From: the human T2T-CHM13v2.0 reference genome, Homo sapiens
Strand: one strand, 5' to 3'
Assembly (NCBI RefSeq): GCF_009914755.1
Contig: NC_060925.1
Length of the DNA: 64,000 nucleotides
Both the position numbers and the translations under genes were made by a program. The notes beneath the pieces were generated by a model, which saw only the letters and a list, made by a program, of their open reading frames with translations, made no database searches and was not told where the DNA came from. Positions 1-64,000 of the stretch are shown here, one piece after another. How positions within the stretch are numbered: the first letter of the stretch is position 1; every line of letters starts with the position of its first letter.

Positions 1-1850
1 AACGATAAAACATTGCTTAGAGTAATTAAAGAACTCGGTAAATGGAGAAGTACTATGTTCATGTATTATAAGACTTGATATTTTGAGATATCACTTCTTT
101 CCAAATTGATGTATAATCCCAGCAGGCTTTTTTTTTTTGGTAAAAATTAATAATTGGATTCAAAAATTCAAATCGAAATGCAAGAATCTAGAATATCTAA
201 AGCAATCTTGGAAAATAATAAAGTTAAAGGACTGTACAATCTGACTTTAGGACTAAATATAAAACCACAGAATCATGATAGTGTGGTGCTTGCATAGGGC
301 AGAAAAATAGATCAGTAGGATGCAATAGAGAGCCCAGAAAGGTTAAAAAAAAAATTGTTAGGGAAAGGACAGTGTTTTCAATAAATGGTATTGAAATAAG
401 TGGATATCCATATGAAAAAAAATGAACCTTAATTTCATCTCACATACTACCTCAAAATTAATTTTCACTCATCAAAAGGCTCTACTGGCCTGGCATGGTG
501 GCTCACGCCTGTAATCCCAACACTTTGGGAGGTTGAGGCAGGTGGATCACCTGAGGTCAGGAGTTCTAGACCAACTTGACCAATATGGTGAAAACCCATC
601 TCTACTAAGAATATAAAAATTAGCTGGGCATGGTGATGGGTGCCTGTAATCCCAGCTACTCGAGAGGCTGGGGCAGGAAAATCACTTGAACCCAGGAGGT
701 GGAGGTTGCCGCACGCCGAGATTGCACCACTGCGCTCCAGCCTGGGTGACAGAGGGAGACTCCATCTCAAAAAAAAAAAAAAAAAAAAAGGCACCACCAA
801 TAACTTTAGTAGGCAAGCCACAGATTAGAACATATTTATAAAACACATATGACAAAGGACTTGTATTTAGAAGATTATGAAGAGCTCTTATAATTCAATA
901 GTAAAAAGATAACTCAATTTTTAAAAAGGTAAAAAAATTTTAAGATACTTCACAAAGGAATATATATTGATGGTTAATAAGCACATGAAAAGATACTCAA
1001 CATTGTTAGTCATCAGGAAAATGATTAAAGCCACAATGAGATACCCGTACACACCTAAATGGCTAAAATGTAAAATGACTAAAATATAAAAAGCTGATAC
1101 CATGTATTGGCATGAATGTAGAGTAGTTCGAACTTTCTTATATTATTAATGTGAACATAACATGTATTAGCTAGGATGTGAAGCAGTTGAAACTCTCATA
1201 CATTGTTAATGGGAATGTAGCATGGTATAATCACTTTAGAAAAAGGTCTGGTAGCTTCTTATAAATCTAAATATATATCTACCCTTTAACTGAGTAATTC
1301 TACACTTTTAGGGATTTACCCAAGAGAAGTGAAATATAGCTTGTCAAAAAACATGTTATAGGAATGTTAATAGCTGAAAAATGGAATTGGAGAAACGATA
1401 AATTAACTGGGGTATATTATTCATATTGCCATTGTTACCTGCAACAACATGGATAAATCTCACAAATACTATGCTGAGTTGAAGAAGCCTATGTAAAAAG
1501 GTTTATATTTGTATGGTTCCATTCATATGAAGTTTTGAGGAAGTAAAAGTAATCTGTGGTGACATAATGAGAATAATATTTGCTTGGGGTAGGAAGATAG
1601 TGGTTTGTTTGGGGATTTACGAAGAAAGGACATGGTGGAACTTTCTGGATTGATGGACATGTTCTATATTTTGATAGAGATTTAGGTTATCTGAGTATAT
1701 GTACTTAACAGACTTATCAATTGGCATACGTAAGATTAAGTAATTTAAGATTTGTACAGTTGAATGTTTGTAAATTTACCTAGAAAAACACACAAAAGAA
1801 TTGCAATCAAATACTGAATTTTAGCAAAAATAATTTTATAAAATAAGCGA
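1..1850 (+). mobile_element. Old L1M (L1MB/MC-like) 3' portion, interrupted by an Alu
   Basis: Degraded ORF2 3' and 3'UTR motifs such as aaatggtattgaaataagtggatatcc and cacatgaaaagatactcaacattgttagtcatcaggaaaatg. Confidence 0.75.
487..789 (+). mobile_element. AluS (Sx-like)
   Basis: Full dimer with A tail; cacctgaggtcaggag. Confidence 0.95.
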
Positions 1851-1880
1851 ATTTTACAAAAATAAGGCATATTAAACTTA

Positions 1881-2192
<312 letters not shown>

Positions 2193-3092
2193 GCAAATCT
2201 ATAAAATGTTTAGAAGAAAATATAAGCACATATATTCATGACTGTGAATGAGGGATATATTTCTTACATGGACAGTTGTTTTGGAGAGCAATTTGGAATA
2301 TCCAGTACTTTATGACTCAGTAGTTCAACATCCAAGAAACTTTTTCTACATGCGCACTAGGAAACAACTACAAGAATGTTTACAAGAGTATTGTTTTAAT
2401 GGAGAAGAAAAAGATGGAAAGAAAATTAAATTTCCATTTACTAGAGAATAGATAAATAAATATTGGTATATTCATAGACTGGACCACTGTCTGAAGATCA
2501 GTGAACTAAAGTGAAATATATCCACATGGGTGAATCTCCCAGTTTTCATAATGTTGGCTGATGTCAACAGAGGAATACATATAATATAATACCATGTATA
2601 TATAATTTTAAAACATGTAAAACAATACTACTAATTTTTTACAAATCCAAAAACACGTATTGAAAATATTTAAAAAATTAAGAATAGTTGTTAATTTAGG
2701 ACTGGTGGGAGGTGGGACTTGATACACTTGGAAAGCAAGTCACAGGGGCCCCAGCTGTTATCGTAAAGGTTATTTCTTATGCCAGTGGTGTGTGAAGTCA
2801 TCTCTTTGTTATATTATTAACTATACTACTTTATTTGTCTAAAATATTTTCTAGTTATCACCCACTGCCCCTAATCCTATTTCATTCCTTCTGTATGCTT
2901 GCCACTAATGCCCTTTACAATTCAGCAGCAGTTAATGGCTGGCCTAGAGTGCCTGTAATCTACACTGGGGAGATGGTTCCATCTAGTGGGAAAAATGTTG
3001 CATGTATTCTATGAGACATTCCTTTTAGGAAGGAAGGATAAAGAAGTAATAGTTTGCCTGAGTGCTTTTATTTCACAAAAATTTAAGAGACA

Positions 3093-3437
<345 letters not shown>

Positions 3438-3562
3438 TTATTTAGAAATATGTGGCCTTTTCCATTATTAAGATAATGCTGTGAATTTCCTAGGACATTT
3501 AGGTAGACCAACAGGACTCAGATGGGTTCTTATTTCTAACTTGCATATGTTTTGTTTTTCAG

Positions 3563-3594
3563 AAGGAGTTGAGCCTTCCAAGAAGAGGCAGCTT
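3563..3594 (+). CDS. MAST2: MAST2 canonical internal coding exon (32 nt, phase 0 to 2), KELSLPRRGS(F)
   Basis: tttgtttttcAG acceptor (AG 3561-3562) and GTAAGT donor (3595-3600). Translation AAG GAG TTG AGC CTT CCA AGA AGA GGC AGC TT matches recalled MAST2 ...LTAGL-KELSLPRRGSF-CRTSNRKS. Confidence 0.93.
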
Positions 3595-5111
3595 GTAAGT
3601 AGATGATTATTACCATTATGATTATGATCTCCTACTTAGGAACCCCTCTTGGGAACATTTCCCACTATCATGTGGAGGAATCCCGCTCAGTACACAATTT
3701 CTTTCTGTGTACTCCTATCTGAGCTAGGGAAGCCAGCAGGCCAACTGACTTCTCCCACTAGGTCAGATCTTCCCCTCCTCCCCATTCCTCCCGACCTCCA
3801 AACCTCTTCCCTCTCAGTTTCTACATAGCATTCTGGGAAAGTTACAACTTAAATATTCATCACAGTCTTATACTTGTGCTTTGGGATTTACTGAGTTTTC
3901 GTAGACTCAAGCTAAGGAAGTAGGAATATTAAAATGGAAACCCTTTGCATTTACATCTATCCGGTAACATGGTATGAGGAGAAGACCAACTTTTCTGATA
4001 AGTTGAGGCAAGGCCAGCTAAGTTTGGAGACTATGTTGAATGGAATAGGTTCCCAACCTGTTTGGTTTTTTTCTGGCTTCAGGGTTAGGGGAGATTAATA
4101 AATAGTCTTTGCCCCTGGATTTTAATTTCTTAAATTCTCTTGGACTGCTTTTCCTCTAGGAATTCTGTTGGGGCAGTATTAGAAATTTGGCCAATCAGAA
4201 TCTCCTGGAATGTTTGTTAAAGTGCAGAGTGTGAACTTAATGCATTAAAATCTCTGTGTTGGGGCCCAAAAACCTGTACTGTATATACCTAAAACATACT
4301 CATATTTACCATGATTTACTAGTAAAGTCACATCTGGGGAACCCTAAGGAAATAGAGCTGTGATAAAACAATGGCTTTTAAACTTTTCCTTAACAAAAAA
4401 AGAGATGTAATTAAGGAGGAGATCACAACAGCATTCATATTTATTAAGTATACTTTATATACACATCATATGCAATTTTTAAATGTTTAAATGAAACATG
4501 TAGTAATTCTTTCTGTTACTGTCCATTTTAGGATTTTGTTTTGTGAAAAATGCTCTAGTGATTAAATTTTCCTCTGAGGTTTTTGTGAAGCCTTTTGGGC
4601 TGTTTACGAAAACTTATTTTGGTTTGATATGAAGAGGCTTGAGTCAGAAAACTCATAAGGTTCAGTCTTGACCATGCCATTTAACTAGCTTTGTAAACCT
4701 AGACAAATCACTTTATCTTCTTAAACCTCAGTTGCCTTATCTATAAAATGAAGATAATGTTACCTGTGTTTTCTTCTTACTAAGCCTGTTAGAAGGATCA
4801 CTTAATATATGTATAGTGCTTTATTACTTATAGTTTAATTTTAATATATATTAGTTTTAGAATTCTTAATGGGTTAAATTTGGATGAATTCTATTATTTA
4901 AGAGGCACATTTTAAATTTTAAATTCAGTTTCTAGCAGTGGATATTCAGTCTAGCTTCACAAGTGTCCTGAGTCTTCTGTAAATGGCAAGGGCTCTACCA
5001 GGACTCTTAGAGGAATGAGACACCAAATAGGTATGCATAACTGAAAAGGAGTAGCTTTTCAGCATCATAGTCAGGAAATATTTGTACTTGGTCATTTTTC
5101 TACTATTTCTG

Positions 5112-5132
5112 CCCCCCCCCCCCCCCCCCCCC
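5112..5132. repeat. Poly-C (C21) tract
   Basis: Uninterrupted run of 21 C. Confidence 0.97.
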
Positions 5133-5477
5133 GCTTTTTTTTGGTTGCTTCTATTTGAAAACTGCCTGAGATTTGCCTTTTCTTAGTATTAAGTGAAATA
5201 AATTAAGGCCTGAGACAGGTAGCTTCTTGCAGAAATGTGTGTCCTCAATGAATGGAGTTGCTGGGAAGAAGGAGAAGGAGGAGTATTCTTATTTTTATTT
5301 TATACCAGAATAATTTTTTGGTCATTTTAGTGATATCTAAAGTTAGGCCTACTCTAACTGCCTTAAAAACGTTTAATTAATAAGGATCAGAAATAGATTT
5401 TCCCTCCTCTTTTTTGATAAAGTAACTCACATTTAAACAATTGATCACTCAGTAAATACACAGTAATATCTACTCTG

Positions 5478-5832
<355 letters not shown>

Positions 5833-6929
5833 TTAAGATTCAATTAGATAAATTCTTCTCTTTTGAAGAGCTTACACTTAAGTAAGCCAGAAGTTCTTCA
5901 GTTCTTTAATATAAACAATATCCTTTCTTATCTTTAACATTAGAGGAGTCGAAAAAGTTTTGTTCTGGAAGGAAGCAAGGAAACATGGGTACTAATATAG
6001 GCTTTGCCACTAACAAATTATGTGTGGCTTTAAAACAGGAGCTCCCACTTCTGGACCTGAATTGCCATACTTGTAAAATGAAGGGATTGGCTACCTGATC
6101 TCTATGCTTAGTCATCTCCCCAAACAGTTAAAGTTCCATGGTACCTCTTGTACACAGAGCTGGGCAAGTCTTTGTAGGGAGTGTGCAGTAGGAGGCAAAG
6201 TACTGCTTAGCATTTGTAGTAAAGAAAACAGGTAAGAACCACAAAACAAATATTTGAATAAGTTTAATTACTACAAAATTTGTTGTGTGGAAAAACTGAT
6301 GTTAATAAAATGAGTGACTTACCATTTGCTCCACTGTTTCTCGTCCTCATAGCCTGATCTGGAAAATTTTTAAAGTTTCTATAATTGTCATTTAAGTCTT
6401 GGTCAGAAGGAGGGGGCATCATATTTGTGTCCCTGTTTGCCTTTCTTAGAATGGTTCTCCCAAGAGCGAATCCTATGGTGTGCTCATTCCAGGTTATAAA
6501 GGCCCGTTTCCTCTGATATATCCTTCATGGACATAGAGAAATTTAGAATTTGCCTCTAGTTTGGTGTTCTTGTCCTTTGAGAGAGCGTTTTTGTTAATTA
6601 ATTTTTGAGGCTTTCAATTGCTGTGCTTTTCACGTAATATGTTAGTTGCATTAAAATGGACAGGAACTCAAATATGAGTTTCTAGACTTATGTGACAACT
6701 TGGCATTATACAAAATACACATTCTTCCACTCAACAAGTAATTCCTCCAAAGTCTCCAAATTGGTAAGTGGAAGTATAGCATAAAAATTAACAGCTTGGG
6801 TTTGCAAGTCAGGCAGATGTGGGTTTCAGTCACGGCACTATTACTTACTAGATGTTTTTTGGTAAAATCAGTTACTATATTTTTGTCTTTTTGCCTCCAT
6901 TCACTTTGTCATTTGCTCAAATCTTTCCA

Positions 6930-7410
6930 TCCATGCATCCATCATACTATATTATTTTAGTTCCAGTTAGGTGTAGGCACTATTCTAGATACTGGAGATA
7001 CAGTAGTGAATAAAGCAGACAAGGTCCCTGTGCTCATGGAGTTTCCATTCTACTTAAGAGAGACAAAAACATGTATGATATGCCATATGGTACTTACTGC
7101 TATGAAGAAAAATAAAGCCAGATATCAGAGAGGAGGATGTGTGTTTCTGTGGGGGTGAGGGTTTAAATTTTAAATTTTAAATTGAATTGTCTAGGCTGGG
7201 TGTGGTGGTTCACACCTGTAATCCGAGCACTTTGAGAGACTAAGGCAGGAGGATCGCTTGAGTTCAGGAGTTTGAGAACAGCCTGGGCAACATAGTGAGA
7301 CCCTGTCTCTACAGAAAAATTTTAAAAATCAAAAAATTTTGTATTGTCCAGGAATTTTCTCATTAAGGCAACATTTGAGCAGAGAACAGGAGTCTGGAAT
7401 GAGTGATACT
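6930..7410 (+). mobile_element. L2 fragment interrupted by a free Alu monomer (FLAM-like, about 7194-7330)
   Basis: L2 motif ggcactattctagatactggagatacagtagtgaataaagcagacaaggtccctg; single Alu left-arm-like monomer. Confidence 0.7.
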
Positions 7411-7429
7411 GAGATAGAGATAGATCGAT

Positions 7430-7521
7430 AAATATATATGTATATATTATATATATTTATATACTTATATAAGTATACATATATATTTATATATTGTATA
7501 CATATTTATATATGTATCTAT

Positions 7522-7554
<33 letters not shown>
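7430..7554. repeat. (TA)-rich low complexity followed by (CA)n microsatellite
   Basis: Direct reading; CA run about 7526-7554. Confidence 0.9.
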
Positions 7555-7555
<1 letters not shown>

Positions 7556-8045
7556 TTATAGTGACATTGGTCAGATTAGGGAAGAGAGCTGTTACATTCT
7601 AATACGCAAAATGCAAACATCATCTATGCCTGCCACGATAAGGGCTTTATTGGGGCAAGGTGGTTATGAAAGTTCTTTTGGCCTGGCTCATACCATTTAT
7701 TTTAGATGTAGCTTCCTGAAACTAAATCATTTTCATTTTTAGAAAGCTATTTCATATTTAAACCCATCTGGGTATTTTTTTAATGCATTAAAAATGTAGT
7801 TTAGAATATCAGACCTAAGGGAGTTGATAACTTTGTTCAAAGTACAATATCTGTGAAAAGAAGATTTTGAAGTTCTAAAGTTACTTGTATCTGTTTACCC
7901 AGGCTAGAAGGGTTTTATATTTTACTTTTTCATAATTGAAGCAGCTCTGAATGGCTTTTCTTGCCCAATGCTATAGTGGGGGCCTCTTTTTGATGATTCC
8001 TTTCAAATAGGATTGTTTCTTTTGCTGTTGTTGTTATTTTGTTTG

Positions 8046-8332
8046 TTTTTGTGACAGGGTCTCATTCTTTAGCCTAGGCTGGAGTGCAGTGGCGCAGTCT
8101 CAGCTCACTGCAGCCTGGTCCTCCCTGGCCTCAGGAGATCTTCCCATCACAGCCTCCTGAGTAGCTGGCACCACAGGCACCTGCCACCACATCTGGCTAA
8201 TTTTTGTATTTTTTGTAGAGATGGGGTTTCACTATGTTACTCAGGCTGGTCTGGAACTCCTGAGCTCAAGCTATCTGCCTACCTTGGCTTCCCAAAGTGC
8301 TTAGATTACAGGCATGAACCACAATGCCTGGC
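8046..8332 (-). mobile_element. AluJ
   Basis: Antisense Alu; gacagggtctc and ctcctgagctcaag are J-type features. Confidence 0.9.
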
Positions 8333-9448
8333 GACTGTTTATTTTGTTTGTGAATTTCAGCACCAGTACCTAGACCCTGCATTTGGGAGCTTAATGTAAA
8401 TAATGCTTATGTCTCCAGTTACCCTGAAAGTAAAGCTTTTCTAATACCCATTAGGCTTAAGATAATTTTCCTCATATTTCATGAAATGTCTTGCTTTATT
8501 TCTTAGAGGCTATGAGCAGTCAATTGAGATAACAGACTGTAGGAGTGGAGAGGTAGCTGTTGGTTGCATTCATCATGGGGTATGTGTATATGTGTGTGTT
8601 GATATTATTGGCATTGCTGGCTTGTAGTCTTTAGAGCCCTTGGGGATAGTTAACCTTTTATTTTGTCAGCTTATTCATTTGGGCAGTGGACTTAGATACC
8701 AGATATTGGATGAAAGTTAATGTCTGGTGTCTGCAGTGATAGGCACTGCATAGTGGGCAGGGAGGAGTTCCTGGGCCCCAGGGATGTGATGTGTCAAACT
8801 TTGTTCCTATGAAACTGACAGTGTCATGTACTTTCCCATTCTGATGCAACTTGATGCCTGGATCAATGCTTCTGGAAAATGTGCTAAAAAGAGATACCAC
8901 CTGCTGCATACACATAATAAACCCTTTGTTGAGGTATCAGTGGCGTCTGATATAGGGCTTTAGGTTTTCTGTGGGGCTTTGAAAATCAGGAAATTTTGCA
9001 ATCTTTCAAGACTCTAAAGCCCAGAGTGATAGCTTTGTGTTACATTTAAGACCCTGTCTTTTAAAAGTTGGTGGGAAGTAATTTCATATAGATTCTCTAA
9101 GTGTCCAATGGGAAGGCAGGACGTAGCAGAGGTTGGGAGGGAAGTAGCCATAGTCATCACTCATATCCCTACAGGGAACCAGTTTGTTGTTAAAAAATGG
9201 ATGTAGTTGTTGGCGAGCTTTACCTGTGTAGGTGGGATCTGAAAATCCTTGAGAACCTGTTTTTGTTACTGTATGTTGAGAATAGTTGTCATGCTCATTA
9301 TCCCCACATTTATATCGCTAGATCTCATAACTGTCCATTCACCATAATGTGACTGAATATTTCAGAGACATCTGAACTGCAGCATTTATGAATCTGAGTC
9401 ATTGTCTTTCTCAAAAATCAGGTCCTCTCTTATACTCTAGCTTATTAA

Positions 9449-10176
<728 letters not shown>

Positions 10177-10392
10177 TGGTGTTCTCTCTTTCTTTATACT
10201 ACCACTGGTTTGTCCAGATAGTCACAGCCATTGTAATCTCTTGCCTCTGCTACTGCCATAACCTCCTAACTGGCCTTTCTTTATCTGGCATTGCTCACCC
10301 TCAGTCTACCTAACTATCATACAATAGCCAGGAAAAGCTTTTTAAAATGCGGATTTCATTATTAGATATTAATTTAAACTTTTTTGGTGAAA

Positions 10393-11245
10393 TTTTTTTT
10401 TTTTTGAAACAGAATCTCACTTTGTCACCCAGGTTGGAGTACAGTGGTGCGATCACGGCTCAGTGCAGCCCCAGCCTTCCTGGGCTCAGGTGGTACTCGC
10501 ACCTCAGTCTCCCAAGTAGCTGGGACCACAGGTGCACGCCGCCACACCCAGCTAATTTTTGTACTTCTTGTAGAGGTGGGGTTTTGCCATGTTGCCCTGG
10601 CTGGTCTCAAACTCCTGGGCTAAAACTACCTGCCTTCCTCGGCCTTCCGAGGTGCTGAGATTACAGGTGTGAGCCTCTGCACCTGGCCTTTGGTGAATTT
10701 TTTCTTACTCTTAGGATCACACCTGACTATCTATACAGTGTGGTTGCTATATTTTTCTCCATGTTTTACACAATGTGTTCTCTGTGCCTGGAATTTTTGT
10801 TTTGTTTCGTTTTGTTTTGTTTTTTTGAGGCAGAATCTCACTCTGTTGCCAGGCTGGAGTACAGTGACGCAATCTTGGCTCACTGCAACCTCCACCTCCT
10901 GGGTTCAAGCAATTCTCTTGTCTCAGCCTCCTGAGTAGCTGGGACTACAGGTGCACGCCATGACACCCAGCTAATTTTTTTTTTTTATTTTTAGTAGAGC
11001 CAGGGTTTCACCACATTGGTCAGGCTGGTCTCGAACTCCCAACCTCAGGTGATTAAGCAATTCTCCTGCCTCAGCCTCCCAAGTAGCTGGGACTACAGGT
11101 GCGCTCCACCACGCTGAGCTAATTTTTATATTTTTAGGGTTTCACCATGTTGGCCATGATGGTCTCAATCTTTTGACCTCGTGATCCGCCTGCCTCGGCC
11201 TCCCAAAAGTGCTGGGATTACAGGCATGAGCCCCCGTGCCCAGCT
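10393..11245 (-). mobile_element. AluJ (10393-10688) and a chimeric, extended AluS (about 10795-11245)
   Basis: Antisense Alu sequence; the second element repeats the aagcaattctc...gtttcacc block. Confidence 0.85.
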
Positions 11246-11477
11246 GGAATGTTCTTTTTCCATCTATACCAATCTAGTTCCTACACACCTTTCAAGTCCC
11301 AGCTTACACCTCACTTCCTTATGAAAGGCGTTCCTGACCTCACCCAAACCTTGCTGTCTGTAGACTAAGTTGGGTTTCCCAGAACATACTTTCAATAAAG
11401 CCTCTACTTTTTCTTCATAGCTCTTACATCAGTTGTAAATAAAGAACTATTTGTCTGCCTTTTCCCGTTGTGTAGTA

Positions 11478-11898
11478 TGTAAGTATTAGCTCAGGCTGCT
11501 GTAACAAAATACCACATGCTTAAATAACAAAAATTTATTTTCTTACAGTTATGCAAACTAGTAGTCCAAGAAGGTGACAACATGCTAAGTTTCTGGTAAA
11601 CCTCTCTTCCTGGCTTGCAGAGAGTGGCCTTCTTGCTGTGTGCTCACATGGCCTTTATGTGGTACACCAGCCTGAGGATAGGGGCATAGATCTGTCTCTT
11701 CTTCTTTTTCTTCTTCCTTCTCCCTCCTTCCTTATTTTTTCCTTCATTTTCAAGCCCAACAGTCCTATAGGATTAGAGCCACCCCTATGACCTCATTTAA
11801 CCTTAATTACTTCCTAAAGAACCTATATGGAAATATAGTCAGATTGGGGGTAAAAGCTTTAACATGAATTTTGGGGAGACACAGTTTAGTCCATAGCA
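11478..11898 (-). mobile_element. MaLR LTR, MLT1A-like
   Basis: ctcaggctgctgtaacaaaatacca... to ...ggggagacacagtttagtccatagca, typical of reverse MLT1A. Confidence 0.8.
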
Positions 11899-12413
11899 GA
11901 TGGTAAGCTCCGTGAGGTCAGGACCATGTTGTGCGGTACAATATGCTGATCCCAGAGCCTACTATAGAGTTTAACACAAATTGGCAATCATTTGAACTTG
12001 TTCCAAACATTGGTATGGTCTGGCACAAGAATACAAATAGAGGTATACACGTTTAATCATTTAAAATAGAGCTACCAAATTGTAAAATAAAATAAATGCT
12101 TTGTCCTCCTACCTCTAGAAATATAGTTGCATAATAACAAATTTTGAAATATGTGTAAAGCTATTGATTTTTAAAAAATAAGCACATGTTAAATATTTAA
12201 CTCATTGTTAGTAAGGAAATCTGGCAGATATATTAGCCAGTTCAAAGAAGTAAAAGAACCACAAAGTGATATGTGGTATGTGTATGTGTAGTGTTGAAAT
12301 AAATGTATTATTTATTATAAAATTGAGTTTTTCCATGGAGAGAAGGGAAGTCAGTTGCACCTTCACTGTACAGAATTGATCAGCATGTCTATAGACAAAC
12401 ATTATTTTGTGCA

Positions 12414-12697
12414 CTGGATGTACTAGCTCACACCTGTAATCCCAGCACTTTGGGAGGCTGAGGCAGGAAGATCACTTGAGCCCAGGAGTTTGAGCCCAGC
12501 CTGGGCAATGTAGTGAGACCCTGTCTCTGCAAAAGTTTTTTTAAAAAAATTAGCCAGGTGTGGTGGTGACTGCCTGTAGTCCTAGCTACTTAGGGGGCTG
12601 AAGTGGGAAGGTTGAGCCTGCAGTGAGCCGTGATTGTGCCACTGTACTCCACCCTGGGTGACAGAGAGAGACCGTTTCAAAACAAAACAAAAAAAAG
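12414..12697 (+). mobile_element. AluJ
   Basis: cacttgagcccaggagttt; right-arm deletion. Confidence 0.9.
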
Positions 12698-12849
12698 AAA
12701 TTATTTCACATAACGTCAGTTACCTACCTATAACTTACAGAGTTGTAAAGTAGCTCAAAGACAATAAAAGACAAACTAGAAGAGTATTCTCTAAACAATA
12801 TGCATAGTTTTTTATTGGAAATATCTAGTAACCTTTTTTTCTTTTTTAA

Positions 12850-15960
<3,111 letters not shown>

Positions 15961-16089
15961 CTTTACTTGAGTACAAGTTTTAGGGGTTCTCAAGGTCACA
16001 ATTAATTTGATAATGAGTACTAAGATGTTATTAAGATGCAGTGCATTTTTAGTGTTATCATCAAATGAATCAGTAAGTGTTTTTTAATG

Positions 16090-16560
16090 TCTCAGTTTCC
16101 ATTTTCAATACTGTAATTATTGATGGTTATATCCCACAGAAACAATTTGGGGTCCTTCATTTTATGAATTTTGGCAAATATATATACCCATGTAACTACA
16201 ACCACAATTAATAGATAGAACATTTTTCTTACCCCCAAATATTCCTTCTGTAGTTTTGCAGTCAATCCCATCTTCCACATCTTGGCCTCAGGCAACCACT
16301 GATCTATTGTTTGGCACTACAGATTAGCTTTGCCTGTGGTAGAATTTCATATAAATGAAAATGACAAATGACCTGCTTTTTTGTAATTGGCTTCCTTTAT
16401 GTTTCAGTGTTTCCTTTTGTGACTATACCACTATTTGATGGATATTTGGGTTGTTTCTAGTTTTTGGATATTATGAATAAAGCTGCTATAATCATTCATG
16501 TATAAGTTTTTTTTTTATGGGCATATGTTTTCATTTCTCTTGGGTACATACCCGGGATTG
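16090..16560 (-). mobile_element. Old L1M 3' fragment
   Basis: caggcaaccactgatct, ttgggttgtttctagtttttggatattatgaataaagctgct. Confidence 0.75.
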
Positions 16561-17244
16561 GTCAGCCCATAAAATCAGTGTCCCACTCTGCTGCCACAAA
16601 TGGGAATAACTTAGCTATAAATAAATACAAAACAAAACCCAGTTATGTAAAGAAAAATTGAAATTAGAAATGTGGAGATTCCGTAAACTTCTTTGTTCAT
16701 CTGGGAGCCAACTTCAGATTACCACTTCAGATTTACCTGTGGGAACCAAGCACTGATGTACATGGATGGTCCACGTGAGGTGTACTTCTCTGATGTGACT
16801 CACAGGTTAATTCTTTGGACATTTGGTGGAAGACTTCCAAAACTGTTTAACAGACAGTTTTTTTAAAAAAAGTAAAAACAAAAAATCATGGCTTTCATCC
16901 AGATATAAAATGAAAACATTCAAAGATGAAAGAAAAACAGCATATCATCAAAGAGAGAAACAGGCAAATATTACAACCAATTCCATTATCAATTTTTATA
17001 CAATTGAAAATGGCAAAATGTCAAAAATGACAGTTGAATTAACACTGCACATGTCTATGTGTTCATCTATTTAAATGAGCAATAAAGTAAAGGCAAATTC
17101 ATAAATTATTAAAATATTTACACTTTTCTTTGGCTTTATTTTTACCAAAATTGTTATTTGTAATCAATAATTTCTTGTAAATTGTATTCTTTTAATAACA
17201 ATGCCAAATGAAACAGACTTTCTTGAATGACTATATTTCTTAGA

Positions 17245-17531
17245 TTTTTTTTTTTTTTTGAGACCGAGTCTTGCTCTGTTGCCCAGGTTGGAGTGCAGTG
17301 GCACTGCAACCTCTGCCTCCCTGGTTCAAGGAATTCTCATGCCTCAGCCTCCCGAGTAGCTGGGACTACAGACATGGGTGCCACCACACCTGGCTAATTT
17401 TTGTGTTTTTAGTAGAGATGGGGGTTTCACCATATTGGCCAGGCTAGTCTCGAACTCCTGACCTCAAGTGATCCGCCCTCCTTGGTCTCCCAAAGTGCTG
17501 GGATTACAGGTGTGAGCCACTGTACTTAGCC
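17245..17531 (-). mobile_element. AluS
   Basis: Antisense dimer; duplication tcttagattttt on both sides. Confidence 0.92.
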
Positions 17532-17532
17532 T

Positions 17533-17968
17533 CTTAGATTTTTATTTTAATATTTACCGGTTTATAGGATATTGCAAAGGATAGAGATGAAGAGATTCAT
17601 AGGGTGAGTTACTAGGGAAGGGGCAGGGAGCTTCTGTGCCCTCCCCAGCCGTGTCACTTCAATAACTTCCATGTGTGCAGCCATCCTGAAGCTCACTGAA
17701 CCCTGTCCTCTTGGGTTTTTATGGAAGCTTCATGAAGTCAATATTTCTTGCCCCAGGTGTAGGGTGGAACTCTCTCATGGGAGAGCCTTAAGACCCACAG
17801 TCAGAAAGGTTGGGGAACATTAAAGTGAAAGGAGAGCTGGAGAAGGTCAGAGGCCTGCCCCTGAGGCCTAACGCAGCCAACATTCTAACAAAAGACTGTA
17901 ACTAGGGCTATGGGAGTTGTAAGCCAGAAACCGTAGATTAAAACCAGTATGTATATCATAACACCACA
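17533..17968 (-). mobile_element. ERVL-class LTR (MER21A-like), partial 3' LTR
   Basis: Minus strand begins TGTGGTGTTATGATATAC...CTGGCTTACAACTCCCATAGCCC; preceded by purine-rich tagggggtgacc (PPT-like). Confidence 0.65.
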
Positions 17969-20480
<2,512 letters not shown>

Positions 20481-20499
20481 TGGCCAAAAATATTTTTCC

Positions 20500-24965
<4,466 letters not shown>

Positions 24966-25172
24966 AGTTTAGAAGTGGATTCTTCCTGAATCGGGTCTCC
25001 ATATGAAAACATAGCCCAGGTGACACCTTGCTTGCAGCTTTAAGAGACCCTAAGCAAGGACCCAGCTAAGCTGTGCTTGAATTCCTGAATCAGAAACTGT
25101 GAGATAGTAAATGTGTATTGTTTTAGGTGGCTAAGTTTTTGCTAATTTGTTATGCAATAGAAAACTAATACA
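24966..25172 (+). mobile_element. MaLR LTR 3' fragment (MLT1D/E-like)
   Basis: cagaaactgtgagatagtaaatgtgtattgttttag...caatagaaaactaataca. Confidence 0.75.
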
Positions 25173-25224
25173 TCATGAAAGTCCACTTTTCCTATGTTCT
25201 TGCTTGCTTATTTGCTTATTTATT

Positions 25225-27018
<1,794 letters not shown>

Positions 27019-27408
27019 CTACCCCTAACCCCCATCAAATGGTAACTGGTAAGTGTATGTTTAAGTTTCTAAAAAATTGCCACATAATTTTCCAAAATGT
27101 TTATACTGTTGTACTTTCCTACTAGGGATGTCGAGGGTTCCAGTTGGCCCACGTCCACATCAAAACTTGTTATGATCAGATTTGAGCCATTTTATTGAGT
27201 GTATACTGGTATATCATTGTGGTTTTGACTTACATTTCCCAGATGAATAATGATGGTGAATATGTTTTTCCTGTCCTTATTTGCCATTTGTGAATCTTTT
27301 GTGAAATGTGTTCAGATATTTTGCTTATTTTGAAAAAAAGAATAAAAAATTACTGAGTTGTACAAGTTATTTATATATTTCAGATGCAGATATTTTGTCA
27401 GATATATA

Positions 27409-28377
27409 TAGTCATGCAATACCATGCAATGTTTTGGTCAACAACAGACTGCATAGACACTGGTGATCCCATAAGATTATAAAGGAGCTGAAAGTGACAT
27501 CTTGATGATCCTGACCCTGTGTACACTTAGGCTAAAGTGTATGTTTGTGTCTTCATTTTTGGCAAAAACATTTAAAAAGAAATAATAAATTTAAAATTTA
27601 AAAATAAAAAACAGCCTATAGCCTGCAGATGTAGAGAACAAAAATATTTTTGTGGAGCAGTACAATATGTGTTTTAAGGGTAAAGTTAAAACTTAAAGAA
27701 TTTAAGGTGAAAATGTTACAGTAAGCTAAGATTAATTTATTGTTAAAAAAATAATGTAGCCTAAGTGTACAATGTTTATATGTTATTATTATATAATGTT
27801 GTATATATTATTGTTATTATATAATTATATTATATGTTATTTTATATGATACAATTATATAATATATAATTATATAAGTTTGTAACATATAATAATTATA
27901 TTATATGTTTATATAATGTTATTATGCAATATTAAATAGTGTAGCCCAAGCATACAATGTTTCTATAAAGTCTACAGTAGTAGACAGTAATGTGCTAGAT
28001 CTTTACATTTACTCACCACTCACTCAGTCACCCAGAGCAAGTTCTAGTCATGCAAACCCCACTCATGGTAAGTGCCCTATACAAGTGTACCATTTCTATC
28101 TTTTACATGTATTTTTACTGTACCTTTTTTATGTTTAAATGCACAAATACTTACCATTGTGTTACAGTTGCTTACAGTATTCAATGCAGTAACATGCTAT
28201 ACAGGTTTGCGGCCTGGAAGCAGTCTATAGGCTATACAATACCATATAGCCTATGTGTGTGGTAGGCTATACCATCTAGGTTTATGCAGGTATACTCCAT
28301 GATGTTCACATAATGATGAAATCGCCTAACAATGCATTTCTCAGAAGGTATCTCTGTTGTTAAGTGATGCATCACTA
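27409..28377 (+). mobile_element. Tigger3 (Golem)-family DNA transposon deletion derivative with internal AT-rich expansion, inserted in old L1
   Basis: 5' end tagtcatgc...ggtcaacaacagactgcatagacactggtgatcccataagattata; 3' end gttaagtgatgcatcacta; TA context. Confidence 0.8.
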
Positions 28378-28619
28378 TATATATTGTGACTTATTTTTCT
28401 CCAGCTTGTCTTTTCCTTTTTGGAAGGATGTCTTTCAGAGAGCAGAAGGTCTTAATTTTGATGTTCTTTGTGAGTTTTTATAGTTAGTACTCACTCATTC
28501 TGTCCAAGAAATCTGTGCCCATCCCAAGATCATGAAGATTTTCTCCAATGTTTTCTTCTAGAAGTTTGTAATTTTAGCTTTTATGTTTGAATCTTAACTC
28601 CTTTTGAATTAATTTCTTT

Positions 28620-30225
28620 AAAGTCTTAAAAATTATGGCAAGGTATATATAACAAAATTTGCCATTTTAACTTTTTTTTTTTTTTTTGAGAGAGTCTCGC
28701 TCTTATCACCCAGGCTGTGCAGTGGCGTGATCTCAGCTCACTGCAGCCTCTGCCTCCCAAATTCAAGCAATTCTTATGCCTCAACTTCTGGCATTTTAAC
28801 CATTTTTAAGTATACAATGTAATGACATTAACTATATTCACAATGTCATGCAACTGTTGTCACCATCTATTTCTAAAACTTTTCCATGGTCCCAGGTAGA
28901 AACTCTGTGCCCATTAAGCAGTAACACCCTTCTTCCCTTACCCCAGGCCTTGGCAGTCTCTGTTCTACTTTCTTTTTCTATGCATTTGCCTCTTCTAAAT
29001 ACTTCATATCAGTGGAATCATATAGTATTGTTCATTTGTGTCTGGCTTATGTCACTTAGCATAATGCACATCTATATTAAAGTCAGTTTTGGTAAGTTAT
29101 TTTTTGAACTTTTTGTCTATTTTAAATAAGTTATAGAATGTATTGGCATAAATTGTTCCTGCTATTCTCTTATTATTCTTTTGCTGTCTTTAGATTTGTT
29201 GTGATAACTCATCTTTTATTTCTGATATTGATGATTTATGTTTTCTCTCCTTTTCTTCTTGATGTCTATTACTGTGGTTTTATTAATTTTATTAATATTG
29301 TCAAAGAACCAATTTTTGGTTTTGTTAATTTTTTTATTTTCTGTTCCTAATTTCTGCTTTCTTTTCTTTATTATATTTTGAATTTAATTTACTTTTAAGT
29401 TTTTTTAAATTGTTTTTTATTATACTTTAAGTTCTGGGATACATGTGCAGAACGTACAGGTTTGTTACATAGGTATACACATGCCATGGTGGTTTGCTGC
29501 ACCCATCAACCCATAATCTACATTAGGTATTTCTCCCAATGCTATCCCTCCCTGGACTTTTTAAAGTTTTTAATGCAGAGGTATGGATTAGTGATTTCAG
29601 GTCTTCCTTTTTTGATATAAGCATTTAAAGCTATATATGTGCCTCTAAGCACTCCTTTAACTGTATTCCATAATTTGGTGTGTGTGTCTTTATTATAGTG
29701 TAATTCAAAATATTTTCTAATTTTCTTTGTCATTTCATCTTTGACCAATAGATTATTTAGAAATATGTGGTTTCGTTTCCAAATATTGGAAGATTTTATA
29801 TTTTATTGTAGTTGATTTCTAATTTAATTCTGTTGTGGTTAGACAGCATAATTTATGGAATTTCAATATTTTGAAATTTCTTGAGACTTTTTTTATGGCC
29901 TAGCATGTGGTCTTTCTTGGTGAACATGCAATGTCTGCTTGATTAGCTTACCTGAACTCTAGCCCATGCCTCCTCAGCTTAGTGGAACTACTGTGCTCTG
30001 CTTGAACTCTAGCTGTCTGCCCTTGTAAGAAAATTGCTCCCAGGCAGCTGAGGAGGGAGCAGCCTGACTTTTGAGTTTCCCTTCTTTCTGGGTTTTCTTT
30101 CTTGCATTACATGTGTCCCAGTGCCTGAAAACTATTACATTGTATATTTTGTCTATTCTTATGGTAATTTGTAGTAGAATGGCTAGTTCTCTTTCGGTAA
30201 TGTCATAGTTACAGGTGGAAGTTTG
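28620..30225 (-). mobile_element. Old L1M fragments with an Alu half (28672-28790) and a short L1PA 3' end (29400-29552)
   Basis: L1PA tail ttattatactttaagttctgggatacatgtgcagaacg; ORF 29542-29748 resembles L1 ORF2 (LWNTVKGVLRG..IALNAYIKK). Confidence 0.75.
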
Positions 30226-30722
30226 CCAATCTTTAGGTCCCTGCCTAAAATCGAAACTTTTTTTCTTTAGTTCTCACTGAAGACAAAGCGTGTACTTTTT
30301 ACATCAAATGTAAAGCTATAAAATTCTCATTTATTTCTACTTTCTTGTTTTCTTCTTTAGGTAACTCGACAGTATGTAAAGTTTGTTGTTTAACATGACT
30401 TTTGTCCCTGTTATAATCTATAGAACTGAATAATATTTACTTAAAAAAGTTAGGTATCTTTTTCTCACTTTATTATCAGTTAAATAAATAATTTCATTTA
30501 AGGCTTTATCATAGGCAGTGACTGTTTTATCATTTTAAAAATCATTCTTATATGTGCAGCCATTTTAACGTTACTTTTCAATATCATTTACGTTAAACCT
30601 ATAAATTTTCCATTGTTTTCTGTGACTATTTTTAAACCATCGGAGGAGAGGGGAATCTGGCTAAATATTGTATATATAATATTATGCTTTTAAGAACAAT
30701 CACACCATCATTCTATATCGTC

Positions 30723-31231
<509 letters not shown>

Positions 31232-32719
31232 TACTTGTCTTTTTTGAATACTCTGGTTTATTTTCTGTGTTTCCAATCTTCAGTGATAGTAATTGTGTAA
31301 GTACTTTTTGTGTGCAGTTGTTTTTTTTTTTTTTCCCCAAATTTAAGCAGACTAGCTTATTTGTAGATTTTCTCTTTTTCCTCTTCTAAGCTCCACTGTC
31401 TTATTTTTCTGTCTATGTTGGGATCACAACGTACTCATTTTCAGTGATCTGTAGGATTTAAAAATAAGACGTAGTTATATCCACAGAGTACAAAGTTTGA
31501 ATATATTCTCATCAAAAATATAAAGCGTAAAAAATGGAAGTTTTTTATTCTTTTAAAAGTTATTTTTCTTTTAAATATTCAAAATTAATTTAAATAAGCT
31601 GAATTAAAAATTTTTGTAAGTACATATTTTTATAAAAATAAATTGTAATTCTAGCATTAACTGTTCAACCATTTATCAGTGTAATAAATTGGTTCCTTGC
31701 CTTACATGTGCCATTTCTAGACCTGCATATAAATACATTTACTAGTAATGTGAATTCCTTAATTCTGCAAAATGTTCCTCAATTGCTGTGTGCTACTGTT
31801 AGGAATAGTGAGCTAAATTATGAGTACCTTCAGAACTGTGAATTGGAACAGGAAGAAATCAAATAAATGGATGTTTGACTCTGTTAGGAGACAATACTTT
31901 CTTAGGAAAGGTATCTATGATATTGATGTTATTTGACAGGAAGGATATAACAGTTAATTTGTCTTGTCTTTTATTCTGACACCCTGTGCTCCTCAAATAT
32001 TTCATAATCTCAGGCAGAGTTCTCTGAAGTTTGCAGTTTCACAGCCCATAAATGGCGTTCTGATATAGTTGCCTCTCTTTTAAAGGACATGGGAAGAAAT
32101 ATGTGGACAAAGGTTTTCCTGTGGTCTGAACTGTACAATTTGCAAGAATGGATTTTTAGGGTTCTGCTTTGCCAGTGCAGAATCTTGTGACAGAGGAAAC
32201 CCCATTTCTTTAATTAATTTGTTTTGTGTGTGTGTGTTATTTTGCAGGATCTCTAAAGTGAGAAGCCCATAGCAGAGGCCTTTCTTCTGGCTCTACAGTC
32301 AATAAATAAATGTGTGAATGAATAAGAGAAGGCAGGTGTTTCTTTCACCATACTGCAAATTATTGAGCCCTGTCACCAGTCCCAGGGAAATGTTAGGCCT
32401 TCCTAGTCCTGGCAAAGTCACAGGAATATTGGCACAAATGGATTCTAATGCCACTAAAGAAAGTACTCTGTGTGGGGATGTGTTACCTGGAGGTAAAAGT
32501 AATATCTTCTTTGGTCAGATAAAGGATGTAAAATATGGCTTTCATTCTCTAAAAATCAAACAAATATTTTCTCACTTTGGCATTATTTAAGGAGCTCCGT
32601 GTTCTCTCTCCTCCACCCAAGGAGTACTGCTCTGCAATAGTACTGCTCTTCAATATATGCAGAGCAGGCTAGAAAGAATCCATTTGCTGCTGTTGTCAGA
32701 AATTTCTACTGAAAGGTAA

Positions 32720-33061
32720 AGCGCAGTGATTTATAGCATTGGAAACTTGAGTTAGACTGCTCCAGTTTACCAACTTGGCTGAAGACACTTCTGGCTAGTA
32801 TAATTCATATATAGGTAACCAGGTGCCAACATATTGAGGAAATGCTACTTTTCTACTTACCATTGGCATGATCTTAACTTCTCTGTGTCTTTAAAAAATA
32901 ATAATAATTTTAAAAATAATAATAATGGAATAATAGTACATATATCATATGGCTATGATGAGTACTACATGAATATTAATGTGTAAAATGCTTAGAATAG
33001 AACCTAATAGTTAAGCACTTAATAAATGTTGGTTGCTGTTATGTCATTATTATTATTGTTA

Positions 33062-33093
<32 letters not shown>
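32720..33093 (+). repeat. MIR remnant ending in a (TTA)n microsatellite (33045-33093)
   Basis: MIR core cttaacttctctgtgtct...taatgtgtaaaatgcttagaatag; TTA repeats. Confidence 0.65.
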
Positions 33094-33094
<1 letters not shown>

Positions 33095-33436
33095 GTAGCC
33101 TGGTCTCGGGTATTAGAGAATTGGAGAATATTGAGTAGAAACTTAGGATTCAGCCATAACTGCAAGCCTTAGCTGGGGATGGGAGGATAGACCCAAGGTT
33201 GGGGCTTTTGGCAACTGACCCTGATATCATCACAAGGCTTTCCAAAGTAGGAGCCAGTACTTGTTGAGAACTGTTAGATTTCTAAGGTGTTCTAGTTATC
33301 TTTAGGACCTGCTACTGAACTGGGGATTCTGAAAAAAAGAGGGTGCTGAGAGGGCTGAATAATTGGACTAATACATGGAGAGGAAAAGTGAGGGCTTGTG
33401 GCTACTAGGTGGGTGAGTTTGCTTGGGTAATTAGAA

Positions 33437-33746
33437 CAGTGGCTTTCAAACTTTTTAGACTTTGACTTCAATAACAAATAAAGTTTACATTATGACCCAT
33501 CACACACGTTCGCATTTGTATATTTGTATGTATTTCAGTAATGGATGTTATAAACACACATTTCACAAAACAGTGCTTACCCTTGCTGTGTGCGAAGGAC
33601 TAATATTTTCTTTTCTATTCTATTTCATTTGTATATGTACTTTTTGTGTGCAGGTAGTTTCCCTTTTTAGAAAATGTTGATCCTGACTTCCTAAATTGAT
33701 ATAATGTCTTACTAAAGAGGTGTGACCCACATTTGAAAAAGCACTG
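33437..33746. mobile_element. hAT-Charlie type MITE
   Basis: Imperfect terminal inverted repeats CAGTGGCTTTCAAA ... TTTGAAAAAGCACTG. Confidence 0.65.
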
Positions 33747-34399
33747 GTTTGCCTATGAGTTAGTCCTTTGAACATTACCCTAGAAAAAACAGTTTGATAC
33801 GCTTTGTCATCTAGGTGAATGAGAGAAGCCCCTCAGAGTTGGCAGAGCCGCTGAAGCAGGGGACAAGACTTGCTTCTCTTTGGCTCTCTTAGCTGCCAGG
33901 GTTTAGCTCCACAGTTTACTTGATCACTTGGTTTTCTTGAGTCTAGGTTCTTTTTCTCAGATGTCTTCCTATTTGTTGGGACTAATCTCTTCCTTTAGAC
34001 TGGGAGATTGCTCCAAGAGGGCAAGACTTACAGTAATAGCTAACACTTTTATAGTGCTTTCTCTGTGCTAGGCACTTTGCTGTTTACATGTATTAGTCCT
34101 CACCACAACCTATATATTAGGTACCTTAATGATCTTCATTTTACAGGTGGGGAAACCAAAGCATACAGAAGTATGCTTAGCTTACCCTTCAATAGAGGTC
34201 TTCTGCAACTTACCTTAAACATTAATGGATGAAATTAAGCTAGTTTCTGGGCTTATTTTCTTAACTTTCCTTATGGCTTTTCTTACCACAAGAATGATTA
34301 GAGAGTAATAGAAATTGAACAAAAAATGGCACTGAACTTTGTCTGAAGGAGTACAGTTCAGTTAAGTTGGTCAGATTCGGCATTTGAATAATGACTGTG

Positions 34400-35022
34400 C
34401 TTTGAGCCCTAACATTAAAGCCCTGTAGTCTTCCTTCAGGCTTGGGTTTGAGAATGAATAATGCTGCAGAAACGCCCACATAGTCTTCGCTCATTATTTT
34501 ACCAGTTTCTTCCAGTCCCTTGCCCACTGCAACAGCTGTTTAGCCTGGCCCATGCCTTCTGGGTTAATAGTATTTCTGACACAGTGTGAGTTTTCAAGTT
34601 GCTATGTATAATTTCTGCCAGAGTTTTTACTGCCGCCAGGCCTCAGGGTTGGAGGTTGCAACTGATTTGTGGGGGAGGGAGTTTGGTGCTTGTCACTGAC
34701 GCAGGAACAAGGTGCTTTCTGTAGCTCTGATTTGTTGCTGGCTGAGTGTGAATGATGTCAGGCAGATCAGAGGACAGCTGATTCATTTGGGATCTGGAAC
34801 TTGTCACTGTCCCACTGCTGCCTCGTGGGCTCTTAGGTCTTTTGTGGGGGGATGGGAGGGGTGTTCTGAAGATCATGTTTTTGAAGAAAAGTACTTTAAT
34901 TTTTGCCGTAAGTTTGGGAAGCTTTTATAATTTCCTTTGGCTGACAGAACTGCATACCCCTTGTGTGAGAGAACTTCCTACCAAGACTCCAGTGTGAGGG
35001 CAAAACTTGAGTAGCCAGGAGA
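34400..35022 (+). promoter_or_regulatory. Putative internal (non-CpG-island) promoter and 5'UTR of the alternative MAST2 isoform
   Basis: Repeat-free unique sequence directly upstream of the ATG exon; GC-box-like GGGGGAGGG (34671-34679); TGACG half-CRE near 34697; short uORFs (34752-34781 MMSGRSEDS*). TSS not determinable. Confidence 0.5.
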
Positions 35023-35072
35023 ATGATGAAACGGAGGCAAGAGAGACTGGGAGCACCATGTCTGCGGATTCA
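35023..35072 (+). CDS. MAST2: MAST2 alternative first coding exon, MMKRRQERLGAPCLRI(Q), ends phase 2
   Basis: ATGATG at 35023; donor CA|GTAAGG at 35073; joins in frame to 38532. Resembles recalled alternative N-termini of MAST3 (MKSRRDKLHIPALTLD) and MAST4 (MKAQRERLQIPGLTLD). Confidence 0.8.
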
Positions 35073-36144
35073 GTAAGGAGGTTGGGGTCTCTATGGAAAC
35101 TGGCAGATGTCAGGAAAAAAAACTAATGCCAACTAACACAGCTTCGTTCATTTGGATGAAGACTGTTTTGGAGATGCCTGTCAGGAAGAGGGCTGAGCTG
35201 GCTTGATTAATTCAAGGTCAAAACAGTGGTCCTTGGCAGGGGCATATGAGGTTTCCAATTCCAGAAACTGAATTAGATGTCATTTTAGGGGTTCCTGAAT
35301 ACTTGGAGAACTGGGTAAAAAAATGAAGACAATTATTTTCTTCCCTTGAAAGCAAATGTTTATTTAAAGTTAGTGTCAAGGCTGCAAATACAAACCCCGT
35401 GAATGTGAGAAACCAATGGAAACAAAAAGTACCTCCTCCTTTGACTAGAGAGGGTATTGTATTTCTGCCCATGGCCTGTCAGCTCAGGACCTCAGATCTG
35501 CCCTTGCAGATTCAAGCATGGGTCCTTTAGGGTGTGACCTCTATTTTATTTCTATATTGGCCAATATAGAAATAAACTTTATTAGGTGAGAATATCAAAG
35601 CTGGGAGTGGAAGAAGGCTTCCTCTTCAGGGTGACTTTTCCAAGAGCAGCTCAGGCTTATTTAATGAAGAAGTGCCAAGTGAATTCATCAGTAAATTAGA
35701 GAACCAGTGAAAGAAGAGACCTAGAATTCATTTCACCTCAATTATCTGTCTTGAACTGCCTTTGTTTAACCCACAGGGCTAAGGGAGTGTACTTCAGATT
35801 TTCTTCCTGAGTCAAACTGCTTGCCCTGAGACAGACAGGCTTCTTCAGTGGGCTTCCTTTGTGATGTTGCCCTTCAGTGTCTGTGGATGCTTATTGATTG
35901 AATTAATGATTCTATTAGACCTTAAGAAACAGGATTTGTTTGAAGTATATAGTTGTAGTATTGACACACTTTAAAAAAAACCTTTTATTACCATACTGAC
36001 ACAGAAGTAAAAGACCATTTAAAAACAGACTTCATCAACTAATGTGTTATTTAAAGTAAAGGTCACTTGTTAACAAAATTAAAAATTTTTAAATGGAGTT
36101 TGTAGCTTAAGAAAACTTAAATGGTCAAAAATCATGGTTCTGTT

Positions 36145-36410
36145 TTTGTTTTTGAGAGTGTCTTACTTTATGGCCCAGGCGGGAGGGCAGTGGTGCTATC
36201 ACAGCTCACTAAACCTTGACCTCCTGGGCCCAAGGGATCCTTCCACCTCAGCAGCTGGGACCACAGGCATGCACCACCAAGCCTGGCTAATTTTTTAATT
36301 TTTTTGTAGAAATAAGGTCTCTCTATGTTGCTCAGGCTGGTCTGGAACTCCTGAGCTCAAGTGATCCTCTTGCCTCAGCCTCTTAGAGTGCTGAGATTAC
36401 CATACCTGGC
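36145..36410 (-). mobile_element. AluJ
   Basis: Diverged antisense dimer. Confidence 0.85.
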
Positions 36411-36621
36411 AAATCATGCTCTTCAAATGTGGGTACACTGCTGTTGGTAATCATTTTCTCTGTTTTACTGACTTTGAGTTAGAAAAATACCCCCTGAGGA
36501 GCTAATAAGTAGTTTGTATATCACCTTTTCCTGTTTCAAACAATCCTTTTTAGACTCTAGACCCATTGTATAACCAGTTTGCAGAGTAGTAATTAGGGGC
36601 AAAAAGAAAATGAAATTTGCC

Positions 36622-36950
<329 letters not shown>

Positions 36951-37988
36951 TTATAATTTCAATTATATATTGAACAAAATGTCTAAACCTCATTTTATGT
37001 GATAAGACTTAAGGCTTCAAAATTTTGTACAAGCATATTATTCAGGTTAACAAGTAAGTGCTGTCTAATGTTCTAATTAGTTCTAACATATATATGAAGG
37101 AGCTTAACTTTGAAATAGTTCTTTGGAAGAGTGAAAATTCTTTTTGAAAATGAGAAATTAACTTAAAATTAACATTTTTACTTCTTTTAACTTTAAAAAA
37201 ATGTTGAGTTTGTGGAAATGTGGGCATAACTGTAATTTTAAATAGTTGTGTGCCCTCCTATTTTCTATCCTGTTACTACCCCATATTGTGTACCCACCTG
37301 AGAAGTAAACTGAAGACCACTAGAGTGATAATGACTAGGAAAGTGAAGATTTCCTTTGAATATATGTAAGCAAGCACAAGTAGAATGTCACTGTATCCAT
37401 ATTATAAACAGTCAGAAATAACAATACGAGAAACTAACAATGTTATCATTTTGAATTAGATCAGGTACTTATGTGATACTTAAGTAATTTTTTTACCTTG
37501 GAAATTAAATAATGGTGTGTGTATAGAAAGCCATGCCAATAAGGTAGCAAATTAAATATTATGAATATTATTTTTATCATGTGTCGTTTCTACTAATGGT
37601 AGCAAATTAGAAATCTATTTATTACCTGTTTTCAATCTAATGATCTTATTTATTTAATAATCTTCGATAGGACTTAACATATCAAAATGGCTAGATTGTT
37701 TTTATGGGAAAAAATAACCTGGGAATCTAAAATTTAAGTAGAAGCAAAATACATAGTTAACTGACATTATATGATACATTCATTAGAGAAATGTTAGCTA
37801 AACAAATTGGTATTATTGTTGATATAATCAATAATTTATAAACTATTCAGAATGTTTTACTCTTAGGGACATATACATTTCTTTAGGAAGTTTTAGTCAT
37901 TGAATATTAAATATTAACTGTTGCCTGCTAATTGATGTAGTAAATTTGCAGTGTTTGGTTTGCCCAGAAACCAATTCTAAATACTTCA

Positions 37989-38333
<345 letters not shown>

Positions 38334-38531
38334 TTAATTTTATGGATTAAGTTTTTGTCTCTGTTGTCATCCTGTACCAACATTGGTACTGAAGTATGAT
38401 ATTGGAGAATGATTTTTGACCACTTACTTTTCTTGAGCTTTTTGCCTAAACCAAGCCACTTTGAATATGTTTCTTTTTGGTTGAAAAGTTATCACTGACC
38501 TTGTTTTTTTCCTATTGTGGTACCTTGTCAG

Positions 38532-38726
38532 AATCTCTACCCTTTGCCGAGGAGCTGAAGTAAACCAGCACATGTTTTCACCCACATCTGCTCCAGCCCT
38601 CTTCCTCACTAAAGTCCCATTTAGTGCTGATTGTGCTTTGGCTACTTCTCCTCTTGCCATTTTCCTGAACCCACGAGCCCACAGCAGTCCTGGCACTCCT
38701 TGTTCCAGCCGCCCACTGCCGTGGAG
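38532..38726 (+). CDS. MAST2: MAST2 alternative coding exon (195 nt, phase 2-2), ISTLCRGAEVNQHMFSPTSAPALF...SSPGTPCSSRPLPW(S)
   Basis: Pyrimidine-rich tract and AG at 38530-38531; open frame (ORF 38515-38730); donor AG|GTAAGG at 38727; length divisible by 3; C-terminal SSPGTPC..LPWS resembles recalled MAST3 SSPCSPC..LHPWS. Confidence 0.82.
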
Positions 38727-39149
38727 GTAAGGAAACTTGCTGTGAATCTGGGCCTTGACAATTGCTTCTGGCCAAATGGTAAAACGCATACCTTACTCCT
38801 TAATAATGGGGAGAAATGGAGTAAGAGTCTTGGTTCTGTCACAGAGAAGAGTAAAATAAATATCACAGATTTCTGTTGTATTCAAAATGTCAGGAGAAAG
38901 GAGGGTAGGTTATCAGTACTTGGATTTTTGAGGCTATTATAAGTTGTGTGCCCATCCTGACCATTGGACAGCCTTGTGAACTATGACCTGTGACCACCCC
39001 ATAGCATGGCAGAGTGCTAGAACTCTTAGGAGGTAAAAAAGTTCAAACCTCACATTTTACACGATGGGAAAATTTGAGTCCAAAACAAGTTAAATGGTTT
39101 GTTCAGGTTGAGGAAAATAGCCCTTCTCCCATTTCTTTCTGTCTTCCTT

Positions 39150-40620
<1,471 letters not shown>

Positions 40621-42138
40621 AGTAGGTATTTGTTAAGCTTTTTGTTAGAGAATAGTAACCTGAAAAACTAAAAGTTTAAGTGAAACACAATGTATCACAC
40701 AGATTTAAGTGACATTATTTGATACAGGAGCTTAAATTCCACAGACAGTTTGGGACAGTGATAGACTGACATAGGACAATGTTAGAGGCTAACTTCTCTC
40801 TGAAGGCACCTCTTCTAGACGTACTAGCGCTTGGCGTATGAGGCTGAGAAAGATTGTAAGTTGGGTAGCCCCCAAGATGTACCCAGTCCTGGCACATGGT
40901 TTTGAGTATCTCTTGATGACTATGGTCTCAGAACACACAACCTGGAGCAACATCTTACAGCTTTGGAGCTTGTTAAATTTCATGTTTTTTTTTTTTTTTT
41001 TCATAGACTTACTAACATGTGTGGTCACTGTATTAGTGCTTCATTCCATTCTTCTTTTGTATCCATGCCATGCAAAGTGCCAGTTCATTGATATGACAAG
41101 ATTATTTTAGCTTGTTGTTTGCTAGATATTTTTATATTCCTTTAAACATTCTTGAGAATCTGGGATGCAGTTATTTAGAAATTGTTTGATCCTTTGAAGG
41201 AATACTTTCAGGCTTTGTTTGGTGAGACCAGGGCAGCACTTGAGGCTAATTTTTTCTTACTACTGAGGCAATACTTTGAGTACTCTATTTGATGCCCATG
41301 TATTGTGAGTTTTTTCCACTCAGGCTGATGGGAGCATGAACGATTCTGGGTCCTTAGTGAGCCCTGAAGAGGGTACCTGCTCATGTTCTTGGATAGTTTC
41401 CTTATCCACATATGCTGATAGATATTCAGCTAAAAACTCAGAGGAAGCCCCTGCAGATCTCCAGAGTTCCCCTCTGTATATCTGTCTTCTCTGGTACCCT
41501 GCTTTGAAAATTCTAGCCACCTTAGCCTCCCCAAGTTCTCAACTCTGTCTTCTCAACTCAGGGAGACTGCTGGACTCTGTTTGAGTACCCCCTTTTGCTG
41601 CTTCCTAGGCATGCAGTCTTAGGGCTTATTTTGCATGTTTCCCATCGGTCCAGTGTCTGCAAACTATTGTTTCATATATTTCATCTAATTTTTTTGTTTT
41701 TAAGGTGCAAGGGTAAATCTGATCTCTGATTCCCCATAATGATGAGAAGCAGAAGTCTAGTCTTGCTAATATTTTGAGCTCATGCTTCTGTCATTAGTTG
41801 TTCTTATTGCTTTATGAGATTATTGGTTGACTGATTCACGTTGCATAAGCCCAATAGAAGCAGATTATTTTAAAATTATTTTATCTTCCTTAGTCAAGAA
41901 AAGTTGGAAAATGTAATGTCAAAAGAATAAGAATAGGTAACATTTGCTGAGCATTTACTATGTCTTAACATTTTTAAAATGACTTACATTTGTTAAATTT
42001 AATTCTCAAAATACTCTGATGAGGTGGGTGACACATGTTCATTTTTTTTTCGATGAGGTGGATAATCTGAGTAAATCTGTTTTATAGATGAAGACACTGT
42101 AGTACAGAGAAGTTAAGGAAGTTATTAATAAGTAGTAG

Positions 42139-42486
<348 letters not shown>

Positions 42487-42515
42487 TATGTCTGTGGTCT
42501 TAACCCCTCAGCTGT

Positions 42516-44569
42516 TGTTACGGGATCCTGGGAGGTGTTGCTTTTCTAGCTAGAAACCTCTGTGGCTGGTGACGCTTTTGCCTGAGCTTTGTTTGCTCAG
42601 GCCTGCTGGGCCCAGTTGGCCCAGCAGGCTGCACTTGCCTCAAGCTACCAGCCTGGATCCCATGCCTCCAAAGAGACTGGAGCGGAATAGTGAAGGGTGT
42701 GTGGCAAGTGAGCATAGGGTCCGGCCACTGCACGCAGTCAGGCATGCCAACTGCTGCAGCAGGGCAGCTAGCTCCAAGGGCTGGCATGGGTGCTAGCTCA
42801 CTGTGAGGCTGCATCGGGACCAGGCGCCACGCAAGCAACTTCCACAGCTGGCACAAGGGAACGCGGTGGTGCCCAGAAACTTGGAGACTTTAGGAGCCAC
42901 CAGGCCCCAAAGCAGGAGTCACAGCTCAGGCTCGGGGAGCTCTCAGGTCTGGTCTCTCCAAAGGGCTGCAGCTCTTCTCTCCTTCTCTCTTCTCTCCTTC
43001 TTGTCGCCCACAATGTGTTGAGCAAGGGGCATGTTTCAGCTCTGTTTGTATTACAGCTCTTTTGGCCCTGCCATTCGGTGGGTCCCGAGTTCTTGTCCTG
43101 CATCCAAAAGGAATGAGGTACACAGACAAATATAGGGTGAGCAAGACAAAGGGGAACTTTATTGAGTGATATAATAGCTTAGAGGGGACCCGCAGTGGGT
43201 AGCTCCTATCTGTAGGCAGGTCCTCCCGTTGAGTGTTCAGCTCTCAGCAGAGAGGAGGTCCTGGAGTGGGTGGCTCCTTTCTGCAGGCAGGTGGTCCCAT
43301 TATCTCCCTATGGTCCCTCCCTCCTCTCCCCAAGCCTGGCTGAGTCCAGGGGCTTTTATGGGCCTCAGAGGGGAGGAGGTGCATGCTGGTTGGTCCATGG
43401 GCGGCCATGGGTGGGCCCAGGGAAAAGCACCACAAGTTGCCCTTGCGGTTTCTGGGACTGGCGACCCATCCCCCAGGCTTCAGGCTTTCCCTGGCTTGGA
43501 GGTGGGTCTTCACTGTGGACCAGCTTCTCTCCACCCAGGAGCCTGTCTGCCTCCTGCTGCTGTTCATGGTGACCAGGCTGTTCATGCTAAGGGGTGCCTG
43601 CAGGCCAGCACTGGGCTGTCCTCAGTGCACCCCTCAGCCTCCTTCCCATGCTTGTCAGTGCCCAAAGCCTGGAGGGGGCCAAAGTGGCAAGGGGGTTGGC
43701 ATGTCAGCACTACCCCGAGCATGTGCACACTCAGCTGGGCTGTGACAGCTCCCGGGCTGGGTCCCAACTTTGCTCCGAGGTTGGAGTAGGCACTGACAGA
43801 GGGGAGAAGCCAGGTAGCGGGAGCGGACGATTCTGAGCCTGCGAGGGGCAGGGGCCTTCCTAGGCCCGAGAGTTCAGAGATGCCTGGGTCTGAAGCTGCA
43901 GCAGGGCGGTGGTGGCTGCACCTGGGGGGCTCCCACCCCACCAACTCGGAAGGGGTGGGGCTCCCACTTTTCCCTGGCTCCCACCGACTCTGTAGAGCAT
44001 GCAGCCCCAGCTCCATCTCCTAGCAGTCTTGGGCAAGGGCTCCAGGTCTGATGCATTGTCCTGGGCCAGGTGCTGGGCTGCTCCAACGCATCGAGTCTGG
44101 TGCTCCTGGTGGTGACCGTGCCAGTTGTTTACATGGTGATCTGCTCCATGGGGCTGGTGAACAATGTGGGCATGCTGTACTTGCTGCTGTGGGGTGCCGC
44201 TTTCACTTCCTACCCTGGGCCCCTGAAGCATGGCCCCAGCTCTGTGTCTCGGGCCAGACCTCTGTGCCCCATGTGCAAGCACGGGACCACCCTGGGCCCA
44301 GCTCTGCCCTAGTGCCCCTCTCTGCCTGTTCCTCTGTGCACTTCTCTCCCACTGGCGGACGGCTCAGCTCAGCCTGGCCCAATTGTGGCAGTTCCCAGGG
44401 GTGGGTTCCCAGGGCAGTGGGCCTGTAGGGGGGCTTCCAAAGGAGGGTTCCAGGGACTGTCCACCTTGGCGTCTGCACCGGAAGACCCGTGTCCTGCATC
44501 TGTACCCCACTGCAGCCGGCGTCATGGCAGTGACTGCTTCATGGCAGTGACGGGCTGCCACTGCCATCA
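42516..44569 (-). mobile_element. Solo ERV1 LTR, MER52 family (about 2.05 kb, MER52D-like)
   Basis: Minus strand TGATGGCAGTGGC...GGATCCCGTAACA; 4-bp TSD CTGT at 42512-42515 and 44570-44573; GC-rich; minus-strand AATAAA near 43158. Confidence 0.88.
44047..44200 (+). pseudogene. Decayed NPBWR1 (GPR7)-like fragment (N-terminus plus TM1) embedded in the MER52 LTR
   Basis: VLGCSNASSLVLLVVTVPVVYMVICSMGLVNNVGMLYLLLW versus recalled NPBWR1 ALSCSNASTLAPLPAPLAVAVPVVYAVICAVGLAGNSAVLYVLLR. Confidence 0.82.
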
Positions 44570-45062
44570 CTGTAATGTTTCTGATGAACCATATGCAATC
44601 GAGAATTTATTTAATAAATTTACAAACTCTGAGCACTTACTAGCTCCCAGGCACTGTTCTTAGCACTTTAAAATGTAAAGGTCATTTGCTTCTCACACCA
44701 GTTCTGTGAGAGAGATTATCATTGTACTTATTTCACACAGGAAGCGAGGGTGCAGAGAGATTAAATAAATTGCTCAGGATAACACAGCTGTATAAGTGGC
44801 AGAACTGGGATAGAAACCTGGGTAGTCTGGCTTCAGAGATCACATTCTTAACAACCACACTGTTCCATGTCTCCATCTGAGATATTTTCATTATGTAATA
44901 TCATACGTTCTGAACCAAAGTAGTTTTTGCAGCCTTGGGTCTTTTCCCAAGGTGATGTATTAATAACATTGTTTAATAAATCCTCCAATCCTGGGGGTGG
45001 GAATTGGTATTCCCACAGTCTGTTGTCACTTCTAGGTCATTACCTTTATTACCTTCTTGTAA

Positions 45063-45428
<366 letters not shown>

Positions 45429-45683
45429 TAATTTAGTTTTGTTCTCTGTACTCAAATTCACAGTCCAGAACAGAATCTGTGCTTAGTGAAAACGGTGATG
45501 AACCTCCATTCTGCAACATCTTTATGATGAACCTCTCTTACTCAATTTATTAAGCAAATTAGCAAGTAAAGTAGAAAGATGAGAAAAATGGTTCCAGTAA
45601 ACAATGTGCATAAGTGAAGAACTGAAAATTGAGTGCTACTGGCAGTGAATTTGACTCTGAGTTCCAGAAGAGAGGGAACTAGG

Positions 45684-45794
45684 AGGGGGGACTTCCAGGG
45701 GCGGGTTCCAGGGACTGCCCACCTCGGCATCTGCACCTGAGGACCCGTAGCCTGCTCCTGTACCCCACTGCAGCCAGAGTCATGTCAGTGGCCA
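45684..45794 (-). mobile_element. Isolated ~110-bp MER52-type fragment
   Basis: Clear similarity to 44427-44535. Confidence 0.8.
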
Positions 45795-45843
45795 TATTAG
45801 GATGTCTTTTTTATCTCTCTTTTTTTAATTTGATGAGTATAAC

Positions 45844-46233
45844 TATTATAGGCTGAATTATGTTCTACTAAAATTTGTATAGGTTGAAGTCCTAACCCCT
45901 AGTAACTCAGAACGTCACTGTATTTGGAGACAGGATCTTTAAAGGGGCAATTAAGGTTAAATGAAGTCTTTGAGATAGATCCTAATCCAGTATGACTTGT
46001 GTCCTTACGAGAAGAGGGGATTAGGACACAGACAAGCACAGAGGGAAGGCCATGCAAAGACAAAGGGAGGTAGCCATTTAGAATCCAAGGAATGAGGTCA
46101 TAGAAGAAACCAACCCTGCTAATGCCCTTATCTTGGACTTCTAGCCTGAACTATGAGGAAATAAATTTCTGTTGGTTAAGTCACCCAGTTTGTGATACTT
46201 GGTTATGTATGGCAACCCTAGTAAACCAACACA
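45844..46233 (+). mobile_element. MaLR LTR, MLT1B-like
   Basis: ttgaagtcctaacccctag..gtatttggagacagg..; ends ggcaaccctagtaaaccaacaca. Confidence 0.82.
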
Positions 46234-48109
46234 GCTATTGAGGCATTTGGCTGCATTGCCCCAGAGTTGGAAAACAGTGTCCCCTTGCATCATAGTGTAG
46301 TGAGGACTAGCCCTGCTTAAGGTCTTAAGCCTCTTTATTGACTGTATCTTAGGGATGGTCTTAGGACCTTACAAATTGTTGCCCGTAATAATTTGAAGGA
46401 CAATGAAGATACAGTCTTGAAATGATACCCACTCTAGCTCTGTAATACATTGCGTTTTATGCCTTGATTGGAAGGAATGAGTCTGTTATAAACAAACGTT
46501 GATGCTAGCTCTTAAGTGTCTCAGATGGGTATGATGAACCTTAAGAGGCATAATAAATTTCATTGTGATTTGGGTTAAATTAAATAACCACTAACCTTTA
46601 CTCCATTTGCATGTCTTCTAAGAAAATGATTCCAGAGTATTGATTGGCACTCAGATGGGGGTGTTGCATTTTTAGAGTAAGAGTGCTAGATTGACTTTGT
46701 GTTGTAAGTGGTGTCCTTGAAGAGAGGAGGCAGTTGTGTCTCTGGCTATTCACTGGCCCAGCTGTAGGCCTGCTGGAGAGAGAAGTTTGATGTTAACAGC
46801 TTAATGGAACACAGAATGACTTAGGTTTTGAATCAGTTTTGAATTGCCATAGACTTTGTCAGCCCTGAAGTAGGAGGGCTTGCAGCAGGAAATCCTTACT
46901 AGAGTGATTTTTATATTGGAAGCATTCTAGCTTTATCTTGCTTCCTACTGCATAGGAATTTCTTCCATACAATGTCTAGCAAAAAGCTATTCAGCCTTTG
47001 CTTGAACATCTTCAGCAACAAGCAGTTCACTCTCAAAGCTTTCATCCAGTGGTACCAATTTAGTTCTCTGGCACCTCCTATGTCACACGTATGAGAGACT
47101 TTTGGTAGACTTGCGTGGCAAATGGACAGGTGTTCCTTTGGGCCTCCTCCAGAACTAGGCAACCTTTGAAACCCCTTTTTGGTAGTGTCAAAATTATTTC
47201 CTGCCAAAGAGAAAGCACTATTTTCATTTTACCAACACCTGCTTTTCTTGTCTTGTCTTTTTTTAAACAACTGCTTTTCAGAGTAATTTCAAAAGAGGAA
47301 CATCTCCCAGAACTTGTTCTTATCCTGGCCCTGCTGCATAGTGGTGGTAGGCAGATTACTTCACTTCTTTCTACCTCAGTTCTCTTCATTATTAAAATGG
47401 GACTCACAATAGTATTTCAAGGATTATAGTAAGAATTAAGTGAGTCAGTACATCTACAATTGTTTAGATATTACCTGGGCTGCTAGACTGGTTATTTTGC
47501 TGCTTCCATTGTTGGGAGACTCAGATGTTGCTAATTCTTAGCACTTCATTTTGCTTCCATTACTTTTTTCTTTGCTTCTATTACTTTTCTCATATTCTTA
47601 TTTTCCCTTGGATATATTGCCTACCATATGTCCATACTGCAGAAGCTCCATTACTGGCTTAGGTGAGGCAGTGGCAGCTGGGTGCCCTCCTGCCCTCTCA
47701 TGCATTCTCACTAATTGTTTCTGCTGAAAACTGGCCTGTTGGGGCTCAGCAGGACATGGACTGAAATGAAAAACACTTTGAATTACATTCTTTCTAAAAG
47801 ACCATTTTTTGGCAATGAGGAAAGTCCATCAAAACGGTTTCAAGGTATTTCATTTCTCCTCTTACAGCAGGGAAAGCGCATCTTGAGAGTATCTTCAGAA
47901 GAAGTGATTCTCTTGTTAGAGTAGGGAAGGTTTTTTGATTTTTTTTTTTTGTTTTTTCATTGAAAAGGTAAAATAATGAAGACTAGTGCTGTGCTTTAAC
48001 TTCAGGAACCCTTATATGCGACAGATAGTTTTTCATAGACCCTGGCTCCAGGTGACCCTGAATGAAGATATAATCCTGTATGGCTAGATGCCAAATGGTT
48101 GCTCTTGCC

Positions 48110-49181
48110 TATCAGGGGACCTGTCCCGATAATCATGTAGGTTCTTTTATATTTTTCCTAAGCGTCGGCTGGCTTGAGAAATAAAGGGACAGAGTACAAA
48201 AGAGAGAAATTTTAAAGCTGGGTGTCCGGGGGAGACATCACACGTTGGTAGGATCCGTGATGCCCCACAAGCCACAAAAACCAGCAAGTTTTTATTAGGG
48301 ATTTTCAAAAGGGGAGGGAGTGTGCGAATAGGTGTGGGTGACAGACATCAAGTACTTAACAGGGTAATAGAATATCACAAGGCAAGTGGAGGCAGGGCGA
48401 GATCACAGGACCACAGGACCGAGGCGAAATTAAAATTGCTAATGAAATTTCGGGCACTATTGTCATTGATAACATCTTATCAGGAGATAGAGTTTTGAGA
48501 TCAACCGGTCTGACCACAATTTATTAGGCGGGAATTTCCTCTTCCTAATAAGCCTGGGAGCGCTATGGGAGACTGGGGTCTATTTCACCCCTGCAGCCTC
48601 AACCATAAGAGACAGGCCACGCCCAGGGGGGCTGTTTATAAGCCAATACCTCCAGGCGCGTATTCTCTTTCTCAGGGACGTTCCATGCTGAGAATAAGAA
48701 TTCAGCGATATTTCTCCCATTTGCTTTTGAAAGAAGAGAAATACGGCTCTGTTCTGCCTGGCTCACCGGCGGTCAGAGTTTAAGGTTCTCTCTCTTATTC
48801 CCTGAACAATTGCTGTTATCCTGTTCTTTTTTCAAGGTGCTCAGATTTCATATTGCTCAAACACATGCTGTATAATTTGTGCAGTTAACACAGTTATCAC
48901 ATGGTCCTGAAGCGACATGCATCCTTTTCAGCTGACAGGATTAAGAGATTAAAGTATAAAGACAGGCATAGGAAAGCACAGGGGTATTGATTGGGGAAGT
49001 GATAAGTGTCCATGAAATCTTTACAATTTATGTTTAGAGATTGCAGTAAAGACAGGCATAAGAAATTACAAAAGTATTAATTTGGGGAACTAATAAATGT
49101 CCATAAAATCTTCACAATCCATGTTCTTCTGCCATGGCTTCAGCCGGTCCCTCTGTTTGGGGTCCCTGACTTCCTGCAATA
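48110..49181 (-). mobile_element. Solo MER11 LTR (HERV-K11/HML-8), 1072 bp, MER11C-like
   Basis: Minus strand starts TATTGCAGGAAGTCAGGGACCCCAAAC..GAAGCCATGGCAGAAGAAC; 6-bp TSD CTTGCC at 48104-48109 and 49182-49187; internal ~88-bp repeat aaagacaggcata... Confidence 0.92.
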
Positions 49182-49632
49182 CTTGCCTAAGAGCAGGAAG
49201 CTGAAGCTTTCTAGGATACTTCTGTTTCTAGAACTAGGAAAATTTTATTTACTAAATTTTACATTGTGTTATGGAAAAATCTCAAAAATGTTCAAAAGTA
49301 GAAAGACTCATACTACATCCCCAGTATCGTCTACATTGTCAGCTCATGGTATACTATCTCATCTACATCCCCACCTATTTTCTTTCTCTGTCTCTCTTGC
49401 TTATTTTGAAGCAAATCTCAAATTTTATGTCATTTCATCTATACATATTTGTATCTCTAAATGTAAGGACTCCTGAAAAATGTAATCACAGTATTATTAC
49501 CACACCTAAAACAATAGTTTATCAATGTAATCAAATATCCAGTTTATGTTCAAATTTTTTTTGCAGTTGGTTTTTTGGAATCAGTAGCCAAACTATGTCA
49601 GCACAGTGTATTTGGTTAATACATCTCTTAAG

Positions 49633-49757
49633 TAGGGTGGTGATACAATTTAGTGTCTAAACTAGGAAATTTTATATAATGAAAGAGGATTGTTAATATT
49701 ACTGGGACAACAGACATAAACCTGTTAAATAAAATAATTGGGATGTCTGATCACTCT
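49633..49757. mobile_element. MER81-like hAT-Blackjack MITE within old L1
   Basis: agggtggtgatacaatttagtgtctaaact...actgggacaacagacataaacc...gatcactct. Confidence 0.55.
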
Positions 49758-51300
49758 TTCTTTTTTTTTTTTTCTTTTCTTTTTTTCCTTTTGAGACAGA
49801 GTCTCTCTCTATTGCCCAGGCTGGAGTGCAGTGGCACAATCACAGCTCACTGCAACCTTGAACTCCAGGCTCAAACAATCCTCCAACCTCAGCCTCCCAA
49901 GTAGTTGGGACTACAGACATGCACCAGAAGCCTGGCTAATTTTTTCTATTTTTTGTAGAGATAGGGTCTTGCCGTGTTGCCCAGGCTGTACTGCAAAGTT
50001 TATTTTAATCTAGGGTGTTCTCACCTTTTTTTTTTTCCTTGCAATTTATTTGTTGCAGAAACCGAGTTGTTTGTTCTTGTAGACTTTCCCACATTCTGGA
50101 TTTTGCTGATTGCATCCTTCAGAGGTTTTTTTCTGACATGTTCTTATGAGCTCTGTATTTCCTATAAACTGGGGGCTTGACCTGATTGTGGTTTGGTTGG
50201 GTTGAGGGGGTGGGAAGAATACTTAACAGTTGGTTCAGTGTATATCTGTCAGGAGGCGGGTAATGTCAAGTCTCTCCCTTGTTTTGTTAGTAGTGGCCAT
50301 TGATAATTATCACCTAGATTCATTATTTTCTTAGGAGTTTGCAAAAGATGATTCTCCTTCCCTTTATTAACTACAGTACTTACACAAAAGAATTTTCTCC
50401 TCATTATCTGTTTTTTTTTACCCTGAAGTACAGATAATTACCCTTATTCGCATTGACTCAGCTTAGACTCTTTCCTGAGTCTTCAGCCTAAAGCCTGAGT
50501 GTCCTCAGTTCCTTGGTCAGTGTTTCATACCTGCTTATTACTGCTTCGTTGTGAAGATTGTTTGCCCAGAGCAGCAGGGGGGGAGTTGTTGGTGGTGAAG
50601 CCCCTTGGAGTTTGCCATTTACATAGCTAACTGATTGCTCAGCTGAGGAAAACCTTGGCTTCCTCTTCTGGCCCACGTAGAAAGAGGAATTATCTGTAGT
50701 AGTCATGCTTGTTATGTAGACTCTGGGACTCTGAGAGGTGAGAATGCATCTAGAAGGCAGCAGCTTTTCTTTCATGTCCCTAGATGCCACAAGAGGAGGA
50801 GCCATTGCTGATCCTGATGGCCTCATTTTGGTAGATAGGATGGGCTTAGGGCTAGAGAGTCCTGCTGTTAAGAAACTAGCATACTGGAGTAGTCAGAGAA
50901 ACGATTAATTTACAATAATAGATCCTTGACACAGAAGAATTAATTTTCATGGCTTTGTTTGTTAATATATACATATGTGTGTGTAAATAGATGGATTTTT
51001 TTTTTTGGAGGGCTATCTTCAGGATAAATTACTAGAACTGGGATAGCTGAGTCAAAAATTAAATGTATATGTAGTTTTATTAGATATTGTCCAGTTTCCC
51101 TTCACAGTCTATGGTTATACTATTTTACATTTCCATCAGCAGTTTAAGATAATGTCTATTTGCACACAGCCTTGCCAACAATATGATTGTCAAGCTTTTG
51201 AATTTTTGCTAATCTGAGAGCTAAAAAATGGTATCTCAATGTAGCCAAGTAAAAAGTCATATTAAAATATTCCTAAAGGATGAAGTTTGTTTTGAGGGGG

Positions 51301-51632
51301 GATGGAATTTCTCTGTCGCCCAGGCTGGAGTGCGCGATCTCAGCTCACTGCATCCTCCGCCTCCAGGTTTAAGCAATTCTCTGCCTCAGTCTCCCCAGTA
51401 GCTGAGATTACAGGCACCCACCACCACGCCTGGCTAATTTTTTTTGTATTTTTAGTAGAGACGGGGTTTCACCATCTTGGCCAGGCTGATCTTGAACTCC
51501 TGACCTCATGATCTACCCGCCTTGGCCTCCCAAAGTGCTGGGATTACAGATGTGAGCCACCGCGCCTGGCCTGTTTTTTGTTTTTTTTGTTTTGTTTTGT
51601 TTTGTTTTGTTTTGTTTTGTTTTGTTTTGTTT
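51301..51632 (-). mobile_element. AluS (51301-51571) adjacent to a (GTTTT)n repeat (51573-51632)
   Basis: Direct reading. Confidence 0.88.
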
Positions 51633-51943
51633 ATCTTATGTGAAGGGAATCAGTTTCCTGTCCTGGGAAATTGAGATAGATGCATTCATTCATTCATTCA
51701 TTCATACATTCAACTGCATACTAGGCCCTCTGAGCAGGAGAAGATGCCCACATAGGCAATAGAACACTTCGCAGCACGGGGTAGAGTAAAAGGGATGCTT
51801 TTTATTTCATAAGCTTTCAGCCTTATTCACCCCTATTCAGTCATTCCCAGAACTTTTCAAGTGATTTCTCTGGATGTTAGCAGAAATATTTTTTTAATGT
51901 CAAAATTCCAAGAATAGTTCAAAGAGCTTTTCACCCCCCAAAC

Positions 51944-52143
51944 CAGGGGTCAGCAAAATAAACCCCATGAACCAAATGTGACCTGTGGGCTGTGTTTATA
52001 CAAGCCACAAGCTAATAATGAAGTTTACATTTTTTAAGGGATATTTACAAAAAACAAGGAATATGTGACAGAGACCACATGTGACCTGCAAAGCCTAAAA
52101 TACTTATTATCTGGCCTTTACAGAAAAAGTTTGACAGCCCTTG
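51944..52143. mobile_element. MER58-like hAT MITE
   Basis: caggggtcagcaaa...aaaatacttattatctggcctttacagaaaaagtttgacagccc. Confidence 0.75.
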
Positions 52144-52525
52144 TCCTAACCCATACTGAATTAGCTCCTGATATGTTATCTCATCAGCCCTGAACACTTT
52201 AGTGTATACTTCCTACAGAGACATTTTCATAACAGTACAGCCATTAAAATCAGAAAATTAACATTAATAAATATTACCATCTAATCTACAAGTTTAATTC
52301 ATATTTCACCAAATGTCCCAGTAATATCCTTTGTAACAGAAGGCTCCGATCCAGGATCATGTGTTAGAATTTTACTGTTATTCGTCTTCTATCTCCTTTA
52401 ATCTGATGCAGTTTTGTAGTTATTTCCTCAACTTTTATAACCTCAATACTTTTGAAGATTACAGACCAGTTTATTTGATAGGATGTCCTTTAATTTGAAT
52501 TTGTCTGTTATTTCCTCAGGATTAG

Positions 52526-53173
<648 letters not shown>

Positions 53174-53570
53174 CGTGAGCTACTGCACCCAGCAATGTTG
53201 TGTTCTTCTCATTGTGTCCTGTTAGGTGATACAGGCTTTCGTTTTGTCCCATTACTATGAAGTTAACCTTGATCACTTTATTAACGTGGTGTTTTGCTGC
53301 TGTAAAGTTTTGCTGCTGTGAAGTTACTCTTTTTTTCCCTTTGTAATTAATAAGTATTTTATGGGAATGTTCTTAAAATTATGTAAGTACCCCATTCCTC
53401 ATCAAATTTTAACCCTCTGTTTTTAGGATCCATTGATGTTCCTGGTTGCATTATTATACTATGCTGGTCACCAAATGGTATTTTTACAATTTCATAATTC
53501 TTTCTATACCCATCAGTTGGCATTTCACCATAGCAAAAGCTTTCACCTCTCCCTATTCATTTTTCACTTA

Positions 53571-55014
<1,444 letters not shown>

Positions 55015-55111
55015 TTATTTTTTTCTAGTCTCTAATTACTAGTTTATTTTCCTCAATTTGTTTTAGTAAACAAAATATTGTATCCTTCTCCTTTAATGAA
55101 AAATTTTAAGT

Positions 55112-57760
<2,649 letters not shown>

Positions 57761-58109
57761 CTTGATTGTCTGATCATTTTTTCCTCTGTGTAACTAATCT
57801 CCTTTTGTAACCACCAGCCTTCTGTGTGTATGCCCTTCTCACTTCACTGGGTCTCCAATACCCCATGAAAGACTGGCACCACTGTTCTCTTCAAGCAGAC
57901 AACTTCCTTATCCCCATCAGTCTCTGACATCCCAGGCCAGGTACCTCAACCCCAACCCAGCCACATGGCCACCATCATCATCATCATCTTGTGGCCTCTA
58001 GACTGAATTATTCAGGAAAGAAGGAGAGGAAGGAGGATTCTAAAGCCCCCTAAGTACCTCAGATTCAGTCTCAGGGGCCTGCACATTTTGAAACATCTGA
58101 CTTGAGTTT

Positions 58110-58635
58110 TTTTAAGTTTCTTTATTTTTTAGAGATGAGTCCTCTCTTTGTTGTCCAGGCTGGCCTCAAACTCCTAGGCTCAAGCAGTCCTTCCACCTGG
58201 CCTCCTGAGTAGCTGGATCTAAAGGCATTATACCACCATGCCTGGGCTTTTTTTTTTTTTCTCCAGTCACTTTTGTTTTTATTTATTCTAATATTATTTG
58301 TTTGTTTATTTATTTTCTTTCTAGAAATGAGATCTCACTACGTTGCCCAGGGTGATCCTAAACCCCTGGGCTCAAGTGATCCTTCCACTTCAGCCTCCTG
58401 AGTAGCTGAGACTAAAGGCATGCACCACCATGGGCAGCTTTTTTTTTTAATTACAGTCACTTTTATTTTCATTTTAAAATTTTATTTATTTACTTGCTTG
58501 TTCATTACTTTTTTTTTCTAGAAATGGGATCTCTCTGTTGCTCAGGCTGATCTCAAACTCCTGGGCCCAAGCGATCCTCCCACCTCAGCTTCCCAAGTAG
58601 CAAGGACTACAGGAGTGTGCCACCATGCCTGGCTG
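58110..58635 (-). repeat. Three tandem antisense Alu monomers (FLAM-like)
   Basis: ~190-200-bp units sharing a cagtcactttt spacer. Confidence 0.75.
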
Positions 58636-58639
58636 AGAC

Positions 58640-62391
<3,752 letters not shown>

Positions 62392-62454
62392 CATGTATTT
62401 GGTGACATGACCAAACTTATTTATATAAGTTTTATTAGGTGTTTTTGTTTTTTT

Positions 62455-62756
<302 letters not shown>

Positions 62757-63579
62757 TTTTAATAGTTTTTTAAAAATTTCTTTGGGATTTTCTACATATA
62801 GGATTGTTTTGTGTGTGAATGATAACAGTTTTACTTATCTTCCAATCTTTTTTATTTGTTTATTCCTATTTGTTTTTTGTTTTTTTATTTGTTTATTCCT
62901 TATTGCACTGGCTAGAACCTCTAGTACAATGTTGAATAGAAGTGGTAGAAGCCAACATACTTGCCTTGTTCCTCCTCTTAGGGAGAAAAGCATTCAGTCT
63001 TGTTGTCAAATATGTCTTCTGCATCTATTGAGATGGTTGTGTAGTTTTTGTCCTTTATTCTTGTAATATATTGTAACACAATTATGAAGAAGTGTTTGGA
63101 GAGTAATACATTCGCTACTAGAACAGTTTAGGTTTGCTTTTGTTAAGGTGCGAGAAGTTTTACCCACCATTGCTTTTATAACATCAGTGCAAATGCCAAC
63201 CCAGTGAATAAGGTAAATGATGTCTCAATATTCCTGTGAAAATAGTTTTGACTTTGCTGTCCTCCTGAAAGAGTCTCAGGGACCCCAAGAGGTTTGCCAA
63301 CCATACTTTGAGAATCACTGTCCAGCTTGATTGTAGTGGGTTTCTTTTTTTTTTTTTTTAACTGAACCAGCTCAAGTTTTACAGAATTAAAACATGTATG
63401 TTTATAAAGGATATGGAACTGTAATTTTCTTAGACTGTTGCTATCTGGCTTTGAATCAAAATTACAGTAATGTTGTAAATTAACTTAAGCAGCTTTTTCT
63501 TTTATTCTATTTTCCAGCACTTTATAAGACAAAGACCACTTGTTTGAAAGTTTTTTAGTTTTCTTCAGTAAAGCTACCT

Positions 63580-64000
63580 GTGGTGATGAGGACATGGAGA
63601 TGCATAATAGAGTTTTACACTTGGCAACATGTATTCATGTGGGAAAACTCAGTGATGAGTAACTCAAAGAGGTGCTGAGAATTCGGTGCTTGTACACCAT
63701 TTCATTTATTTTTTATTTATTTTTTAACTTTTAGGTTTGGGGTACATATGCAGGTTTGTTATATAGGTAAATTGCATGTTATGGGGGTATTATATACCAT
63801 TTTAACAAAGGATGATTAATTGTGAAGTAACTAGACAAAGGCTTGGGCTGCTAGGGGCAGTAAATTGTGTGAAGGTGACTAGGAAATGTTTGGTAAATAA
63901 GGGTTTAGTAACACTTGTCATGTAGATTCAAGTCACTGCTGTCTCTAGTGATAAGAATGATCTCCAGTGATTAAGAATCTTCCTGGTACATGAGATAGAA
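63580..64000. mobile_element. Probable ERV LTR fragment with a short nested L1 3' end (about 63702-63792)
   Basis: L1 tail ttttaggtttggggtacatatgcaggtttgttatatagg, flanked by tacaccattt / tataccattt. Confidence 0.45.

What the first reader, a model, noticed from the sequence alone, without database searches (positions are those of the whole stretch)
44047..44200. Host GPCR gene fragment (NPBWR1/GPR7 N-terminus plus TM1) captured inside a retroviral LTR
Seen: inside the TSD-bounded MER52 solo LTR, the + strand (antisense to the LTR) encodes LGCSNASSLVLLVVTVPVVYMVICSMGLVNNVGMLYLLLW. Recalled knowledge: this aligns to NPBWR1 LSCSNASTLAPLPAPLAVAVPVVYAVICAVGLAGNSAVLYVLLR with a 4-codon gap. Many differences (A>V, A>M, V>M, R>W) are what CpG deamination of a GC-rich gene produces. 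Inference: an ERV1 ancestor transduced part of a neuropeptide receptor gene into its LTR and spread it to many loci. Such copies could yield antisense RNA to NPBWR1 when the LTR fires; this copy sits in sense within MAST2 pre-mRNA. The capture may already be part of the repeat consensus, so novelty is unverified.
Basis: partly seen in the sequence, partly recalled or inferred. Interest (0 to 1): 0.85.

Follow-up and report, generated by a model that had tools for sequence, protein, structure and literature searches.

The report
One-off NPBWR1 gene patch in LTR
An old retroviral solo LTR in a MAST2 intron carries a decayed piece of about 145 bases copied from the neuropeptide receptor gene NPBWR1, but the piece was found at this one locus only, so it looks like a single ancient accident rather than a gene fragment spread by the virus family.

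Summary
The quoted peptide is encoded at 44073-44192 (+). Window 44051/44060-44193 is homologous to NPBWR1 codons about 13-65 (N-terminal tail plus TM1): 102 of 134 aligned bases, one 12-nt gap, genome-wide E 1.3e-10, and 0 of 1000 shuffles reach the score. NPBWR1 is the only such match in the genome, and the reverse search finds only this window.

The host element is a 2054-bp MER52-group solo LTR (42516-44569, minus sense, 4-bp duplication CTGT).

The piece is not part of the LTR family. Twenty-five fetched LTR loci stop matching the window at 44047-44049, and 30 resume at 44192-44205. In its place the ten distinct copies matching on both sides carry 264-420 bp of ordinary LTR sequence, found at 40 or more places. 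No other locus shows the patch.

The patch is as diverged from NPBWR1 (23.9%) as the LTR is from its relatives (median 22.8%). It keeps two residues that human and a colobus monkey have since changed.

It has no poly(A) and no duplication of its own. One junction shows about 5 nt of overlap and the other has 2 unassigned nt.

My best reading is a single ancient templated patch, either break repair at the locus or template switching in the last replication cycle. It now decays neutrally. Interest is low to moderate.

The parts
42512..42515 (.). Left copy of the 4-bp target-site duplication (CTGT) of the solo LTR
   Evidence: Read directly. The same four bases follow the LTR at 44570-44573. A 4-bp match is weak evidence on its own.
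42516..44569 (-). MER52-group (ERV1) solo LTR, 2054 bp, ends TGTTACGGG...CCATCA on the + strand. Its sense strand is the minus strand.
   Evidence: The left end is shared by 21 of 21 other copies, each with a different outside flank. Alignment starts cluster at 42512-42518 and the last alignments end at 44569. The LTR aligns to a published MER52D copy and to a published MER52A copy. Its orientation follows from the strand of that MER52A copy and its lncRNA and from the only AATAAA hexamer in the LTR.
42516..44048 (-). LTR part that is collinear with other copies (the R/U5 side and most of U3 in minus sense)
   Evidence: Identity to other copies is 71-77%. Twenty-five of the 27 loci with an alignment reaching this area stop at 44047-44049.
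43158..43163 (-). The only canonical poly(A)-signal hexamer of the LTR (AATAAA on the minus strand)
   Evidence: The same six bases are present in 19 of 29 aligned copies, and a one-base variant in 9 more.
43186..43301 (-). Two copies of a 45-nt stretch whose starts lie 71 nt apart; the stretch is repeated a variable number of times in other copies
   Evidence: family D1, 80% identity. Extra overlapping matches appear in other copies.
44049..44050 (.). Two bases at the left junction that are assigned to neither the LTR nor NPBWR1
44051..44193 (+). NPBWR1-derived patch covering codons about 13-65 (extracellular N-terminal tail and TM1). It is decayed, has one 12-nt deletion, and is antisense to the LTR.
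   Evidence: The core, 44060-44193, equals NPBWR1 coding bases 48-193, with 102 of 134 aligned bases identical. The extension back to 44051 comes from the MAFFT alignment. Shuffle control: 0 of 1000 reach the score.
44189..44203 (.). Right junction. About 5 bases (44189-44193) match both NPBWR1 and the LTR copies, and LTR homology resumes here.
   Evidence: Thirty loci start matching the window at 44192-44205. The junction letters were compared.
44204..44569 (-). LTR part (the 5' end of U3 in minus sense) that is collinear with those copies carrying the ordinary module in place of the patch
   Evidence: for example chr7:137166155-137166512, 76% identity.
44070..44312 (+). Mechanical 80-aa open frame running from the patch into LTR sequence; not a gene
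   Evidence: From base composition, a 41-codon frame stays open with probability 0.27 and an 80-codon frame with 0.08. Mismatches fall evenly over codon positions, 11/13/8. Pfam gives no match.
44570..44573 (.). Right copy of the 4-bp target-site duplication (CTGT)

Best explanation
A MER52-group retrovirus inserted into what is now a MAST2 intron, and the provirus later collapsed to a solo LTR. In this one copy, about 320 bp of ordinary U3 sequence was replaced in a single event by about 143 bp copied from the coding exon of the host gene NPBWR1 (N-terminal tail plus first transmembrane helix). The patch lies antisense to the LTR.

I think the most likely mechanism is repair of a chromosomal break at this locus. 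A short stretch templated on NPBWR1 RNA or DNA would have been used as a patch, with loss of LTR sequence at the break. This resembles the class 2 'templated sequence insertions' described in human genomes.

The event is old: at least as old as the common ancestor of apes and Old World monkeys, and roughly as old as the LTR itself. Since then the patch has decayed neutrally. It does nothing we can detect.

What is shown: the homology, its uniqueness in this genome, the replacement, the junction anatomy, the orientation and the approximate age. What is inferred: break repair rather than a viral step, and the absence of function.
For: Donor identity:
- NPBWR1 is the only match genome-wide, in its own reading frame.
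- DNA-level E is 1.3e-10, the search is reciprocal, and 0 of 1000 shuffles reach the score.
- NPBWR2 is much worse.
- All 18 PDB matches at E up to 10 (best 0.064) align to the start of the receptor part of class A peptide or chemokine receptors; the three alignments printed lie in TM1.

Single copy:
- No alignment of the 66 fetched loci spans either junction.
- Among the 76 fetched loci other than the window's own place, only the three cuts of the NPBWR1 locus match the patch.
- Genome-wide DNA searches from both sides find no further copy.

Replacement:
- Copies matching the window on both sides of the patch carry 264-420 bp there, mostly about 330.
- That stretch is unlike NPBWR1 and is present at 40 or more places.

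Junctions:
- There is no poly(A) tract and no duplication around the patch.
- The left junction has 2 unassigned bases and the right has about 5 bases of overlap.
- These features, the size (about 145-155 bp) and a transcribed, still intact donor fit class 2 templated insertions as described in PMC5110952 (passages read: no TSD or poly(A); microdeletion, microhomology or non-templated bases; experimental insertions of 73-414 bp; enrichment for transcribed sequence).

Orientation:
- The patch is antisense to the LTR. Break repair produces either orientation equally. Simple copy-choice from a co-packaged mRNA should give the sense orientation.

Neutral decay:
- Mismatches by codon position are 11/13/8.
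- CpG count falls from 21 to 3.

Age:
- The patch differs from NPBWR1 by 23.9% (transversions 6.7%).
- The LTR differs from other copies by a median 22.8% (transversions 6.9%; 77 alignments).
- The patch has G and S where human and colobus NPBWR1 have S and T. Nine of 15 and 10 of 15 other orthologues have G and S at those positions.
Against: - The patch looks about as old as the LTR. That is exactly what capture during the replication cycle that produced this insertion predicts. Under break repair it requires the break to have come early.
- Two template switches by reverse transcriptase would also give a deletion plus an insertion in one step, with microhomology.
- 'Single copy' holds for one human genome, at the sensitivity of these searches (a 70%-identical, 134-base match was detectable). 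Some regions are closed. No other primate genome could be searched.
- The age estimates rest on 134 bases.
- The mechanism itself cannot be observed.
Confidence: 0.5

Rival explanations
1. Capture by the virus in its last replication cycle. While the genome that gave rise to this integration was being reverse-transcribed, the polymerase switched from the viral template to an NPBWR1-derived nucleic acid and back. This replaced part of U3. The variant integrated once and left no other surviving copy.
For: - The patch is as diverged from its donor as the LTR is from its relatives (23.9% against a median 22.8%), so the two events could be simultaneous.
- One step explains deletion and insertion at the same place.
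- There is overlap at one junction.
- This part of the LTR differs in structure between groups of copies. Some have a 265-335-bp module, some lack it together with about 110 further bases, and others have a different module of about 340 bp.
Against: - Only one copy exists.
- The patch is antisense to the LTR, which simple copy-choice from a packaged mRNA does not give.
- The other structural differences between copy groups do not share the window's breakpoint. The short form keeps about 11 bases beyond it and looks like a deletion between short direct repeats.
Confidence: 0.35
2. One reading: the NPBWR1 piece is part of a MER52 subfamily sequence and was spread to many loci.
For: None beyond the fact that the patch sits inside an LTR.
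Against: - Of the 27 fetched LTR loci whose match to the window reaches the left junction, 25 stop at 44047-44049; 30 loci resume at 44192-44205.
- The ordinary module occupies that place at 40 or more sites.
- Genome-wide searches with the patch and with NPBWR1 find no other copy.
Confidence: 0.03
3. An ordinary LINE-1-mediated processed retrocopy of NPBWR1 mRNA that happened to land in the LTR.
For: The donor is a transcribed exon.
Against: - The piece is internal to the coding sequence (bases about 38-196 of 987) and does not reach the 3' end of the mRNA.
- It has no poly(A) tract and no target-site duplication.
- It is accompanied by loss of about 320 bp of the target.
Confidence: 0.02
4. 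Chance resemblance, or origin from another class A receptor gene.
For: The TM1 part alone weakly resembles somatostatin, opioid and relaxin-3 receptors (best E 0.064).
Against: - The match includes the non-conserved N-terminal tail.
- It is specific to NPBWR1 at DNA level (E 1.3e-10).
- 0 of 1000 shuffles reach the score.
- NPBWR2 gives no DNA match.
Confidence: 0.01

Closest known systems
Class 2 templated sequence insertions (break-repair patches copied from distant, mostly transcribed sequence; PMC5110952, passages read)
   Same: - It is a short piece (about 145-155 bp) of a transcribed region on another chromosome.
- The donor is intact.
- There is no poly(A) and no target-site duplication.
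- One junction has a few bases of overlap and the other has unassigned bases.
- Target sequence was lost.
   Different: - The described cases are polymorphic or experimental and recent. This one is fixed in the reference and tens of millions of years old.
- The deletion (about 320 bp) is larger than a 'microdeletion'.
- The mechanism is inferred from anatomy only.
Capture of host gene fragments by retroviruses and LTR retrotransposons (known from oncogene transduction; gene-fragment capture in plant LTR retrotransposons appeared in the search listing, papers not read)
   Same: Host coding sequence lies inside an LTR, and a deletion plus an insertion sit at one place.
   Different: - Captured pieces normally travel with the element and are found in several copies. 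Here there is one copy.
- The orientation is antisense to the element.
MER52 LTRs of the ERV1 element MER52AI / MER52-int (PMC5753468 table)
   Same: - The LTR aligns along 1.4-1.5 kb to a published MER52A copy and a published MER52D copy.
- Its ends are TG...CA and it has a 4-bp duplication.
- All examined relatives are solo LTRs.
   Different: - Identity to those two labelled copies is only 67-71%, against 74-77% to its best relatives.
- Its upstream 600 bp is shared only with the group of copies that carry the extra module. The subfamily (A, B, C or D) is therefore not settled here.
NUMT-like and other filler-DNA insertions at repaired breaks
   Same: Foreign DNA fills a break without transposon hallmarks.
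   Different: The donor is a nuclear receptor gene, not organelle DNA.

Membership tests
MER52-group LTR (ERV1) | Sequence homology along the LTR to copies that are labelled MER52 in print | tested here: met
   - The published MER52D amplicon (PMC10653712) was located by its forward primer. The window aligns to it at 42515-43255 (67%) and 43197-43902 (71%).
- The published MER52A solo LTR on chr4 (PMC11007075 Table 1) aligns to window 42535-43964 at 67%.
- The chr4 placement in T2T used an offset from a recalled hg38 position of EPHA5. It is supported by finding an LTR exactly at the predicted place, with the start of LINC02835 inside it.
MER52-group LTR (ERV1) | LTR termini TG...CA and a short target-site duplication | tested here: met
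   The LTR runs TGTT...ATCA and is flanked by CTGT on both sides. The left terminus is shared by 21 of 21 copies.
MER52-group LTR (ERV1) | Link to the MER52-int internal region or an ERV1 core gene | not tested
   All 21 copies checked have unrelated outside flanks, so they are solo LTRs. Two LTRs 7 kb apart on chrX are only 65-75% alike, so they are not a provirus pair. The class rests on print (PMC5753468).
MER52-group LTR (ERV1) | Subfamily assignment by a repeat library (Dfam / RepeatMasker) | not testable with these tools
   No repeat library is on hand. The annotation file gives no repeat family names and does not mask this LTR at all.
NPBWR1-derived sequence | Significant nucleotide similarity that is specific to NPBWR1 and reciprocal | tested here: met
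   E about 1e-10 both ways, no other locus; 0 of 1000 shuffles.
NPBWR1-derived sequence | Collinear with the gene's own reading frame, and closer to NPBWR1 than to its paralogues | tested here: met
   the match lies in a 344-aa open frame at the chr8 locus; 328-aa ORF; 45.1 bits against 28.9 for NPBWR2.
NPBWR1-derived sequence | Match to the rhodopsin-family 7tm_1 profile | tested here: inconclusive
   The 79-aa frame gives no Pfam match. In NPBWR1 the profile only begins at residue 54, so the patch covers about 10 profile positions.
Host sequence carried and spread by the LTR family (transduction) | The same piece with the same junctions in several copies | tested here: not met
   This applies to one human genome only.
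Host sequence carried and spread by the LTR family (transduction) | Captured piece in the sense of the viral RNA | tested here: not met
   The patch is on the + strand and the LTR sense is minus.
Class 2 templated sequence insertion (break-repair patch) | No target-site duplication and no poly(A) at the insert | tested here: met
   Junction letters.
Class 2 templated sequence insertion (break-repair patch) | Signs of end joining: microhomology, unassigned bases, loss of target sequence | tested here: met
   About 5 bases overlap on the right, 2 bases are unassigned on the left, and about 320 bp of LTR is missing.
Class 2 templated sequence insertion (break-repair patch) | Donor is a distant, transcribed sequence that remains intact | tested here: met
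   The donor is the coding exon of NPBWR1 on chr8, which still has a 328-aa open frame with a full 7tm_1 domain.
Class 2 templated sequence insertion (break-repair patch) | The empty site (LTR without the patch) exists, or existed, at the same locus | not testable with these tools
LINE-1-mediated processed retrocopy | 3' end of the mRNA, a poly(A) tail and a target-site duplication | tested here: not met

The most novel reading that the evidence does not exclude
A replicating MER52-type gammaretrovirus-like element of early anthropoid primates picked up part of a neuropeptide receptor gene in the U3 region of its LTR. This solo LTR would be the only surviving trace of that variant. That would be a rare fossil of host coding-sequence capture by a primate endogenous retrovirus, in the unusual antisense orientation.
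Probability: 0.33. Interest if true: 0.45.

Novelty: new member of a known kind. Interest (0 to 1): 0.3.

Why it matters
It is a clean, datable example of a short piece of a coding gene being pasted into unrelated DNA and then fixed. Both junctions are preserved and the replaced sequence is known from dozens of sister copies.

Such fossils help to calibrate how often templated patches, or one-off captures by retroviruses, enter the primate germ line. They also warn against reading gene-like stretches inside repeats as family-wide captures or as regulators.

For MAST2 or NPBWR1 biology nothing follows. The patch shows no sign of constraint. The only feature annotated within 2 kb of it is a reporter-assay silencer element at 46510-46804, outside the LTR.

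Tried and rejected
The frame 44047-44200 has stops. The peptide lies in the frame that starts at 44073.
- **Pfam** on the 79-aa frame gave nothing. This is expected, because the 7tm_1 profile starts near the end of the patch.
- **PDB sequence search** gave only weak receptor matches (best E 0.064) and no NPBW receptor entry. It supports a class A receptor TM1 but cannot name the gene.
- **Is the ordinary LTR module itself NPBWR1-like?** No.
- **Does the window's left breakpoint coincide with the boundary that separates LTR sub-groups?** I first suspected so. The junction letters show that the short form keeps about 11 further bases, so I dropped the idea of a shared hot spot.
- **Search for a provirus to fix the orientation.** Twenty-one of 21 left flanks are unrelated. 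The two chrX LTRs 7 kb apart are too different to be a pair.
- **Annotated exons or gene ends in LTR copies.** There are none on four chr1 copies. Among 39 copies the only gene end nearby is the C1QA start, which lies just outside a copy.
- **Subfamily naming.** The MER52C element mentioned in PMC13644760 has no coordinates in the passage read. The chr8 copy I hold is 1.8 Mb from CALB1, so it cannot be used. The original lncMER52A paper is not in the library; only reviews are.
- **Literature.** No paper holds both MER52 and NPBWR1. The one paper holding NPBWR1, pseudogene and retrotransposon is a mouse neuroanatomy study by its title and abstract start; I did not read it. A search on retroviral capture of cellular gene fragments found nothing.
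- **Supplements are closed.** The per-species MER52 counts of PMC10653712 (its supplementary figure 2A) were not seen, so the statement on age from that paper rests on its main-text passages only.
- **Orthologue search.** The human NPBWR1 protein itself was not among the listed hits. The human row is the translation of the chr8 locus.
Full report
**What is in the sequence**

It is part of a mechanical 80-aa open frame, 44070..44312. They nevertheless bracket almost exactly the stretch that turns out to be foreign to the surrounding repeat.

**The surrounding element**

Window 42516-44569 is a 2054-bp LTR.
- Its left terminus (TGTTACGGG...) is shared by 21 of 21 other genomic copies. Each of those has a different outside flank, so all are solo LTRs.
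- The last alignments end at 44569 (...CCATCA).
- The four bases CTGT flank the element on both sides. A 4-bp duplication is weak evidence by itself.
- A genome-wide search gave 2111 first-look candidates. Forty were scored, and identities were 69-77%.

Naming from print:
- A MER52D element that PMC10653712 amplified (primers and GRCh37 place read) was located in T2T by its forward primer. It aligns to window 42515-43255 (67%) and 43197-43902 (71%).
- A MER52A solo LTR listed in Table 1 of PMC11007075 (chr4, minus strand, driving lncMER52A on the minus strand) was placed in T2T at chr4:68678121-68679572. It aligns to window 42535-43964 at 67%.
- That placement used a recalled hg38 coordinate of EPHA5. 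It is backed by finding an LTR exactly at the predicted place, with the annotated start of the minus-strand lncRNA LINC02835 inside it.
- PMC5753468 lists MER52A-D as LTRs of the ERV1 element MER52AI/MER52-int.

So the family is MER52 (ERV1). The subfamily is not settled. The window is closer (74-77%) to a group of copies that share its upstream 600 bp than to either labelled copy.

Orientation:
- The window aligns plus-to-plus with the chr4 copy, which print places on the minus strand.
- The only AATAAA hexamer of the LTR is on the minus strand at 43158-43163. It is kept in 19 of 29 aligned copies, and a one-base variant is present in 9 more.
- The LTR sense is therefore minus.
- The LTR lies in the MAST2 intron between the exons at 38532-38726 and 53427-53477 (annotation supplied with the finding).

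**The NPBWR1 likeness is real**

No remembered letters were used in these tests.
- A six-frame search of the whole genome with the 79-aa frame matched residues 1-41 at chr8:53316391-53316525. This lies inside NPBWR1, in a 344-aa open frame (59% identity, E 0.0018). The hits at E up to 0.1 other than the window itself and this one cover only residues 36-79, which is the LTR-derived tail. Seven weak hits (E 0.12-6.9, 29-45% identity) start further upstream.
- At DNA level, window 44060-44193 matches chr8:53316378-53316523 at 70% identity, E 1.3e-10. Nothing else in the genome matches that stretch.
- The reverse search with the first 247 coding bases of NPBWR1 found only itself, this window (E 1.2e-10), and three hits confined to bases 178-247 (on chr16, chr17 and chr18), which I take for paralogous receptor genes; I did not look those loci up.
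- The chr8 locus holds a 328-aa frame with a full 7tm_1 domain.
- The aligned core is coding bases 48-193 (codons 16-65): 102 of 134 aligned bases are identical, with one 12-nt gap. A MAFFT alignment suggests the homology runs back to 44051, about codon 13.
- The local score is 56. One thousand dinucleotide-preserving shuffles give 12.0 +/- 1.6 with a maximum of 21, and the reverse complement gives 11.
- NPBWR2 gives no DNA match better than E 0.25, and 28.9 against 45.1 bits at protein level.
- All 18 solved-structure matches at E up to 10 (best 0.064, none significant alone) are class A peptide or chemokine receptors (somatostatin 3 and 5, relaxin-3 receptor 1, delta opioid, CCR6, CCR3). Each aligns to the start of the receptor part of its chain, and the three alignments printed lie in TM1.
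- Pfam finds nothing in the 79-aa frame. That is expected, since the 7tm_1 profile starts at NPBWR1 residue 54.

**The piece is not part of the LTR family**

- Of the 66 fetched loci (several overlap the same place), 27 have an alignment reaching the left junction. Twenty-five of those stop at 44047-44049.
- Thirty loci resume at 44192-44205.
- No alignment spans either junction.
- Fifteen fetched loci, ten distinct places, match the window on both sides. In nine of them I computed the stretch between the two points as 264-420 bp, mostly about 330.
- That stretch, taken from the chr7 copy, is shared by other copies. It occurs at 40 or more places in the genome (50 candidates, 40 scored). It has no likeness to NPBWR1 or to the window.
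- Among the 76 fetched loci other than the window's own place, only the three cuts of the NPBWR1 locus match the patch. Blastn also listed eight chance-level hits at E 0.31-0.89, among them one to NPBWR2 and one to the chr16 locus (E 0.31, 62-63% identity); nhmmer listed only the three cuts.

In this one copy, about 320 bp of ordinary LTR has therefore been replaced by 155 bp, nearly all of it from NPBWR1.

**Junctions**

- On the left, the LTR match ends at 44048, two bases are unassigned, and NPBWR1 homology begins at about 44051.
- On the right, about five bases (44189-44193) fit both NPBWR1 and the LTR copies. LTR homology continues from there.
- There is no poly(A) tract and no duplication around the patch.
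- This region of the LTR also differs in structure between groups of copies. Those differences do not share the window's breakpoint: the short form keeps about 11 more bases.

**Decay and age**

- The 32 mismatches are 12 CpG transitions, 11 other transitions and 9 transversions.
- CpG dinucleotides fall from 21 in the gene to 3 in the patch. G+C falls from 72% to 60%.
- At non-CpG positions, 15 of 98 bases differ.
- Mismatches fall evenly on codon positions, 11/13/8. This is a neutral pattern.
- A 41-codon frame of this composition stays open by chance with probability 0.27.
- The patch-to-gene divergence is 23.9% (transversions 6.7%). This equals the divergence between this LTR and its relatives: median 22.8%, transversions 6.9%, over 77 alignments of 300 or more columns, some from overlapping loci.
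- Since the gene side is constrained, the patch is about as old as the LTR, within the wide error of 134 bases.
- In an alignment with 16 orthologues plus the human locus, the patch has G and S where human and a colobus monkey have S and T. Nine of 15 and 10 of 15 other orthologues, both lorisiforms included, have G and S there. All but one orthologue, whose tail lacks the whole stretch, have residues at the four codons missing from the patch.
- So the donor predates two replacements shared by catarrhines, and the gap is a deletion in the patch.
- PMC10653712 states in its main text that MER52 numbers rise in New World and Old World monkeys and then stay level in apes. Its supplementary figure was not visible.

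**Mechanism**

Two one-step mechanisms fit, and I cannot separate them with one genome.

(a) *Repair of a break at the locus, using a patch templated on NPBWR1 RNA or DNA.*
- The anatomy matches class 2 templated sequence insertions as described in PMC5110952: no duplication or poly(A); microhomology, unassigned bases and loss of target sequence; experimental sizes of 73-414 bp; donors enriched in transcribed sequence and left intact.
- Either orientation is expected under this mechanism.

(b) *Two template switches during the reverse transcription that produced this integration.*
- This predicts exactly the equal age that I see.
- It is less comfortable with the antisense orientation, and it left no second copy.

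I put (a) at about 0.5 and (b) at about 0.35. The remaining readings are contradicted.

**Function**

I see none.
- No exon overlaps the LTR, and the only functional element annotated near it is a silencer at 46510-46804, outside the LTR.
- The longest exact run shared with NPBWR1 is 13 nt.
- Within MAST2 pre-mRNA the patch has the sense of NPBWR1, not the antisense.

**Novelty and limits**

I found no paper linking MER52 and NPBWR1. The object is a new, well-preserved example of a known kind of event, not a new kind of system.

Limits:
- Only one human genome was searched, and some of its regions are closed.
- The searches have heuristic sensitivity.
- No other primate genomes, no repeat library and no expression data were available.

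Noticed in passing
window 43186-43301: The LTR holds two copies of a 45-nt stretch whose starts lie 71 nt apart. Other copies repeat the stretch a different number of times: the published MER52D copy on chr10 matches window 43194-43255 at three further places in tandem.
   Followed up: partly
L074 (T2T chr10:55757837-55760537): The two primers published for a MER52D element lie 2439 bp apart in T2T-CHM13. The GRCh37 interval given in the paper is 2215 bp. The 224-bp difference may lie in the tandem units of the LTR.
   Followed up: no
window 42493-45062: The annotation file's masked-repeat rows skip this whole 2-kb LTR. The masked stretches 42176-42492 and 45063-45362 stop on either side of it. 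I read those two stretches as Alu elements from their letters only.
   Followed up: no
window 42176-42492: A masked repeat, Alu-like by its letters, ends 19 bases before the LTR's target-site duplication. Two insertions therefore sit almost side by side.
   Followed up: no
L080 (T2T chr4:68677900-68679900): The annotated start of the lncRNA LINC02835 (minus strand, chr4:68679308) lies inside the MER52A solo LTR that print gives as the promoter of lncMER52A. The two names probably refer to the same transcript. The start maps to about window position 43700 of the LTR.
   Followed up: partly
T2T chr1:22459522-22460531 (seen, not fetched): The annotated 5' end of C1QA lies about 270 bases beyond the upstream end of a MER52-group LTR copy and points away from it.
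   Followed up: no
L020 and L021 (T2T chrX:80303449-80313599): Two MER52-group LTRs lie 7 kb apart in the same orientation but are only 65-75% alike. They are independent insertions or an old duplication, not the two ends of one provirus.
   Followed up: partly
loci L043, L059, L068, L069, L070 compared with window 44049-44320: MER52-group copies fall into at least three structural forms just upstream of window position 44048. One has a module of about 265-335 bp. One lacks that module plus about 110 further bases, apparently a deletion between short direct repeats. One has a different module of about 340 bp.
   Followed up: partly
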